From: Acidimicrobiales bacterium
Lineage (GTDB): Bacteria > Actinomycetota > Acidimicrobiia > Acidimicrobiales > WLNW01
NCBI GenBank assembly: GCA_035525225.1
Contig: DATLFA010000061.1
Span: 128,180 to 192,179 of the forward strand
Direction: 5' to 3'
DNA length: 64,000 nt
Below the pieces are notes generated by a model. It did not search any database and was not told where the DNA came from. It worked only from the letters and a program-made list of their open reading frames with translations. Every line of letters begins with the position of its first letter. The stretch's first letter is position 1. This document shows positions 1 to 64,000 of this stretch, in pieces. The translations under genes and the position numbers were made by a program.

Positions 1-356
1 CGATCGCGTTGAACCCCGTTTTCAAAGAACTCGTCGGGCGTTCGCGACCTGACCTGTGGGCGAGCCCGGAATCCACATCGCGGTACAGCTTCCCCAGCGG
101 TCATGCTGCCGGCACGGCCGCATTGGTGGGAGGACTGGTCATGATGGTCAGAACTGAACGGCGTCGTCTGGCCCTGGCGGTTGGCGCAGTCTTTCTCGCC
201 GTCGTCGGTTTCTCGCGCCTCGCGGTGGGTGTGCACTATCCGTCGGACTTGGTCGCGGGTTGGCTCTGGGTGGGGGCCTGGACAACGCTTCTCTGGTCGA
301 CGCAGGTTTCACGTTGCGCCGGCGGGCACCTCGCCGACCACGGTGCAGCGTCGTAG
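1..356 (+). CDS. PAP2-family phosphatase, C-terminal part (5' end lies upstream of the window)
   Basis: Frame is open from the window edge (track ORF 9..356). SFPSGHAAG and SRLAVGVHYPSDLVAGW match PAP2 motifs PSGH and SRxxxxxHxxxD. Confidence 0.8.
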   Translation, partial: IALNPVFKELVGRSRPDLWASPESTSRYSFPSGHAAGTAALVGGLVMMVRTERRRLALAVGAVFLAVVGFSRLAVGVHYPSDLVAGWLWVGAWTTLLWSTQVSRCAGGHLADHGAAS

Positions 357-1157
357 CTTGCGGTGTCGCGGGTAGTGGTCGGGGAGTGCGAGGTGCATCG
401 TGCGGCGTTCGTCCCAGACGACGAGATCGTCTACGGCCCAACGCCACCGGCACTGGAACCGAGGCTGCGTCGCGTGCTCGTGAAGGAAGCGCAACAACGC
501 GTCGCTCTCGTCGCGGTTCATGCCGACGATGTGGTCCATCCAATAGCCGGCCATGAACAGCGCGAGACGGTCGGAATCCGGGTTGCGGCGCACGAGCGGA
601 TGCTCGACACCGTGGGCGTAGGCGGCCTTGAACCGTTCACCCGACTCCGCGTCGACGAGGGCCGCGAGTCGCTGCATGGCGCCCGCCTCGATCTTGTAGT
701 GCACCCGCAAACGGCGAAGGAGTTGCTGCATCGTCGGTGAGAGCGCGTCGTATGCCGCGGCGGTATCGACCCACATCGTGTCGCCGCCCGCGTCGGGCAC
801 GACCTTCGCGGAGAGCATGCCGAACTTGGGCGGGCGCGGCTCCCAGGGAATGTCGCTGTGCCAGCGGAACGCCTTGGGTGGGCTTGCCTCGTTGTCCTCG
901 ACCCATTCGAGGGGCACGTCCATCCCGGCGCAACGGAACGGTGCATACACCTGTAGCTCGCCCCACTGACGGGCCAACGCAAGTTGTTGATCGTCATCGA
1001 TCTGCTGGTTGCGCATGACCACGACACCATGGCTCACGACCGCATCGTGGATCGCGGCGGCGGTCGCTGGTGTGATGCCGTGATCGATGTCGATACCACT
1101 GAGCACTGCGCCGAAGGTGGCGGTTATCGGCTCGGCATGAAGTCGCTGAATCGTCAT
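309..1157 (-). CDS. TauD/TfdA-family Fe(II)/2-oxoglutarate dioxygenase
   Basis: Track ORF of 282 aa. WHSDIPWEPRPPKFGML (HxD iron ligands) and GGDTMWVDTAAAYDALS are typical of taurine-dioxygenase-like enzymes. Confidence 0.85.
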   Translation of the reverse strand: MTIQRLHAEPITATFGAVLSGIDIDHGITPATAAAIHDAVVSHGVVVMRNQQIDDDQQLALARQWGELQVYAPFRCAGMDVPLEWVEDNEASPPKAFRWHSDIPWEPRPPKFGMLSAKVVPDAGGDTMWVDTAAAYDALSPTMQQLLRRLRVHYKIEAGAMQRLAALVDAESGERFKAAYAHGVEHPLVRRNPDSDRLALFMAGYWMDHIVGMNRDESDALLRFLHEHATQPRFQCRWRWAVDDLVVWDERRTMHLALPDHYPRHRKLRRCTVVGEVPAGAT

Positions 1158-1207
1158 GGCACCACGCTACGACGTGGCGGCGCGCCTGTCGCCGGTAGCC
1201 TGCTGCC

Positions 1208-1804
1208 ATGTTTCCCATCGGGCTGCTCGTGGGAAGCGGATGGGCGTCGGGGCTCAACTTGTGGGCGGTCGTAGGCCTGCTCGGTATCGCCGGGCGCGCC
1301 GGGTGGGCCGACACCCCCGAGTTGCTGCACAACCCGTTGGTCATCGCGGGCGCAGTGGTGCTGTACGCCGTGGAGTTCGTGGTCGACAAGATCCCCTATG
1401 TCGACAGCATGTGGGATATCGCCAACACCGCGATCCGCCCCGCCGGGGCGGGGACGCTCGCGGTGTTGATGACCCCGGACGAAACGACCTCACACCAGGT
1501 CGTGGCAGTGGTGGGCGCAGCCTCTGCGGCCCTCACGAGCCACGCGGCCAAGGCGTCGCTGCGCGCGCTCATCAACGTATCGCCCGAGCCGGCGACGAAC
1601 ATACTGGCGAGCCTGACCGAGGACGGACTCGCCTTCTCGCTCGTCGCGTTCGCGTTCGCGCATCCCCGTACCGCGCTCGTCATCACCGTCGCCGCGATGA
1701 TCGCGTGCATCGTGTTCGTCTGGTGGGCGATGCGTACCTTGCGCCGGGTGGGACGGCGGCTGTGGAGTCGCGGCCGGTCGAATTGGGGTTCAGTAGCGCA
1801 ATGA
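1208..1804 (+). CDS. DUF4126-like integral membrane protein
   Basis: Track ORF of 198 aa with several hydrophobic helices. EFVVDKIPYVDSMWDIANTAIRPAGAG resembles the DUF4126 signature as I remember it. Confidence 0.6.
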   Translation: MFPIGLLVGSGWASGLNLWAVVGLLGIAGRAGWADTPELLHNPLVIAGAVVLYAVEFVVDKIPYVDSMWDIANTAIRPAGAGTLAVLMTPDETTSHQVVAVVGAASAALTSHAAKASLRALINVSPEPATNILASLTEDGLAFSLVAFAFAHPRTALVITVAAMIACIVFVWWAMRTLRRVGRRLWSRGRSNWGSVAQ

Positions 1805-2770
1805 CTTGTCGACCACGTAGCGCAGCGGCACGCCACGCACGAACCGCTCTGCGTTCTCCACGATGATCGCTTGGCGTTCCGCGTCGGTGTCGCTGCCGAA
1901 ACCCGCGACATGCGGAGTGATGAGCACATTGGGAGCACCCCACAAACGGTGATCACTGGGCAGGGGCTCGATTTCGGATACGTCGATGGCGGCGCCGGCG
2001 ATGGCTCCGCGCTCGAGCGCGGTGGTGAGGTCGTCGAGGCGCACCGTCTCGCCTCGGCCGACGTTGATGAAATACGCAGACGGTTTCATCGCCTCGAAGC
2101 GCGAAGAGTGCATCATCCCTTCTGTCACGGGCGTGTGCGGCACGGTGAGCACGACCCAGTCCGCTGCGGGTAGCAGGCGGTCGAGTTCGTCGACGTCGTG
2201 CACCTCGTCGAGCTCGGCCCGCACGCGGTCGGGAAACGTGTCGACCCCGACGACCCGGATGCCGAATGCCCGAGCGCGCGCGGCGGTGGCCGCGCCGACC
2301 TCGCCCACACCGACGAGCAACATGGTCGTTGCCGCGAGATCGAGGATGCCGACATCGTCGAGGTCGCGATGCCACTCGGCACGCGCTTGGGCGGCCGCGT
2401 ATCGAGGTAGGCCGCGGGCGAACGACAGCACGTACGCCATGATGTGGTTCGCGAGGTTGTCGCGATACACACCGCGCAGGTTGGTGACGATCACCGGGTG
2501 GTCGACGAGCTCTGGGAAGAAGAACTCCGGCGGTGGTGCAGCCGCCGGTGCCTGGAGCCAGCGCAGGCGCGGCGCCGCCGCGAGAAGTTCGGGCGTGAGC
2601 ATGCCGAACGCCGCGGTGGCAGTCGCGAGCAGCGCGCGCGGGTCCTCGTCGGGCTCCGCGACGCGAACCGCCATCTTGGGCACGCCGGCGCCGACGGCGC
2701 GCGCCCACTCGTGCAGCGGCAGCATGAAGAACCCCTCGACGGGGAGGAATACCATCGTCTCGCCGGTCAT
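1790..2770 (-). CDS. D-isomer-specific 2-hydroxyacid dehydrogenase (NAD-binding)
   Basis: Track ORF 1790..2782. [17 protein letters not shown] is the GxGxxG motif; INVGRG and ITPHVAG are family motifs. I prefer the ATG at 2770; a GTG at 2782 is also possible. Confidence 0.85.
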
Positions 2771-2930
2771 TGCCCCAGCCACGCTTCGGCGACCCGATCA
2801 GTCGCAGGTGAATTCTGTACCTCGAGGACCACCGCCGGTAGGCCGAACGGCACCCCCGGCGAGTCTCCCCGGTTGCGGGCACAACACGCAATCCGCGGGT
2901 ACAGCCTCATTCTTGGGGGTTGTCGCGCCG

Positions 2931-5321
2931 ATGCGGAGTCTGATGAAAGGGCCTATCGGCGAGATCGCGGGGACGAACCCGGCCCCGGGCGGCCCCGTCG
3001 CGCCGGTTCGGCGCCGGACGGTGCCGTGGACGCGGCTAGCGGTGATGGCCGGCGGCGCGGTGTTGACGGTGTCGCTGTTTTGGGGATTGCAGGGCGTGGG
3101 GCGCGACGCGGTGACCCCGGTGGCGGGCGCGCTGGCGGTCGCCACCATCCTCGTCGGCACGCGGCTTCACCTCAAGGGCGAATCGATGCGGTCGTTGCGA
3201 TCGTCGCCCTGGTGGCTACTCGCGGCGGGTGTCGCGGTGTTGGCGGCAACGAGTGCCGGGACCAGTGCCTCACTGTCCCACGGCGGGCTTGTCGCGTTGG
3301 CTTCGCTCGGCGCCTATCCGCTGTTGGCAATCGGGCTCTTGCGGTTGTTGTGTGTCCGGTTGCCGCACCGAAGCGCCGACGTGCTGGCACAGGCGGGCAT
3401 GACGGCGACGGTGGTCGGGTTCGGCTGCGCCGCGGTCCTCGCCCCCGAATGGCACGACACGTTGTCGGCGCCGTACGCGCTCGCGATCCTCGCGCTGCCG
3501 GCACTCGACGCCGCGCTGCTCGTCATCGCGGTGCGCGTGCTCCTCCTGCCCGGTGATCGGCTCTTCGTCTCACGCGCGGTGGTACTCGCGGTGTCGTACC
3601 TGTTGGGTGCACACCTGGCGGCGGCGATGGGGACGTTCAGTGGATGGGCAGTGCCCGACGGTGTGGTGCGCGTGCTCCTCGTGTGCTCGTTCACGTTCTG
3701 GGCCGCCGGTGCGCTCGACCCGAGCATGCGGCGGCTTGCCGATCCGCTGGCCGAGGACCCACCGACGTTCAGCACCGTTCACTTCGTCCTGATCGAAGTC
3801 GGCATGTTGGCCACGCCGATCCTCGTGGTGCTCTGCGCGCAGAGAGGCACCGTGATCACCGTGGGCGCCGCGATCGCAGCAGGCATGGTCTCGGGGGTGT
3901 TGGCGGCGTACGTCGGCCACCTGTTGTGGCAGCGGGGTGCCCTCGAGCGCAGTGCACTGCATGATCCGCTCACCGGTCTCGCCAACCGCACGTTGTTCGC
4001 AGATCGCGTTGCTCGGGCGATCGCCCACGCTCGCCGGAACAATCTGCCGGTTGCGGTGTTGCTGGTCGACCTCGATCATTTCAAGAAGGTCAACGACAGC
4101 CTCGGTCATTCTGCGGGCGACGTGTTGTTGCGTGAGGTCGCGCGACGGCTACAAGCGAGCGTGCGCGAGGAGGACACCGTTGCGCGGCTCGGCGGCGACG
4201 AGTTCGCCGTGCTGCTGCCCCACGTCGCCGGTATCGAGGCAGCGGCGTTCGTGGGCGATCGGCTGCTCGGCGCATTCGCCACGCCCGTGTCGATCGCCGA
4301 ACAACAGGTCATGGTGACGGCCAGCATCGGGCTGAGCCTGTATCCCGACGATGGCCCCGATCTCGAAGCACTCATCGAAGGTGCCGACGCGGCGATGTAT
4401 CGCGCGAAGGAGCAGGGCCGGAACACCGTCGAGGTCTTCAGCCCCGCGCTGATGACGCAGGCCCATGAACGGCTCGCCCTCGAATCCGCACTGCGCCTCG
4501 CGGTCGAGAGCGACGAGCTCGTGTTGCACTACCAACCCAAGGTCGACCTGCGCACCGGCGCCATCTGCGGGGCAGAAGCACTCGTGCGCTGGAACCATCC
4601 GGAAAAGGGGCTGCTGTTCCCGGGACACTTCGTGCCCTTGGCCGAACAGAGCGGCTTGATGGTGGCAATGGGGGAGTACGTGATTGCCGCCGCCCTCGAA
4701 CAGTTGCAGCAGTGGCGCGCCGGCGGGCTTGCGCCTCTCGTCATGTCGGTGAACATCTCGGCCCGCCAACTCTGCAGCGGGCTCGCCGACTACATCTCGA
4801 GAGCGCTGCGAATGACGGGCGTCGATCCACGGTCGTTGGAGCTCGAACTGACCGAAAGCGCGGCGGTCGAGAGCCTCGACCTGACCGCCAGCGAACTCAA
4901 CGAGTTGCGGGCAATCGGGGTGCGTTGCAGCATCGATGACTTCGGCACGGGCTATTGCGGTCTGAGCTACCTGAGCCGTCTGCCCATCGACGTGCTCAAG
5001 ATCGACAGGTCGTTCATCCACACCATGACCGCCGCTGACGCGTCGATCGTCACGGCCATCATTGCGCTAGGGCACAGTCTCGGGTTGCGCGTGGTCGCCG
5101 AAGGCGTCGAGACCCCCGAACAGCTGGCCTACCTCGCCCATCGGGGCTGCGACGAAGTGCAGGGGTACCTGTTCAGCAAACCGGTCCCCGCGCACGAATT
5201 CACACGGCTGCTGATCGAACACGCGCCGGGCGGACCTGGCCGACTGCCTGTGCGCACCATCGGCACCGCCGAAAACGGAGTGCGATTGATCGACGACCGC
5301 ACCGCAGTCGTCTTGCCATAG
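2931..5321 (+). CDS. Polytopic membrane GGDEF/EAL protein (diguanylate cyclase/phosphodiesterase)
   Basis: In-frame ATG at 2931 inside track ORF 1986..5321; the upstream part is an antisense shadow of the dehydrogenase gene. About 10 hydrophobic segments are followed by [11 protein letters not shown] and EALVRW...[13 protein letters not shown]. Start is uncertain. Confidence 0.85.
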
Positions 5322-5369
5322 CCGAAGGTGCGGCGCCCGCCAAGACGGCAGATCAATACCACTTGCCTC

Positions 5370-5531
5370 TCAGTACCACTTGCCTTTGGCGAAGCCGCCG
5401 AACGCAACGAGGCCGACCAGGGCCACGATGATACCGAGCAGAAGGCTCCAGAACAGAGCGATGACGATACCCGCGATGACGAGTGCGCCGCCGATACCGA
5501 TGCCCGTGCTACGTGAAGATTCGGTTGCCAC
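5370..5531 (-). CDS. Small (53 aa) two-helix membrane protein, family not recognised
   Basis: Not in the ORF track. GTG is the complement of 5529-5531, with GAGAGG 6 nt upstream. Translation: VATESSRSTGIGIGGALVIAGIVIALFWSLLLGIIVALVGLVAFGGFAKGKWY. Stop is the complement of 5370-5372. GC3 is moderately high. Confidence 0.45.
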   Translation of the reverse strand: MATESSRSTGIGIGGALVIAGIVIALFWSLLLGIIVALVGLVAFGGFAKGKWY

Positions 5532-5730
5532 GATATGCCTCTCGTTTTGGTAGTTGATCGCCTCTACCCCCTACGGAGGCCCCCTAATCACCTCTCACCG
5601 AGGGTGAGATGTGAGGTGCCCAGACGGCGATCGAGCGACTCTAGCCGCTTTCCATCACTTCGACCGCGGAGCGGTCGATGAGAGTGGTGGATCTCGAGGT
5701 CCGTCAGATCCGGAAGCCAGGTAACCCGCA

Positions 5731-7821
5731 GTGCCGCACGCGATCGCCCGGCAAACTTCGATCTTGTTCATCGGGCTCAGCGATGAAGACGCTCTGCGAT
5801 GCGAGGCGCTTCTCGACGAGGCGTCCCCGTCGGAGTTCGCTACGACATGGATGACCGTCGCCGAGGCGACGTCGCTCCTCGAAAGCGAGATGCCGGACTG
5901 CGCGGTGGTCGATCTCCCACTTGCAGACGCAGAAAGTGGTCTCGCGACCGTTGAAATGCTCGCCGCCCGCTCAGCCGTCGTAGCGCTCATCGTGTTGACC
6001 GATCGTGCCGACGCCGACTTCGGTATGGCCACGCTCGAGGCCGGCGCGGACTTCTACCTCTTCAAGACCAGATTGAAAGCCAACCTCTTCGTACGGTGCG
6101 TTCGCCAAGCCATCGTGCGCAAGCGAGTAGAAGCCTCGTTGGCGGAGGCGCAGAACATCGCCCGGGTCGGCAGTTGGGAGGTCGACCTCGCTACTTCGGC
6201 AGTGCGCTGGTCGCGCGAGCTGTACCGTGTCTTCGACATCAGCAACGACGTAAAGCCGACTTTCGGCGCGCTCTTGCACCGGATACACCACGACGACCGC
6301 GCGTCAGCGCTGAAGATGTTCCAGGCCACGCTCGACGAGCACAGTGCGTTCGCCATCGAGTTTCGCGTCCTTCACGACGACGGGTTGACTCGGTGGGTGC
6401 GCGCCAGCGGCAGAGTCGAGCACGATGCCCATGGTCGGCCGGGACGGTTGATCGGTACCACGCAGGACATCACCGAGCAAAGGGTGGCTCGCGACGCGGT
6501 GATCCACCAGGCGTTCCACGATCCCCTCACCGGCCTGCCGAACCGGCTACTGCTGCTCGACCGCATGACCCAAGCCTTGGCCCGCCTGGCCCGCCAGCCC
6601 TCGACCGTCGCGGTGATCTACCTCGACATCGATCGCTTCCGCATGATGAACGACAGCCTCGGCTACGCGGAGGGAGACGAACTGTTGAAGGCCGTTGCCG
6701 GCCGGCTCGCGGGTCTCGTGCGTCCCGAGGACACGCTGGCGCGCACGGGCGGCGACGAATTCGTCGTGTTGTGCGAAGGGCTCGACGGTGAAGGTGGCGC
6801 GGTCGATATCGCCGATCGCATCTGCACATGGATGCAAGAGCCGCTGGCGTGGCACGGCCGAGAATTGGTGATCACGATGAGCGCCGGCATCGCGCTCGCG
6901 ACCTCCAACACACTCAGCCCGGAGATGTTGCTCAGAGATGCGGACGCCGCCATGTACACGTCGAAACGCGAACGGCGCACGCGCTGTGCGGTGTTCGTCG
7001 CGTCCATGCGCGACAAAGCCGCCGGCCTGCTCGACACCGAGATGTCGCTGCGCCGATCCATCGACGACGGCGATCTTCGGTTGCACTACCAACCGATCTT
7101 GTCCCTCGTCGACGCCCGAGTGCTCGGCCACGAGGCGTTGGTCAGATGGGCGCACCCGACCCGCGGACTGATCGCGCCCGATCAGTTCATCTCGATCGCC
7201 GAAGAGAGTGGGCTCATCGTTCCACTCGGTGCGTGGGTGCTCCGCGAAGCGTGCCTCCAGGCAAAGCGGTTCCAACAACGCGATCCGCGATGGTCGAGGC
7301 TCACGATGTCGGTGAACCTGTCGGGTCGCCAACTGGGTCAACCCGATCTGGCCGACGTGGTCAGAGCGGCGTTGAGCGACGCCGAATTGTCTCCGGGTGA
7401 CCTACAGCTCGAGATGACCGAAAGCGTGTTGATGGATGATGCGGGACACGCCATCGCGATCCTGGAGACACTGAAACGCCTGGGTCTGCGTCTGGGGATC
7501 GACGACTTCGGTACCGGTTACTCGTCGTTGGCGTATCTGCGCCGCTTCCCCGTCGACGTACTCAAGATCGATCGGTCGTTCATCGACGGGCTGGGCCGAG
7601 ATCTCGAAGATTCTGCAATCGTCGCCGCGCTCGTGAGTCTCGCCGACACGCTCGGGCTCACGACGATCGCCGAGGGCGTCGAGACCGAACTCCAGCGCGA
7701 GTCGCTCCTGGTTCTGGGGTGCACGCGCGCCCAGGGCTATCTATTCGGCCGCCCGGTCGGGGCGCCCGAGGCCGAGCAATTCCTCGACCGCGCCGCGGAG
7801 AATCTCGCCCGCATGGTCTGA
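5731..7821 (+). CDS. Receiver-PAS-GGDEF-EAL c-di-GMP signalling protein
   Basis: Track ORF of 696 aa with a GTG start. Domains: receiver-like N-terminus (VVDLPLAD), PAS (SWEVDL...WSRELYRVFD), RTGGDEFVVLC, and EALVRW plus DDFGTGYSSLAYL. Confidence 0.85.
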   Translation: MPHAIARQTSILFIGLSDEDALRCEALLDEASPSEFATTWMTVAEATSLLESEMPDCAVVDLPLADAESGLATVEMLAARSAVVALIVLTDRADADFGMATLEAGADFYLFKTRLKANLFVRCVRQAIVRKRVEASLAEAQNIARVGSWEVDLATSAVRWSRELYRVFDISNDVKPTFGALLHRIHHDDRASALKMFQATLDEHSAFAIEFRVLHDDGLTRWVRASGRVEHDAHGRPGRLIGTTQDITEQRVARDAVIHQAFHDPLTGLPNRLLLLDRMTQALARLARQPSTVAVIYLDIDRFRMMNDSLGYAEGDELLKAVAGRLAGLVRPEDTLARTGGDEFVVLCEGLDGEGGAVDIADRICTWMQEPLAWHGRELVITMSAGIALATSNTLSPEMLLRDADAAMYTSKRERRTRCAVFVASMRDKAAGLLDTEMSLRRSIDDGDLRLHYQPILSLVDARVLGHEALVRWAHPTRGLIAPDQFISIAEESGLIVPLGAWVLREACLQAKRFQQRDPRWSRLTMSVNLSGRQLGQPDLADVVRAALSDAELSPGDLQLEMTESVLMDDAGHAIAILETLKRLGLRLGIDDFGTGYSSLAYLRRFPVDVLKIDRSFIDGLGRDLEDSAIVAALVSLADTLGLTTIAEGVETELQRESLLVLGCTRAQGYLFGRPVGAPEAEQFLDRAAENLARMV

Positions 7822-7917
7822 ACGCATCATCTTCGACCTGTTGCTGCCGATGTGAAGGTCGAGGCCCGGACGTCTACGCCCCTTCACCCGCGATTTCGCG
7901 ACCTCAGAGGAGCTCCC

Positions 7918-10868
<2,951 letters not shown>

Positions 10869-10869
<1 letters not shown>

Positions 10870-11726
10870 TGACCGCGGCGCCCGACCTCGTCGAGCAAGT
10901 ACCGATCCTGGTGGTCGACGACAACTTCGCGAAGCGCCTCGCATTGAAGGCGGTGCTGGCACCGCTCGGCTATCGCGTCGTCGAGGCCGATTCGGGCGTC
11001 ACGGCGTTGCGTTGTGTATTGGCGGAGAACTTCGCAGTCATCCTCCTCGACGTTGCGATGCCGGTCATGGATGGCTTCGAGACGGCGGCGCTCATCCGTC
11101 AACGCGAAGAGTCCGAGCTGACACCGATCATCTTCATAACGGCGTACAAGAGTGACGAGATCGTCACAGACGATCTCTATGCCGAGGGAGCGGTCGACTT
11201 CATATTCGCGCCCGTGCCTCCGGCCGAGCTCCGGGCGAAGGTGTCTGTCTTCGCGAATCTTTTCACCAGAGCCGCCTCGCTCGCTCGGCAAGCCCGCGAG
11301 TTGCAGGTAACGGCCGATCAGCTCCGGCTGCTCACGGACGCAGCCCCGATCGGCATCTTCCAAACCGACGCGCACCATCGATACGTGTACACGAACCCGC
11401 GCTGGAGCGAGATCACCGGGATGTCTGCGGAAGCCGCCCTCGGTCGCCGATGGGAATCGATCGTCGCCACGGAACTTCGCGAGGATCTCGTCGCGGCGTT
11501 GGCCGTCAGCGCGGCAGACCGTGGTGAGCTGAGTCGCCGGTTCGCGATGTCGAACCCGGCTTCGGGTCCGCGCATCGTGCTCGTGACCGCGAGGTCGATC
11601 GCCGATCGAAACGGCGCCGTCACCGGCTGGGTCGGCACCCTCGCTGATGTCACCGCCGACGTGGGCGTCGAGACCGCGTTGTCCGTTGCGCGCGATGCCG
11701 CTACCGAGGCATCTCGGCAAGCGTGA
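10869..11726 (+). CDS. Receiver + PAS protein; appears to be the N-terminal fragment of a disrupted hybrid histidine kinase
   Basis: ATG 10869 overlaps the upstream stop (GTGATG). Receiver [11 protein letters not shown]...[11 protein letters not shown]; [34 protein letters not shown]. It ends ...[12 protein letters not shown] exactly where an H-box normally follows. Confidence 0.7.
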
Positions 11727-12491
11727 TTACGCACAGACCGTTCGCAACTCGGGCGAAGCGCTGTTGACCATCATCAACGACATTCTCGACTTGACGAAGG
11801 TCGAAGCGGGGAAACTCGATATCGAGGACATCGATTCGACGTACGGGCCATTGTCGACGATGTCGTCGACCTTCTCGCCGGGTCCGCGCAAGCGAAGGGT
11901 CTCGAGTTGGTGGCAATCATCGACGGCGCGCTGACACCGGTGGTCAGTGGCGACCCCGGTCGGTTGCGCCAAGTGTTGACCAATCTGATCGGCAATGCGA
12001 TCAAGTTCACGCAGAGCGGTGAGATCGTCGTGCGCGTTCTCGATCCCGAGATGAACGGCGCCGATGCGCGCATCCGTTTCGAGGTCTCCGACACCGGCGA
12101 CGGGATCGCGCCCGACAAGCTCGCACTCGTCCTTCAGCCCTTCGTCCAAGGCCACCTGTCCACACCGCGCAAGTACGGAGGCACAGGTCTCGGCTTGGCC
12201 ATCAGCGCGCAGTTGGTCGCGCTCATGGGGGGCGAGTGCGGCGTGATCAGCCGGCTGGCGCGGGGCAGGACGTTCTGGTTCACGATTCGCGTGCGAGTCG
12301 ATGCCGCGTCCGTCGCGCCCGAACATCCGCCGCTCGATGCCGACATGGCGGGCGTGCGTGTGCTGATCGTCGACGACAGTGCGGCGCAGCGCGGCGTGTT
12401 GTCGTCCAAGCTGGCAGACACCACGAGAGCCTTCAATCGTGTTTGCGCATCGCGTTGGGGTTGCGGGGTGACGATGCGATTCCGGGGTTGA
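11719..12491 (+). pseudogene. Histidine-kinase core remnant: H-box deleted, 1-nt frameshift, truncated receiver stub
   Basis: One frame reads [38 protein letters not shown]. After a 1-nt loss near 11834 (GATTC where GAT TTC is expected) the next frame reads [31 protein letters not shown]...GDPGRLRQVLTNLIGNAIKFT...SDTGDGI...GGTGLGLAIS...VRVLIVDDSAAQRGVLSSKL. No phospho-acceptor His box is found in any frame. Confidence 0.7.
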
Positions 12492-13666
12492 TGCTCTCGG
12501 CGCGTGCGCGATCGCCCAAAGATGTCGGTCGCGTGCTGGTGGCCGAGGACAATCTGGTCAACCAGAAGGTCGCCATCGCGATTCTCACGAACGCCGGCTA
12601 TCAGGTCGACACCGTTTCGAACGGCGCTGCGGCAGTGCGCGCGGTTGCCGCGCAGTCCTACGACACCATCTTGATGGACTGCCATATGCCGGAGATGAAC
12701 GGCTACGAGGCCACCGCCGCGATTCGGGCGCAAGTCACGGGCGGGCATTACACACCCATCATTGCGATGACCGCAGGAGCGCGTGTGGAAGATCGCACCC
12801 GTTGTCTTGCCGTAGGGATGGACAGCTACCTCGCCAAACCGATCAGCAAGGATTCGTTGCTGGCCCTCGTCGCCCGGTTCGTGAAGAAGGGCAAGGCCAC
12901 GCGTGGGCCATCGGCGCGCATCCTCCTCGTCGAGGACAATCCCGTCAACCAGAAGGTCGGGCAGGCCATGCTCGAGGTGCTCGGCTACCGGGTCGACGTC
13001 GTCGCCAACGGGTCTGCGGTCATCGACGCCGCAATGGCGACGGCGTATCACGCGATCCTGATGGACTGTCACATCCCGATCCTCGACGGCCTCGAGGCGA
13101 CGAGGGAGATACGGCGCCTCCAGGGTTCGCGCCACACTCCGATCATGGCGGTCACTGCTTCGGCGATGGAGTCGGACCACGAACGCTGTCTCGACGCCGG
13201 CATGGACGGCTATCTCGCCAAGCCCCTGACGCTCAAGGCTCTGGCGGCAACGCTGATCCGCTGGGCGCCGGGCGGAGCGATTCCCCCCGCGCTGGTGGAT
13301 CTCGACGACGACCCGCGGCCCGCTCTCGATCGTCAGATCGTCGACCGCCTCACGCAACTCGCCATGATCGCCGGTGAAGATCTCATGGAGAAATTGACGG
13401 CGCTCTTCGTGACGGAGGCCTACTCGCGGGTCGCGGAATTCCGCCGCGGGCTCGCGGCCGGTGACGCCGACGCGCTGTGGAGAGCGGCTCATGCGCTGAG
13501 TGGGTCGAGCGCCACCCTCGGCGCCACCGGCCTCGCCGGCTTGTGCTCCACCTTGGCGTCGGACAGCGCAGCACACAACCTGGCCGGCGTCGAGGCGCAA
13601 CTCGATGCCATTGACGACGAGTTGGCGCGCGTGCTCACGGCCCTCGGACCGAACGGTGCGCCGTGA
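12491..13666 (+). CDS. Tandem receiver + HPt phosphotransfer protein (C-terminal fragment of the disrupted hybrid kinase; may be expressed alone)
   Basis: ATG 12491 overlaps the stop of the preceding fragment (TGATG) and is in frame with track ORF 12236..13666. Two receivers (VLVAEDNLVNQK...LMDCHMPEMNG...AKP and ILLVEDNPVNQK...LMDCHIPILDG...AKP). HPt motif AAHALSGSSATLGA. Confidence 0.65.
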   Translation: MLSARARSPKDVGRVLVAEDNLVNQKVAIAILTNAGYQVDTVSNGAAAVRAVAAQSYDTILMDCHMPEMNGYEATAAIRAQVTGGHYTPIIAMTAGARVEDRTRCLAVGMDSYLAKPISKDSLLALVARFVKKGKATRGPSARILLVEDNPVNQKVGQAMLEVLGYRVDVVANGSAVIDAAMATAYHAILMDCHIPILDGLEATREIRRLQGSRHTPIMAVTASAMESDHERCLDAGMDGYLAKPLTLKALAATLIRWAPGGAIPPALVDLDDDPRPALDRQIVDRLTQLAMIAGEDLMEKLTALFVTEAYSRVAEFRRGLAAGDADALWRAAHALSGSSATLGATGLAGLCSTLASDSAAHNLAGVEAQLDAIDDELARVLTALGPNGAP

Positions 13667-13737
13667 GGACCGACCAGACTCGGGGGATTCTCGGGAAACC
13701 CGCTCAAGGCCGCCGCCGGGGAGGTCGATGATCGACT

Positions 13738-14400
13738 ATGTCGACTCTTCTAGAAATCTCGACCAAGCAACTCGCTCCGAGTCTCGGTTCGCTGCTCCAC
13801 GCGCTCCGAACAGGGTCCGGTGAAACGGCAAAGACGGTGAGCCGTCGATGTTCACTCGGCGTCGTCGAGATTGCGCAGCTGGAGCTCGGACGCGCGGAGT
13901 TGAGCGCGGACCAATTGGCCGAAGCGATCGACGCCTACGCGGTGCCGCGCCGGCTCTTTCCACCCGGCCGCTGCGAAGTGCGGGTCGATCTCGGTGCCGG
14001 CTCGGTCTCGGTGCATGTTGCTGACGGGCAGGTCGAAGAGTCGCCGGCGGATCGAATCCTGCTCGCCTATTTCGAATTGATCTGCGCCGACAGTGCGGCT
14101 TCCCTGGCTGCCCCGATTCCATTCACTGCCATGGATCTCGGCGTGTTGCGCGTCGTCCTGGCGAGCCGCCGCGGTGAGGTGACCCAGTATCTCGAGCACC
14201 TTGTCGGTCCTTTCGAAGAACCAACGGCTCTTCCACCGGTCGCGACTCGTCGCACGGCGAGGAACGCAGCGCTGGTGCTTGCGGCCGCAGCTTCGACACT
14301 CGCCGGAGTCATCGGGGTGCAGAGGGCGGACTCGCGGAGCCCTTCACCGGTGGCACCGATCGAAGTACAGATCGTCGACGCAGTGGTGATCACGCGTTGA
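13738..14400 (+). CDS. Hypothetical protein with a possible N-terminal HTH and a C-terminal membrane anchor
   Basis: Track ORF of 220 aa with coding-like third-position GC. TAKTVSRRCSLGVVEIAQLELGRAELSADQLAEAIDAY is loosely XRE-HTH-like. Hydrophobic segment AALVLAAAASTLAGVIGV near the C-terminus. Confidence 0.5.
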   Translation: MSTLLEISTKQLAPSLGSLLHALRTGSGETAKTVSRRCSLGVVEIAQLELGRAELSADQLAEAIDAYAVPRRLFPPGRCEVRVDLGAGSVSVHVADGQVEESPADRILLAYFELICADSAASLAAPIPFTAMDLGVLRVVLASRRGEVTQYLEHLVGPFEEPTALPPVATRRTARNAALVLAAAASTLAGVIGVQRADSRSPSPVAPIEVQIVDAVVITR

Positions 14401-14861
14401 GAGAACCAAGCGAAGGACTCCGAATGACCTCAATCCCGTCCATCCCGGCGACGCGGTTCCGCCAGCCCCTCGACGTGATCGTGGCCGACGACGAGGCTGC
14501 GGACAACCTGCTACTCGCCCTCGCCGCACAGGATGCCGAGGTAGAGATGAACTTCACCTTTGCCGAGGACGGCGAGGAACTCATGCAGCTACTGACCGAG
14601 CGAGTCGCCGCGGGCAATGTTCCCGACGTTGTCGTCCTCGATATCCGCATGCCTCGCTGCACGGGACTCGAGGCGATGCAGTTGATCTCGTTGTCCGAGT
14701 CACTGCGCCGCATACCCGTGGTCATGTTCACGACCTCGCGCCGCACCGCCGATATGGAACTCGGTTTGAGCCTCGGCGTCACCCGTTTCGAGATCAAGCC
14801 CAGCTCATATCCCGAGCTGGTCGCGTTCGCCAACGATCTCGTGAGCGTGGCTCGCGGTTGA
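14397..14861 (+). CDS. Stand-alone response-regulator receiver protein
   Basis: Track ORF of 154 aa. TTG 14397 overlaps the upstream stop (TTGA); an alternative ATG at 14424 lies after GAAGGA. Motifs VIVADDEAADN...VVVLDIRMPRCTG...FEIKP. Confidence 0.8.
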   Translation: MREPSEGLRMTSIPSIPATRFRQPLDVIVADDEAADNLLLALAAQDAEVEMNFTFAEDGEELMQLLTERVAAGNVPDVVVLDIRMPRCTGLEAMQLISLSESLRRIPVVMFTTSRRTADMELGLSLGVTRFEIKPSSYPELVAFANDLVSVARG

Positions 14862-14974
14862 CCGGCCCGGCCGCTCTCTGGAGTGGCCGCACGTTCAACG
14901 CGGAGTGCCGCCGAGGATCACTTCCTTCGGCCGACGCCCGGCTGACCATGAGGTCGCGCTCGAGATTCCGTCGT

Positions 14975-15592
14975 TCACAGCGCCATGCAGCGCGTGACGA
15001 AACCCTCGAGGGCATCGGGATTCGCGCGGATGTGCAGATTGTCGTCGTCATCTTTCGTGATGTCGAGTGACGGGCAGAACTCGCTGATTCCGCCGCAGAC
15101 GAAATGGGGCGAGCCTTTGACACCGCGGCGCTGACCCTCGCGCCAGTCTGCGAGGACCGACTCGTGGTCGTTCGGTGTTGCGACACCGACGTCATGCGCG
15201 AGCGCGATCGATGCGAGCACCTGCGAATCGCCTATGTCGCGCCCCTCTTCGAAGATCGCATCACGCAACGCCAGGCTCACCTGCTCACCCGTGCGGGTGT
15301 CCCGCCGATACGCAGCAGCCGCGAGTGCAAGGGCGGGCAGCGAAGTGCGGGGGAATCGATGCTCCGCGAAACCGACGAACAAGCCGGCCGCCACTTGGTC
15401 CCTCAGAGCAGCGACTTCGTGCGCAACTTCATGCGGGTCGAGCGGCTTCGAGTTGACGAGCTCCAACGGCCACGCGCGTATCCACAGGTCTACGTCTTCA
15501 CGACCGAGTTCGCGTCGACGCGCCACCAAGGCGCGGATACCGACATGTGCGAAGGGGCACCAGACATCGGCGAAGATCTCGATTGTGGACAT
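14975..15592 (-). CDS. DsbA-like thioredoxin-fold protein (single-Cys CPFA motif)
   Basis: Track ORF of 205 aa. N-terminal IEIFADVWCPFAHVG is in the DsbA/FrnE-like position; C-terminal GVKGSPHFV is typical of the fold. Confidence 0.7.
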   Translation of the reverse strand: MSTIEIFADVWCPFAHVGIRALVARRRELGREDVDLWIRAWPLELVNSKPLDPHEVAHEVAALRDQVAAGLFVGFAEHRFPRTSLPALALAAAAYRRDTRTGEQVSLALRDAIFEEGRDIGDSQVLASIALAHDVGVATPNDHESVLADWREGQRRGVKGSPHFVCGGISEFCPSLDITKDDDDNLHIRANPDALEGFVTRCMAL

Positions 15593-15656
15593 GAGTCGAG
15601 CCTAATGAAAACCTAGGGGCTGCACCTGGCACGGGTGTACGTGTTGTACTTGTGTC

Positions 15657-18600
15657 GTGGCGATCACGGAGCCCTTCGACGACGAGCTGATCGAACGAGC
15701 CGAAGAGTTCGCGCGCGACATCAGCGTCCTCGCCACACGCGCGACGACCTGGGCGGATCGCGTTTGGCAACGACGCATCGCGCGCTTGCTCGATGACCCC
15801 GCGAGCCGATCGTTTCTGTTGGCGCTCACCGACGAAGTGGTGCGCATCCCCGATAGAAGGCGCGCGGCCGAGCGACTGCACGACATCGTCACCGGTCGCC
15901 CTGCGCCGGCGGTGGCAGGCCCGATCGACCGCCTATTGTTGCGTGTGGGGGCGAGCCTCGCGCCGCGGTTCCCGCGTCTGGTCATGCCACTCACGATGGT
16001 GCGGCTGCGGCGGGCGTTCACCGGCATCGTGCTGCCGGCCGAGCCGGCTCCTTTCGCCCGTCACGTTCGCCGACGTCGCTCACAAGGCATTCGCCTCAAC
16101 CTGAACGTCCTCGGGGAAGCAGTACTCGGACACGACGAGGCGCTTCGACGCGAGCAGTCGATCCGGGAGCAACTGTCGTTCGGTCACGTCGACTACGTGT
16201 CGGTGAAGATCTCGGCACTGTGCGCGCAACTCGACGTCGCCGCGTTCGACCATTCCGTCGAACGCATCGTCGCCCGCCTCGAGCCGCTGTTGACCATGGC
16301 CGCCCAGCACCAGCCCCCGAAATTCGTCAACCTCGACATGGAGGAGTTCCACGACCTCGAATTGACGGTCGCGGCCTTCACGAGGTCGTTGTCGTCTGCG
16401 TCGCTCGAACACGTGGACGCTGGCATCGTGTTGCAGGCGTACCTGCCCGACTCCCACGCGGCATTGGAGGCGCTGTGCGCGTGGGCTCGTGATCGTCACC
16501 GCCGTGCCGGCGGCGCGATCAAAGTACGTCTCGTCAAGGGCGCCAACCTGGCGATGGAAAAGGTCGAAGCAGAGCTTCGGGGTTGGCCGCAGGCGCCGTT
16601 CCGAACCAAGGCAGAAGTCGACGCGAGCTACAAGCGACTGCTCGACATCGCGCTGCGGCCCGAGAACACCGGCGCCGTGCGCGTCGGCGTCGCCAGTCAC
16701 AACTTGTTCGATGTCGGTTGGGCGCTTGCCCGCCGAGAGCAACTGACCGAGCCCCGGCGCATCGAGATCGAGATGCTCGAAGGCATGGCCAACCCGCAGG
16801 CCGTGGCCACCGGGCAAGTGGCCGGCGGGCTGTTGCTCTACGCGCCTGTTGTGCATCGCGACGACTTCGCTTCGGCAGTCGCCTATCTCGTGCGCCGGCT
16901 CGACGAGAACACCTCGCCGGAGAATTTCTTGCGTCACCTGTTCACCCTCATGCCAGGCAATGCGCAGTGGGAGATCGAACGGCAACGGTTCCGTGCCGCG
17001 GTGCGGGATCGCCACGACCTCGACACCCGGTCGCGGCGAGCATCGGTAGAGCACGTGGCGGCCCCCGACGAAGTTCGCTTCGTCAACGAACCCGACACAG
17101 ACTTTGCGGTCAAGGTCGCGCGCGACGCGATCGTCGAGTCGCTGCGCGCGTTCGCGCGGCCTCGCGACGGTGTGCCGATCGTGATCGGAGGACAGCCGAT
17201 CGCCGCGCCCGCCACGGGCTCCGCGCGTGATCCATCCGACCCCGCCGAGGTGCGGTACGAGTATGTCGAAGCAACGAGCGCGCATGTTGCCGCCGCGGTC
17301 GAGGTTGCGCGGCACGGGGCATCCGCGTGGGCCACTCGTTCCGGCGCCGAACGCCGCAAAGTCTTGCGCGCGATCGCAACGGTGATGGCCGCGCAGCGAG
17401 AAGGCACCATCGCGACGATGGCGCATGATGCGGGTCGCACCATTCGCGAAGCCGACGCTGAGGTGTCGGAAGCCATCGACTTCGCTCGCTACTACGGCGA
17501 CAGCGCGTCAGATCTCGATCGAGTCGCGACGACGCGCGGCCTGCGCTTCGCACCATACGGCGTCGTGGTCGTGGCCTCGCCGTGGAACTTTCCGTACTCG
17601 ATCCCCGCCGGCGGGGTGCTTGCGTCGCTTGCCGCAGGCAATGCAGTCATCCTCAAACCTGCGCCCGAGTCGGTACTCACGGCATACGTGCTCGCACAGC
17701 AATGCTGGCAGGCCGGCGTGCCCCCTGACGCGCTGCAGTTCGTGGCCACGGCGGACGACGACGTCGGCCGTTCGCTCATCACCCATGACGGCGTCGATGC
17801 GGTCATCCTCACCGGCTCGCTCGAGACGGCGCTCATGTTCCTCGACTGGAAGCCCGGCCTCGCGCTCCATGCGGAGACGAGCGGCAAGAATGCGATGGTC
17901 ATCACCGCCGCTGCCGACATCGACGACGCGTTGCGCGATCTCGTGCGTTCTGCCTTCGGTCACGCGGGTCAGAAGTGCTCTGCCGCGAGCCTCGCGATCG
18001 TCGAGGGGCCGCTCTATGACAGCGCGTCGTTTCGGGCTCGGCTGGCCGATTGCGTTCGCACCCTGCGCGTCGGCGCCGCCTGGGACCCGGCGACGCAGGT
18101 GAACCCGCTGATCCGCCCGCCATCGGGGTCGCTCGAGCGGGCGCTCTCGGCGCTCGATGACGGTGAGACGTGGCTCGTCGAGCCACAGCAACAGGGGAGC
18201 CGGCAACTCTGGACGCCGGGCGTCAAGCTGGGCGTACGCCGAGGGAGTTTCTTTCATCGAACGGAGTGTTTCGGTCCGGTGCTCGGCGTGATGCGCGCCG
18301 ACGATCTCGACCATGCGATCGCGCTGCAGAACGATGTCATGTTCGGTTTGACCGGCGGCATCTGCAGCCTCGATCCCGCCGAGATCGAGCGCTGGCTCGA
18401 GCGTGTCGAGGTCGGCAACGCCTACGTCAACCGTGGCATCACGGGTGCAATGGTCGGTCGCCAGCCCTTCGGTGGGTGGAAGGGATCGTCGATCGGGCCC
18501 GGGGCCAAAGCGGGCGGACCGAACTATGTGGGCTCGCTGGGGTGTTGGCGGGCGGTGGCTGCGGCCGATGTGGCGACTGTTGCCGGCGCGGCAGCGGCAC

Positions 18601-19019
18601 GATGGCGCGAACTGGCTACCGGGGTCGACCCGACGGGTTTGCGAGCCGAGCAGAACCTGTTTCGGCTGCGCCGCCTCCCGGCCACGGTCGTGGTGCGCGT
18701 TGCCGAGGGTGTCGACGAGACCGATATCGCCGTCGCTAACGCGGTGGCCGCGGTCGCCGGCGTAGCAGTCCAGTGGTCTTCGAGCGATGAGGACGACGAC
18801 GTGTTCGTGGTACGAATGGCACACGCGGCGCCCTCGAAGGTGCGACTGCTCGGTTCGCACGCGCCCGCGCTTCTACGGGCGTTGCATCGCGCGGGCGTGT
18901 TGGTCGATGCGACGCCGGTCGTCGCCGACGGTGAGCTCGAGTTGCTGCGGTGGACCCGGGAACAATCCGTAAGTCGCACGCTGCACCGCCACGGCAACGT
19001 CGTCGCCCGCGTGGAGTGA
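15657..19019 (+). CDS. putA: Bifunctional proline dehydrogenase / L-glutamate-gamma-semialdehyde dehydrogenase
   Basis: Track ORF of 1120 aa. Proline dehydrogenase motifs (VSVKISAL, LDMEE, VGVASHNLFDV, EMLEGMA) are followed by aldehyde dehydrogenase motifs (WNFPYSIP, ETSGKNAMVI, GQKCSAAS). No N-terminal RHH DNA-binding domain is evident. Confidence 0.9.
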   Translation: MAITEPFDDELIERAEEFARDISVLATRATTWADRVWQRRIARLLDDPASRSFLLALTDEVVRIPDRRRAAERLHDIVTGRPAPAVAGPIDRLLLRVGASLAPRFPRLVMPLTMVRLRRAFTGIVLPAEPAPFARHVRRRRSQGIRLNLNVLGEAVLGHDEALRREQSIREQLSFGHVDYVSVKISALCAQLDVAAFDHSVERIVARLEPLLTMAAQHQPPKFVNLDMEEFHDLELTVAAFTRSLSSASLEHVDAGIVLQAYLPDSHAALEALCAWARDRHRRAGGAIKVRLVKGANLAMEKVEAELRGWPQAPFRTKAEVDASYKRLLDIALRPENTGAVRVGVASHNLFDVGWALARREQLTEPRRIEIEMLEGMANPQAVATGQVAGGLLLYAPVVHRDDFASAVAYLVRRLDENTSPENFLRHLFTLMPGNAQWEIERQRFRAAVRDRHDLDTRSRRASVEHVAAPDEVRFVNEPDTDFAVKVARDAIVESLRAFARPRDGVPIVIGGQPIAAPATGSARDPSDPAEVRYEYVEATSAHVAAAVEVARHGASAWATRSGAERRKVLRAIATVMAAQREGTIATMAHDAGRTIREADAEVSEAIDFARYYGDSASDLDRVATTRGLRFAPYGVVVVASPWNFPYSIPAGGVLASLAAGNAVILKPAPESVLTAYVLAQQCWQAGVPPDALQFVATADDDVGRSLITHDGVDAVILTGSLETALMFLDWKPGLALHAETSGKNAMVITAAADIDDALRDLVRSAFGHAGQKCSAASLAIVEGPLYDSASFRARLADCVRTLRVGAAWDPATQVNPLIRPPSGSLERALSALDDGETWLVEPQQQGSRQLWTPGVKLGVRRGSFFHRTECFGPVLGVMRADDLDHAIALQNDVMFGLTGGICSLDPAEIERWLERVEVGNAYVNRGITGAMVGRQPFGGWKGSSIGPGAKAGGPNYVGSLGCWRAVAAADVATVAGAAAARWRELATGVDPTGLRAEQNLFRLRRLPATVVVRVAEGVDETDIAVANAVAAVAGVAVQWSSSDEDDDVFVVRMAHAAPSKVRLLGSHAPALLRALHRAGVLVDATPVVADGELELLRWTREQSVSRTLHRHGNVVARVE

Positions 19020-19032
19020 TAGACCGCCGGCC

Positions 19033-19851
19033 ATGCACTTTGGTCTCGATATCGCACAGCAGCGGGCGCCGTGGCCCGAGATCGCGGATCGCGCGCGCTT
19101 CGCCGATGCGCTCGGGTTCACCAGCATCTGGGGATTCGATCACTTCCAGCCAATGTACGGCCAAGGCCCCGGCGAGTGCTTCGAGGGCAATACGACCCTC
19201 GCCGCCTGGAGCGGCATCACGACGCGGGCGCGGCTCGGCCTGTTGGTCACCGGTATGACCTATCGCCATCCGTCGGTGTTCGCGGCCGAGGCCATCACCA
19301 TCGACCACGCGTCGGGCGGACGCTACGAGTTGGCATATGGCGCGGCGTGGTTCGACAAGGAGCATCGCGAGCTCGGCATACCCTTCCCCCCGCTACGCGA
19401 TCGCATCGACGCGTTCGAAGAAGCGGTGCAGATCGTGCGCGGCTTGCTGACGACCGATCGCTTCACTTTTGAAGGCCGTCATTACCAGGTGCGCGAGGCG
19501 ACGTTGTTGCCTCGGCCGGTGCAGCAGCCGCATCCGCCGATTTGGATTGGCGCGTCGGGCGAGCGACGGATGATGCCGATCGCGGCTCGCTATGCCGACG
19601 TCTGGCATTGCTTCGGCGGGCCCGACGACCTCGCACCCAAGTCGGCCCGCCTCGATCGCATGGCCGAGGCGGCAGGGCGAGACCCGGCGAGCATCCGGCG
19701 CGCGGCCTCGTTGTCGCTCGATGGCGACGACGACGATGTGGCCCGCCGCGTCGACGAGTGGAGAGCGGTGGGTTTCGGCACGCTGATCTGCGGCTGGCCC
19801 GGCGCGGGGCGTCCGCGCATCGAGAAGTTCGCCGAGCGGTTCCTCACGTAA
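19033..19851 (+). CDS. LLM-class (luciferase-like) F420-dependent oxidoreductase
   Basis: Track ORF of 272 aa. FTSIWGFDHF and GGRYELAYGAAWFDKEHRELGIPFP are typical of the luciferase-like monooxygenase fold. Confidence 0.75.
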   Translation: MHFGLDIAQQRAPWPEIADRARFADALGFTSIWGFDHFQPMYGQGPGECFEGNTTLAAWSGITTRARLGLLVTGMTYRHPSVFAAEAITIDHASGGRYELAYGAAWFDKEHRELGIPFPPLRDRIDAFEEAVQIVRGLLTTDRFTFEGRHYQVREATLLPRPVQQPHPPIWIGASGERRMMPIAARYADVWHCFGGPDDLAPKSARLDRMAEAAGRDPASIRRAASLSLDGDDDDVARRVDEWRAVGFGTLICGWPGAGRPRIEKFAERFLT

Positions 19852-19856
19852 AGAGC

Positions 19857-19879
19857 GGGGTTCGCGCGGTGGCGACCCC
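19857..19879 (+). terminator. GC-rich hairpin 6 nt after the oxidoreductase stop (candidate terminator, no U-tract)
   Basis: GGGGTTCGC-GCGGTG-GCGACCCC gives an 8-bp stem with one bulge and a 6-nt loop. It lies between the TAA at 19849-19851 and the hisS start at 19894. Confidence 0.35.
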
Positions 19880-19893
19880 TATCCTGGCTGGCC

Positions 19894-21168
19894 GTGGCTG
19901 AACCGAGCGTCGACTATTCGCGGCCCAAGGGCACGCGCGACATCCTGCCGCCCGAGTCGCAGCGCTGGCGCGGGCTCGTCGGTGTCTTCGCGGACGTCGT
20001 CGAAACCGCCGGCTACGGCCACGTCGTGCCCCCCATGTTCGAGCACGTCGAGGTCTTCCACCGCATCGGTGAGGCCACCGACGTCGTGGCCAAAGAGATG
20101 TACGAACTGACCGACCGCGGCGGGCGCCGACTCGCGCTGCGCCCCGAGCAGACGGCGTCGGTCGTGCGCATGTTCGTCGAGAACCGCCCGAACGTGCCGT
20201 GGAAGGTCTGGTACGCCGGGCCCAACTTCCGCGCCGAGAACGTACAAAAAGGTCGCTACCGGCAGTTCGATCAAGTGGGCATCGAGGTGTTGGGTGTCGA
20301 CGATCCGTACCTCGATGTCGAGGTCATCGCGCTGGCGTGGCGGTTCTACGAGCGACTCGGGCTGACGCAGGTGCGTCTGGTGCTCAACTCGCTCGGCGCC
20401 GCCGGCGATCGCGGCCGCTATACCGAAGCGTTGCGCGAGTACTTCGGCCGTCACCTCGACGCGCTGTCGAGCGAGTCGCGCGAAACGCTGAACCGCAACC
20501 CGTTGCGCGTGCTCGATTCGAAGCGCGAAGTCGACCGCGAGATCGTCGTCGGCGCCCCGCGCCTTCGCGACTTCCTTTCACCCGACGCGGCTGCCGACTT
20601 CGAGACGGTGCAAGAGGGACTGCGGGCCCTCTCGATTCCATTCGACGTCGACGAACGCTTGGTGCGCGGGCTCGACTACTACCGCAAGACCACGTTCGAG
20701 TTTGGCGCCGGCGCGCTCGATGCCGCGCAAAACGCGGTCGGAGGTGGTGGCCGCTACGACGGGCTCGTCGAGGAGATGGGTGGTCCGCCGACCCCCGGCG
20801 TGGGCTTCGCAATCGGCGTCGATCGCACGTTGTTGGCATGCGACGCCGAAGGTGCCTTTGCTGCACCGGTGGCTGGTGTCGATGTCTTCGTCGTCGACAC
20901 CACCGGCGGGCGGCACGCGTCCGCGCTCACCGACGAGCTCTGGCGCGCCGGCATCAGAGCCGACCGCGCGTACGAGAACCGTTCGATGAAGGCACAGATG
21001 AAGGTGGCCGATCGTTCCGGAGCCGCGGTCGCCTTGATCGTCGGCGGCGACGAAGCCGAAGCGGGCGTCGTCACGGTCCGGCCGTTGCGCCGCCGCGAAG
21101 GCGAAACTGCCGCACAACGCCAGATCGCGCGGGCCGAAGTCATAGTCGAACTGAAGAGGACACTGTGA
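19894..21168 (+). CDS. hisS: Histidine--tRNA ligase
   Basis: Track ORF of 424 aa. PKGTRDILP, LRPEQTASVVR, FRAENVQKGRYRQFDQVG and GGGRYDGL are class II HisRS motifs. Confidence 0.95.
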   Translation: MAEPSVDYSRPKGTRDILPPESQRWRGLVGVFADVVETAGYGHVVPPMFEHVEVFHRIGEATDVVAKEMYELTDRGGRRLALRPEQTASVVRMFVENRPNVPWKVWYAGPNFRAENVQKGRYRQFDQVGIEVLGVDDPYLDVEVIALAWRFYERLGLTQVRLVLNSLGAAGDRGRYTEALREYFGRHLDALSSESRETLNRNPLRVLDSKREVDREIVVGAPRLRDFLSPDAAADFETVQEGLRALSIPFDVDERLVRGLDYYRKTTFEFGAGALDAAQNAVGGGGRYDGLVEEMGGPPTPGVGFAIGVDRTLLACDAEGAFAAPVAGVDVFVVDTTGGRHASALTDELWRAGIRADRAYENRSMKAQMKVADRSGAAVALIVGGDEAEAGVVTVRPLRRREGETAAQRQIARAEVIVELKRTL

Positions 21169-21211
21169 AGAGGGCACTGTGATTAGGACATCCGTGAAGA
21201 GGACATCGTGA
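21155..21211. repeat. Four tandem 14-15 nt units (AGAGGACAYYGTGA) bridging the hisS stop and the aspS start
   Basis: Units at 21155-21168, 21169-21182, 21183-21197 and 21198-21211. Each ends in GTGA. The first GTGA contains the hisS stop and the last contains the aspS start. Confidence 0.9.
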
Positions 21212-22974
21212 AGAGCTCTCGTATCACGCTTTCGCGCAGCACGTCGTTGCGAACCGACATGTGCGGTGAGCTGCGCGCTGCCGATGCGGGTCGCTCTGTC
21301 ACCGTGTGCGGCTGGGTATATCGCCGCCGCGAGCACAGCGAGCATCTGGCATTCGTCGACGTACGCGACCACACCGGCATCGTGCAGTGCGTCGTCGATG
21401 GCGCACGTGAGCTCCGCGGCGAGTATGTCGTGCGCATCAGGGGCACGGTGGCCCTGCGTCCCGCCGAGAACATCAACGACAAACTGGCGACGGGGGAGAT
21501 CGAGATCCACGATTGCACGGTCGAGGTGCTCTCCGCCGCAGAGACGCCACCGTTCACGATCGACGACCGCACCGACCAGGTCGATGAGAACGTCCGACTC
21601 CGTTATCGCTACCTCGACCTCCGACGCGACCGCATGCAGCGCAACCTGAGAATCCGGGCGGCCGTCAACAGCGCGATCCGGTCTGCGATGGAGCGGCAGG
21701 GCTTCGTCGAAGTCGAAACTCCCATGCTGATGCCATCGACCCCGGAGGGCGCTCGCGAGTTCCTCGTACCGTCGCGCAAGGAACCAGGCTCGTTCTACGC
21801 ACTCCCACAGTCGCCGCAACTCTTCAAGCAATTGTTGATGGTCGGTGGATTCGATCGCTATTTCCAGATCGCGCGGTGCTTGCGCGACGAGGATCTGCGT
21901 GCCGACCGGCAGTACGAGTTCATGCAACTCGATGCCGAGATGAGCTTCGTCGATCAGGACGATGTGCTCGAAGCGATCAGCGAAGCAGTGCTCGACGCGG
22001 CCCAGGTGACCATCGGTGAGCGCCCCGACGTGATCCCGCGCATGACCTGGCACGACGCCATGGATCGATTCGGCGTCGACAAGCCCGACCTCCGCTTCGG
22101 GATGGAACTCGTCGAGCTCACCCCGATGTTCGCCGCGACGTCGTTCAAGGCGTTCGCCGGGGCGGCGGCGATCAAGGCCATCCGCCACGCCGGGGCATCG
22201 TCGACGACGTCACGCAACCAGCTCGACGCGCTCACCGATCGCGCGAAGAAGATCGGTGCCAAGGGTCTCGTATGGATGCGTGTCGGCGACGAACGGGTCC
22301 TCGATTCGCCGGTCGCCAAGTTCCTCTCCGACGACGAAAAGTCGGCGATCGTCGCGGCGACCGATGCGCAGCCGGGCGACATGTTGTATCTCGTCGCCGA
22401 CGAATGGGCAATGACGTGTGACGTGCTCGGGCAACTGCGCAACGACCTGGGTCGCCCGCCCGTGCATCAAGGTCCGTACCGCTACGTGTGGATCGTCGAC
22501 TTCCCGATGTTCGTCGGCGTCGATGCGGTGACCGGCATCCCCAAACCGGCACACCATCCGTTCACCCGCCCGCATCCCGATGACATCAACCGCCTCGAGA
22601 GCGATCCCATGTCCGTGCGATCACGGGCCTACGACTTGGTGCTCAACGGCTGGGAGTTGGGCTCGGGTTCGATCCGTATCCACGAGCCCGAGTTGCAACA
22701 ACGCATCTTCAACCTGTTGGGCATCGCCCCCGACGAAGCGATGAAGCGATTCGGCTTCTTCCTCACGCCGTTCCGCTATGGCGCGCCGCCCCACGGCGGG
22801 TTCGCGTTCGGCATCGATCGCCTGGTGGCAATCCTCGCGGGTGAAGACAACATCCGTGAGGTCATCGCGTTCCCCAAGACGCAATCGGGCACCGATCCGA
22901 TGACCAACTCGCCGACGCCGGTCGACCCCAAGCAGTTGGCCGAACTGGGCTTGCGCGTCATCCCTCGCGCGTAG
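21208..22974 (+). CDS. aspS: Aspartate--tRNA ligase
   Basis: Track ORF of 588 aa with a GTG start. LAFVDVRDHTGIVQ (OB fold), FYALPQSPQLFKQLLMV, FQIARCLRDEDLRADRQ and GGFAFGIDRLV are class IIb AspRS motifs. Confidence 0.95.
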   Translation: MKSSRITLSRSTSLRTDMCGELRAADAGRSVTVCGWVYRRREHSEHLAFVDVRDHTGIVQCVVDGARELRGEYVVRIRGTVALRPAENINDKLATGEIEIHDCTVEVLSAAETPPFTIDDRTDQVDENVRLRYRYLDLRRDRMQRNLRIRAAVNSAIRSAMERQGFVEVETPMLMPSTPEGAREFLVPSRKEPGSFYALPQSPQLFKQLLMVGGFDRYFQIARCLRDEDLRADRQYEFMQLDAEMSFVDQDDVLEAISEAVLDAAQVTIGERPDVIPRMTWHDAMDRFGVDKPDLRFGMELVELTPMFAATSFKAFAGAAAIKAIRHAGASSTTSRNQLDALTDRAKKIGAKGLVWMRVGDERVLDSPVAKFLSDDEKSAIVAATDAQPGDMLYLVADEWAMTCDVLGQLRNDLGRPPVHQGPYRYVWIVDFPMFVGVDAVTGIPKPAHHPFTRPHPDDINRLESDPMSVRSRAYDLVLNGWELGSGSIRIHEPELQQRIFNLLGIAPDEAMKRFGFFLTPFRYGAPPHGGFAFGIDRLVAILAGEDNIREVIAFPKTQSGTDPMTNSPTPVDPKQLAELGLRVIPRA

Positions 22975-22978
22975 CGGC

Positions 22979-22996
22979 GTTCGCTCGAGAGCGAAC
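22979..22996. terminator. Hairpin between convergent aspS and a hypothetical gene (candidate bidirectional terminator)
   Basis: GTTCGCT-CGAG-AGCGAAC gives a 7-bp perfect stem. It sits 5 nt after the aspS stop and abuts the stop of the minus-strand gene. Confidence 0.4.
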
Positions 22997-23736
22997 TACA
23001 CAGGCACGACGTCGAATGCGACGACAACGCTGTTGGGCGGCGCGCTGCGGAACTCCGTACTCGCGACGCCGTCGACCAGCGCGCCGATGGTGTTGACTCG
23101 CAACTCGACCGCGAGGCGCCCCCGCTTCGCGATCGCGGCAGTGTCGCCGATCGGGGTGACCGTGAGTCCGATGCGTTCGAGTTCTTCGGTGAGATTCGTC
23201 ATCACGACCAGTGCGGGCACCGACGTCGTGACGAAGTGCGCCCGCTGGCCGCGGTCGTATCGCATGTCGTGATCGGACAACGTGAGCGGCACCAATTCGC
23301 ACGGCATCTCGATGCCGGCGATCACCTGGCCGACGGTCACCGGCGCGGCGGCCGCACGAGCGATGGTGGCCACGCTCGACGGCGCGGGGGACGAGGTGGG
23401 CGCGACCGCGATGGTCGGCGGTGCGGCGGCGGGGGTGCGAGTTGGTGCGGGCGGTGCCGGCGTCGGTGCAGCGGGTGCCGGTGCCGCCGCGACCGCGATG
23501 GCGTCGTCGATCACCTCGGCGGCCTCGACCTCGGCGGCCTCGACCTCTGCGGCCTCGGTGGCGGCAGTGGCAGCAGCCGCGGCGCTGTCGTGGAGCGCGA
23601 CGCGCATCGCCTCGCGACGGATCCGACGCTCACGCCGCCGCCGGATGGACCGGCGCACGAGGATGACCACCGATGCGAGAAACCACATCCAGAACAGGAT
23701 CGCGATGACGACCATGGCAATCCCATCGGCATCCAA
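22996..23736 (-). CDS. Hypothetical membrane-anchored protein with an Ala/Pro-rich linker
   Basis: Track ORF of 246 aa. Start is TTG at 23736 or ATG at 23715. N-terminal helix VVIAILFWMWFLASVVILV, then a basic patch, low-complexity AAEVEAAEVEAAEV...APAPAAPTPAPPAP, and a C-terminal globular domain with no family I recognise. Confidence 0.55.
   Translation of the reverse strand: MDADGIAMVVIAILFWMWFLASVVILVRRSIRRRRERRIRREAMRVALHDSAAAAATAATEAAEVEAAEVEAAEVIDDAIAVAAAPAPAAPTPAPPAPTRTPAAAPPTIAVAPTSSPAPSSVATIARAAAAPVTVGQVIAGIEMPCELVPLTLSDHDMRYDRGQRAHFVTTSVPALVVMTNLTEELERIGLTVTPIGDTAAIAKRGRLAVELRVNTIGALVDGVASTEFRSAPPNSVVVAFDVVPV
23513..23557. repeat. In-frame 15-nt x3 minisatellite inside the hypothetical gene (encodes AEVEA repeats)
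   Basis: ACCTCGGCGGCCTCG appears twice, followed by ACCTCTGCGGCCTCG. Confidence 0.85.
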
Positions 23737-23772
23737 ACGGACCCGATCAAGTATTTCCTCCGCCCGATTTCA

Positions 23773-23845
23773 CCCCCGCCTCCGGTTCTTGTGTTATTCG
23801 ATGTGTGTCGATGCTCGTCGAATAACACGAGAACGGGCGGGGAGG
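23773..23845 (+). promoter_or_regulatory. Long imperfect inverted repeat in a divergent intergenic region, extending into the SD of the downstream gene
   Basis: Core arms GTGTTATTCGA (23791-23801) and TCGAATAACAC (23818-23828) pair perfectly. The stem extends to ~17 bp (TTCTTG / CGAGAA) and then imperfectly out to the GGAGG at 23841-23845. The loop is 16 nt. Confidence 0.5.
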
Positions 23846-23858
23846 TAGGTTCGCGGAG

Positions 23859-24746
23859 ATGACGTCCTTCCTGGCCACGATGGCGGCCCACGGCGCCGCC
23901 GCCTCCGGCGACGACCTCCCCGACTTGGGCATCTGCACGTCGACGCTGCGCGCCGACCCGTTTACGTGCACGCCCGACGATCTGCAGTCGATCATCACCG
24001 CCTCGGGCCTCGCCGGGTTTCACACGGCCTCGTTGTGGCGCATGCACTATGAGATGGCCAAGGCCGGCGGCCTGCGTGACGGCGACTTGCTGCAGTGGCT
24101 CGCCGAGGCCGAGGTGTCGGTGCTCGTCGTCGAAGCCGGCGTCGAGTGGGCCAACGGCGTGAGCGAGGCGCTCACCGACGAGGCCGACGCGCTGTTCGCG
24201 CTCGCGCACCTCGTCGGCGCGACGCATCTGCTCGCGGTGACGATGAACGAAGGCGAACTCGACCTCGCGGCCGGCCGCGCCGGGCTGGCGGCATTCGCCG
24301 ACCGCGCCGCCGATGCCGGGCTCTCGTTGTCGATCGAGTGGTTGCCCTGGACTGTGTTGCCGACGTTGTCCTCTGCATGGCAGCTGATCGAATCGGTCGA
24401 CCGGGCCAACGTGGGTTTGGTCTTCGACAACTGGCACTGGCTGCGTCAACCCGGCGGACCGCAGCCCGATGTGTTGCGCACGATTCCCGGCGAACGGTTG
24501 CACTTGCTGCAATTGTGCGATGCACCCGCGGTCGCTGACGGTCCCATGCTCGAGGAGACGATGACGCGCCGGCTGTTGCCGGGTGAAGGTGCGACCGACT
24601 GGGCCGAACTGGCGCAAGTGTTCGGCGAGATCGGCGCTCGCCCGATCATCGCGCCCGAGCCGTTCAACACGGCGCGTGCCGCGCAGGGCCCCACGGTCTA
24701 CGCGCACGCCATCGCCGAAGCCACTCGGCGACTGCTCGTAGGTTGA
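23859..24746 (+). CDS. Sugar phosphate isomerase/epimerase (xylose-isomerase-like TIM barrel)
   Basis: Track ORF of 295 aa. The overall pattern (LSIEWLPW, VGLVFDNWH, LLQLCD) resembles AP-endonuclease-2/xylose-isomerase-like TIM barrels. Confidence 0.65.
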   Translation: MTSFLATMAAHGAAASGDDLPDLGICTSTLRADPFTCTPDDLQSIITASGLAGFHTASLWRMHYEMAKAGGLRDGDLLQWLAEAEVSVLVVEAGVEWANGVSEALTDEADALFALAHLVGATHLLAVTMNEGELDLAAGRAGLAAFADRAADAGLSLSIEWLPWTVLPTLSSAWQLIESVDRANVGLVFDNWHWLRQPGGPQPDVLRTIPGERLHLLQLCDAPAVADGPMLEETMTRRLLPGEGATDWAELAQVFGEIGARPIIAPEPFNTARAAQGPTVYAHAIAEATRRLLVG

Positions 24747-24759
24747 CCGGCGAGTCCTC

Positions 24760-26115
24760 GTGGCCGACAATCTCTTTGCATCGGCTGCGCGCGACGAACT
24801 GAGCCGACGCGCACCGCTTGCGGCGCGTATGCGACCGACAACGCTCGACGAGATCGTCGGACAAGACCATCTGTTGGGTCCCGGCAAGCCGCTGCGGGTG
24901 TTGATCGAGCGCGATCGCCTGTCGTCGGCGATCGTGTGGGGTCCGGCCGGTACCGGCAAGACGACGTTGGCCAACGTCATCGCGCGCGCCACGGCAAAGG
25001 CGTTCGTGGCGCTGTCGGCGGTCACCGCGACGGTGAAAGACGTGCGCGAAACAGTGGCCGTTGCGCAGGACCGCCTTGGCCAGCACGGTCAGGGGACGAT
25101 CTTGTTCCTCGACGAGGTGCATCGATTCAACAAGGCGCAACAAGATGCGCTGTTGCCCGCGGTCGAGTCGGGCGTCCTCGTACTGATCGGCGCCACGACG
25201 GAGAATCCCTTCTTCGAAGTGAACCCGCCGCTGCTGTCTCGCTCGACGCTGTTCCGGCTCGAACCTCTCGACGACGATGCCATCGCCGAATTGTTGCGGC
25301 GCGGCCTGGCACTCGAGCGCGCGACGGTCACCGAGGAGGCCCTCGCCCATCTGATCACCATCGCGAATGGCGACGGACGGCACGCGCTCACGACACTCGA
25401 AGTGGCCATCGTGCTCGCGTCGTCGCGCCCGTCGACCGCGGCGCGTGCGGAGACTGCGGCTACCGTGGTCGAATTGGTCGATGCCGAGGCCGCGGCGGGT
25501 GCCAAGTCGCTGCGCTATGGCGAAGACGAGCACTACGACGTGATCAGCGCGTTCATCAAGAGCATTCGCGGCTCTGATGCCGACGCGGGGCTCTACTGGT
25601 TGGCGCGCATGCTGGAAGCCGGTGAGGACGCCCGCTTCATTGCTCGCCGCCTTGTGATCCTGGCCTCAGAAGACATCGGCATGGCCGACCCGACGAGCTT
25701 GTTGATTGCGAATGCAGCAGCGCATGCGATCGAGTTCGTCGGGTTGCCCGAGGCGCAACTCAACCTGTCCCAGGCGGTGGTGCATCTCGCGACCGCGCCG
25801 AAGTCGAATCGGTCGTACCTCGCGCTGTCCCGCGCCCAAGAAGCAGCGAAGCGAACGCGCGGTGCCGGCTTGGTGCCCGGCCATCTCCGCGATGCGCATT
25901 ACAAGGGAGCGGCCAAGCTCGGACACGGCAAGGGCTACGTCTATCCGCACGACGATCCGACAGGTTGGGTCGCGCAGAACTATCGTCCCGCCGAAGTGGC
26001 AGACGACGTGTACTACGAACCGTCCGACCACGGGCACGAATCAGTGATCGCGGAGCGCCTCGGTGCTCGGCCACCACGCAACAGCGGTGAGGGGATCAGC
26101 GATGAGCGCCATTGA
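24760..26115 (+). CDS. rarA: Replication-associated recombination protein A (AAA+ ATPase)
   Basis: Track ORF of 451 aa. RMRPTTLDEIVGQDHLLG, Walker A GPAGTGKTTLA, ILFLDEVHRFNKAQQDALLP and the MgsA C-terminal motif HYDVISAFIKSIRGSD. Confidence 0.9.
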   Translation: MADNLFASAARDELSRRAPLAARMRPTTLDEIVGQDHLLGPGKPLRVLIERDRLSSAIVWGPAGTGKTTLANVIARATAKAFVALSAVTATVKDVRETVAVAQDRLGQHGQGTILFLDEVHRFNKAQQDALLPAVESGVLVLIGATTENPFFEVNPPLLSRSTLFRLEPLDDDAIAELLRRGLALERATVTEEALAHLITIANGDGRHALTTLEVAIVLASSRPSTAARAETAATVVELVDAEAAAGAKSLRYGEDEHYDVISAFIKSIRGSDADAGLYWLARMLEAGEDARFIARRLVILASEDIGMADPTSLLIANAAAHAIEFVGLPEAQLNLSQAVVHLATAPKSNRSYLALSRAQEAAKRTRGAGLVPGHLRDAHYKGAAKLGHGKGYVYPHDDPTGWVAQNYRPAEVADDVYYEPSDHGHESVIAERLGARPPRNSGEGISDERH

Positions 26116-26578
26116 CGTTGCGGCGGTCGTCGCGATCGTGTTGTGCCTTGCCGGCGCGGCCTTATTCGCGATCATGGTCCGCCGCATGGTCCGGGCATTG
26201 CGCGACCTCGACGCACTCGCCGAGAGCCTGCGCGTCGAGGCGGTGCCGCTCGTGAGCAACCTCCGGGCCACGGTCCGTCAAGCAGGCGACGATCTGGATC
26301 GAGTCGAGGCGGTGCTCGGCAAGGCCGAGACCATCGCGACCACCGTCGATGCCGCGTCGCGGCTGACCTACCGGGCGTTGCGGCCGCCGCTGGTGAAGAC
26401 GATGGCGTTCATGTCGGGGGCCGGTCGCGCCACCCGGCGGCTGCGGGGCCTGGAAGCCAAGGCGATCGAGGCCAAGGCGATCGACGCGAAAGCCATCGGC
26501 GCGAAGGCCGGCGACAGCACTCGGCGTGAGCAGAACCCACCGCGCCGAACCCGCCGCCGGCGCCGTGGGCGGCGATAG
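26102..26578 (+). CDS. DUF948-like membrane-anchored protein
   Basis: ATG 26102 lies inside track ORF 26063..26578 and overlaps the rarA end. One N-terminal helix is followed by coiled-coil-like LRDLDALAESLRVEAVPLVSNLRATVRQAGDDLDRVEAVL and a basic tail. Confidence 0.65.
   Translation: MSAIDVAAVVAIVLCLAGAALFAIMVRRMVRALRDLDALAESLRVEAVPLVSNLRATVRQAGDDLDRVEAVLGKAETIATTVDAASRLTYRALRPPLVKTMAFMSGAGRATRRLRGLEAKAIEAKAIDAKAIGAKAGDSTRREQNPPRRTRRRRRGRR
26453..26512. repeat. In-frame 15-nt x4 minisatellite (EAKAI EAKAI DAKAI GAKAG) in the DUF948 gene tail
   Basis: Units: GAAGCCAAGGCGATC, GAGGCCAAGGCGATC, GACGCGAAAGCCATC, GGCGCGAAGGCCGGC. Confidence 0.85.
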
Positions 26579-26591
26579 GCGTCTTTCCCCT

Positions 26592-26661
26592 GCCAATGTG
26601 ACCAGCGGCGGATTATCGCCGCCAATGTGACCAGCGGCGGATTATCGCCGCCAATGTGACT
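26592..26661. repeat. R1 element: 29-nt unit GCCAATGTGACCAGCGGCGGATTATCGCC, 2.4 tandem copies
   Basis: Identical copies at 26592-26620 and 26621-26649, with a partial third copy at 26650-26661. Each holds a small hairpin (CGGCGG-ATTA-TCGCCG) and ATGTGA. A related array lies at 34369-34426. Confidence 0.9.
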
Positions 26662-26672
26662 AGCCTGGTCGG

Positions 26673-26981
26673 ATGCCCAAGAGAGCGTTCTGGACCGTTG
26701 TCGGGTACGGCGCGGGTATCGCTTCCACGGTCATGGTCAAGCGCCGGGTGCGGCGCACGGTCAATCGTTATGCGCCGTCGGAGGTGCGCAGCGCCGTTAC
26801 TGCAAGAGGTACCGACGTCGTCGACCGCGCCAAGCGAGTCACCACCGAGATCCGCGCCGCAGCCGACGAAGGACTGCGGGCAATGCGGATTCGACGGCAG
26901 GAACTCGATGACGAATTCGTGCTGCCGAGCGAGATCCAGACGAGTGATCTCCGCCAGCCCGGTCGAATAGGCAATCGATAG
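26673..26981 (+). CDS. Small hypothetical protein with one N-terminal hydrophobic helix
   Basis: Track ORF of 102 aa. FWTVVGYGAGIASTVMV is followed by a charged helical region. It has better codon bias than the overlapping ORF 26656..26970. Confidence 0.55.
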   Translation: MPKRAFWTVVGYGAGIASTVMVKRRVRRTVNRYAPSEVRSAVTARGTDVVDRAKRVTTEIRAAADEGLRAMRIRRQELDDEFVLPSEIQTSDLRQPGRIGNR

Positions 26982-27010
26982 CTCCACCGAGCGCCCTACA
27001 ATCTGCGGTC

Positions 27011-29578
27011 GTGAACGCGAACGAGTTGCGCCGCGCTTTCGTCGATTTCTTCGTGAGCAGGGAGCACCACCACGAGGCTTCGGCGAGTCTCATCCCGCAT
27101 GACCCGACATTGCTCTTCACCGTCGCGGGTATGGTTCCGTTCAAGCCGTACTTCCTGGGCGACGAGGTCGCGCCATGGCCACGGGCGGTCACGGTGCAGA
27201 AGTGCGTCCGCGCCGGCGGCAAGCACAACGACCTCGACGAGATCGGCCACACGTCGCGCCACCTGACGTTCTTCGAGATGCTGGGCAACTTCAGCTTCGG
27301 CGACTACTTCAAAGAGCGGGCCATTCCGTACGCGTGGGAGTTCGTCACTCGGACCCTCGGTCTCGACCCTCACCGACTCTGGGTCACGGTGCATGTCAGC
27401 GACGACGACGCAGCCGAGATCTGGCGCGACGTGGTGGGCGTGCCCGCCGAGCGCATCCAACGTCTCGATGAGGACAATTACTGGCGCATGGCCGACACCG
27501 GTCCGTGTGGGCCATGCTCGGAGATCTTCTGGGACAAGGGCCCGGCCTACGGCGCCGATGGTGGCCCGGCGCACGGGGGCGCCGAGCGGTTCGTCGAGAT
27601 CTGGAACCTCGTGTTCATGCAGTTCGATCAACGCGCCGACGGCACGTTGGTCCCATTGCCCCGGCCGAGCATCGATACCGGGGCCGGCCTCGAGCGCATC
27701 TTGGCGGTATTGCAGGACGTCGATTCGGTGTGGGACACCGAGGAGTTCCAGCAACTGCTGGCGGTCGCGTCGCGTCTCGCCGGCCGGCGCTATGGGTCCG
27801 AACCCCGCTCTGACGTGTCGCTGCGCATTCTCGCGGACCACGCGCGCTCGACGGCGTTCTTGGTGAACGACGGCGTGTTCCCTTCGAACAACGATCGCGG
27901 CTACGTGCTGCGGCGAATCATGCGGCGCGCGATCCGTCACGCCTACATCGTGGGGATCGAAGAGCTGGTGTTGCCCGCGATGATCGACTCGGTCGTCGAC
28001 ATCATGGGCGCCGACTATCCGGAGCTGGCGAAGAATCACGATTTCATCCGTGAGGTCGCGCAGCGCGAAGAAGAGCGGTTCCGCCAGACTTTGAAGACCG
28101 GCTCGGGCATCCTCGATGTCGAGCTCGATCAACTCGCGGCCGCGGGTGGGACCACGTTGTCCGGTGCTGTCGCGTTCCTCCTCCACGACACCTACGGGTT
28201 CCCGCTCGAGGTCACGCAAGAAATCGTCGCTGAACGCAATCTGACCGTCGACAACGACGGCTTCGCGAGTGCGATGCAACAGCAACGCAAGCGTGCAAAA
28301 GATGCGCGCAAGGTCGAAGGGGGCACCGTCGACCTCGAGCCCTATCTCGACGTGCTCGCCACGTTCGGGCCGACAGAGTTCGTCGGCCGCGATCACTACG
28401 AGATCGAAAGTCGTGTGCTGCATGTCGACGACACCTCGATCGTGCTCGATCGCACTCCGTTCTACGCAGAGTCCGGCGGTCAGGTCGGCGATACGGGCAC
28501 CATCACCGGTCCCTCGGGTGTCGTCCGCGTCATCGACACGCAGTCGATTGCGGGCGCCTTGAGCCGTCACATCGTCGAACCCGTCGACGGCCACATCGAA
28601 GTCGGCCAGACCGTGATGGCTTCGATCGACGCCGAGCGGCGCGATGCCATCCGCCGTCACCACACCGGTACCCACATCTTGCATTGGGCGTTGCGCACCG
28701 TGCTGGGCGAACACGTGAAGCAGCAGGGTTCGTACGTGGGTCCCGACCGCTTGCGCTTCGATTTCTCGCACTACCAAGGTCTGACCGACGTCGAGATCCG
28801 CGCCATCGAAGACCTCGCCAATCACGAAGTGTTGGCCAATGCGCGCGTGCGCCACTACGAAACCACCAAGGACAACGCCGAGCAGCTGGGCGCCATCGCA
28901 TTCTTCGGCGACAAGTACGGCGATATCGTGCGCGTGCTCGAAGCGGGGGAACGGTCGCTCGAGCTGTGTGGCGGCACGCATGTGCGCGCACTGGGCGACA
29001 TCGGTCCGATGAAGATCGTGTCCGAGGGTTCGATCGGCTCCAACATCCGCCGCCTCGAGGCGATTGCCGGATTCGGACCCATCGATCGCCTGCGCGACGA
29101 AGAAGCGACGCTCGCGCGTGCGGCCGAGCTCGTCGGTGTGCCTGCGGGCGAGCTGGTCCAGGGCATCGAGAAGCGTCTCGCGGAGAACAAAGAGCTCGCG
29201 GCTGAATTGCGGCAACTGCGCCAGCAACTCGCGTCGGCCGGTGCCGGCGAACTCGCGGCGCAGGCGATCGACGGCATCGTCGTGGCCCGTCACGACGGCG
29301 TCGATCGCGACGCACTGCGCGACCTCGCGTTCGCGGTGCGCGACCAACCGGGTGTGCGTGCAGTGATCTTGGGTGGAGCGCCCGAGGGCGGCGGCGCGGC
29401 GCTGGTCTCGGCCGTGGCCAAAGGCTCGGGACTTCACGCCGGCGAACTGATTGCCGACGCGGCCAAGCTCATCAAGGGCGGAGGCGGCAAGGGCGCCGAC
29501 TTCGCGGTTGCCGGTGGCAAAGACGCCGCGGGCATCGACGCGGCGTTGGCGGCCGCGCGCGCCGCGACAGGGCTGTGA
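27011..29578 (+). CDS. alaS: Alanine--tRNA ligase
   Basis: Track ORF of 855 aa. FTVAGMVPFKPYF, RAGGKHNDLDEIGHTSRHLTFFEMLGNFSFGDYFK and the editing-domain HTGTHILHWALR...CGGTHV. Confidence 0.95.
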   Translation: MNANELRRAFVDFFVSREHHHEASASLIPHDPTLLFTVAGMVPFKPYFLGDEVAPWPRAVTVQKCVRAGGKHNDLDEIGHTSRHLTFFEMLGNFSFGDYFKERAIPYAWEFVTRTLGLDPHRLWVTVHVSDDDAAEIWRDVVGVPAERIQRLDEDNYWRMADTGPCGPCSEIFWDKGPAYGADGGPAHGGAERFVEIWNLVFMQFDQRADGTLVPLPRPSIDTGAGLERILAVLQDVDSVWDTEEFQQLLAVASRLAGRRYGSEPRSDVSLRILADHARSTAFLVNDGVFPSNNDRGYVLRRIMRRAIRHAYIVGIEELVLPAMIDSVVDIMGADYPELAKNHDFIREVAQREEERFRQTLKTGSGILDVELDQLAAAGGTTLSGAVAFLLHDTYGFPLEVTQEIVAERNLTVDNDGFASAMQQQRKRAKDARKVEGGTVDLEPYLDVLATFGPTEFVGRDHYEIESRVLHVDDTSIVLDRTPFYAESGGQVGDTGTITGPSGVVRVIDTQSIAGALSRHIVEPVDGHIEVGQTVMASIDAERRDAIRRHHTGTHILHWALRTVLGEHVKQQGSYVGPDRLRFDFSHYQGLTDVEIRAIEDLANHEVLANARVRHYETTKDNAEQLGAIAFFGDKYGDIVRVLEAGERSLELCGGTHVRALGDIGPMKIVSEGSIGSNIRRLEAIAGFGPIDRLRDEEATLARAAELVGVPAGELVQGIEKRLAENKELAAELRQLRQQLASAGAGELAAQAIDGIVVARHDGVDRDALRDLAFAVRDQPGVRAVILGGAPEGGGAALVSAVAKGSGLHAGELIADAAKLIKGGGGKGADFAVAGGKDAAGIDAALAAARAATGL

Positions 29579-30024
29579 CGGGCCCGAGCGGGCAGACCGG
29601 TGGCCGGGCCATCGGTCTCGACCTCGGCGCCAAGAGAATCGGCGTCGCGGTCAGCGACTCCGATCGCACGGTGGCCACGCCCATCGAGGTGGTCACCCGA
29701 AGCCGCGATATGGCCCGTGACCGCCTGCGCATCGGTGAGATCGTGCAGGAGTGGGAGGCAACGACGGTGGTCGTCGGTCTCCCGCTGTCACTGTCGGGCC
29801 AGGTCGGACCAGCCGCAAAGGCCGCCCTGGCCGAGGTCGAGGCCCTTCGTGCCACCCTCCGCGTGCAGGTCGAGACCTACGATGAGCGGCTGAGCACGCT
29901 CACCGCCGAACGGAGCCTGATGGAGCAATCGCTACGCGCGCCGGCGCGCCGCCGTGTCGTCGACAAGGTGGCTGCGGCCGTGATGCTCCAGGCATGGCTC
30001 GATCGGGGCCGGTCGAGATCATGA
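29575..30024 (+). CDS. ruvX: Holliday-junction resolvase-like RuvX (YqgF)
   Basis: Track ORF of 149 aa. The GTG overlaps the alaS stop (GTGA). GLDLGAKRIGVAVSD and DERLSTLTAE are YqgF motifs. Confidence 0.9.
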   Translation: MTGPSGQTGGRAIGLDLGAKRIGVAVSDSDRTVATPIEVVTRSRDMARDRLRIGEIVQEWEATTVVVGLPLSLSGQVGPAAKAALAEVEALRATLRVQVETYDERLSTLTAERSLMEQSLRAPARRRVVDKVAAAVMLQAWLDRGRSRS

Positions 30025-31388
30025 GCGACGACGACGGTTCCCGCAATCCTCGGCCCGCACCTCGCGGCGACACCGACACCGACATCGACACCGACACGGG
30101 CACGCCGCTCCAGAGCGAACCCGCGCCCAAGGCCAAGCCCACGCGGCAGCGGGCCACGCGCACGGTGGTGGACGCGGGCTCGAGCGGCCCTTCAGAGCGG
30201 AAAGCGGGCCCGAGCGACCCTTCGGAGCGGGCCAGAACGCGCCCGCAGCACAGCGCGCCGACGGCAGAAGGGACCACGGTCGCGGACGCCCGCCTGGCCG
30301 ACGTGGCCATCGACTACGCCGAAGATGGCTGGGTCGTGTTGCCGCGGCGCAGTTCCCGACAGCGCCGCATCCTCACCGCCGTGGCGTGCACGGCGATCAT
30401 CGGCCTCGTCGGCGCTGGCCTCGTGTGGCGGTGGGTGCAACAGCAGGTCCACCCGCCCGGTCCCGAAGGCGCGCCGATCGAGTTCACGATTCAATCAGGC
30501 TCGTCGACGAGTGAGATCGCCGCCGACCTCGCGCGTGAGGACATCATCGGGAATCCGACGATCTTCCGGATGTGGCTGAGCCGCAATGGAGGCGGGGTTT
30601 TCCAGGCGGGCATCTACGACATGCGCAAGAACATGGACTTCGCCGACGCGGTCGCGGTGCTGCGCGGCCCGGCGCGCGCGGTCACCGAGTTCCGGGTCAC
30701 GGTGCCTCCTGGTCTCACCATCAATCAGATAAAAGGCAAGCTGCTGGCGCAGTTGCAGCAATTCAACGGCACAGAGCTCGACGCGGCCTTGGCCAGTCCT
30801 GACGTGGCACTGAAGTGGGCGCCACCGACCGCGACGAATCGTGAGGGGATCTTCTTCCCCGATACGTACAACCTCGACGAGCGCACGGCGTCCGACGAGC
30901 TCGGCCTGCTGGTGCGCATGCGCGACGAGACCGAAAGGGTAGCCACCGAACTCGACATCGAGGGCCGTTCCGCGGCGCTCGGCGTGACGCCATGGCAGGT
31001 GCTCATCGTCGCCTCCTTGATCGAGCGCGAAGCAAAGGTCGACCCCGACCGGGCGAAGATCGCGCGCGTCATCTACAACCGCTTGTATCTCGATACCGAG
31101 CTGCAGATCGATGCCACCGTGCTGTACGCGGTCAACAAGGATCGAGGGCTGACGCTCAACGATCTCACCGTCGACAGCCCCTACAACACCTACAAGGTCA
31201 AAGGGCTGCCACCAACGCCGATCGCGGCGCCCAGTCGCAAGTCGATCGAGGCCGCGTTGAATCCCGCCGACGGCCGGTGGTTTTGGTACGTGCTCACCGA
31301 CGAGGGCGGTGCTCACACCTTTGCCGAGACCGAAAGGGCGTTCCTCGCGGCCAAAGAGATCTGCGAACGCAAAGGGCTCTGTGGATGA
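30021..31388 (+). CDS. mltG: Endolytic murein transglycosylase MltG (YceG-like) with a long disordered N-terminus
   Basis: ATG 30021 overlaps the ruvX stop (ATGA), inside track ORF 29994..31388. A transmembrane segment ILTAVACTAIIGLVGAGLVW is followed by ASLIEREAKV and SPYNTYKVKGLPPTPIAAPS. Confidence 0.9.
   Translation: MSDDDGSRNPRPAPRGDTDTDIDTDTGTPLQSEPAPKAKPTRQRATRTVVDAGSSGPSERKAGPSDPSERARTRPQHSAPTAEGTTVADARLADVAIDYAEDGWVVLPRRSSRQRRILTAVACTAIIGLVGAGLVWRWVQQQVHPPGPEGAPIEFTIQSGSSTSEIAADLAREDIIGNPTIFRMWLSRNGGGVFQAGIYDMRKNMDFADAVAVLRGPARAVTEFRVTVPPGLTINQIKGKLLAQLQQFNGTELDAALASPDVALKWAPPTATNREGIFFPDTYNLDERTASDELGLLVRMRDETERVATELDIEGRSAALGVTPWQVLIVASLIEREAKVDPDRAKIARVIYNRLYLDTELQIDATVLYAVNKDRGLTLNDLTVDSPYNTYKVKGLPPTPIAAPSRKSIEAALNPADGRWFWYVLTDEGGAHTFAETERAFLAAKEICERKGLCG
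30174..30230. repeat. R2 element, two tandem copies (30-nt period), in frame inside the mltG N-terminal region
   Basis: GCGGGCTCGAGCGGCCCTTCAGAGCGG at 30174-30200 and GCGGGCCCGAGCGACCCTTCGGAGCGG at 30204-30230. They encode GSSGPSERK and AGPSDPSER. Confidence 0.9.
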
Positions 31389-32290
31389 CCGCAGAGCAGC
31401 CGAAGCCGGGCCGGCCGATCACGGGCCATACCCAGCTGGCGGCGGTCATCGGTGCGCCGGTGAGGCATTCGATCTCGCCGGCCATCCACAATGCGGCGTT
31501 CGCCGCAGTCGATCTGGATTGGGTCTACTTGGCCTTCGACGTACGCGAGGGCGAGGCCAAGACCGCGCTCGACGCCGTGCGCGCGCTGGGGATCCGCGGC
31601 CTCTCGGTGACCATGCCGCACAAGTCGGCGGTGGCCGATGCGGTCGACGAGCTCAGCGACGCGGCTCGCGAATTGCGCGCCGTCAACTGCGTCGTCAACC
31701 GCGACGGCTGGTTGTTCGGTGACAACACCGATGGTGCCGGGTTCGTCGATGCGTTCCGTCACGACAGCGGTGGTGACGTGGCGGGCCGGCGGTGTGGCGT
31801 CATCGGCGGTGGCGGCGCGGCGCGGGCAGTCGTGCGTGCGTTGGCCGGCGCGGGTGCGTCCGAAGTGATCGTGGTCAATCGCAGTGCGGGTGCTGCCGCC
31901 GGCGCCGCGGCGCTGGCGGGCACGTGCGGTCGGGTCGGCGCCCTCGATGATCTGTCCGGTTGCGCCGTCGTCGTCAACGCCACGCCCCTCGGGATGGCGG
32001 GGCCACTCGAGGCAGCAGTACCCGTGCCCCTCCACCTGCTGCGGCCGGGGCAGGTGCTCGTCGACCTCGTCTACAACCCTCTCGAGACCCCGTGGCTGGC
32101 GGCGGCGCGCGAGCGCGGCATCGAGGCCCACAACGGGCTGAGCATGCTCGTGTTCCAGGCGGCCCGTGCGTTCGGCCACTGGACCGGTGTGGCGGCGCCG
32201 GTCGACGCGATGCTCGCGGCGGCGCGCCAGAAGGTGCTCGAGGCACCCGGCAATTCGCCCATACCAGCAACTTTCCCGGCGGATCACTGA
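31385..32290 (+). CDS. aroE: Shikimate dehydrogenase
   Basis: ATG 31385 overlaps the mltG stop (ATGA), inside track ORF 30992..32290. IGAPVRHSISPAIHNAAF, SVTMPHK, NTDGAGF and GGGGAARAV. Confidence 0.85.
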   Translation: MTAEQPKPGRPITGHTQLAAVIGAPVRHSISPAIHNAAFAAVDLDWVYLAFDVREGEAKTALDAVRALGIRGLSVTMPHKSAVADAVDELSDAARELRAVNCVVNRDGWLFGDNTDGAGFVDAFRHDSGGDVAGRRCGVIGGGGAARAVVRALAGAGASEVIVVNRSAGAAAGAAALAGTCGRVGALDDLSGCAVVVNATPLGMAGPLEAAVPVPLHLLRPGQVLVDLVYNPLETPWLAAARERGIEAHNGLSMLVFQAARAFGHWTGVAAPVDAMLAAARQKVLEAPGNSPIPATFPADH

Positions 32291-32353
32291 ACTTCGGCGG
32301 CCAGATGCCGACAAAAGACTCAAGTTAGGACCGCACGCCGGAGGTCAAGAACC

Positions 32354-33442
32354 GTGGCCCTTCAAGGAACACTGGACACATTCGCACTGCCTGATGTGCT
32401 CCGGCTATTGGCGACGACCCGCAAGACGGGACGTTTGCGCGTCAACGGTGACCGCGGGTCGGGCAGCCTGTGGGTCGAGGAAGGTCAGCTGGCCGCGAGC
32501 GAATTGATCGTGCCGGGTGCCACCGACGACAGCCTCATCAACACGTTGTTCCACTTGCTGCGCTTCAAGCGCGGCTCGTTCATCTTCGAAACGGGCGCGA
32601 TGGCGCCGGCGGGGATGGTCGCGAGCGAGATCGAGCCGATGCTCGACGAGGCCGAGGCGATGCTCGTCGAATGGCGCTCGATCGAAGCCGTCGTACCGTC
32701 GGTCGATGCGTGGTTGACGTTGCGCCCCGAATTGGCCGGCTCGATGGTCAAGATCGACAACGAGCGCTGGCGCATCATCGCCGCGATCGGTGGCGGTCGC
32801 AGCGTCGGTGGTGTCGGCGAGGCGCTAGGTCTCGACGAGTTGCCCGCGCTGCGTGGCGTCAAGGAAATCGTCGAACTGGGTCTCGTCACGGTGGGCACCC
32901 GTGCCCCGGATGATGCCGAAGGCGATCGCTCCGCGAGCCTTGTCGACGAAGCGCTCTCTTCGTCGGTTGCCGACGCCGTGCCCCCGATCGGGGAACCGGC
33001 AGACTTGCGCACGCAGTGGGAGGGCCCGGGCGATACGAACGGCCAGTCCACCACCCAACCGGGGTTCCAGGGCTGGGACGAGCCGACGAGCGAATGGGAA
33101 GAGTCCGCGCCGGGCTACTATCAGCCCCACGACATGGCCGGTCCGAGTTCGTCGGAGATGAGTGGTCTCGGCGATGCCGGCCTGAGCGACGAACCGCACT
33201 ACGACGCCGACTCGTATCCCGAGCCGGCGCGTGGTCGATCGTTCGAATCCGAACTCGACGACCCTGCCGAGATCGCCCGCCAATTGGCGAACTTGAGCCC
33301 GCGGGCGGCGAAGGCCGTGGCCGCGGCCGCGAAGGCACAGACTCCCGAGGAGCGCGAGGCCGCGCTGGCCGCAATCGAAGCAGAAGACGACACCGTCAAC
33401 CGTGGATTGCTGTTGAAGTTCCTCGGTTCCGTCGACTCCTGA
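32354..33442 (+). CDS. DUF4388-domain protein with an acidic disordered C-terminal half
   Basis: Track ORF of 362 aa with a GTG start. N-terminal LQGTLDTFALPDVLRLLATTRKTGRLRV matches the DUF4388 (PatA-N-like) signature as I remember it. Confidence 0.65.
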   Translation: MALQGTLDTFALPDVLRLLATTRKTGRLRVNGDRGSGSLWVEEGQLAASELIVPGATDDSLINTLFHLLRFKRGSFIFETGAMAPAGMVASEIEPMLDEAEAMLVEWRSIEAVVPSVDAWLTLRPELAGSMVKIDNERWRIIAAIGGGRSVGGVGEALGLDELPALRGVKEIVELGLVTVGTRAPDDAEGDRSASLVDEALSSSVADAVPPIGEPADLRTQWEGPGDTNGQSTTQPGFQGWDEPTSEWEESAPGYYQPHDMAGPSSSEMSGLGDAGLSDEPHYDADSYPEPARGRSFESELDDPAEIARQLANLSPRAAKAVAAAAKAQTPEEREAALAAIEAEDDTVNRGLLLKFLGSVDS

Positions 33443-33481
33443 TCGTCGGTCAGGGATACTCGAACCGATGAGCGAAGCGAA

Positions 33482-33511
33482 GCGGGCCCGAGCGGCCCCT
33501 TTCAGAGCGGG
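33482..33511. repeat. R2 element, single copy with 2 extra nt, intergenic upstream of the prepilin peptidase gene
   Basis: GCGGGCCCGAGCGGCCCCTTTCAGAGCGGG. It lies inside a 17-codon uORF (33468-33521). Confidence 0.85.
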
Positions 33512-33517
33512 ACGCAA

Positions 33518-34357
33518 GTGAGCAAGCAGCTCTTGGTGGGTCTGTCGATCCCCCTGGGGCTCGTCATCGGCAGCCTGCTCACGATGGTCATCGACCGCGT
33601 GCCCGAGCGGTGGCCGGTGTTCCGGCCGGGCCCGCGTTGCCCGCACTGCGAAGCGCCGATCGCGCCGCGCCACCTCGTGCCCGTTGTGTCGTGGTTCATG
33701 TTGCGGGGGCGCTGCGCTTCGTGCAACGAACGCATCACCGTCGCGTATCCGATCGTCGAGGTCGTCACCGCGTTCGCGTTCGCCGCGGCCGCGGTGCGCT
33801 TCGGGCCCCTCTGGACCGTGGTCGCCTACTGGCTGTTCTTCGCGACGCTCATCGCGGTGTCGGTCGTCGACCTCTTCAATTACATGATTCCCGACCGCAT
33901 CGTGTTCCCCTCGCTCGGTGCGTCGCTCGTGTTGATCGTGGCGATCTCGCTGTACTACGACGAACCAAAGGCGATCGCGGGAGCGCTCATCGGCATGCTC
34001 GCCTACGCGGTGATGCTCGGTCTCCCGTTCGTCATCCGGCCGAACGCGCTCGGCTTCGGCGACGTGAAGCTGGCCCTCGTGATGGGTCTGTTCCTCGGAT
34101 GGACCGACGATTATCTGAACTCTGTCCGTTTGGTGTTGATCTCGCTTGTGATCGGTTGTCTCGTCGGTCTCGGCATCGGCGCCGCGTTGTTCCTCGCCCG
34201 CAAGGTGACGGGCCGCGAGTTGCTGATCGATCCGTTGGTCGAGGCGGGCGAGCTCGCCCCCCAGACCGGGCTGTTCGGGACGACGTTCCCCTTCGGCCCC
34301 GCGCTCGCCATCGGGGCCTCGGTCGGCGTGCTCTTCGCGCCCCAACTGCTGGGCTGA
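33518..34357 (+). CDS. pilD: Type IV prepilin peptidase (A24 family)
   Basis: Track ORF of 279 aa with a GTG start. Zinc-ribbon-like RCPHCEAPI...RCASCNERI, catalytic-Asp region GFGDVKLALVMGLFLGW and multiple transmembrane segments. Confidence 0.85.
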   Translation: MSKQLLVGLSIPLGLVIGSLLTMVIDRVPERWPVFRPGPRCPHCEAPIAPRHLVPVVSWFMLRGRCASCNERITVAYPIVEVVTAFAFAAAAVRFGPLWTVVAYWLFFATLIAVSVVDLFNYMIPDRIVFPSLGASLVLIVAISLYYDEPKAIAGALIGMLAYAVMLGLPFVIRPNALGFGDVKLALVMGLFLGWTDDYLNSVRLVLISLVIGCLVGLGIGAALFLARKVTGRELLIDPLVEAGELAPQTGLFGTTFPFGPALAIGASVGVLFAPQLLG

Positions 34358-34368
34358 TTCCCCGCCGC

Positions 34369-34426
34369 CCGAACGGCGGATTATCGCCGTCAATGTGCCG
34401 AACGGCGGATTATCGCCGTCAATGTG
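34369..34426. repeat. R1 element: two tandem 29-nt copies (CCGAACGGCGGATTATCGCCGTCAATGTG)
   Basis: Identical copies at 34369-34397 and 34398-34426. They share the 23-nt core CGGCGGATTATCGCCG[C/T]CAATGTG and the same 29-nt period with the array at 26592-26661. Confidence 0.9.
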
Positions 34427-34455
34427 AAAGGCTCGCTGCCGACTCAGGGGGTCTT

Positions 34456-35211
34456 ATGGGACGGCTCGACGGCAAGATCGCGCTCATAACGGGGGCCGCG
34501 CGCGGACAAGGCGAATGTGAAGCGCGCCTGTTCGCCGCCGAAGGCGCCAAGGTGTTGCTCACCGATGTGTTGGACGAAGGCGCGGCCGTAGCCGAATCGA
34601 TCGGAGCAGCGGCGGGCTACGCGCATCTCGACGTCACGTCGGCCACCGACTGGCACAGTGCGGTTGCTCTGTGTACCGAGCGCTTCGGTGCGCCCAACGT
34701 GCTCGTCAACAACGCCGGCATCATGGTGCCCGGCACGTTGCTCGAATGTGACGAGGCGACGTTCCGCAAGACTCTCGACATCAACCTCATCGGCGCGTTC
34801 CTCGGCATCCAGACGGTTGCGAAGGCGATGATCGACGGAGGCGGCGGCGGCTCGATCGTCAACATCTCGTCGGTGGCGGCGCTGGTGGCCCGCCCTGGCT
34901 ACACCGCCTACGGCACGAGCAAATGGGGCCTTCGGGGGCTCACGAAGTACGCTGCGATGGAGCTCGGCCACCACGGGATCCGGGTCAACTCGATCCATCC
35001 CGGGGCCGTGGCGACCCCGATGACGCTGCCGGATCTGTCGCCCGCTGCGGTGGCCGAGCGCAACTCCGTGCTGGCCCATCTACCGATTCCGCGCTGGGCC
35101 CAACCCGAGGAAATCGCGAACCTCGCGTTGTTCCTCGCGTCCGACGAGTCTTCGTTCTCGACCGGAAGCGAATTCGTCGCCGACGGTGGCCGCAGCGCCG
35201 GATCGGCCTGA
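34456..35211 (+). CDS. Short-chain dehydrogenase/reductase (SDR)
   Basis: ATG 34456 lies inside track ORF 33610..35211; the upstream part of that ORF is out-of-frame overlap with pilD. TGAARGQG, NNAG and YTAYGTSKWGLRGLTK (YxxxK). Confidence 0.85.
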   Translation: MGRLDGKIALITGAARGQGECEARLFAAEGAKVLLTDVLDEGAAVAESIGAAAGYAHLDVTSATDWHSAVALCTERFGAPNVLVNNAGIMVPGTLLECDEATFRKTLDINLIGAFLGIQTVAKAMIDGGGGGSIVNISSVAALVARPGYTAYGTSKWGLRGLTKYAAMELGHHGIRVNSIHPGAVATPMTLPDLSPAAVAERNSVLAHLPIPRWAQPEEIANLALFLASDESSFSTGSEFVADGGRSAGSA

Positions 35212-35266
35212 ACTGCCTACCGCGCGATGAGCGCTTGCGCGAAGAGCCGGAGGGTAGCCTGACCCC

Positions 35267-35800
35267 GTGGCGCCCCTGCAACCCCATCTCGTGCTCATCG
35301 GGATGATGGGCGCGGGCAAGACCAGTGTGGGTCGTCGCCTCGCGCGCCGTCTCGGTTGGCGCCACGTCGACGCCGACAAGCGCATCGAGCGAACGACCGG
35401 TCGTACGATTGCCGAGATCTTCGCCGAAGACGGGGAGGCAGGGTTTCGGGCGATCGAACACGACGTGCTCGAAACGTTGCTTCGCCTTCCCGGGCGCACC
35501 GTCGTTTCGACCGGTGGGGGAGCCGTGCTGTCGCCTGACAACTGCGCGCTGATGCGCGAGCGGGGCTCGGTGGTGTGGCTGCGCGCCCGACCCGAGACAC
35601 TGCTCGCCCGCGTCGGCGGTGGCAGCGGTCGGCCGCTGCTCGGCGACGATCCCGAGGCGGCGCTGCGGCGCATCGTGGTCGAACGCCAGAGCGCCTACAC
35701 GAGTGCCGCGCACTTCGTCGTCGACGTCGACGGATGCACCGCCGATCAGGTGGCCGATGCAGTGCTCGCCGCGATCAAGAGCCACGAGCGCGCATCGTGA
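35267..35800 (+). CDS. aroK: Shikimate kinase
   Basis: Track ORF of 177 aa. Walker A GMMGAGKTSVGRRLA, followed by DADKRIE and STGGGAV. Confidence 0.9.
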   Translation: MAPLQPHLVLIGMMGAGKTSVGRRLARRLGWRHVDADKRIERTTGRTIAEIFAEDGEAGFRAIEHDVLETLLRLPGRTVVSTGGGAVLSPDNCALMRERGSVVWLRARPETLLARVGGGSGRPLLGDDPEAALRRIVVERQSAYTSAAHFVVDVDGCTADQVADAVLAAIKSHERAS

Positions 35801-36801
35801 TCGTCGTCCCCGTCTCGTTGGGCGATCGCAGCTACGACGTCATCGTCGGCGCCGGCGCAGGCGAGCAGCTCGCCACGTTGCTACCGCGCAGCGTGGCCCG
35901 CGCCGCGATCGTGACCCAGCGCGGCATCCCGCACGACGTCGATCCCGGCATCGAACACCGCGTCTTCTTCGTCGACGATGGCGAAGAGGCCAAGTCGCTG
36001 TCGACGATCGAAACGCTGTGCCGCGGTTTCGCGCAGTGGGGTCTCACGCGAGCCGACGTCGTCATCGGCGTCGGCGGAGGCGTGGTCACCGATATCGCGG
36101 GCTTCGCCGCAGCGAGCTACCACCGCGGTGTGCCCGTCATCCACGTCGCGACGACACTGCTCGCACAGATCGACGCCGCCATCGGAGGCAAGACGGGCGT
36201 CAATCTGCCCGAAGGCAAGAACCTGGTGGGCGCGTACTGGCAACCCCACGGCGTCATCTGTGACACCGCGATGCTCACGACGCTGCCGCCGCGCGAGATG
36301 CGATGCGGTCTCGGAGAGATGGCCAAGTATCACTTTCTGGGCGGTGGCCACCTCGACTCGCTGCCGCTCGACGAGCGCGTCGCGGCGTGCGTCCGCATCA
36401 AGGCCGATGTCGTGTCGAGCGACGAGCGCGAGGGCGGTCGTCGCGCCATCTTGAACTACGGGCACACGCTTGCGCATGCACTCGAGACCGCGGGGCAGTA
36501 CGACTTGCATCACGGCGAGGCGGTCGCCATCGGGCTGATCTACGCAGCCGAGGTTGCCCGCCAACTCGACCGCATCGACGACGAGCGCGTTGCCGAGCAC
36601 CGTAGCGTGGTAGGGGGATACGACTTGCCGTTACGACCACCAGCAGGCACACGCGCGGATGTGGTGCTCCCGCTGTTCGCGCGCGACAAGAAGGCCTTGG
36701 CGGGCATCACGTTGGTGCTCGACGGACCACACGGGGTCGAGCCAGTGACTGGTATCGACGACGAAGTTCTCGTCGAGGCATTCGAGAGGCTCATGTCGTG
36801 A
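35797..36801 (+). CDS. aroB: 3-dehydroquinate synthase
   Basis: GTG 35797 overlaps the aroK stop (GTGA), inside track ORF 35575..36801. GGGVVTDIAGFAAASYHRGVPVIHVATTLLAQIDAAIGGKTGVN and NYGHTLAHALE. Confidence 0.9.
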   Translation: MIVVPVSLGDRSYDVIVGAGAGEQLATLLPRSVARAAIVTQRGIPHDVDPGIEHRVFFVDDGEEAKSLSTIETLCRGFAQWGLTRADVVIGVGGGVVTDIAGFAAASYHRGVPVIHVATTLLAQIDAAIGGKTGVNLPEGKNLVGAYWQPHGVICDTAMLTTLPPREMRCGLGEMAKYHFLGGGHLDSLPLDERVAACVRIKADVVSSDEREGGRRAILNYGHTLAHALETAGQYDLHHGEAVAIGLIYAAEVARQLDRIDDERVAEHRSVVGGYDLPLRPPAGTRADVVLPLFARDKKALAGITLVLDGPHGVEPVTGIDDEVLVEAFERLMS

Positions 36802-37250
36802 GTTCAGCGCCGATCATCCTTCTCTTGTCAGGGCCCAACTTGAATCTGTTGGGTCAACGCGAGCCGAGCGTCTACGGCACCGACTCACTCGACGACCATG
36901 TCGAGCGCGCACGCGGTGCGGCCACCGCCCTCGGTTTCGCGCTCGAGCATGTCCAGTCGAACCACGAAGGTGTGCTCGTCGATGCCATCCACTCGGCGCG
37001 CAATCGATGCGCGGCCGTCGTCATCAATCCCGGCGCGTTCACGCACTACGCGTGGGCCATCCACGACGCTTTGGCGACATTCGACGGGCCGGTCGTCGAG
37101 TTGCACTTGTCCAACCCCAATGCGCGTGAGCAGTGGCGCCACACGTCGGTGGTGGCGCCGGTGGCCACCGGCAGCATCGTCGGGTTCGGCGGGCACGGTT
37201 ACGTCATGGCGATCGACGCGGTCGGCCGGCTGCTCGGAGCCGTCTCGTGA
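36798..37250 (+). CDS. aroQ: Type II 3-dehydroquinate dehydratase
   Basis: Track ORF of 150 aa with a GTGA overlap with aroB. LLLSGPNLNLLGQREPSVYG, QSNHEG, INPGAFTHY and HLSNP. Confidence 0.9.
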   Translation: MSSAPIILLLSGPNLNLLGQREPSVYGTDSLDDHVERARGAATALGFALEHVQSNHEGVLVDAIHSARNRCAAVVINPGAFTHYAWAIHDALATFDGPVVELHLSNPNAREQWRHTSVVAPVATGSIVGFGGHGYVMAIDAVGRLLGAVS

Positions 37251-38359
37251 CGAGGCTTCCACCTACTGCGTTGCCAACTCTTGACATCGGCCCGCGTATC
37301 GATCGATTACGCGCGGCGCTCGATACCGCTGGTTGCGACGCGCTCATCGTCACCAACCCCACCAACGTGCGTTACCTGACGGGCTTCACCGGTTCGGCCG
37401 GTCTGGTGGTCGTCACTGCCGACGACGCGGTGTTGGTCACCGACGGTCGCTACGAGACGCAGGTGGTCGAGCAGGTCACCGCCAGTGGCGCCCCCGTGAG
37501 TGTCGAGATCACGACCAACGCGCAGCGAGAGGTCACGATCAGCGCCGTCGGCTCGTCGGCCCGCGTCGGTCTCGAGTCGCACTCGGTGACCTGGGCGCAA
37601 CAACGCAGCTATCAAGAGTGGTTCGAGCAGCGCGAGTTGCTCGCTACCGATCTCCTCGTCGAAGGGTTACGCGTCACTAAGGACGCGGGCGAACTCGCGC
37701 GCATCGAAGCCGCGGCGGCGATCGCCGACGCGGCACTCGGCGGGGTCCGCCGACGCTTGCTCGACGGCCCCACCGAAGCCGAGTTCGGGCTCGAGCTCGA
37801 CACCGCGATGCGGCGACTCGGCGCGAGCGGCAGCGCGTTCGAGACGATCATCGCCAGCGGTCCCAACTCGGCCAAGGCGCACCACCGGCCGTCGCCCCGG
37901 CAAGTCCGGGAAGGTGACTTCGTGATCATCGACTTCGGCGCCATCGTCGACGGCTATCGCTCGGACATGACCCGCACCGTTGTCGTCGGCGAGCCGTCCG
38001 CGCAGCAGCAGCGCGTCTACGACGCGGTGGCCGGCGCGCAGGCCGCCGGTGTCGCCGCGGTCATCGACGGTACGCCGGCCAAAGAGGTCGATCGGGCCTG
38101 CCGCGACTACATCACCGAGCGGGGCTGGGGCGAGCGATTCGTGCACGGCACCGGCCACGGCGTGGGCCTCGACATCCATGAGGCACCGTGGGTGAACACC
38201 CGAACGACTGCTACGCTGCAGGCCGGCCACGTGGTCACGGTGGAGCCCGGTGTGTACCTTCCCGACTTCGGCGGGGTGCGCGTCGAGGACACGGTGATCG
38301 TGACGCCTTCCGGGTGTCGGCCACTGACACACACGGCCAAAGATCCCGTCGTGGCCTGA
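37247..38359 (+). CDS. M24-family Xaa-Pro aminopeptidase/dipeptidase
   Basis: GTG 37247 overlaps the aroQ stop (GTGA), inside track ORF 37133..38359. DFGAIVDGYRSDMTRT, HGTGHGVGLDIHEAP and VEPGVY...VRVEDTV. Confidence 0.85.
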   Translation: MTRLPPTALPTLDIGPRIDRLRAALDTAGCDALIVTNPTNVRYLTGFTGSAGLVVVTADDAVLVTDGRYETQVVEQVTASGAPVSVEITTNAQREVTISAVGSSARVGLESHSVTWAQQRSYQEWFEQRELLATDLLVEGLRVTKDAGELARIEAAAAIADAALGGVRRRLLDGPTEAEFGLELDTAMRRLGASGSAFETIIASGPNSAKAHHRPSPRQVREGDFVIIDFGAIVDGYRSDMTRTVVVGEPSAQQQRVYDAVAGAQAAGVAAVIDGTPAKEVDRACRDYITERGWGERFVHGTGHGVGLDIHEAPWVNTRTTATLQAGHVVTVEPGVYLPDFGGVRVEDTVIVTPSGCRPLTHTAKDPVVA

Positions 38360-38388
38360 ACCGAAATCACCTCACCGAAAGCTCGCGC

Positions 38389-38952
38389 ATGCCCGCCATC
38401 ACCACCAACGACATCAAGACCGGGATGACCCTCGAGATCGACTCGGGTCTGTTCCAGATCGTCGATTTCCAACACGTCAAGCCGGGCAAAGGGCACGCCT
38501 TCGTGCGCACCACACTGAAGAACGTGCGCACCGGTGCGGTCATCGACCGTACGTTCCGCGCGGCCGAACGCGTCGAGCGGGCCATCGTCGACAAGCGCGA
38601 GATGCAGTTCCTCTACCGCGACGGTGACGACTACGTGTTCATGGACAACACCACGTACGACCAGATGCAGGTCGCGCCGTCCACATTGGGTGATGCGTCG
38701 AATTACCTGATCGAAAACGCCACGGCCATCCTCAACATGTACGGCGACGAGGTGGTCGGTGTCGATCTCCCGGCATCGGTCGAGCTCACGATCGCCTCTA
38801 CCGAGCCGGGCGTGCAGGGCGACCGGGTCTCGGGTGCCCGCAAGCCGGCGACCCTCGAGACGGGGCTCGTGGTGCAGGTGCCCCTCTTCGTCAACCCCGG
38901 CGAGCGCGTCAAGGTCGATACCCGCAGCGGCGAATACCTCACCCGTGCGTGA
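38389..38952 (+). CDS. efp: Elongation factor P
   Basis: ATG 38389 lies inside track ORF 38188..38952. TNDIKTGMTLEIDSGLFQIVDFQHVKPGKGHAFVRTTLKN. Confidence 0.95.
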   Translation: MPAITTNDIKTGMTLEIDSGLFQIVDFQHVKPGKGHAFVRTTLKNVRTGAVIDRTFRAAERVERAIVDKREMQFLYRDGDDYVFMDNTTYDQMQVAPSTLGDASNYLIENATAILNMYGDEVVGVDLPASVELTIASTEPGVQGDRVSGARKPATLETGLVVQVPLFVNPGERVKVDTRSGEYLTRA

Positions 38953-38973
38953 CCTGTCGATCGTCGCTCGGCC

Positions 38974-39672
38974 GTGACCGACCCCGACGATCCTCGCGCG
39001 GAGGCGGCCGCCGACCGTCGCGATGATGCCTATCGCCCCGCACGGTCCGACGCAGTCCCACTGGCGTTCCCGCTGCACCTGTTGCCGGTCGAGGCCGACG
39101 AAGACTCCGAAGTCGTCCTCGAAGAGGTGATCTCGCCGGCCGATGACGGCAAGCCGTTGCGGCCGCGGCGTGAGGCCCGCGAGACAGCGCTCGTCCTGTT
39201 GTACGAAGCCGAGGCGCGCGGCGTCGACCCGCTCGAGGTGCTCGACGCTCAGATCGTCACTCCGCTCGACTACACGGTCGCGCTATTGAGGGGCGTCAGC
39301 GAACACCTCGCCGACAGCGACGCCCTCATCACCCAATTCGCCCGCGAATGGCGACTCGAGCGCATGCCGTCGATCGATCGCTGCCTCATGCGTATCGCCG
39401 TCTACGAGTTGGGTTACCGCAGCGACGTGCCCACCGGGGTCGTGCTCGCGGAGGCCGTCGAATTGGCCAGCCGCTATTCGACCGCGGACTCGTCGCGCTT
39501 CGTCAACGGGATCTTGGCCCGCGTGGCCGAGCACGTCCGCCGATCACCGCAACGCGCCGGTGAGCCCCCGGCCGAAGACACTGATCCTCTCGGAAGAGAC
39601 ACTGGTCTTCTCGGAAGAGAAACTGGTCCCGACACGTCCAAGGACCGTGGGATTGGCAACAACCACCGGTGA
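38974..39672 (+). CDS. nusB: Transcription antitermination factor NusB with N- and C-terminal extensions
   Basis: Track ORF of 232 aa. Core RREARETALVLLYEAEARG...IDRCLMRIAVYEL...AVELASRYSTADSSRFVNGILARV. The tail carries 21-nt repeats. Confidence 0.85.
   Translation: MTDPDDPRAEAAADRRDDAYRPARSDAVPLAFPLHLLPVEADEDSEVVLEEVISPADDGKPLRPRREARETALVLLYEAEARGVDPLEVLDAQIVTPLDYTVALLRGVSEHLADSDALITQFAREWRLERMPSIDRCLMRIAVYELGYRSDVPTGVVLAEAVELASRYSTADSSRFVNGILARVAEHVRRSPQRAGEPPAEDTDPLGRDTGLLGRETGPDTSKDRGIGNNHR
39577..39631. repeat. In-frame 21-nt repeat, about 2.6 copies, in the nusB C-terminal tail
   Basis: GACACTGATCCTCTCGGAAGA, then GACACTGGTCTTCTCGGAAGA, then GAAACTGGTCCCG. They encode DTDPLGR, DTGLLGR and ETGP. 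Confidence 0.85.
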
Positions 39673-40210
39673 ATCGCGCTCGGTAGCGCTGGTGTTGCGC
39701 GCCCAGTCGGGCGACCGCGACGCGTTCGGTTCTCTGATTCGCCAGCACGATGTCTCGATGCGCCGGCTCGCGTTCGGCCTCGTCGGTGACCGCGGAGGGA
39801 TGGACGACGCGCTGCAGGAGGCCTACCTCCGGGCCTATCGCGGGCTGCCGTCGTTCCACGGCGACTCGGCGTTCGGCACTTGGCTCTACCGCATCGTGTA
39901 CCGCACGTGCCTCGACGAACTGCGCCGGCGCCGCCCGGTCAGCGCCCTCGACGAGGCCGCGGAGGTTCCCGACACGCGGGCCAGCCCCGAACTGCAGGCA
40001 TCGTCGCGCCGCGACATCGATGCCGCGATGGCGCAGCTCTCGAACGAGATGCGCGCCGCGGTGTGGTTGATCGACGGCGAAGGCCTGTCCTACGAGGAGG
40101 CGGCCTCAGTGCTGGGCGTCCCCGCGGGGACCATCGCGTCGAGGGTCAGCCGGGCTCGGGTGCAGTTGCGCCGCGCGTTGAGCCCGAACAGGGGAGCCGA
40201 GGCGCCATGA
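39647..40210 (+). CDS. ECF-type RNA polymerase sigma-70 family factor
   Basis: Lies inside track ORF 39560..40210. Start is GTG 39647 or TTG 39653, after AAGGA. Region 2 LQEAYLRAYRGLPSFHGDSAFGTWLYRIVYRTCLDELRRR; region 4 LSYEEAASVLGVPAGTIASRVSRARVQLRRAL. Confidence 0.8.
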   Translation: MGLATTTGESRSVALVLRAQSGDRDAFGSLIRQHDVSMRRLAFGLVGDRGGMDDALQEAYLRAYRGLPSFHGDSAFGTWLYRIVYRTCLDELRRRRPVSALDEAAEVPDTRASPELQASSRRDIDAAMAQLSNEMRAAVWLIDGEGLSYEEAASVLGVPAGTIASRVSRARVQLRRALSPNRGAEAP

Positions 40211-41748
40211 CAGACCAGCCGCGCGATCCTCGGAAGCCGGGCGATCCCGAGTCTGGCCCGCCCGACCTTCGTGAACTGTTGTCGGCCGTCGAACCGCCGG
40301 CGCACCGCCCCGAGTTCTGGCGAGCGCTCGATGCGCGGATCGATCTCGTCACCGTGCTGCGCGACGCGGAGACGCCCCAACATCACGAAGGCTTCTGGCC
40401 GTCGTTCGATGCCGCGCTGCGGGCCGAGCCCGAACGCCAATTCGAAACGGCCGAAGTCGTCACGCTGCGCACCACGGTGTTCGACGACGCGCTGCCTCCG
40501 ACCAAGAGGGCGCGCCGCAATCGCCCGCGCCAACCGTGGTCTCGCCGGCGCCTCGAAACGCTCGTGCAGCTGTCCGCCGCAGCCGCGGTGCTGGCCCTCT
40601 TGGCCGGGGCGTTGGCGTGGTGGGGCACCCGTGAACCGGGCGACACCATCGCTGCCACCGGGCCGGAGAACACGCGGCCGACCACGACCACCGTCGCCGG
40701 CCCGCCGACGAGCATCCTCGCGCCACCCTTGTACACCGACAGCAGCCGTATCGACGACGTCCAGACCGCGCCGCTGGCTCGCGGCTCGGTGCCCGTGGGC
40801 GCGTCGCCCGACGGCAAGTTCCTCTACATGGCGGCCCCCGCGCAGTCGAACGAGCGCTGTACGTTCAGCCCGAACAGCGCGCTGTCGACGGCGGCGATGT
40901 GGTTGTACGCCCAGCCCGTCGACGGGTCCTCGCCGGGGCGCCGCATCCTCACCGACCGCGTCTTCGCCGACCCGAAGATGGTGGCCGGACCGAGCGAGAA
41001 AGTGGTCGTTTCCGATTCGTGCAACGGCGCGACCACCCACCTGATCGCCAGCGCCGAACAGAACGGGGCACTCAGCACCGATCGCGTGGTCGCATCGCCA
41101 CCGGCTACGCCCCTGGCCGTCGATGGCGCGGCGTGGTCGGCCAGCGGCACCGGGCTCTACTTGCGGGCCGAGGGCGCCGCCGGTTGGTTCCGCTACGACC
41201 TGGCCAGTGGGGGCGAACCGAGCCCCGTGCCCGAGATCTCGCCCGCCGCCCAGGTGGTCGAGCAGTTGGTCAACGAGCAGCTCGTCTCGGTCACCCGGCG
41301 ATCCGGCGCCGCGACCTGGGCCGTGTCGGTGGGGAACAGCGAGGTCGTCGCCATCGGCGCGCCGAGCCACAACGATTTCGCCCGGGCCGTGCGCGTCGAC
41401 ACCGGTCACGGGCAGTTGGCCATCGCGGGCAAGGACACGTTGCTGGTGCTCACCGCCCGCGCCGCGGGCGTCGTCGACGTGAGTACGTTCAAATACGCCG
41501 CAGAGGCCGTGACGTGGGCTGCCGACGGCAACGGGCTCGTGGCCGCGCCGGTTACCGGCGGGCTCGATTACCTGACCTTCGTCCCGAGCGCCGCCAACCA
41601 GCTCACCACGGTGTCGCTCGGCTACTCGGGCGTCGCCTACAGCGTGCTCTCGGTGCCGACCTCGTCGTCGCTGGTCATCCGCCAGGCCGTGGCCGAAGGC
41701 GACAATCGCGTCGCCGGCGAGGCCTACCTCCTCAAGCTCACCTCCTAA
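40207..41748 (+). CDS. Putative anti-sigma factor: single-pass membrane protein with a large extracytoplasmic domain
   Basis: ATG 40207 overlaps the sigma stop (ATGA), inside track ORF 39880..41748. Transmembrane segment LVQLSAAAAVLALLAGALAWW is followed by ~330 aa with SPDGKFLY-type segments that suggest a beta-propeller. Function is inferred from position only. Confidence 0.5.
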   Translation: MTDQPRDPRKPGDPESGPPDLRELLSAVEPPAHRPEFWRALDARIDLVTVLRDAETPQHHEGFWPSFDAALRAEPERQFETAEVVTLRTTVFDDALPPTKRARRNRPRQPWSRRRLETLVQLSAAAAVLALLAGALAWWGTREPGDTIAATGPENTRPTTTTVAGPPTSILAPPLYTDSSRIDDVQTAPLARGSVPVGASPDGKFLYMAAPAQSNERCTFSPNSALSTAAMWLYAQPVDGSSPGRRILTDRVFADPKMVAGPSEKVVVSDSCNGATTHLIASAEQNGALSTDRVVASPPATPLAVDGAAWSASGTGLYLRAEGAAGWFRYDLASGGEPSPVPEISPAAQVVEQLVNEQLVSVTRRSGAATWAVSVGNSEVVAIGAPSHNDFARAVRVDTGHGQLAIAGKDTLLVLTARAAGVVDVSTFKYAAEAVTWAADGNGLVAAPVTGGLDYLTFVPSAANQLTTVSLGYSGVAYSVLSVPTSSSLVIRQAVAEGDNRVAGEAYLLKLTS

Positions 41749-41811
41749 CGGAGAGAAAAAGTAGGTGCGAGACGGGCGGGGGCGGCGCTAACGTTCGAGC
41801 TTGACCGTGAA

Positions 41812-41831
41812 GCGGGTCCAGTGAGGCCCGC
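41812..41831 (+). promoter_or_regulatory. Candidate PyrR-binding RNA hairpin in the pyrR leader
   Basis: GCGGG-TCCAGTGAGG-CCCGC. The loop resembles the PyrR binding-loop consensus (UCCAGAGAGG). The hairpin ends 3 nt before the GAAAGAGG SD of pyrR (GTG 41849). Confidence 0.6.
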
Positions 41832-41848
41832 ACGGAAAGAGGTAGCCA

Positions 41849-42415
41849 GTGGCTGAAAGAGAACGTCGTCTCGCGCCCCCGTATGGGGGCGCTTTCGTTG
41901 CCCGCAAGCAGGTGATGTCGTCCGCCGACGTCCAGCGGGCCACCAAACGCATGGCGCACGAGATCCTCGAGCGCAACAAGGGTCTCGACGGAGTGATCAT
42001 CGTCGGGTTGCAGACCGGTGGTGTGCCGATCGCCGAACGCATCGCCGATGCGCTCGAACAGATCGAAGGGCACCGGCCGCCCGTCGGCATGGTCGATGTC
42101 GCCTTGCACCGCGACGACATCGGGTTGCGCCCGGTGCTGCCGCAAGCGCCGTCGCACATCCCCGAAGACGTCAACGGCGCCATCGTCGTGCTCGTCGACG
42201 ACGTGCTCTTCACCGGGCGCACTGTTCGCGCCGCGCTCGACGCGGTGCACAGCTACGGCCGTCCTCGCGCCGTGCAACTTGCGGTGATGGTCGACCGCGG
42301 CCATCGCGAGTTGCCGATCCGCCCCGACTACGTGGGCAAGAACCTTCCCACCCGCCGGGACGAAGTAGTCAATGTCTACGACGACGGCGTCGATATCGGG
42401 GAGATGCAGAAGTGA
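41849..42415 (+). CDS. pyrR: Bifunctional pyr operon regulator / uracil phosphoribosyltransferase
   Basis: Track ORF of 188 aa. VVLVDDVLFTGRTVRAAL is the PRPP-binding motif; overall PyrR pattern. Confidence 0.9.
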   Translation: MAERERRLAPPYGGAFVARKQVMSSADVQRATKRMAHEILERNKGLDGVIIVGLQTGGVPIAERIADALEQIEGHRPPVGMVDVALHRDDIGLRPVLPQAPSHIPEDVNGAIVVLVDDVLFTGRTVRAALDAVHSYGRPRAVQLAVMVDRGHRELPIRPDYVGKNLPTRRDEVVNVYDDGVDIGEMQK

Positions 42416-43371
42416 AGCACCTCTTGTCGATCGAAGACCTCGGCGGCGACGGCATCACCGCCCTGCTCGAATTGACCGACCGATTCGTCGAAGTCAGCGA
42501 GCGGCGCATCCCCAAGGTGCCCGCGCTGCTCGGTAAGACCGTCGTGTCGCTCTTCTATGAAGACTCCACCCGCACCCGCCTGTCCTTCGAGACTGCGGCC
42601 AAGCGCCTCTCCGCCGACACGATGAACTTCAGCGTCGGTACCTCTTCGGTGAACAAGGGCGAGTCGTTGCGCGACACCGTCGAGACGATCGAAGCGATGG
42701 GCGTCGACGCGATCGTCGTGCGCCATGGCTCGGCCGGCGTGCCGTGGCAGATCACCGGCTGGGTCGACTGCTCGGTGATCAACGCCGGCGACGGAGGCCA
42801 CGAGCATCCGACGCAAGCGCTGCTCGACAGCTACACCATCCGCCAGCATTGCGGAACGCTCTCCGGCCGTCACATCGCCATCGTGGGCGACATCAAGCAC
42901 AGCCGGGTCGCTCGTAGCGATCTGCTGGCGTTCGTCGCGCTCGGCGCCGAAGTCACCCTCGTCGCACCGCAGACATTGCTGCCGGCGCGGCTCGACGGAT
43001 GGCCGGTAAAGGTGAGCCACGATCTCGACGCGGTGCTGCCCTCGGCCGACGTGGTGTACCTGTTACGCATGCAGCGGGAGCGCATGAACGAGATGTTGAT
43101 CCCGTCATTGCGCGAGTACACGACGTGTTACGGCATGACCATCGAACGCGCGGCTCGGCTACCGAAGAACGCCCTCATCATGCATCCCGGCCCGATGAAC
43201 CGCGGCGTCGAGATCTCGGCCCAGGTGGCCGGCCTGCCCAACGCGGTCATCATCGACCAGGTCAAGAACGGTGTCGCGGTGCGCATGGCGGTGCTGTTCT
43301 TGCTCCTCGGCAGCGGCTACGGGCTCGCGAGCGCGCCTGACGACATCAATTCGAACGGAGACCACAAGTGA
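42412..43371 (+). CDS. pyrB: Aspartate carbamoyltransferase catalytic subunit
   Basis: Track ORF of 319 aa with a GTGA overlap. FYEDSTRTRLSFE, HPTQALLD and HPGPMNRGVE. Confidence 0.95.
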   Translation: MKHLLSIEDLGGDGITALLELTDRFVEVSERRIPKVPALLGKTVVSLFYEDSTRTRLSFETAAKRLSADTMNFSVGTSSVNKGESLRDTVETIEAMGVDAIVVRHGSAGVPWQITGWVDCSVINAGDGGHEHPTQALLDSYTIRQHCGTLSGRHIAIVGDIKHSRVARSDLLAFVALGAEVTLVAPQTLLPARLDGWPVKVSHDLDAVLPSADVVYLLRMQRERMNEMLIPSLREYTTCYGMTIERAARLPKNALIMHPGPMNRGVEISAQVAGLPNAVIIDQVKNGVAVRMAVLFLLLGSGYGLASAPDDINSNGDHK

Positions 43372-44675
43372 ACCGCAGCGCAACGTTGGCGATACGCGGG
43401 GGGACCGTGGTCGACGCCGGTGGGTCGCGCCGTGCCGATGTGCTCGTCGGTGCCGATGGCGTCATCCTCGACGTCGGTCGAGATCTCGACGGCGATCGCA
43501 CGCTCGATGCCACGGGATGCTTCGTGGGCCCGGGTCTGGTCGACTTGCACACGCATCTGCGCGAGCCGGGCAAGGAAGAAGCCGAGACGATCGAATCCGG
43601 CGCGCGGGGCGCGGCGCTGGGTGGCTTCACCGCAGTGGTGGCGATGCCCAACACCGATCCGACGATGGACAGCGCGTCGGTGGTGCGCGATGTCCTCGCG
43701 CTCGCGCGCGGTGTCTGTTGCGAAGTGTTCCCGTCTGCCGCGATCACCGTCGGTCGTCGCGGCGAGTCGTTGTCGCCGATGGCCGAGCTCGTCGGGCTCG
43801 GCGTGCGGATGTTCACCGATGACGGCACCGGCGTGCAGGACACGCGCTTGATGCGCCGGGCCTTCGAATACGCGAGCGGCCTGGCGCCGTTTGCCGGTGG
43901 CGCCTCGATCACCATGGCGCAACACTGCGAGGTGACGGCGCTCGCCGAGGGCGGCCACATGAACGAAGGACTGTGGTCGGTCAAGCTCGGCATCCCCGGC
44001 CAGCCGGCCGAGTCCGAAGAGCTCATGGTGATGCGCGACCTCGCGTTGGCCCGTCTGACCGGCGGCCGTGTGCACTTCCAGCACTTGTCCACGGCCGGTT
44101 CGGTGGCCATGGTGCGCGCGGCCAAAGATGGCGGCTTGCGCGTGACCGCCGAGGCAACGCCGCATCACTTCACGCTGACCGACGAGTGTTGTGCGACCTA
44201 CGACGCGGTCTTCAAGGTCAATCCGCCGCTGCGTACCGACAGTGACGTTGCGGCAGTTCGTGCCGGTCTCGCGGACGGCACCATCGACGCGATTGCCACC
44301 GACCACGCTCCACACGCGGCGCACGACAAAGAGTTGCCATTCGACCAGGCGCCGCCCGGCATGCTCGGCCTCGAGACCGCGCTCTCGCTCGCCCACGGCG
44401 AGTTGGGGCTCACCGTCGAGCGTCTGTTCGCGCTGATGTCACGGCAGCCGGCGGCGATTGCCGGTATCACTGATCTTCACGGCGGGCCCGTCGTCGCCGG
44501 ACGCATCGCGAACCTGTGTGTCTTCGACCCGAGCGTCGAATGGACCGTGCGGGGCGAGACGATGGCTTCCAAGTCTCGTAACACGCCGTTCGAGGGCCGC
44601 GCGATGCGAGGCAGAGTGCGCCACACGATCTTTCACGGACAACCTGTTGTCGAAGATGGAGTAGCCCAACGATGA
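43368..44675 (+). CDS. pyrC: Dihydroorotase
   Basis: Track ORF of 435 aa with a GTGA overlap. VDLHTHLREPG, FTDDG and ATDHAPH. Confidence 0.9.
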   Translation: MNRSATLAIRGGTVVDAGGSRRADVLVGADGVILDVGRDLDGDRTLDATGCFVGPGLVDLHTHLREPGKEEAETIESGARGAALGGFTAVVAMPNTDPTMDSASVVRDVLALARGVCCEVFPSAAITVGRRGESLSPMAELVGLGVRMFTDDGTGVQDTRLMRRAFEYASGLAPFAGGASITMAQHCEVTALAEGGHMNEGLWSVKLGIPGQPAESEELMVMRDLALARLTGGRVHFQHLSTAGSVAMVRAAKDGGLRVTAEATPHHFTLTDECCATYDAVFKVNPPLRTDSDVAAVRAGLADGTIDAIATDHAPHAAHDKELPFDQAPPGMLGLETALSLAHGELGLTVERLFALMSRQPAAIAGITDLHGGPVVAGRIANLCVFDPSVEWTVRGETMASKSRNTPFEGRAMRGRVRHTIFHGQPVVEDGVAQR

Positions 44676-45778
44676 CCACCACTATCCGCGAAGGACTGTT
44701 GGTGCTCGCCGACGGCACGACCTTCGAGGGCGAGATGATCGGCGCCACGGCGGGCAGTGCCATCGCCACCGGCGAGGTCGTGTTCAACACCGTGCTGTCG
44801 GGCTATCAAGAGGTCATCACCGATCCGTCCTACGCGGGGCAGATCATCACGTTCACCTACCCCCATATCGGCAACTACGGAGTGAACGACTTCGACGACG
44901 AGAGCGCCCGGCCATTTTGCCGTGGCGTCATCGTGCGCGATCTGGCGCGTCGGCGCAGCAACTGGCGGTCGACCGGCGACCTCGACGAGTTCCTCCGCAC
45001 GCATGGTGTGGCGGGCATCGCCGGGATCGACACGCGACGCCTCACGCGGCATCTGCGCGACTTCGGTGCCATCCCCGGCGCGTTCGGGTTCGTCGGTGAC
45101 GGCGGCGTCAGCGAGACCGCGCTCAAAGCGGCGGCGTTGGCCGAGCCCGGTACCGATGGCGTCGATCTCGTCGCCGAAGTCACGTGCCCCCGCCCGTATT
45201 CCGTCGGCAGCGGCCCGCGGCGCATCGTCGCCTACGACTTCGGGATGAAACGGTCGATCCTTCGCCAGCTCGGCGGGTTCGCCACCGTCGACGTGGTGCC
45301 CGCGTGGTTGCCGGCGTCGGAGATCATTGCGCATCGACCAGACGGCGTGTTCTTGTCGAACGGCCCCGGCGATCCGGCGATGGTCGAGCACGCCATCGAC
45401 AACATCCACGCGGTCATCGATGCCGGCATCCCGTTGTTCGGCATCTGCCTCGGACACCAGCTGTTGTCACGGGCGCTCGGCGGCACCACCTTCAAGCTGC
45501 CGTTCGGTCATCACGGCGGCAATCATCCCGTGCGCAATCTCGCGACCGGACACATCGAGATCACGAGCCAGAATCACAACTTCTGCGTCGACATGGATTC
45601 CTTGGCGGGCGTGGCCGAGCTTACCCATGTCAATCTCAACGACCAGACGGTCGAGGGCATGCACGTCGTCGGCGCCCGTGCCTTCAGCGTGCAGTATCAC
45701 CCCGAGGCGGGCCCCGGTCCGCACGACGCGCGTTACCTGTTCGACGAATTCAGCGCACTCATCGAAGGGAAGAAATGA
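44672..45778 (+). CDS. carA: Carbamoyl-phosphate synthase small (glutaminase) subunit
   Basis: Track ORF of 368 aa with an ATGA overlap. GYQEVITDPSYAGQI, GICLGHQLL and QYHPEA. Confidence 0.95.
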   Translation: MTTTIREGLLVLADGTTFEGEMIGATAGSAIATGEVVFNTVLSGYQEVITDPSYAGQIITFTYPHIGNYGVNDFDDESARPFCRGVIVRDLARRRSNWRSTGDLDEFLRTHGVAGIAGIDTRRLTRHLRDFGAIPGAFGFVGDGGVSETALKAAALAEPGTDGVDLVAEVTCPRPYSVGSGPRRIVAYDFGMKRSILRQLGGFATVDVVPAWLPASEIIAHRPDGVFLSNGPGDPAMVEHAIDNIHAVIDAGIPLFGICLGHQLLSRALGGTTFKLPFGHHGGNHPVRNLATGHIEITSQNHNFCVDMDSLAGVAELTHVNLNDQTVEGMHVVGARAFSVQYHPEAGPGPHDARYLFDEFSALIEGKK

Positions 45779-45919
45779 GAGTCAGGGAAGGTACCGACCG
45801 CGGCAACCCGCCCGGCGACCGACGCTGCGTGAGGGATGGCATCGACCAACCGTACGCGCCTGGCGACGTGCATGGTGTGACCACGCGCCTTCAAACGCGG
45901 CGAGCTGGGCAGGCTAGCC

Positions 45920-48900
45920 ATGCCGCGTAGAACCGATCTCGAGTCGATCCTCGTGATCGGGTCGGGTCCCATCGTCATCGGACAAGCGTGCGAGTTCGAC
46001 TATTCGGGTACGCAGGCGTGTCGCGTGTTGCGTGCCGAGGGCTACCGCGTCGTTCTCGCCAATTCGAATCCCGCGACGATCATGACCGACCCCGAATTCG
46101 CCGACGCGACCTATGTCGAGCCATTGCACGTCGACGTCATCTCGCGCATCATCGAGCGTGAACGACCCGACGCGGTGCTGCCCACGCTCGGCGGCCAGAC
46201 GGCGCTCAATCTCGCAATGGAACTGCATCGCAGTGGCGTGCTCGACACATATGGCGTCGAGATGATCGGTGCCAAAGCCGAGGCGATCGAGACGGCAGAG
46301 GATCGCGAGCAGTTCAAGCAGGCCATGATCGAAGTCGGCCTCGCGGTGCCGGCCTCGGGCTCGGCGCACACGCTCGACGAGGCGATGGGCGTGATCGAAC
46401 GTATCGGCCTGCCCGTGATCATCCGGCCGGCCTACATCCTCGGTGGCAAAGGCACCGGCATCGCGTCGACCATGACCGAGTTCCGGGCGCTCGCATCGCT
46501 CGGGTTGGATGCGAGTCCGATCTCGGAGATCCTCATCGAGAAGTCGATCGCCGGTTGGAAGGAGTTCGAGCTCGAGGTCATGCGCGATCGAGCCGACAAT
46601 TGCGTCGTGATCTGTTCGATCGAGAACTTCGATCCGATGGGCGTGCATACCGGCGACTCGATCACCGTTGCGCCCGCGCAGACCCTCTCCGATGTCGAAT
46701 ACCAACTCATGCGCGACGCGGCCTTCACCTGCATCCGTCGAGTCGGCGTCGAGACCGGTGGGTCCAACGTGCAGTTCGCGGTCAACCCCCGCAACGGCGA
46801 TCAAGTGATCATCGAGATGAACCCGCACGTGTCGCGCAGCTCCGCGCTCGCGTCCAAGGCGACCGGTTTCCCCATCGCGAAGATGGCCGCGAAGTTGGCA
46901 GTGGGGTACACCCTCGACGAGATCCCCAACGACATCACGAAGAAGACACCCGCATCGTTCGAACCGACCATCGACTACGTCGTCACCAAGGTCCCGCGTT
47001 GGGCGTTCGAGAAGTTCGCCGGCACCTCGGGGGTGCTCGGCACGTCGATGCAGTCCGTCGGCGAGGCGATGGCCATCGGGCGCACGTTCCCCGAGTCGTT
47101 CCAAAAGGCTTTTCGCTCGCTCGAGCTCGGACGCTCGGGGCTCAACTGCGACGCGGCCGAGCGCAAGCTCGACACACTGCCCGATGACGAGCTCAAGGCC
47201 AAGGCGGCGGTGGCAACACCGGATCGGGCGTTCCAGGTCGAGGCGCTGCTGCGTCGCGGTTGCAGCGTCGAGGAAGTGGCCGAGCTCACCATGATCGATC
47301 CGTGGTTCATCGATCAGATCTCGGTGATCACCGATGAGCGTGCCCACCTCGCGACGAAGTCGGCCACGACGATGAGCGTGCGCGAATGGCGCAGGGCCAA
47401 GCAACTCGGCTTCGCCGACGCGCAGCTCGCGTACCTCTGGACGCAGAGCGAGGCCGAGGTTCGCGCGGCGCGTCTCGCCGCCGGTGTGCACCCGACGTTC
47501 AAGACCGTCGACACCTGTGGTGCCGAGTTCGCGGCGGAGACCCCTTATCACTATTCGACGTGGGAAGACGAAGACGAAGTGCGTCCGTCGACGCGGCAGA
47601 AGGTGATGATCCTCGGCTCGGGCCCGAATCGCATCGGCCAGGGGATCGAGTTCGACTACTGCTGCGTGCACGCGTCGTTCGCACTGCGCGACGCCGGCTT
47701 CGAGACCATCATGGTCAATTGCAACCCCGAAACGGTGTCGACCGACTACGACACCAGTGATCGGCTCTACTTCGAGCCGATCACCTACGAGGATGTCGCC
47801 AACATCATCGAGGCCGAGCAACCGATGGGCATCATCGTCGGTCTCGGTGGGCAGACTCCGCTCAAGCTGGCCGGTCTACTGCCTCCCGAGTTGGTCAAGG
47901 GCACGAGCGCGGCGTCGATCGATCTCGCCGAAGACCGCGAGCGGTGGAACGCGCTGTGCGCGCGGCTCGAGATCCCGCAGCCCGCGGGCGGCACCGCGCA
48001 GTCGTTCGCCGACGCTGCCGTCATCGTCGAACGTGTCGGATATCCAGTGTTGGTACGTCCTTCCTACGTGCTCGGCGGCCGGGCCATGGAGATCGTCTAT
48101 GACGACGCGGCGCTCGAACGCACGATGCACGAGCTCTCGCGCTTCGGCAGTTTGGGCATCGAAGGCGGGCTGTCGGCCGAGCGGCCGGTGCTCGTCGACC
48201 GCTTTCTCGAAGACGCCACCGAAGTCGACGTCGACGCGGTCCGCGATCACACGGGCGAGGTGCTCGTCGGCGCGGTGATGGAACACGTCGAAGAAGCAGG
48301 CGTGCACTCAGGCGACTCGGCGTGTGTCATACCCCCGCCCCATCTGTCGCTCGACACCATCACCGTGATCGAGGACTACACGCGCCGCATCGCGGAGGCC
48401 CTCGACGTACGCGGCTTGGTCAACGTGCAGTATGCCGTCAAGGGAAGTCAGGTCTTCGTCATCGAGGCCAATCCCCGAGCGTCGCGGACCGTGCCGTTCG
48501 TCGCGAAAGCGACTGGCGTACCACTGGTGAAGATCGCGGCGCGCGTGATGCTCGGCGCGACCCTCGACGAGTTGCGTGAGGCCGGATTGCTCGCGCCGCC
48601 GGTGGTCGGCGATCACGTTGCGGTCAAAGAGGCAGTGCTGCCATTCAACCGATTCCCCGAGGCCGACGCGGTGCTCGGGCCCGAGATGCGCTCGACCGGC
48701 GAGGTCATGGGCATCGACCTCACCACCGGTCTCGCGTTCATGAAGAGCCAGATCGCGGCCGGTGGTCCGTTGCCGGAAAAGGGCACCGTGTTCCTCTCGC
48801 TGGCCGACCGCGACAAGGTGCTCGGTTGTGAAGCGGGCGAACTGTTCCACCAACTCGGCTTCTCGCTCGTCGCGACGACGGGCACCGCGGCCGCGCTGCG

Positions 48901-49213
48901 CGCCGCCGGCATCCCCGTGGCCAAACTCGTGGCCAAGCTCGACGAAGAGGGCGAGGACGGCGTCGACTTGATCAACCGTGGTGAAATCCATCTCGTGATC
49001 AACAGCCCGCGCGGTCGCGGACCGAGAGCCGACGGTGCGCATATCCGCGCGGCCGCGCAACGCAACAACGTGCCGTTGCTCACCACCGCTTCGGCGGGGT
49101 TGGCCGCCGCGCTCGGCATGCTCGATTGGTCACGTCACCGGTTGCAGGTGCGCACGCTGCAGGAGTACCACCGCGGCGTGTGGCGAGCCGAGCAATTCGG
49201 CTGGGACGACTGA
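45920..49213 (+). CDS. carB: Carbamoyl-phosphate synthase large subunit
   Basis: Track ORF of 1097 aa. N-terminal [33 protein letters not shown], duplicated ATP-grasp halves and an MGS-like C-terminus. Confidence 0.95.
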
Positions 49214-50208
49214 TGCGGCGTCCGCGCCACGAGAAGGCCGGCGAGCCCGTCGACCTCACGGTGCGCGTCGGGTCCCTCACGTTGCCCAACCCGATCATGT
49301 CGGCATCCGGCACGGCGGGGCACGGCGCAGAGTTGTCCCGCTACTTCGACCTTTCCTCGCTCGGTGCGATCGTCGTCAAGTCGCTGTCTCCGCTGCCGTG
49401 GGCGGGCAACCCGCCACCGCGTGTGCACGAGACGGCAGCGGGGATGATCAACAGCGTCGGCCTCCAGGGTCCGGGCGTCGAAGCATGGCTCGAGCACGAA
49501 CTGCCTGCGCTCGAACGCACCGGCGCTCGGGTCGTCGCCAGCATCTGGGGCCGCACCGTGAACGAATTCGAGCGTGCCTCGGCGCTACTGGCCGATGCAC
49601 CGCCGTCGGTTGTCGCGGTCGAGGTCAACGTGTCGTGTCCAAATCTCGAAGATCGCAGCAAGATGTTCGCGCATTCGGCGTCGGCGACTTTCGACGTCAT
49701 CGCCGCGTCGGGAGCGTGCCGCCGGCCCCGCTGGGCAAAATTGAGCCCGAATACCTATGAGCTCGTCGACATCGCCGGCGCCGCGCGCGCGGCGGGCGCC
49801 GAGGCGGTCACGCTCGTCAACACCGTCCTCGGGATGGTCATCGACATCGACGAGCGGCGTCCGTTGCTGGGTGCGGCGCGCGGTGGATTGTCCGGTCGCG
49901 CCATCCATCCGGTTGCGGTGCGATCGGTGTTCGACTGCCGGGAAGCGCATCGGGATCTGCCGATTGTCGGAGTCGGCGGTGTAGCGTCCGCAGGCGATGC
50001 CATCGAGCTCATCATGGCCGGCGCAAACGCGGTACAAATCGGTACTGCTACTTTTGCCGACCCTCGAGCGATGGTGCGAATACTCGACGGCGTGCGCGAG
50101 TGGTGCCGACAACACGGTGTGAACACGCTCGACGAGATCCGTGATGTCGCGCACGCACACGCGCAGCCACAAGACCAAGCAATCAGGAGTGGAGCAAATC
50201 ATGGGTGA
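49213..50208 (+). CDS. pyrD: Dihydroorotate dehydrogenase, class 1 type (catalytic Cys)
   Basis: ATG 49213 overlaps the carB stop (TGATG), inside track ORF 49126..50208. MSASGTAG, NSVGLQGPG, VNVSCPN (Cys base = class 1) and GGLSGRAI. Confidence 0.85.
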   Translation: MRRPRHEKAGEPVDLTVRVGSLTLPNPIMSASGTAGHGAELSRYFDLSSLGAIVVKSLSPLPWAGNPPPRVHETAAGMINSVGLQGPGVEAWLEHELPALERTGARVVASIWGRTVNEFERASALLADAPPSVVAVEVNVSCPNLEDRSKMFAHSASATFDVIAASGACRRPRWAKLSPNTYELVDIAGAARAAGAEAVTLVNTVLGMVIDIDERRPLLGAARGGLSGRAIHPVAVRSVFDCREAHRDLPIVGVGGVASAGDAIELIMAGANAVQIGTATFADPRAMVRILDGVREWCRQHGVNTLDEIRDVAHAHAQPQDQAIRSGANHG

Positions 50209-50899
50209 CGTCCCGGCAGATATTCGTGAGCGCCTTGCCATCGCGCTCGATGTCGACGACCTCGTATTGGCGCTGCGATTCGCGCGGCAGCTGCGTCCGT
50301 ATTTCGGCGTGGCCAAGATCGGTCTCGAGCTCTACACCGCGGCGGGCCCCGAGGCGGTCGGCGCTTTGGCCAGCCTCGGCTATCTGACCTTTCTCGATCT
50401 CAAGATGCACGACATTCCGACGACCGTCGGCCGAGCCGGACGTGTGCTCGGCGCGTTGGGCGTGAACATGGTGACGATGCACGCGCATGGTGGCGTCGCG
50501 ATGCTGCAAGCAGGCGTCGAGGGCTTGCGCGAAGGCTCGTCGCGCGCCGGCGCCGATGAACCGTGGTCGCTCGCGATCACTGTCCTGACGAGCGACGCCG
50601 ATGCGCCGCCGCACATCATGCCCAAGCGCGTGTTGCTCGCGACCGAAGCCGGATGCACCGGCATCGTGTGCGCGGCGGCCGATCTCAAAGACGCGCACGC
50701 ATATGCACCGCGGCTCAAACGCGTCGTGCCCGGCATCCGTATGGCAGGCACCGACACGCACGATCAGGCCCGCGCCGCGACACCGGCTGCCGCGTTGTCG
50801 AACGGGGCCGATCTGCTCGTGATAGGGCGTGCGGTGACCCAAGCCGAGGACCCGGTCGCGGCCGCAGAAGCGCTGGTCGGCGAGCTTGTCGGCGTCTGA
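50201..50899 (+). CDS. pyrF: Orotidine 5'-phosphate decarboxylase
   Basis: ATG 50201 follows AGGAGTGGAG, inside track ORF 50141..50899. LAIALDV, FLDLKMHDIPTTV and LVIGRAVT. Confidence 0.9.
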   Translation: MGDVPADIRERLAIALDVDDLVLALRFARQLRPYFGVAKIGLELYTAAGPEAVGALASLGYLTFLDLKMHDIPTTVGRAGRVLGALGVNMVTMHAHGGVAMLQAGVEGLREGSSRAGADEPWSLAITVLTSDADAPPHIMPKRVLLATEAGCTGIVCAAADLKDAHAYAPRLKRVVPGIRMAGTDTHDQARAATPAAALSNGADLLVIGRAVTQAEDPVAAAEALVGELVGV

Positions 50900-50982
50900 A
50901 CATCTATCGAAAATGGCGTCAAGCCGGCGGACACTTTTCACATGACGCGACAATCGGCTTTGGGCCCGGTAGGGTCAGCGCC

Positions 50983-51312
50983 ATGGCGGAACCACCAAAG
51001 CTCACTGACGAACAACGAGCAGCAGCCCTCGAAAAAGCTGCTCAAGCGCGACGTGTTCGCGCGGAGGTCAAAGAGCAACTCAAAACCGGTTCCTTGTCGC
51101 TCCCAGGTCTCTTCGCGCGTGCCGAACGCGACGAAATGGTTGGCAAGCTCAAGGTGCTGGCACTGCTCGAAGCGATGCCCGGCGTCGGCAAGGTCAAGGC
51201 ACGGCGCACGATGGACGAGATCGGCATTGCCGAAACGCGTCGCGTGCAAGGACTCGGTGCGCAACAGCGCGCCAAGTTGCTCGAGCTCTTCAACGCCGGC
51301 GCTCCGAGCTAA
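50983..51312 (+). CDS. mihF: Actinobacterial integration host factor
   Basis: ATG 50983 lies inside track ORF 50563..51312. LTDEQRAAALEKAAQARRVRAEVKEQLKTG...KVLALLEAMPGVGKVKA matches mIHF. Confidence 0.85.
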   Translation: MAEPPKLTDEQRAAALEKAAQARRVRAEVKEQLKTGSLSLPGLFARAERDEMVGKLKVLALLEAMPGVGKVKARRTMDEIGIAETRRVQGLGAQQRAKLLELFNAGAPS

Positions 51313-51378
51313 CACGCGCTCGTATAGTCGGCGCTCGAGCAACCTGCGGTTGGTCGACCCGGTCTCGACACCACCGTC

Positions 51379-51966
51379 ATGAACCGACGGCCGCTGACGA
51401 TCGTCTTGTCGGGCGCCGGCGGTGCGGGCAAAGGCACGATCGCGCGTCGCCTCGCCGAGCTCGATCACACGTTGTGGCTGTCGCGTTCGTGGACGACGCG
51501 TTCGCCTCGCGTCGACGATGCTCCGCTCGCGTATCGCTACGCCACCCGAGAAGAGTTCGAGCGCCATCGCGAACGTGGGGGGTTCCTCGAGTGGAACCAA
51601 TTCCACGACAACCTGTACGGCACCCCGGTGCCCGACCCGCCGGCCGGACACGACATCCTGCTCGAGATCGACGTCAACGGCGGGCGGCAAGTGCGCCGGC
51701 ATCATCGCGACGCTCTGTTGATCTTCGTCGAGGCACCGTCGGTGGAAGAACAGCGCCGGCGGCTGTTACGCCGGGGCGATTCGCCCGTGCAGGCCCAGGC
51801 CCGCATCCGCGAGGGCGACCGCGAGCGGCGCGACGCGAGAACGCTCGGCTACCGCTTCGTCGTCAACGACGACCTCGACAGGGCGGTCGCAGAGATCCGT
51901 CAGGCCATCGAGGAACGCCGCCCGCCGCGCAAAGCGGGCGAGCCGGGGCCAACAGTGAGACAGTGA
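51379..51966 (+). CDS. gmk: Guanylate kinase
   Basis: Track ORF of 195 aa. P-loop SGAGGAGKGT, SWTTRSPR, FLEWNQFHDNLYGTP and the overall Gmk pattern. Confidence 0.85.
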   Translation: MNRRPLTIVLSGAGGAGKGTIARRLAELDHTLWLSRSWTTRSPRVDDAPLAYRYATREEFERHRERGGFLEWNQFHDNLYGTPVPDPPAGHDILLEIDVNGGRQVRRHHRDALLIFVEAPSVEEQRRRLLRRGDSPVQAQARIREGDRERRDARTLGYRFVVNDDLDRAVAEIRQAIEERRPPRKAGEPGPTVRQ

Positions 51967-51997
51967 GGGCCAACAGTGAGGGCCAACAGTGAGGGAC
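51946..51997. repeat. 13-nt tandem repeat (GGGCCAACAGTGA) spanning the gmk stop; four GTGA motifs
   Basis: Full copies at 51946-51958, 51967-51979 and 51980-51992, plus an 8-nt partial GACAGTGA at 51959-51966 that contains the gmk stop, and a trailing GGGAC. Confidence 0.9.
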
Positions 51998-52075
51998 TCG
52001 GCCCCTGATCTGATAGCGTTCAACGGGCCGATTTCGGCAGTTGCCGCGCGTCTCGCGCTGTGAACAGGAGTGTTG

Positions 52076-52366
52076 ATGGCCGAGCGCACTGACATGATGA
52101 CCCAGCCCCCGATCGAGGAATTGCTCGATCGCGCCCAGTCGAAGTTTCGCTTGGTGACGCTTTCGGCAAAGCGGGCCCGCCAGATCAACGCCTACTACGG
52201 GCAGTTGGGCGAGGGCCTGGGGTCCTCCATCCCTCCGCAGGTCACCTCCACGGCACGCACATCGCTCTCGCTGGCGTTCCAAGAGATCGCGGCCGACAAG
52301 ATCGTCGCAATCGAGCCGGCCGAAGTAACCGAAGAGGTCGCGGCCGAGGAGCAAGGCGACGCCTGA
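52076..52366 (+). CDS. rpoZ: DNA-directed RNA polymerase subunit omega
   Basis: ATG 52076 follows CAGGAG (track ORF starts at TTG 52070). IEELLDRAQSKFRLVTLSAKRARQIN. Confidence 0.9.
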   Translation: MAERTDMMTQPPIEELLDRAQSKFRLVTLSAKRARQINAYYGQLGEGLGSSIPPQVTSTARTSLSLAFQEIAADKIVAIEPAEVTEEVAAEEQGDA

Positions 52367-52397
52367 CGTCGCCCCCGCTCGGTTCTAGGAAGCTGCC

Positions 52398-53612
52398 GTG
52401 ACGCTCGCTGGCCGGCGCATCGTGCTCGGGGTCTCGGGCGGTATCTCGGCGTACAAAGCCGTCGACGTGTGCCGGCGATTGATCGATGCCGGTGCGATCG
52501 TGGCGCCCGTGCTCACCCGCGGCGCGTTGCGGTTCGTGGGCGAGACGACGTTTTCCGCACTGGCGAGTGAACGCGTGCGCACCTCGCTGTGGGACGAAGC
52601 CGAGCCGATCCCGCACACGCGGCTGGGGCAGGGGGCCGATCTCGTCGTTGTCTGTCCGGCGACGGCGCGCATCTTGAGCGACTACCGCACTGGTCGTTCC
52701 GCCGATCTGCTCACCGCGACACTCATCGCCACCCGTGCGCCCGTGGTGGTCTGCCCGGCGATGCACACCGAGATGTGGGAGCACTCGGCCGTACAGGACA
52801 ACATGGCGGTCCTTGCCGCCCGGGGCGTGCACATCGTCGGTCCCGAGTCGGGCCGTCTCGCCGGCGGCGATTTCGGCGCCGGCCGTCTCGCGGCACCCGA
52901 GACCGTCCTCGCCGCCATCGAGCGCGTGCTCGGTCCCCGTGACCTCGACGGCGTCGCAGTGCTCATCACCGCCGGCGGCACGCGCGAAACAATCGATCCG
53001 GTGCGGGTGATCACCAATCGTTCGTCGGGCAAGCAGGGCTACGCGCTGGCCGAGGCCGCGATTGCGCGAGGTGCGCGGGTCACGCTCGTCACCACCGTCG
53101 ATCGGGCCGCCCCTCCCGGCGTCGCCGCGGTGGTCGCGGTCGAGTCCGCCGCTGACATGCAGGCGGCCGTCATGCCCCGGGCGGCAGCCCACGACGTGGT
53201 CATCATGGCCGCGGCGGTGGCCGACTTTCGCCCCAAAGAGGTGGCCGACCACAAGCTCAAGAAGGGCGATTCCGTGGTCGGCGCTTCGCTCGTGCCCGAG
53301 TTGATCCTCGAGCCGACGCACGACTTCCTCGTCGATCTCGGGCACGCGAAGCGGGCCGATCAGATCATTGTGGGTTTCGCCGCCGAGACCGACAATGTCA
53401 TCGACAACGCGCGAACCAAGCTCGCGCGCAAGAATCTCGATCTCATCGTCGCCAACGACGTCTCCGCGCCCAACGTCGGTTTTGCGCACGAGACCAACGA
53501 GGTCACGATTCTGCCTGCCCACGGCGAACCCCTAAAGGTGTCATTGACGAGCAAGCGAGCAATCGCCGACCGCATCCTCGATGCGATCGTCCGAGAACGA
53601 AGCCGGCAGTAG
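52398..53612 (+). CDS. coaBC: Bifunctional phosphopantothenoylcysteine decarboxylase / phosphopantothenate--cysteine ligase
   Basis: Track ORF of 404 aa. GVSGGISAYKAVDVCRRL, CPAMHTEMWEH, ITNRSSGKQG and AAAVADFRP. Confidence 0.9.
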   Translation: MTLAGRRIVLGVSGGISAYKAVDVCRRLIDAGAIVAPVLTRGALRFVGETTFSALASERVRTSLWDEAEPIPHTRLGQGADLVVVCPATARILSDYRTGRSADLLTATLIATRAPVVVCPAMHTEMWEHSAVQDNMAVLAARGVHIVGPESGRLAGGDFGAGRLAAPETVLAAIERVLGPRDLDGVAVLITAGGTRETIDPVRVITNRSSGKQGYALAEAAIARGARVTLVTTVDRAAPPGVAAVVAVESAADMQAAVMPRAAAHDVVIMAAAVADFRPKEVADHKLKKGDSVVGASLVPELILEPTHDFLVDLGHAKRADQIIVGFAAETDNVIDNARTKLARKNLDLIVANDVSAPNVGFAHETNEVTILPAHGEPLKVSLTSKRAIADRILDAIVRERSRQ

Positions 53613-53653
53613 CCAACCAACCGCACCAGAACCACAACTAGGAGCATCACCCA

Positions 53654-54850
53654 GTGAGCAACTACATGTTCACCTCCGAGTCGGTGACCGAAGGTCATCC
53701 CGACAAGATGGCCGATCAGATCTCGGATTCGATCCTCGATGCGTTGATCGCGCAAGACCCGATGAGCCGCGTCGCATGCGAGACGATGGTGACGACCGGA
53801 CTCGCGATCGTCGCCGGTGAGATCACCACCAACGCCTATGTCGACATCCCCGGCATCGTGCGCGACACGATCCGTGGCATCGGCTACGACCGCGAGTCCT
53901 TCGGCTATGACGGCAGCACCTGCGGTGTGATGATCGCCATCGACGAGCAATCGCAGGACATCTCACAGGGCGTCAACGACTCCGAAGAAGTGCGCTCGGG
54001 GAAGGCGGGCGAGAGCGACCAACTCGACAAGCAGGGCGCCGGCGATCAGGGCCTCATGTTCGGCTACGCCTGCGATGAGACCGACGCACTCATGCCGTTG
54101 CCTATTCACATCGCGCACCGGCTCGCCGAGCGCATGGCCGAGGTGCGCAAGGCCGGCACCATCCCGTACCTGCGGCCCGACGGCAAGACCCAGGTCACCT
54201 TCGAATACAAAAAAGGCCGGCCGGTGCGGTTGGCCACGGTGCTCATCTCCACGCAGCACAACGACGGAATCGACCGCGATTCGATGATCCGGCCCGACCT
54301 CATCGAGCACGTGATCCGGCCGGTGATCCCGGCGCAGTACGCCGACGACAACTACGCGGTCTACGTGAACCCGACGGGGCGCTTCGTCATCGGCGGCCCG
54401 GTCGGCGACGCGGGGCTGACCGGTCGCAAGATCATCGTCGACACTTACGGCGGCATGGCCCGTCACGGTGGCGGTGCGTTCAGCGGCAAAGACCCGTCCA
54501 AGGTCGATCGGTCCGCAACGTACGCGGCGCGCTGGGTGGCGAAGAACGTCGTTGCCGCCGGCGCGGCGCAGCGCTGCGAGATCCAGGTCGCGTACGCCAT
54601 CGGCATGGCCCGGCCCATCTCCGTGCTCGTCGAGACGTTCGGTACCGAGACTGTCGATGCGGAAAAGATCAACCGGGTGGTGCAAGAGATCTTCGACCTC
54701 CGTCCCGCCGCCATCATTCGCGACCTCGACCTGCGCAAGCCCAAGTACAAGGTGACCGCTGCCTACGGGCATTTCGGGCGTACCGGTGACAGCTTCACGT
54801 GGGAGTTCGTCAACCGCGTCGACGAACTGAAGTCCGCGCTGGGCTTGTAA
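53654..54850 (+). CDS. metK: S-adenosylmethionine synthase
   Basis: Track ORF of 398 aa with a GTG after [38 protein letters not shown] and [16 protein letters not shown]. Confidence 0.95.
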
Positions 54851-54860
54851 GCGCGGGGGA

Positions 54861-56684
54861 GTGGCAGCCGGGGCCGGCAGCAGACGCCCGCAACAATCCA
54901 CGCGCGCGCCGCACTTCACCCGCATCGTTCGCGTCCTGCCCGATGTCGCGGCCATCGGCCGTGAGTTCGACTACGGAGTCCCCGACGAATGGCTCGCCGA
55001 CGGGCGGGCGTCACTCGTGCGCGTCGGCTCGATGGTTCGCATCGATCTCAACGGGCGCCGCGTCGGTGGCTGGATCGTCGACGACGACGTCGAGGCTCCC
55101 GCGGGTGTCACCGTCCGGGCTCTCGCCAAGATCTCGGGGCTGGGGCCCGACACGACGGTCGTCGACCTGGCCCGGTGGACCGCGTGGCGTTGGGCCGGGC
55201 GCGTCGCCGCGGCACTGACCGCGGCCTCTCCCGGCCATGTCGTGGCGGGGTTGCCCGCCGCAGCCGCACTACCGATCGTGCCGGTGGGCGCGACGACCGT
55301 CGATGCGTACGCGGACCGCGCGTTCCGGGCCGAGCGCGCCGTGATGCGTGTGCCCGCATCGATCGGTGACCGCCCGCTCGTGTTGGCCGCAGTTCGCGCC
55401 GCATTCGCGCGTGGTGGCTGGGCGCTGGTGTTGTCCCCGTCGGTCGACCGTGCCCGATCGATCGCGGCCGAACTGCGCCGGGCCAACATCGCCGTCGCGC
55501 TGTATCCGCGCGATTGGGCGCAAGCCGCCGCTGGCGCCACGGTCGTCGGGGCGCGGGCCGCCGCATTCGCGACCACTGCGAAATTGGGTGCCGTGCTGGT
55601 GCTCGACGAACACGATGAGTCGTACAAAGAGGAGCGGGCGCCGGCGTGGCACGCCCGCGATGTCGCCATCGAAAGGGCGCGACGAGCCGGGGTCCCGTGC
55701 GTGCTCAGCGCACCGTCGCCGACGCTCGACGCGTCGTGGCGCGACGGGCGTCCGTGGGGCGAACTGATCACACTGTCGCGCTACGAAGAGCGCGCGGCGT
55801 GGCCGATCGTCGACGTGATCGACGTGCGCCGCGAAGAGCCCGGTGGTGCCCGTCTCAGTGCGCGATTGGTTCCGGCCCTGCGCGGCCCCGGACCAGTCGT
55901 GTGCGTGCTCAACCGCACCGGCCGGGCACGTTTGTTGGCGTGCGCGGCGTGTGGCGAGCTGGTGCGTTGTGAAACCCACCGTGTTCCCTTGATGCAAGAC
56001 GATGCCGGCTTGTTGGTCTGCCCTCGCGACGACGAGGCGCGCCCCGCAGTGTGCGCGCACTGCGGTTCGACGAGCCTGCGCAACCTCCGCCAAGGCGTGG
56101 CGAGGGTGCGTGAAGAGCTCGAAGCGTTGGCGAATCGACCGGTGATCGAGGTGACCGCGGCGCACGCGCTGAAAGACGCGCGGGCCGACGTCTACATCGG
56201 CACGGAATCGGTGCTGCATCAACTCGATCACGCCAAGGCCGTGGTGTTCCTCGACTTCGACCAAGAGTTGCTGGCGCCGCGCACGCGGGCGAGCGAGCAG
56301 GCGATGACGTTGTTGACGCGAGCGGCTCGATTGGTCGGCCCGAGGGCGGACGGCGGCCGCATCCTCGTGCAGACGCGCTGGCCTCGCCATGACGTGCTCG
56401 AGGCCGCGCAGCGCGCCGACCCGGGCCGTTTCGCCGAGCGTGAACGCATTCGCCGCCTCGAACTCGCGATGCCGCCGTTCTGCGCAGAGGCCCTCGTGTC
56501 CGGCTCGGCCGCGGCCGAGTACATCGACCGCCTCGGTCACCCGCTCGGGATCACCGTGCGGGGGCCTTCCAACGGGCAATGGCTGGTGACGGCGGCCGAG
56601 CACAAACCGCTGTGCGACGCGCTGGCCGCAGTCGAACGCCCCCCGGGCCGCCTCCGCGTGGAAGTCGACCCCCTCCGCATCTGA
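54861..56684 (+). CDS. priA: Primosomal protein N' (PriA-like) without a recognisable Walker A motif
   Basis: Track ORF of 607 aa. N-terminal VRVLPDVAAIGREFDYGVPDEW, LVLDEHDESYK (DExH-like), a Cys cluster CAACGELVRC...VCPRDD...CAHCGS, and a C-terminal PriA-like region. Confidence 0.75.
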   Translation: MAAGAGSRRPQQSTRAPHFTRIVRVLPDVAAIGREFDYGVPDEWLADGRASLVRVGSMVRIDLNGRRVGGWIVDDDVEAPAGVTVRALAKISGLGPDTTVVDLARWTAWRWAGRVAAALTAASPGHVVAGLPAAAALPIVPVGATTVDAYADRAFRAERAVMRVPASIGDRPLVLAAVRAAFARGGWALVLSPSVDRARSIAAELRRANIAVALYPRDWAQAAAGATVVGARAAAFATTAKLGAVLVLDEHDESYKEERAPAWHARDVAIERARRAGVPCVLSAPSPTLDASWRDGRPWGELITLSRYEERAAWPIVDVIDVRREEPGGARLSARLVPALRGPGPVVCVLNRTGRARLLACAACGELVRCETHRVPLMQDDAGLLVCPRDDEARPAVCAHCGSTSLRNLRQGVARVREELEALANRPVIEVTAAHALKDARADVYIGTESVLHQLDHAKAVVFLDFDQELLAPRTRASEQAMTLLTRAARLVGPRADGGRILVQTRWPRHDVLEAAQRADPGRFAERERIRRLELAMPPFCAEALVSGSAAAEYIDRLGHPLGITVRGPSNGQWLVTAAEHKPLCDALAAVERPPGRLRVEVDPLRI

Positions 56685-56703
56685 CCCGCGGGCCAACCCC
56701 ATT

Positions 56704-56721
56704 CCCAACCTTCTGGGTGGG
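56704..56721. terminator. Weak hairpin between convergent priA and the methyltransferase gene
   Basis: CCCAACC-TTCT-GGGTGGG gives a 7-bp stem with one mismatch. Confidence 0.25.
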
Positions 56722-56738
56722 CTGGTCTCGGGGCGGCA

Positions 56739-57257
56739 CTACCAGCGTTGGCGGCGCAGCTCGTAGAGGGCGATCGCGGTCGCGGTAGCGACGTTGAGGG
56801 AGCCGACCTTGCCGAGCATCGGCAGATACGCGACGGCGTCGCAGGCGTCGAGTGTCGACGGGCCGAGGCCGCGATCCTCGTGGCCGATCACGAGGCACAC
56901 ATCGCCGGCGACGGTGAGCTCGTGCAACGGGGTCGCTCCGTCGGCGAGCTCGAGGCCCACCGTCGTGAATGCGGCGGCCCGCGCCCCGCCGAGCGCGTCG
57001 GCGATGGTGGCGCAGCGTTGCCACGTCAGGTAGCGATCGCAGCCGAGCGCGGTCTTGCGCACCTTGGCATCGTCGAGTTCGGGCGTCGTACCGACGAGCC
57101 ATGCGTGTTCGACGCGGTACGAGGCAGCCGTTCGCACGATCGCGCCGACGTTGAATGGCGACTGCACGTTGTCGAGCACGAGCGCGAGCCGGCCGTCACT
57201 GCGATGACGCCACTCGCGGTGCAGTCGCTTCAAGCCCGTGCCGTCGAGCGGCTTCAT
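56739..57257 (-). CDS. SpoU/TrmH-family RNA 2'-O-methyltransferase
   Basis: ATG is the complement of 57255-57257, inside track ORF 56739..57653. NVQSPFNVGAIVRTA, LVIGHEDRGL and LPMLGKVGSLNVATATAIALYE. Confidence 0.8.
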   Translation of the reverse strand: MKPLDGTGLKRLHREWRHRSDGRLALVLDNVQSPFNVGAIVRTAASYRVEHAWLVGTTPELDDAKVRKTALGCDRYLTWQRCATIADALGGARAAAFTTVGLELADGATPLHELTVAGDVCLVIGHEDRGLGPSTLDACDAVAYLPMLGKVGSLNVATATAIALYELRRQRW

Positions 57258-57865
57258 CGTCGGACCTCGAGGATGCGATAGGCGCGGCGGGACACGAGTC
57301 TTTTCATGGTCCATCCCTCGTCGCCGAGCCAGCGGGCGAGCGAGTCGGCGCCGAGGTGCTTTTGCACGACGAGATACGCGACGCCGTCGGGCACGAGGCG
57401 CCCGAGCCAATGGGCCAGGAGATCGTGCAGTGCCGCCTTGCCGATGCGGATGGGCGGATTGCTGTAGATCACATCGAACTCGACATCGCCGGCCACGTCG
57501 TCGGGACCGCACACGTGCACCCGATCGGCCACCTGCGCGCGGGCAGCATTGTCGACGCACAACGCGCGGGCACGCTCGTTGCTGTCGACGGCCCAGACCT
57601 CGCAGTGGGGGGCCAGGCGAGCCAGCGCAACCGCGATCGGGCCGTATCCGCAACCGAGATCGAGCGCACGCAGTTGCGCCGGTCGGGGCGAGGGCGCTTC
57701 GAGCAGCAACAATTTGGTACCCGGGTCGATGCCATCGACGGCAAAGACGCCTCTGTCGGTGGTCAGCCGCAGCGAGACACCCGGCAGGGTCAGGTCGACC
57801 TCACGCGGTTGCGAACGCGCCGTGGGCTCGGCCTCGAAGTAGTGACCGCTCGTAGGTTCAGCCAT
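57254..57865 (-). CDS. Class I SAM-dependent methyltransferase (RsmC/RsmD-like small-domain type)
   Basis: ATG is the complement of 57863-57865, inside track ORF 57254..58393. DLGCGYGPIAV and YSNPPIRIG (NPPxH/R motif). Its stop overlaps the downstream start (ATGA on the minus strand). Confidence 0.8.
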   Translation of the reverse strand: MAEPTSGHYFEAEPTARSQPREVDLTLPGVSLRLTTDRGVFAVDGIDPGTKLLLLEAPSPRPAQLRALDLGCGYGPIAVALARLAPHCEVWAVDSNERARALCVDNAARAQVADRVHVCGPDDVAGDVEFDVIYSNPPIRIGKAALHDLLAHWLGRLVPDGVAYLVVQKHLGADSLARWLGDEGWTMKRLVSRRAYRILEVRR

Positions 57866-57892
57866 CGCGTGCTGACGGTAGCCTGCAATCCC

Positions 57893-58498
57893 ATGGCGCC
57901 CTACGAGATACGGATCATCGGCGACCCTGTCCTCCGCCAGCGCGCGGCCGAGGTCACGCAGGTCGACGGGGCATTGGCCCGTCTCTGCGACGACATGTTG
58001 CACACGATGTACGAAGCGCCCGGCATCGGCCTGGCGGCCCCTCAGGTCGGAGTGCAAAAGCGTCTGTTCGTCTACGACGTGGGTGAAGGTCCGGGTGTGC
58101 TCGTCAATCCGGTGATCGTCGAGTCTCGCGGCACGTGGATGTACGAGGAAGGCTGCCTCTCGGTACCCGGTCTGTCGTGGGAGATCGAGCGGCCCAACGA
58201 GATCCACATACGGGGCTACGACCTCGACGGCAACGAGGTCGACATCGAGGCCGACGAGTTGCTCGGGCGCCTCTTCCAGCACGAGTTCGATCATCTCGAC
58301 GGCATCTTGCTCGTGGAGCGACTCGACGACGACCTGCGCCGGGCTGCGCTCAAGACGATCCGTGAGATGGTGCAAAACGGCACTCTGACGCACGAGAATC
58401 GCGCCCGCCTTCGCGAGGAGGCAATGGGCCCGAGCGGCCCTTCAGAGCGGGGACCGGGCCCGAGCGGTCAGACGTCGAGCGGTCTCTCGTTGCCGTGA
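57893..58498 (+). CDS. def: Peptide deformylase with a repeat-derived Gly/Pro/Ser tail
   Basis: ATG 57893 lies inside track ORF 57155..58498. GIGLAAPQVG, EGCLSVPG and QHEFDHLDG. The extra tail is MGPSGPSERGPGPSGQTSSGLSLP. Confidence 0.9.
   Translation: MAPYEIRIIGDPVLRQRAAEVTQVDGALARLCDDMLHTMYEAPGIGLAAPQVGVQKRLFVYDVGEGPGVLVNPVIVESRGTWMYEEGCLSVPGLSWEIERPNEIHIRGYDLDGNEVDIEADELLGRLFQHEFDHLDGILLVERLDDDLRRAALKTIREMVQNGTLTHENRARLREEAMGPSGPSERGPGPSGQTSSGLSLP
58426..58482. repeat. R2 element, two tandem copies (30-nt period), in frame in the def C-terminal tail
   Basis: GGGCCCGAGCGGCCCTTCAGAGCGG at 58426-58450 and a diverged copy CCGGGCCCGAGCGGTCAGACGTCGAGCGG at 58454-58482. The array ends 13 nt before the def/fmt GTGA junction. 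Confidence 0.9.
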
Positions 58499-59391
58499 CG
58501 CAACAACCGCCGCGCCATCCCCGGCGCTTGGTGTACCTGGGTACTCCCGAACTCGCGGTCCCTCCGCTGCTCGCGTTGCACGAGGCCGGATTCGAGATCC
58601 CACTGGTCGTGTCGCGTGCCGACAAGCGACGTATGCGCGGCAGTGCGCTCGCACCTTCACCGGTCAAGGCCGCGGCGCTCGAACTCGGCTTGCCGGTGAC
58701 CGATCAAGTCGACGACGTGCTGTCGGTCGATGCCGATCTCGGAGTCGTCGTGGCGTTCGGTCGTCTGATCAAGCCACACGTGCTCGACCGGTTGGCAATG
58801 GTCAACATGCATTTCTCGTTGCTGCCGCGTTGGCGCGGCGCGGCGCCCGTCGAGCGGGCGATACTGGCCGGCGATCGTGAGACCGGCGTCGACATCATGG
58901 CCGTCGAGGAAGGGCTCGACACGGGAGGTATCTACTCCGAGACGCGGGTCGCGATCGACGACGACGTCACGCTGCTCGAGCTTCGCGGGCTGCTGGTCGA
59001 GCGGGGGACGAACCTGTTGTTGGATGTCTTGCGCGACGGTATTGCCGAGCCCCGGGCACAGGTCGGTGAGCCGACGTACGCGGCCAAGATCGAGGCCCAT
59101 GAACATGAGCTCGATTGGAGACAACCGGCAGTTCAGCTGGCGCGCGTAGTACGCCTCGGCGAGGCGTGGACCACGTTCCGAGGACGCCGGCTCAAAGTGC
59201 ATCGCGCGCACGCCGTCGAGCGTTCGTCACCCGCGCCCGGCGTGCTCGACGGTGCGTTCGTCGGCACCGCGTCGGGCGCGCTCGAGCTCGTGACCGTGCA
59301 GCCCGAGGGCAAGGCGCCCATGCCGTTCACGTCATGGCGCAATGGTGCTCGGCCGACAATCGGCGAAGTGCTCGGCGCGGCAGCGCCATGA
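58495..59391 (+). CDS. fmt: Methionyl-tRNA formyltransferase
   Basis: Track ORF of 298 aa with a GTGA overlap with def. LVYLGTPELAV, NMHFSLLPRWRGAAPVERAI and TGVDIM. Confidence 0.9.
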   Translation: MTQQPPRHPRRLVYLGTPELAVPPLLALHEAGFEIPLVVSRADKRRMRGSALAPSPVKAAALELGLPVTDQVDDVLSVDADLGVVVAFGRLIKPHVLDRLAMVNMHFSLLPRWRGAAPVERAILAGDRETGVDIMAVEEGLDTGGIYSETRVAIDDDVTLLELRGLLVERGTNLLLDVLRDGIAEPRAQVGEPTYAAKIEAHEHELDWRQPAVQLARVVRLGEAWTTFRGRRLKVHRAHAVERSSPAPGVLDGAFVGTASGALELVTVQPEGKAPMPFTSWRNGARPTIGEVLGAAAP

Positions 59392-59424
59392 CCAACACCG
59401 GCGCGGCAGCGCCATGACCAATAA
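59373..59424. repeat. 26-nt tandem duplication (24/26 identical) of the fmt-stop / rsmB-start junction
   Basis: CGGCGCGGCAGCGCCATGACCAACAC at 59373-59398 and CGGCGCGGCAGCGCCATGACCAATAA at 59399-59424. Each copy contains ATGA. Confidence 0.95.
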
Positions 59425-60541
59425 GGCCGCCGACACGCGCCGGCTTGCCATCGACGCGCTGGTCCGTATCGATGCCGACGGTGCCTATGCGAACATCGTG
59501 TTGCCGCACATGTTGCAGCGAAGTCGCCTCGACTCGCGAGACCGCGCGTTCGCGACAGAGCTGGTCTATGGAACCACGCGGATGCGCCGCGCTTGTGACT
59601 GGCTCGTCGACCGGTACTTGATCGCACCGGTCGAGCCCGTGGTACGCGCCGCGTTGCGGCTGGGTGCGTATCAACTCGTGTTCGTCGAGGTCCCCGCTCA
59701 TGCCGCGGTCAACACCACGGTGAGCGCGTCACCCGCCAGGGCGCGCCGTCTTGTCAACGCGGTACTGCGCAAGGTCAGTGCGGAGACCGATCGCGCGTGG
59801 CCCGACGATGCCACCCGCCTCAGCTATCCGGAGTGGATCGTCGAGCGGCTGCGCGCCGATCTGGGCACGACCGATGCCGATGACGCTCTTGCCGCGATGA
59901 ACGTCGGCGCGCCATCGACCGTGCGCGCCGATGGTTACGTGCAAGACGAATCGTCACAACTGGTCGGTGCGGCTGTCGACGCCGCGCCGGATGAACGCAT
60001 CGCCGACACCTGTGCCGCGCCGGGCGGCAAAGCGACCGCATTGGCCGCGTCCGGAGCGCTCGTCGTGGCGAGCGACTTGCGCGCGAGCCGCGTGTCGTTG
60101 ATCGCGGCCAATCGCGAGCAGCTGGATGCGCACTCGTTGCTCGTCTCCGTCGCCGACGGTACCCGCCTGCCGTATCGCGACGCGTCGTTCGATCGTGTGC
60201 TCGTCGACGCGCCGTGTTCGGGGCTCGGCGCACTGCGCCATCGTCCCGATGCGCGTTGGCGCATCGACGAGGCTGCGCCCGATCGTTTGGCGGCGCTGCA
60301 GTTCGATTTGCTGCGCGAGGCCGAGCGCATCGTCGCGCCCGGGGGAGTTGTGCTCTACAGCGTGTGCACGCTCACCGACGCCGAAACCGTCGCCGTCGAC
60401 GCACGGGTCGAGCGCGAGTTGCCGAGCTTGGTGCCGGCTTCGCTGCCCGCGCCGTGGGAGGAGAGAGGCCGCGGCGGGCAGATCCTGCCGCAGTTGCTCG
60501 GCACCGACGGCATGTTCGCAGTTCGTTACGACAAGCGCTGA
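59414..60541 (+). CDS. rsmB: 16S rRNA (cytosine-C5)-methyltransferase RsmB/Sun
   Basis: ATG 59414 lies inside track ORF 59342..60541. NusB-like N-terminus AIDALVRIDADGAYANIVL, then DTCAAPGGKAT, DAPCSGLGALRHRPD and YSVCT. Confidence 0.85.
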   Translation: MTNKAADTRRLAIDALVRIDADGAYANIVLPHMLQRSRLDSRDRAFATELVYGTTRMRRACDWLVDRYLIAPVEPVVRAALRLGAYQLVFVEVPAHAAVNTTVSASPARARRLVNAVLRKVSAETDRAWPDDATRLSYPEWIVERLRADLGTTDADDALAAMNVGAPSTVRADGYVQDESSQLVGAAVDAAPDERIADTCAAPGGKATALAASGALVVASDLRASRVSLIAANREQLDAHSLLVSVADGTRLPYRDASFDRVLVDAPCSGLGALRHRPDARWRIDEAAPDRLAALQFDLLREAERIVAPGGVVLYSVCTLTDAETVAVDARVERELPSLVPASLPAPWEERGRGGQILPQLLGTDGMFAVRYDKR

Positions 60542-60612
60542 CCGGCGTTGGGACTGCGTCCAGAAAACGCCTCGATAGCCTCCTGTCAATAGTGAGAAGG
60601 GCGAGGGAGCAC

Positions 60613-61101
60613 ATGTCCGATCGAGATCCCGCCGGTATCGACGCCAAGGTCTTGACCGTCTCCGATGGCGTCATCCATGGCACGCGCGAAGACAAGTCGG
60701 GGGTGGCCGTCGCGGAGTGCCTCACTCGTCACGGATTCGCAGTGGTCGACCGTCGAGTGGTGGCCGACGGTGTCGAGTCGGTCGCGGAGGCGCTTCGATC
60801 GATGGCCAAGGGTTTCGCCGGCGTGATCGTCACGACCGGCGGCACGGGCTTCGGTCCGCGCGATCTGACCCCGGAGGGGACCAAGACCGTCATCGATCGC
60901 GAGGCACCCGGCCTGGCCGAGGCAATGCGGCTGGTGAACCCACTCGGCCGGCTCTCGCGGGGCATCGCCGGCACCGTCGATCACGCACTGGTGCTCAACA
61001 CGCCGGGTTCGCCCAAGGGTACGGTCGAATGTCTCGAGGCCGTGATCGACATCGTGCCCCACGCGGTGCGCTTGCTGGTCGACGCGCCGACGCAGCACTG
61101 A
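60613..61101 (+). CDS. mogA: MogA/MoaB-family molybdenum cofactor biosynthesis protein
   Basis: ATG 60613 follows GAGGGAG, inside track ORF 60214..61101. VLTVSDG, VIVTTGGTGFGPRDLTPE and LNTPGSPKG. Confidence 0.8.
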   Translation: MSDRDPAGIDAKVLTVSDGVIHGTREDKSGVAVAECLTRHGFAVVDRRVVADGVESVAEALRSMAKGFAGVIVTTGGTGFGPRDLTPEGTKTVIDREAPGLAEAMRLVNPLGRLSRGIAGTVDHALVLNTPGSPKGTVECLEAVIDIVPHAVRLLVDAPTQH

Positions 61102-61126
61102 CGCAACACTGACGTAGCACTCGTGA
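61091..61126. repeat. 11-14 nt x3 reiteration of the mogA stop region, ending in the ribD start
   Basis: CGCAGCACTGA at 61091-61101 contains the mogA stop. CGCAACACTGA follows at 61102-61112. CGTAGCACTCGTGA at 61113-61126 contains the ribD GTG at 61123. Confidence 0.85.
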
Positions 61127-62139
61127 CCGACGGAGCCGCCGACGAACGATTCATGCGCCTCGCGATGGCGAACGCCAGCACGGTGCGCCTGACGACGCGC
61201 CCGAATCCGTGGGTCGGTTGCGTGGTGGTAACCGGCGACGGCGACGTGTTCCAAGGTGCGACGAGCGAACCCGGCGGACCGCACGCCGAGATCCGGGCGT
61301 TGCTGGTCGCCGGCGACAAGGCAAATGGCGCCACGTTGTACGCAACGCTCGAGCCCTGCGCGCACACCGGACGCACTGGCCCCTGTGTCGACGCCATCAT
61401 CGAGTCGGGCGTGCGCCGCGTCGTCCTCGGCATCGAGGACCCTGACGCGCTGGTGGCCGGGCGCGGTGTCGCGCGCTTACGCGACGCCGGCATTCACGTC
61501 ACGGGCGGTGTGCTCGCCGAGGAAGTCACGCGTCAACTCGCACCGTATCTGACGCACCGACGCACCGGCCGCCCGCACGTCGTGTTGAAGTTGGCGCTGA
61601 CGCTCGACGGCTACATCGCGGCGCCCGACGGTTCGAGCACGTGGATCACCGGCGCCGCGGCGCGCGCGGATGCACATCGGCTGCGAGCGGAGAGCGATGC
61701 GGTAGTGGTGGGCGCGGGCACGGTGCGCGCCGACGACCCGATGCTCACCGTGCGCAATTTCACCCCTGCGAACGCAGTGCCCACGGCAGGTCTCGATCCG
61801 TTGCGCGTCGTGCTCGGACGCGTGCCCGCGGGCGCTCGTGTCGCTCCCGCGCTCGAGCATCAAGGCGACATCGCCGCGTTGCTCGATGATCTCGGCAAGC
61901 GCGGCGTGCTGCAGTTGATGGTCGAAGGAGGTGCCGATGTGGCGGGACAGTTCCATCGTGCCGGCCTCGTGGACGAGTATGTGTTGTACCTCGCGCCGGC
62001 GTTCATGGGCGGCGATCGAGGGCGGCGAGTGTTCGCTGGTGAAGGCGCGCCGACGATGGCCGAGTTGACGCGAGGACGCTTCGTCGCGGTCGATCGTCTA
62101 GGTGACGATCTACGGATCGTGGTAGTAGTGGAGCGATGA
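61123..62139 (+). CDS. ribD: Bifunctional riboflavin biosynthesis deaminase/reductase
   Basis: Track ORF of 338 aa. HAEIRAL...[12 protein letters not shown] (deaminase zinc motif) and a C-terminal reductase GGADVAGQF. Confidence 0.9.
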
Positions 62140-62735
62140 CCACCGTCGAACTCGTCGCCGAAGCGTTGCTGCCGACCGGTTCGGGGCAATTCATGGCACG
62201 TGCCTACCGCTCTGCAGACGGCACCGAACACGTCGCGCTGGTGCGCGGACAACTCGACGAGGTCGACGCGGTCTTGGTGCGTGTGCACAGTGAATGCCTG
62301 ACCGGTGATGTATTCGGCAGTCTTCGCTGCGATTGCGGGCCGCAGCTCGAGCAAGCGCTCGAGATCGTCGCGGCGCGCGGCGTCGGGATCATCGTGTATC
62401 TCCGCGGTCACGAAGGCCGCGGCATCGGTATCGGGCAAAAGCTGGCGGCGTATCGGCTGCAAGAGCGCGGCGCCGATACGGTCGATGCCAATACGGCGCT
62501 CGGGTTGCCCGTGGACGATCGGGCCTACGACGTCGCGGCAGCGATTCTGTTCGACTTGCGCGTCAAACGGGTGCTGTTGCTCACCAACAACCCGGCGAAA
62601 CAGCGCGGGCTCGAAGCGGCCGGTATCGAGGTCATCGAGCGGGTGCCGTTGGTCGTTGCCTCCAACCCCCTGAACGCCCGCTATCTGCGCACCAAACGTG
62701 ACCGGCTCGGCCACGTGCTCGACGAACTCGACTGA
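62136..62735 (+). CDS. ribA: GTP cyclohydrolase II
   Basis: Track ORF of 199 aa with an ATGA overlap. [35 protein letters not shown] and LLTNNP. Confidence 0.85.
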
Positions 62736-62781
62736 CGAAATCGACAACGGCCCTCTGAGCGGGAACCGATAGCATGTCGGC

Positions 62782-63657
62782 GTGTTGAAGCTGGTGTTGC
62801 CGAAGGGCTCGTTGGAGAAAGCCACCCTCGAGCTCTTCGAGCTTGCCGATCTGGGGGTGCGCCGCCACTCGGGCGTCGACTACAAAGCCACCGTCGACGA
62901 TCCGCGCATCGACGAGGTGCGCATCCTGCGGCCGCAAGAGATCCCGCGCTACGTGGCGCAAGGCCTCTTCGACATCGGCATCACCGGCCGTGACTGGGTC
63001 GAAGAGACGGCCAGCGATGTCAATTCGCTCGGCGAACTCAAGTACTCCAAGGCCACCGATCTCCCGATACGGGTGGTGCTGGCCGTGCCCGGCGATTCAC
63101 CGTGGAACTCCGTCACCGACCTGCCGCAGGGCGTCAAGGTCTCGAGCGAGTATCCGGAAATGACCAGGCGCTACTTCGAGAAGCACGGCGTCGCGGCCGA
63201 TATCCAACTCTCCTACGGAGCCACCGAGGCCAAAGTGCCCGACATCGTCGACGTGGTCGTCGACATCACCGAGACCGGTCGGGCGCTCAAGGCCGCGGGC
63301 CTCAAGATCATCGACACCATCCTCACGTCGTACACCGAGCTCATCGCCAACCCCATCTCCTATGGCGATGCCGACAAGCGCCATGCAATGGAGCAGATCC
63401 AGACTTTGCTGAGTGGCGTGCTCGATGCGCGAGGCAAGGTGCTCGTCAAGATGAACGTGCCGACCGCGGCGCTCGGCGCGGTGATCGCGATCCTGCCGTC
63501 GATGAAGTCACCGACGGTCAACGAGCTCTTCGGTGAGCAGGGCTACGCGATCGAGACGGTGGTCGAGAAGCGAGAGATCAACGTGTTGATCCCCGCGCTC
63601 AAAGACGCGGGCGCGAGCGACATCCTCGAATTGCCCTTGTCGAAGATCGTGCGCTGA
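62782..63657 (+). CDS. hisG: ATP phosphoribosyltransferase (long form)
   Basis: Track ORF of 291 aa with a GTG start. LKLVLPKGSLEKAT, GLFDIGITGRDW and VDITETGRALKAAGL, plus a C-terminal regulatory domain. Confidence 0.9.
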   Translation: MLKLVLPKGSLEKATLELFELADLGVRRHSGVDYKATVDDPRIDEVRILRPQEIPRYVAQGLFDIGITGRDWVEETASDVNSLGELKYSKATDLPIRVVLAVPGDSPWNSVTDLPQGVKVSSEYPEMTRRYFEKHGVAADIQLSYGATEAKVPDIVDVVVDITETGRALKAAGLKIIDTILTSYTELIANPISYGDADKRHAMEQIQTLLSGVLDARGKVLVKMNVPTAALGAVIAILPSMKSPTVNELFGEQGYAIETVVEKREINVLIPALKDAGASDILELPLSKIVR

Positions 63658-63661
63658 AGGT

Positions 63662-63997
63662 TCACGCCGGCGGCTCTGACGGAGCGGCCGCGGCCGCAGC
63701 ACGGTCGCGGAGCATGACGAACGCCATGCGCAGCTGAGCCAACGACTCGCGCAGCGTCGCCTCGTCGTCGCCCAAGCGGCCCGGGAGACGGTCGATGAGC
63801 GCCGCCATGGCGTCGATGGCGATGGTGGCCTCGCTGAAGCTCGGGGGGTCTTGGCTGAGGTGGATCGCCCCGAGCTCGTAGAGGCCCATGGCGTGGTTCG
63901 CTACCACGGTCGCGGCGGGGACCTGCGCCAGGCGGTCGCGCACGGCGGCCATCTCGGCAGCCAGCGACTCGGCCCGCTCCCGTTCGTCTTCGTCCAT
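63662..63997 (-). CDS. DUF1844-like small acidic protein
   Basis: Track ORF of 111 aa; the start lies 3 nt from the window edge. VVANHAMGLYELGAIHLSQDPPSFSEATIAIDAMAALIDRL resembles DUF1844 as I remember it. Confidence 0.55.
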   Translation of the reverse strand: MDEDERERAESLAAEMAAVRDRLAQVPAATVVANHAMGLYELGAIHLSQDPPSFSEATIAIDAMAALIDRLPGRLGDDEATLRESLAQLRMAFVMLRDRAAAAAAPSEPPA

Positions 63998-64000
63998 CGG

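Follow-up and report, generated by a model that had tools for sequence, protein, structure and literature searches.

A 64-kb stretch of Acidimicrobiales DNA (67% G+C; the whole of it is referred to here as the window) carries two head-to-tail copies of a 26-nt segment at the boundary between fmt and rsmB. It is close to certain, as far as structure and descent are concerned, that this is an old and inherited duplication of the junction between the two genes. On balance, and from comparison of sequences, we favor the view that the duplication has been retained as a two-step termination-reinitiation (TeRe) relay, in which ribosomes would pass from fmt to rsmB by way of a nine-codon mini-ORF whose translation we infer.

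The doubled junction and its reading frames

The genes and other features of the region, in window coordinates, are the following.

57893-58498, plus strand: def, peptide deformylase (Pfam PF01327 Pep_deformylase, E=3e-49)
58495-58498, plus strand: GTGA, where the def stop TGA (58496-58498) lies over the fmt start GTG (58495); first link of the putatively coupled chain
58495-59391, plus strand: fmt, methionyl-tRNA formyltransferase, 298 aa (Pfam PF00551 Formyl_trans_N and PF02911 Formyl_trans_C)
59373-59398, plus strand: copy 1 of the 26-nt unit, CGGCGCGGCAGCGCCATGACCAACAC, with the C-terminal codons of fmt, ATGA-1 (59388-59391) and the first codons of the mini-ORF
59388-59417, plus strand: bridging mini-ORF, MTNTGAAAP*, nine codons plus stop (by translation)
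59392-59413, plus strand: spacer of 22 nt from the fmt stop to the rsmB start, of fixed length in the core clade
59399-59424, plus strand: copy 2 of the 26-nt unit, CGGCGCGGCAGCGCCATGACCAATAA, with the 3' part of the mini-ORF, ATGA-2 (59414-59417) and rsmB codons 1-4
59414-60541, plus strand: rsmB, 16S rRNA m5C967 methyltransferase family, 375 aa (Pfam PF01029 and PF01189)

The two copies, which an earlier note on this DNA had described as differing at 2 of 26 positions, are evident both in the sequence and in a direct-repeat search (spacing 26, 92% identity), where they make up the single family reported, D1. The first 23 nt are exact and 24 of the 26 positions agree overall, the mismatches falling at 59396/59422 and 59398/59424. 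With up to 3 mismatches allowed, the 23-nt core has two matches in the 64-kb window, as compared to 0.00 expected from 100 shuffles. TRF, run at a minimum score of 30, does not list the repeat, which reflects the limited sensitivity of that setting for a two-copy array and is no counter-evidence.

By translation, fmt ends in ...IGEVLGAAAP* with its stop TGA at 59389-59391. The ATG of the mini-ORF overlaps this stop, and the TGA of the mini-ORF (59415-59417) overlaps the rsmB ATG at 59414, from which the product begins MTNKAADTRR..., with a NusB domain from residue 8 followed by the Methyltr_RsmB-F domain. Pfam architectures above gathering thresholds confirm the identity of both fmt and rsmB. 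The translations agree with the fmt stop, mini-ORF and rsmB start proposed in the earlier note, and its two structural suggestions are likewise borne out, namely that an overlapping fmt/rsmB junction was duplicated in tandem and that the mini-ORF is a chimera of the N-terminus of rsmB and the C-terminus of fmt.

The geometry follows from the length of the duplication. A tandem duplication of L nucleotides placed over a stop/start overlap leaves both proteins unchanged, adds L-4 nt between them and orphans one start codon; at this junction the fmt stop remains in copy 1 and the rsmB start in copy 2, with 22 nt between them. When L = 2 mod 3, the frame opened by the orphaned ATG runs through copy 2 in register with the upstream gene and ends at the TGA of that copy, which makes a relay. 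When L = 1 mod 3, the third frame is read, and here that frame reaches a TAA at +8 in rsmB, as one relative (L163, described below) shows; the motif ATGACCAATAA in copy 2 contains this additional stop in the third frame. When L = 0 mod 3, RsmB is extended at its N-terminus. Since 26 is 2 mod 3, the ORF opened by the copy-1 ATG ends at the copy-2 TGA, directly atop the rsmB ATG. It had been remarked that the relay comes out in phase even though 26 is not a multiple of 3; the phase is indeed as described, but it is not a coincidence, because duplication length modulo 3 fixes it.

The operon reads def-GTGA-fmt-ATGA-miniORF-ATGA-rsmB, all on the plus strand, and every link in the chain is a -4 overlap (GTGA at 58495, ATGA at 59388 and ATGA at 59414). 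TeRe coupling is expected where the start codon overlaps the stop or is no farther from it than about -8 to +10 nt; each of these links falls in that range, whereas the direct distance from fmt to rsmB, +22 nt, would lie outside it. The genes are co-directional and, as far as consensus scans can tell, share one transcript: such scans, which are weak evidence, gave 0 promoter-like and 0 terminator-like sites between 57600 and 60800. No Rfam family was found in the region. A search for an SD-dependent rsmB start found no Shine-Dalgarno (SD) motif above background upstream of ATG-2, where the anti-SD duplex energy, -2.7 kcal/mol, is the same as the background median. The next gene, MoCF, which is uncoupled from rsmB, has AGGGAG 5 nt upstream of its start. 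SD-less initiation is usual for many Actinobacterial genes, and the missing SD of rsmB is for that reason no proof of coupling.

Relatives and the age of the duplication

Relatives were sought by a protein-guided scan of one genome per species and in a large protein database, from which the encoding contigs were fetched. The genome scan yielded two close relatives, L001 and L002, with RsmB 86-87% identical; in each of them two ATGA motifs stand at a distance of 26 nt, with a nine-codon ORF, although the sequences differ (MTANGTTAP in L001 and MTNVGATAP in L002). The protein database contains a tight RsmB clade (P0001-P0019) at 79-100% identity, after which there is a gap down to 67%. Three members on fetched contigs, L165, L166 and L164, have the 26-nt double junction with the same mini-ORF, MTNTGATAP, so that an ATG-to-ATG distance of 26 with a nine-codon ORF is common to the window genome, L165, L166, L164, L002 and L001, the RsmB proteins of these five relatives being 86-91% identical. 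In L163 the distance is 25, and an 11-codon ORF ends at a TAA 8 nt into rsmB, overlapping that gene by 11 nt. A single junction is found in L161, L162, L167 and the P0014 contig, in the form of an 11-nt fmt/rsmB overlap, ATG(A/G)C(C/G)AATAA; P0014 and P0018, both on JGI contigs, are known from gene tables alone. In a scan of metagenome contigs the relatives found were all at or below 68% identity, and none had the double junction. An exact search with the Fmt protein of the window matched no contig.

It had been expected that relatives would show a single ATGA junction. This is true of more distant ones, but the closest (RsmB 84-91% identical) have the double junction, and the nearest relatives with a single junction have the 11-nt overlap ATGNCNAATAA in place of ATGA. 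Sharing of the double junction by the closest relatives indicates that the event is old and has been retained, rather than being a fresh mutation or an assembly error. Neighbor-joining of RsmB plus Fmt places the period-26 genomes in one clade with 99.5% bootstrap, the window genome being basal. Values of dS between the period-26 lineages are 0.58-0.77, with identity of about 0.6 at 4-fold sites, and the duplication, judged from these comparisons, is older than the radiation of the clade.

That the two copies are almost identical in the window genome (23 nt, as compared to differences at 4-7 of 26 positions in the relatives) is no sign of youth. A recent, independent duplication in the window genome was considered and rejected: its copy-1 tail is AACACC, as in L165 and L164, and its copy-2 tail is AATAAG, and the shared AACACC tail points to one and the same old duplication. 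The window copies have probably been partly homogenised, by gene conversion or slippage. The earlier note was thus right about the kind of event and wrong in expecting it to be private and recent.

Among 137 dereplicated fmt-rsmB junctions from the Acidimicrobiia, 114 show direct overlap of the two genes: 100 with 4-nt (A/G)TGA, 11 with an 8-nt and 3 with a 1-nt overlap. From this distribution a single overlapping junction is clearly the ancestral state.

Relay, relic and other readings

The course of events that we favor is as follows. In an ancestor of a small Acidimicrobiales clade, about 26 nt over the fmt stop and rsmB start were duplicated in tandem. The rsmB gene, presumably lacking a ribosome-binding site of its own, would be reliant on termination-reinitiation; a ribosome ending fmt would restart at ATG-1, read nine codons, stop at ATGA-2 and restart on rsmB. 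As a ribosome relay the mini-ORF would preserve, and probably attenuate, the coupling of rsmB to def-fmt. Its peptide would be a by-product, and selection would act to keep ATG-1, an open frame and a spacing of 26 nt.

The main rival is that the duplication, although real and old, is a functionless relic, with rsmB initiating by itself at ATG-2 and the mini-ORF being the unavoidable by-product of a length of 2 mod 3. Its persistence would then be put down to limited time, gene conversion between the copies and a GC-rich sequence with few stops. We hold this to be unlikely, and yet a substantial contender. Part of the evidence that bears on it concerns constraint within the clade. ATG-1 depends on an A as the last base of the final fmt codon, a codon that reads CCA in five genomes and, in L163, TCA; L164 has the A within GCATGA, downstream of a shifted fmt stop. 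This A occupies a synonymous third position, and A accounts for 8% of 4-fold sites; only 1 of 302 such sites has A in all six lineages, and an A at a 4-fold site in the window genome is kept by relatives in 16-28% of cases. Conservation of ATG-1 could nonetheless have come about through gene conversion from copy 2 instead of selection. In the 22-nt spacer, 12 of 22 positions are invariant, as compared to 34% at 4-fold sites (p=0.04, from few and related lineages), and there are zero indels in 5 lineages. Other spacers of the operon vary in the same genomes, being 70, 71 and 246 nt at rsmB-MoCF and 9, 9, 10 and 21 nt at MoCF-ribD. These observations point to constraint on the double junction, the statistical signals on the spacer being weak at p of about 0.04.

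Two relatives have rearranged junctions. In L164 the fmt stop lies 17 nt earlier, at a GTGA, and a six-codon ORF (GTG AAC GGA GCC GGC GCA TGA) reaches ATG-1, which gives a chain of three reinitiation steps as predicted from the ORF layout. The rearranged variant L163 also closes its chain, by way of the TAA that overlaps rsmB. That both keep a chain speaks against a relic, as does the expectation that, at dS of 0.6-0.8, neither a neutral 22-nt spacer nor the rare A that makes ATG-1 would have stayed intact, and as do the changes in length of other spacers of the same operon in the same genomes. In favor of a relic are the homogenisation suggested by the 23-nt identity of the window copies against differences at 4-7 of 26 positions in the relatives, the only marginal significance of the spacer and ATG-1 tests, and a predicted folding that is ordinary. 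At the locus the fold z is -0.3, which is not unusual. A GG(Y)GC-N4-GC(R)CC hairpin beside each ATGA is 97% paired, with no two-sided covariation and no excess over shuffle controls; the data allow it as a conserved RNA structure without supporting it, and it was set aside.

A further line of evidence comes from gapped fmt-rsmB junctions in other lineages, of which the bridged ones are these.

L006: repeat ATGAGATGAG, period 5; bridge of 2 codons
L151/153: repeat CGTGAGCGCGTGAGCA, period 8; bridge of 3 codons
L137/140: repeat of period 11; bridge of 4 codons
L141: repeat GTGACCGACCGATGACCGAC, period 11; bridge of 4 codons plus a 38-codon ORF
L014/129: repeat not evident; bridge of 4 codons, ending in an 8-nt overlap
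L018, L082, L118 and L010: repeat not evident; bridges of 23, 19, 52 and 62 codons, respectively

The independent junction duplications of periods 5, 8 and 11 (L006; L151/153; L137/140 and L141) are all 2 mod 3. Among the 137 dereplicated junctions, about 10 independent events leave a gap bridged from NTGA to NTGA, as compared to 2 that leave it unbridged (L057 and L084); L104/L107 and L047, which were called as "chains" automatically, are really -8 overlaps and were not counted as relays. At the rsmB-MoCF junction of the same loci, taken as a control, 1 gapped case is bridged and 30 are unbridged (Fisher p=4e-7). If gaps arose by junction duplication alone, half of the visible events would be relay-compatible, and against this null 10 of 12 gives p=0.02. 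In a start-agnostic scan covering 721 NTGA gene ends, duplicated junctions at 2 mod 3 amounted to 6-8 events, as compared to 2 and 2 in the other classes (p=0.02-0.08). The bridging of about 10 of 12 independent gapped fmt-rsmB junctions, against 1 of 31 at the control junction, is a further point against the relic.

It is very unlikely that the product of the mini-ORF is functional, whether as a micropeptide or as a regulatory leader peptide by which the status of translation or formylation is sensed. There is moderate similarity within the clade, M-T-(N/A)-(T/V/N)-G-(A/T)-(A/T)-A-P, the ORF is located between two genes of translation initiation, and reinitiation in E. coli requires formylation (PMC2268962). 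Both ends of the peptide, however, copy the ends of the neighboring genes, replacement and silent changes are about equal (~7 and ~6), the peptide of L163 is different and has 11 residues, and the independent relays elsewhere are unrelated sequences of 2-23 codons. As for a leader peptide or attenuator, which would be recognized by alternative structures, a terminator or regulatory codons, a search of the locus found no attenuator, terminator or alternative structure.

A start of rsmB farther upstream, inside fmt (ATG 59342 or GTG 59345), would place the repeat within RsmB coding sequence and leave no relay. The frame is open back to 59342, and one cluster of homologues (P0006) is called 15 aa longer; even so, this reading is highly improbable, since these two codons are missing at that position from L001, L002 and other relatives, 15 of the 18 proteins in the clade have a called length of 375 aa and share one N-terminus, the M(T/A)NKAADTRR N-terminus is conserved even where there is no duplication, and the NusB domain begins at residue 8. 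The assignment of the rsmB start to the copy-2 ATG in the earlier note accordingly stands. The chance that the repeat is an artefact of assembly or sequencing, collapsed or stuttered and absent from the organism, is negligible: nothing beyond the general risk of metagenome assembly speaks for it, and six further assemblies with the same architecture and diverged sequence come from independent studies and different assemblers (NCBI MAGs, ENA and Logan), which for practical purposes excludes it.

Other junctions, known systems and broader meaning

Between the hisS stop at 21166 and the aspS GTG at 21208, the window contains a second array, of 4.5 units of a 14-nt sequence, TGAAGAGGACAC(T/C)G, one unit being 15 nt. 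Each unit has a GTGA and a GAGGA motif, and the array contains a five-codon ORF, MKRAL*, which starts like aspS and ends like hisS, together with a ten-codon ORF that ends on the aspS GTG. In L168 (HisS 90% identical) the same junction is a plain single GTGA overlap; L169 (86%) has a different, 12-codon bridge made of units of 15 and 20 nt in a three-unit form. Between relatives, then, unit number and form vary, yet the chain of reading frames is kept.

Other repeats at gene ends were also observed. At the MoCF-ribD junction (61089-61121) there is an 11-nt repeat, present three times and containing CTGA, which is found in the window genome only and forms no canonical relay; a 13-nt GTGA repeat lies at a convergent gene end at 51940-51995.

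Tandem repeats at gene ends are frequent in the window genome even where they form no canonical relay, which is a point in favor of the relic and indicates that mutational supply, through slippage, explains part of the pattern. The same logic at fmt-rsmB in other lineages and at hisS-aspS suggests a general outcome, in which duplications made by slippage are filtered for relay-compatible lengths.

Coupling by termination and reinitiation at NTGA and TGATG motifs is established (Huber et al. 2019, PMC6728339; 2023, PMC10666635; reviewed in PMC12548453). Like the pairs described there, fmt and rsmB are co-directional, lie in one operon, share ATGA and include a downstream gene without a recognisable SD, and the chain uses only the -4 geometry, which is the commonest one. 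The difference is that two successive reinitiations by way of a nine-codon spacer ORF are predicted here, instead of one. In tested gene pairs of E. coli and Haloferax, coupling is all but lost when about 20 nt lie between the genes (PMC10666635), whereas at fmt-rsmB an ORF fills such a gap and would restore it; short uORFs are known to be able to hand ribosomes to a -4-coupled downstream gene (PMC12548453).

The closest known cases are the mycobacterial MIRUs and "ribosome delivery" by uORFs. MIRUs (Supply et al. 1997), as summarised in PMC12548453 and PMC3184786, are short intercistronic repeats in polycistronic mRNA, with an internal ORF that overlaps the upstream stop and the downstream start, so that coupling to the flanking genes survives the extra DNA; their tandem copy number is variable, as it is in the hisS-aspS array. 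In those summaries MIRUs are units of 40-100 bp, dispersed in 40-50 copies per genome and apparently inserted with target duplications. The mini-ORF at fmt-rsmB has the same double overlap, but the unit is 26 nt long, with two local copies in 64 kb (up to 3 mismatches), and it repeats the very junction at which it lies (the C-terminus of fmt with the N-terminus of rsmB) rather than being a foreign insertion with a target-site duplication. In the "empty" relatives L161, L162 and L167 the N-terminus of rsmB is the same and the fmt tail is related, and the other junctions each use a local unit of their own. By analogy, the locus would work like a MIRU, although it differs from one in size, dispersal and mode of origin.

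The "ribosome delivery" by mycobacterial uORFs (Shell et al. 2015, as described in PMC12548453) resembles the proposed relay in that a short ORF ends on the target start codon, and in synthetic bicistronic design cassettes an otherwise meaningless short ORF likewise hands the ribosome over. In both of these the short ORF is initiated de novo, being leaderless or having its own SD, whereas the fmt-rsmB mini-ORF would itself start by reinitiation from the upstream gene. The two-codon minigene of axe-txe (PMC8708949) is also a very short ORF within an operon for which phase and distance to the downstream cistron matter, and it resembles the 2-4-codon relays of L006, L151 and L137; it differs in that mRNA protection is proposed for it, with no stop-start hand-over and no origin by duplication. 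We found no description of relay ORFs born by tandem duplication of the overlap itself in a literature coverage that was incomplete, which is absence of evidence only.

As a single locus, the doubled fmt-rsmB junction would be a curiosity. What makes it a general pattern that can be tested is its conservation, together with the recurrence at fmt-rsmB and the other array in the window. Stop-start overlap is the commonest gene spacing in prokaryotes, and the locus and its relatives amount to a natural experiment in which the fmt-rsmB overlap has been pulled apart, almost always leaving a chain of mini-ORFs, whereas a neighboring junction whose downstream gene has its own ribosome-binding site has no such chain; this is evidence, from comparison, for a dependence of some genes on reinitiation. 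The locus further illustrates how duplications of a junction can be tolerated and that a perfect, seemingly "fresh" repeat may be of old date and homogenised; for annotators, it is a reason to keep ORFs of 2-25 codons between genes of the overlapping type.

A broader proposal, which we regard as doubtful and put forward with reserve, is that junction stuttering is a general and selectable route by which the translation of operons evolves. Slippage would duplicate stop-start overlaps; where the downstream gene needs reinitiation, only lengths of 2 mod 3, or chains that sum correctly, would survive; and every extra relay step would multiply downstream output by the efficiency of reinitiation. 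If this were true, arrays of variable copy number such as that at hisS-aspS (1 unit in L168 and about 4.5 in the window genome) would tune protein ratios in a heritable way, as a chromosomal and self-generated counterpart to MIRU-VNTRs, and the fmt-rsmB junctions would be natural evidence for a strict dependence of rsmB on reinitiation in the Acidimicrobiia.

Junction duplications and bridging ORFs in related Acidimicrobiia

Short tandem duplications of NTGA junctions have arisen independently in further lineages of the Acidimicrobiia, at fmt-rsmB and in part at other gene pairs, with periods of 5, 8, 11, 11, 5, 20 and 5 nt. All seven periods are 2 mod 3, the class compatible with a relay, and the relay ORFs that result are 2-4 codons long.

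NTGA-junction duplications in loci of related genomes
L006, L137/L140, L141 and L151/L153, ~2950-3130 in each locus: fmt-rsmB junction
L071:2145, L119:4383 and L155:4858: further NTGA junctions

Longer bridging ORFs, with NTGA overlaps at both ends, extend from the fmt stop to the rsmB start in four other loci (23 codons in L018, 19 in L082, 52 in L118 and 62 in L010), and these could be either small real genes or long relays. The nearest relatives that lack the duplication have instead an 11-nt overlap of fmt and rsmB, ATG(A/G)C(C/G)AATAA (L161:1501-1511, L162:1501-1511 and L167:151-161), so that each of the two alternative frames meets a stop at the 5' end of rsmB (TGA at +1 and TAA at +8), and a ribosome arriving in either wrong frame terminates on the rsmB start region.

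The hisS-aspS array

Between hisS and aspS lie 4.5 copies of a 14-nt unit, TGAAGAGGACAC(T/C)G, each of which contains GTGA and an SD-like GAGGA. The array yields ORFs of 5 and 10 codons, giving the chain hisS->ORF1->ORF2->aspS.

Features of the hisS-aspS junction in the window
21152-21215: 14-nt array
21166: hisS stop
21208: aspS GTG start

One relative has a single GTGA overlap at this junction (L168:2415-2560) and another a 12-codon bridge of other make (L169:2420-2565); the number and form of the units differ among relatives, and the chain is kept in every case.

Candidate chains and dispersed repeats in the window

An automatic scan between GC3-defined genes flagged further candidate multi-step NTGA chains, which could reflect chance or misplaced starts.

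Candidate NTGA chains in the window
26113-26252, + strand: 47 codons
38950-39127, + strand: 25 + 35 codons
56741-56540, - strand: 62 + 5 codons

In the last of these, GTGATCCCGAGCGGGTGACCGAG is possibly a degenerate 14-nt junction duplication.

Tandem repeats of 29 nt form two arrays between genes, 7.7 kb apart (26592-26664 and 34369-34426, with 2.5 and 2 copies, 97-100% identical). The arrays share the core GGCGGATTATCGCC and CAATGTG(A) and constitute a dispersed repeat family; the core has 4 exact occurrences, where 0.9 would be expected even with as many as 2 mismatches allowed.

Tandem repeats at gene ends

At 51940-51995 a 13-nt unit, CAACAGTGAGGGC, is repeated ~3.8 times (100% identity over 2.8 copies). 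The repeat lies at the 3' end of an ORF on the + strand, which faces a convergent gene, and GTGA turns up repeatedly in each of the three frames. A third junction repeat, in the operon of fmt and rsmB, is at the MoCF-ribD junction, with three 11-nt units (ACGCAGCACTG, ACGCAACACTG and ACGTAGCACTCG) that are specific to this genome.

Features of the MoCF-ribD junction in the window
61089-61121: 11-nt repeat
61099: stop of the MoCF-domain gene
61123: ribD GTG start

Because the TGA here follows a C (CTGA) and the frame is broken by a TAG, no canonical relay is formed; the repeat shows slippage at gene ends to be a common event in this genome.
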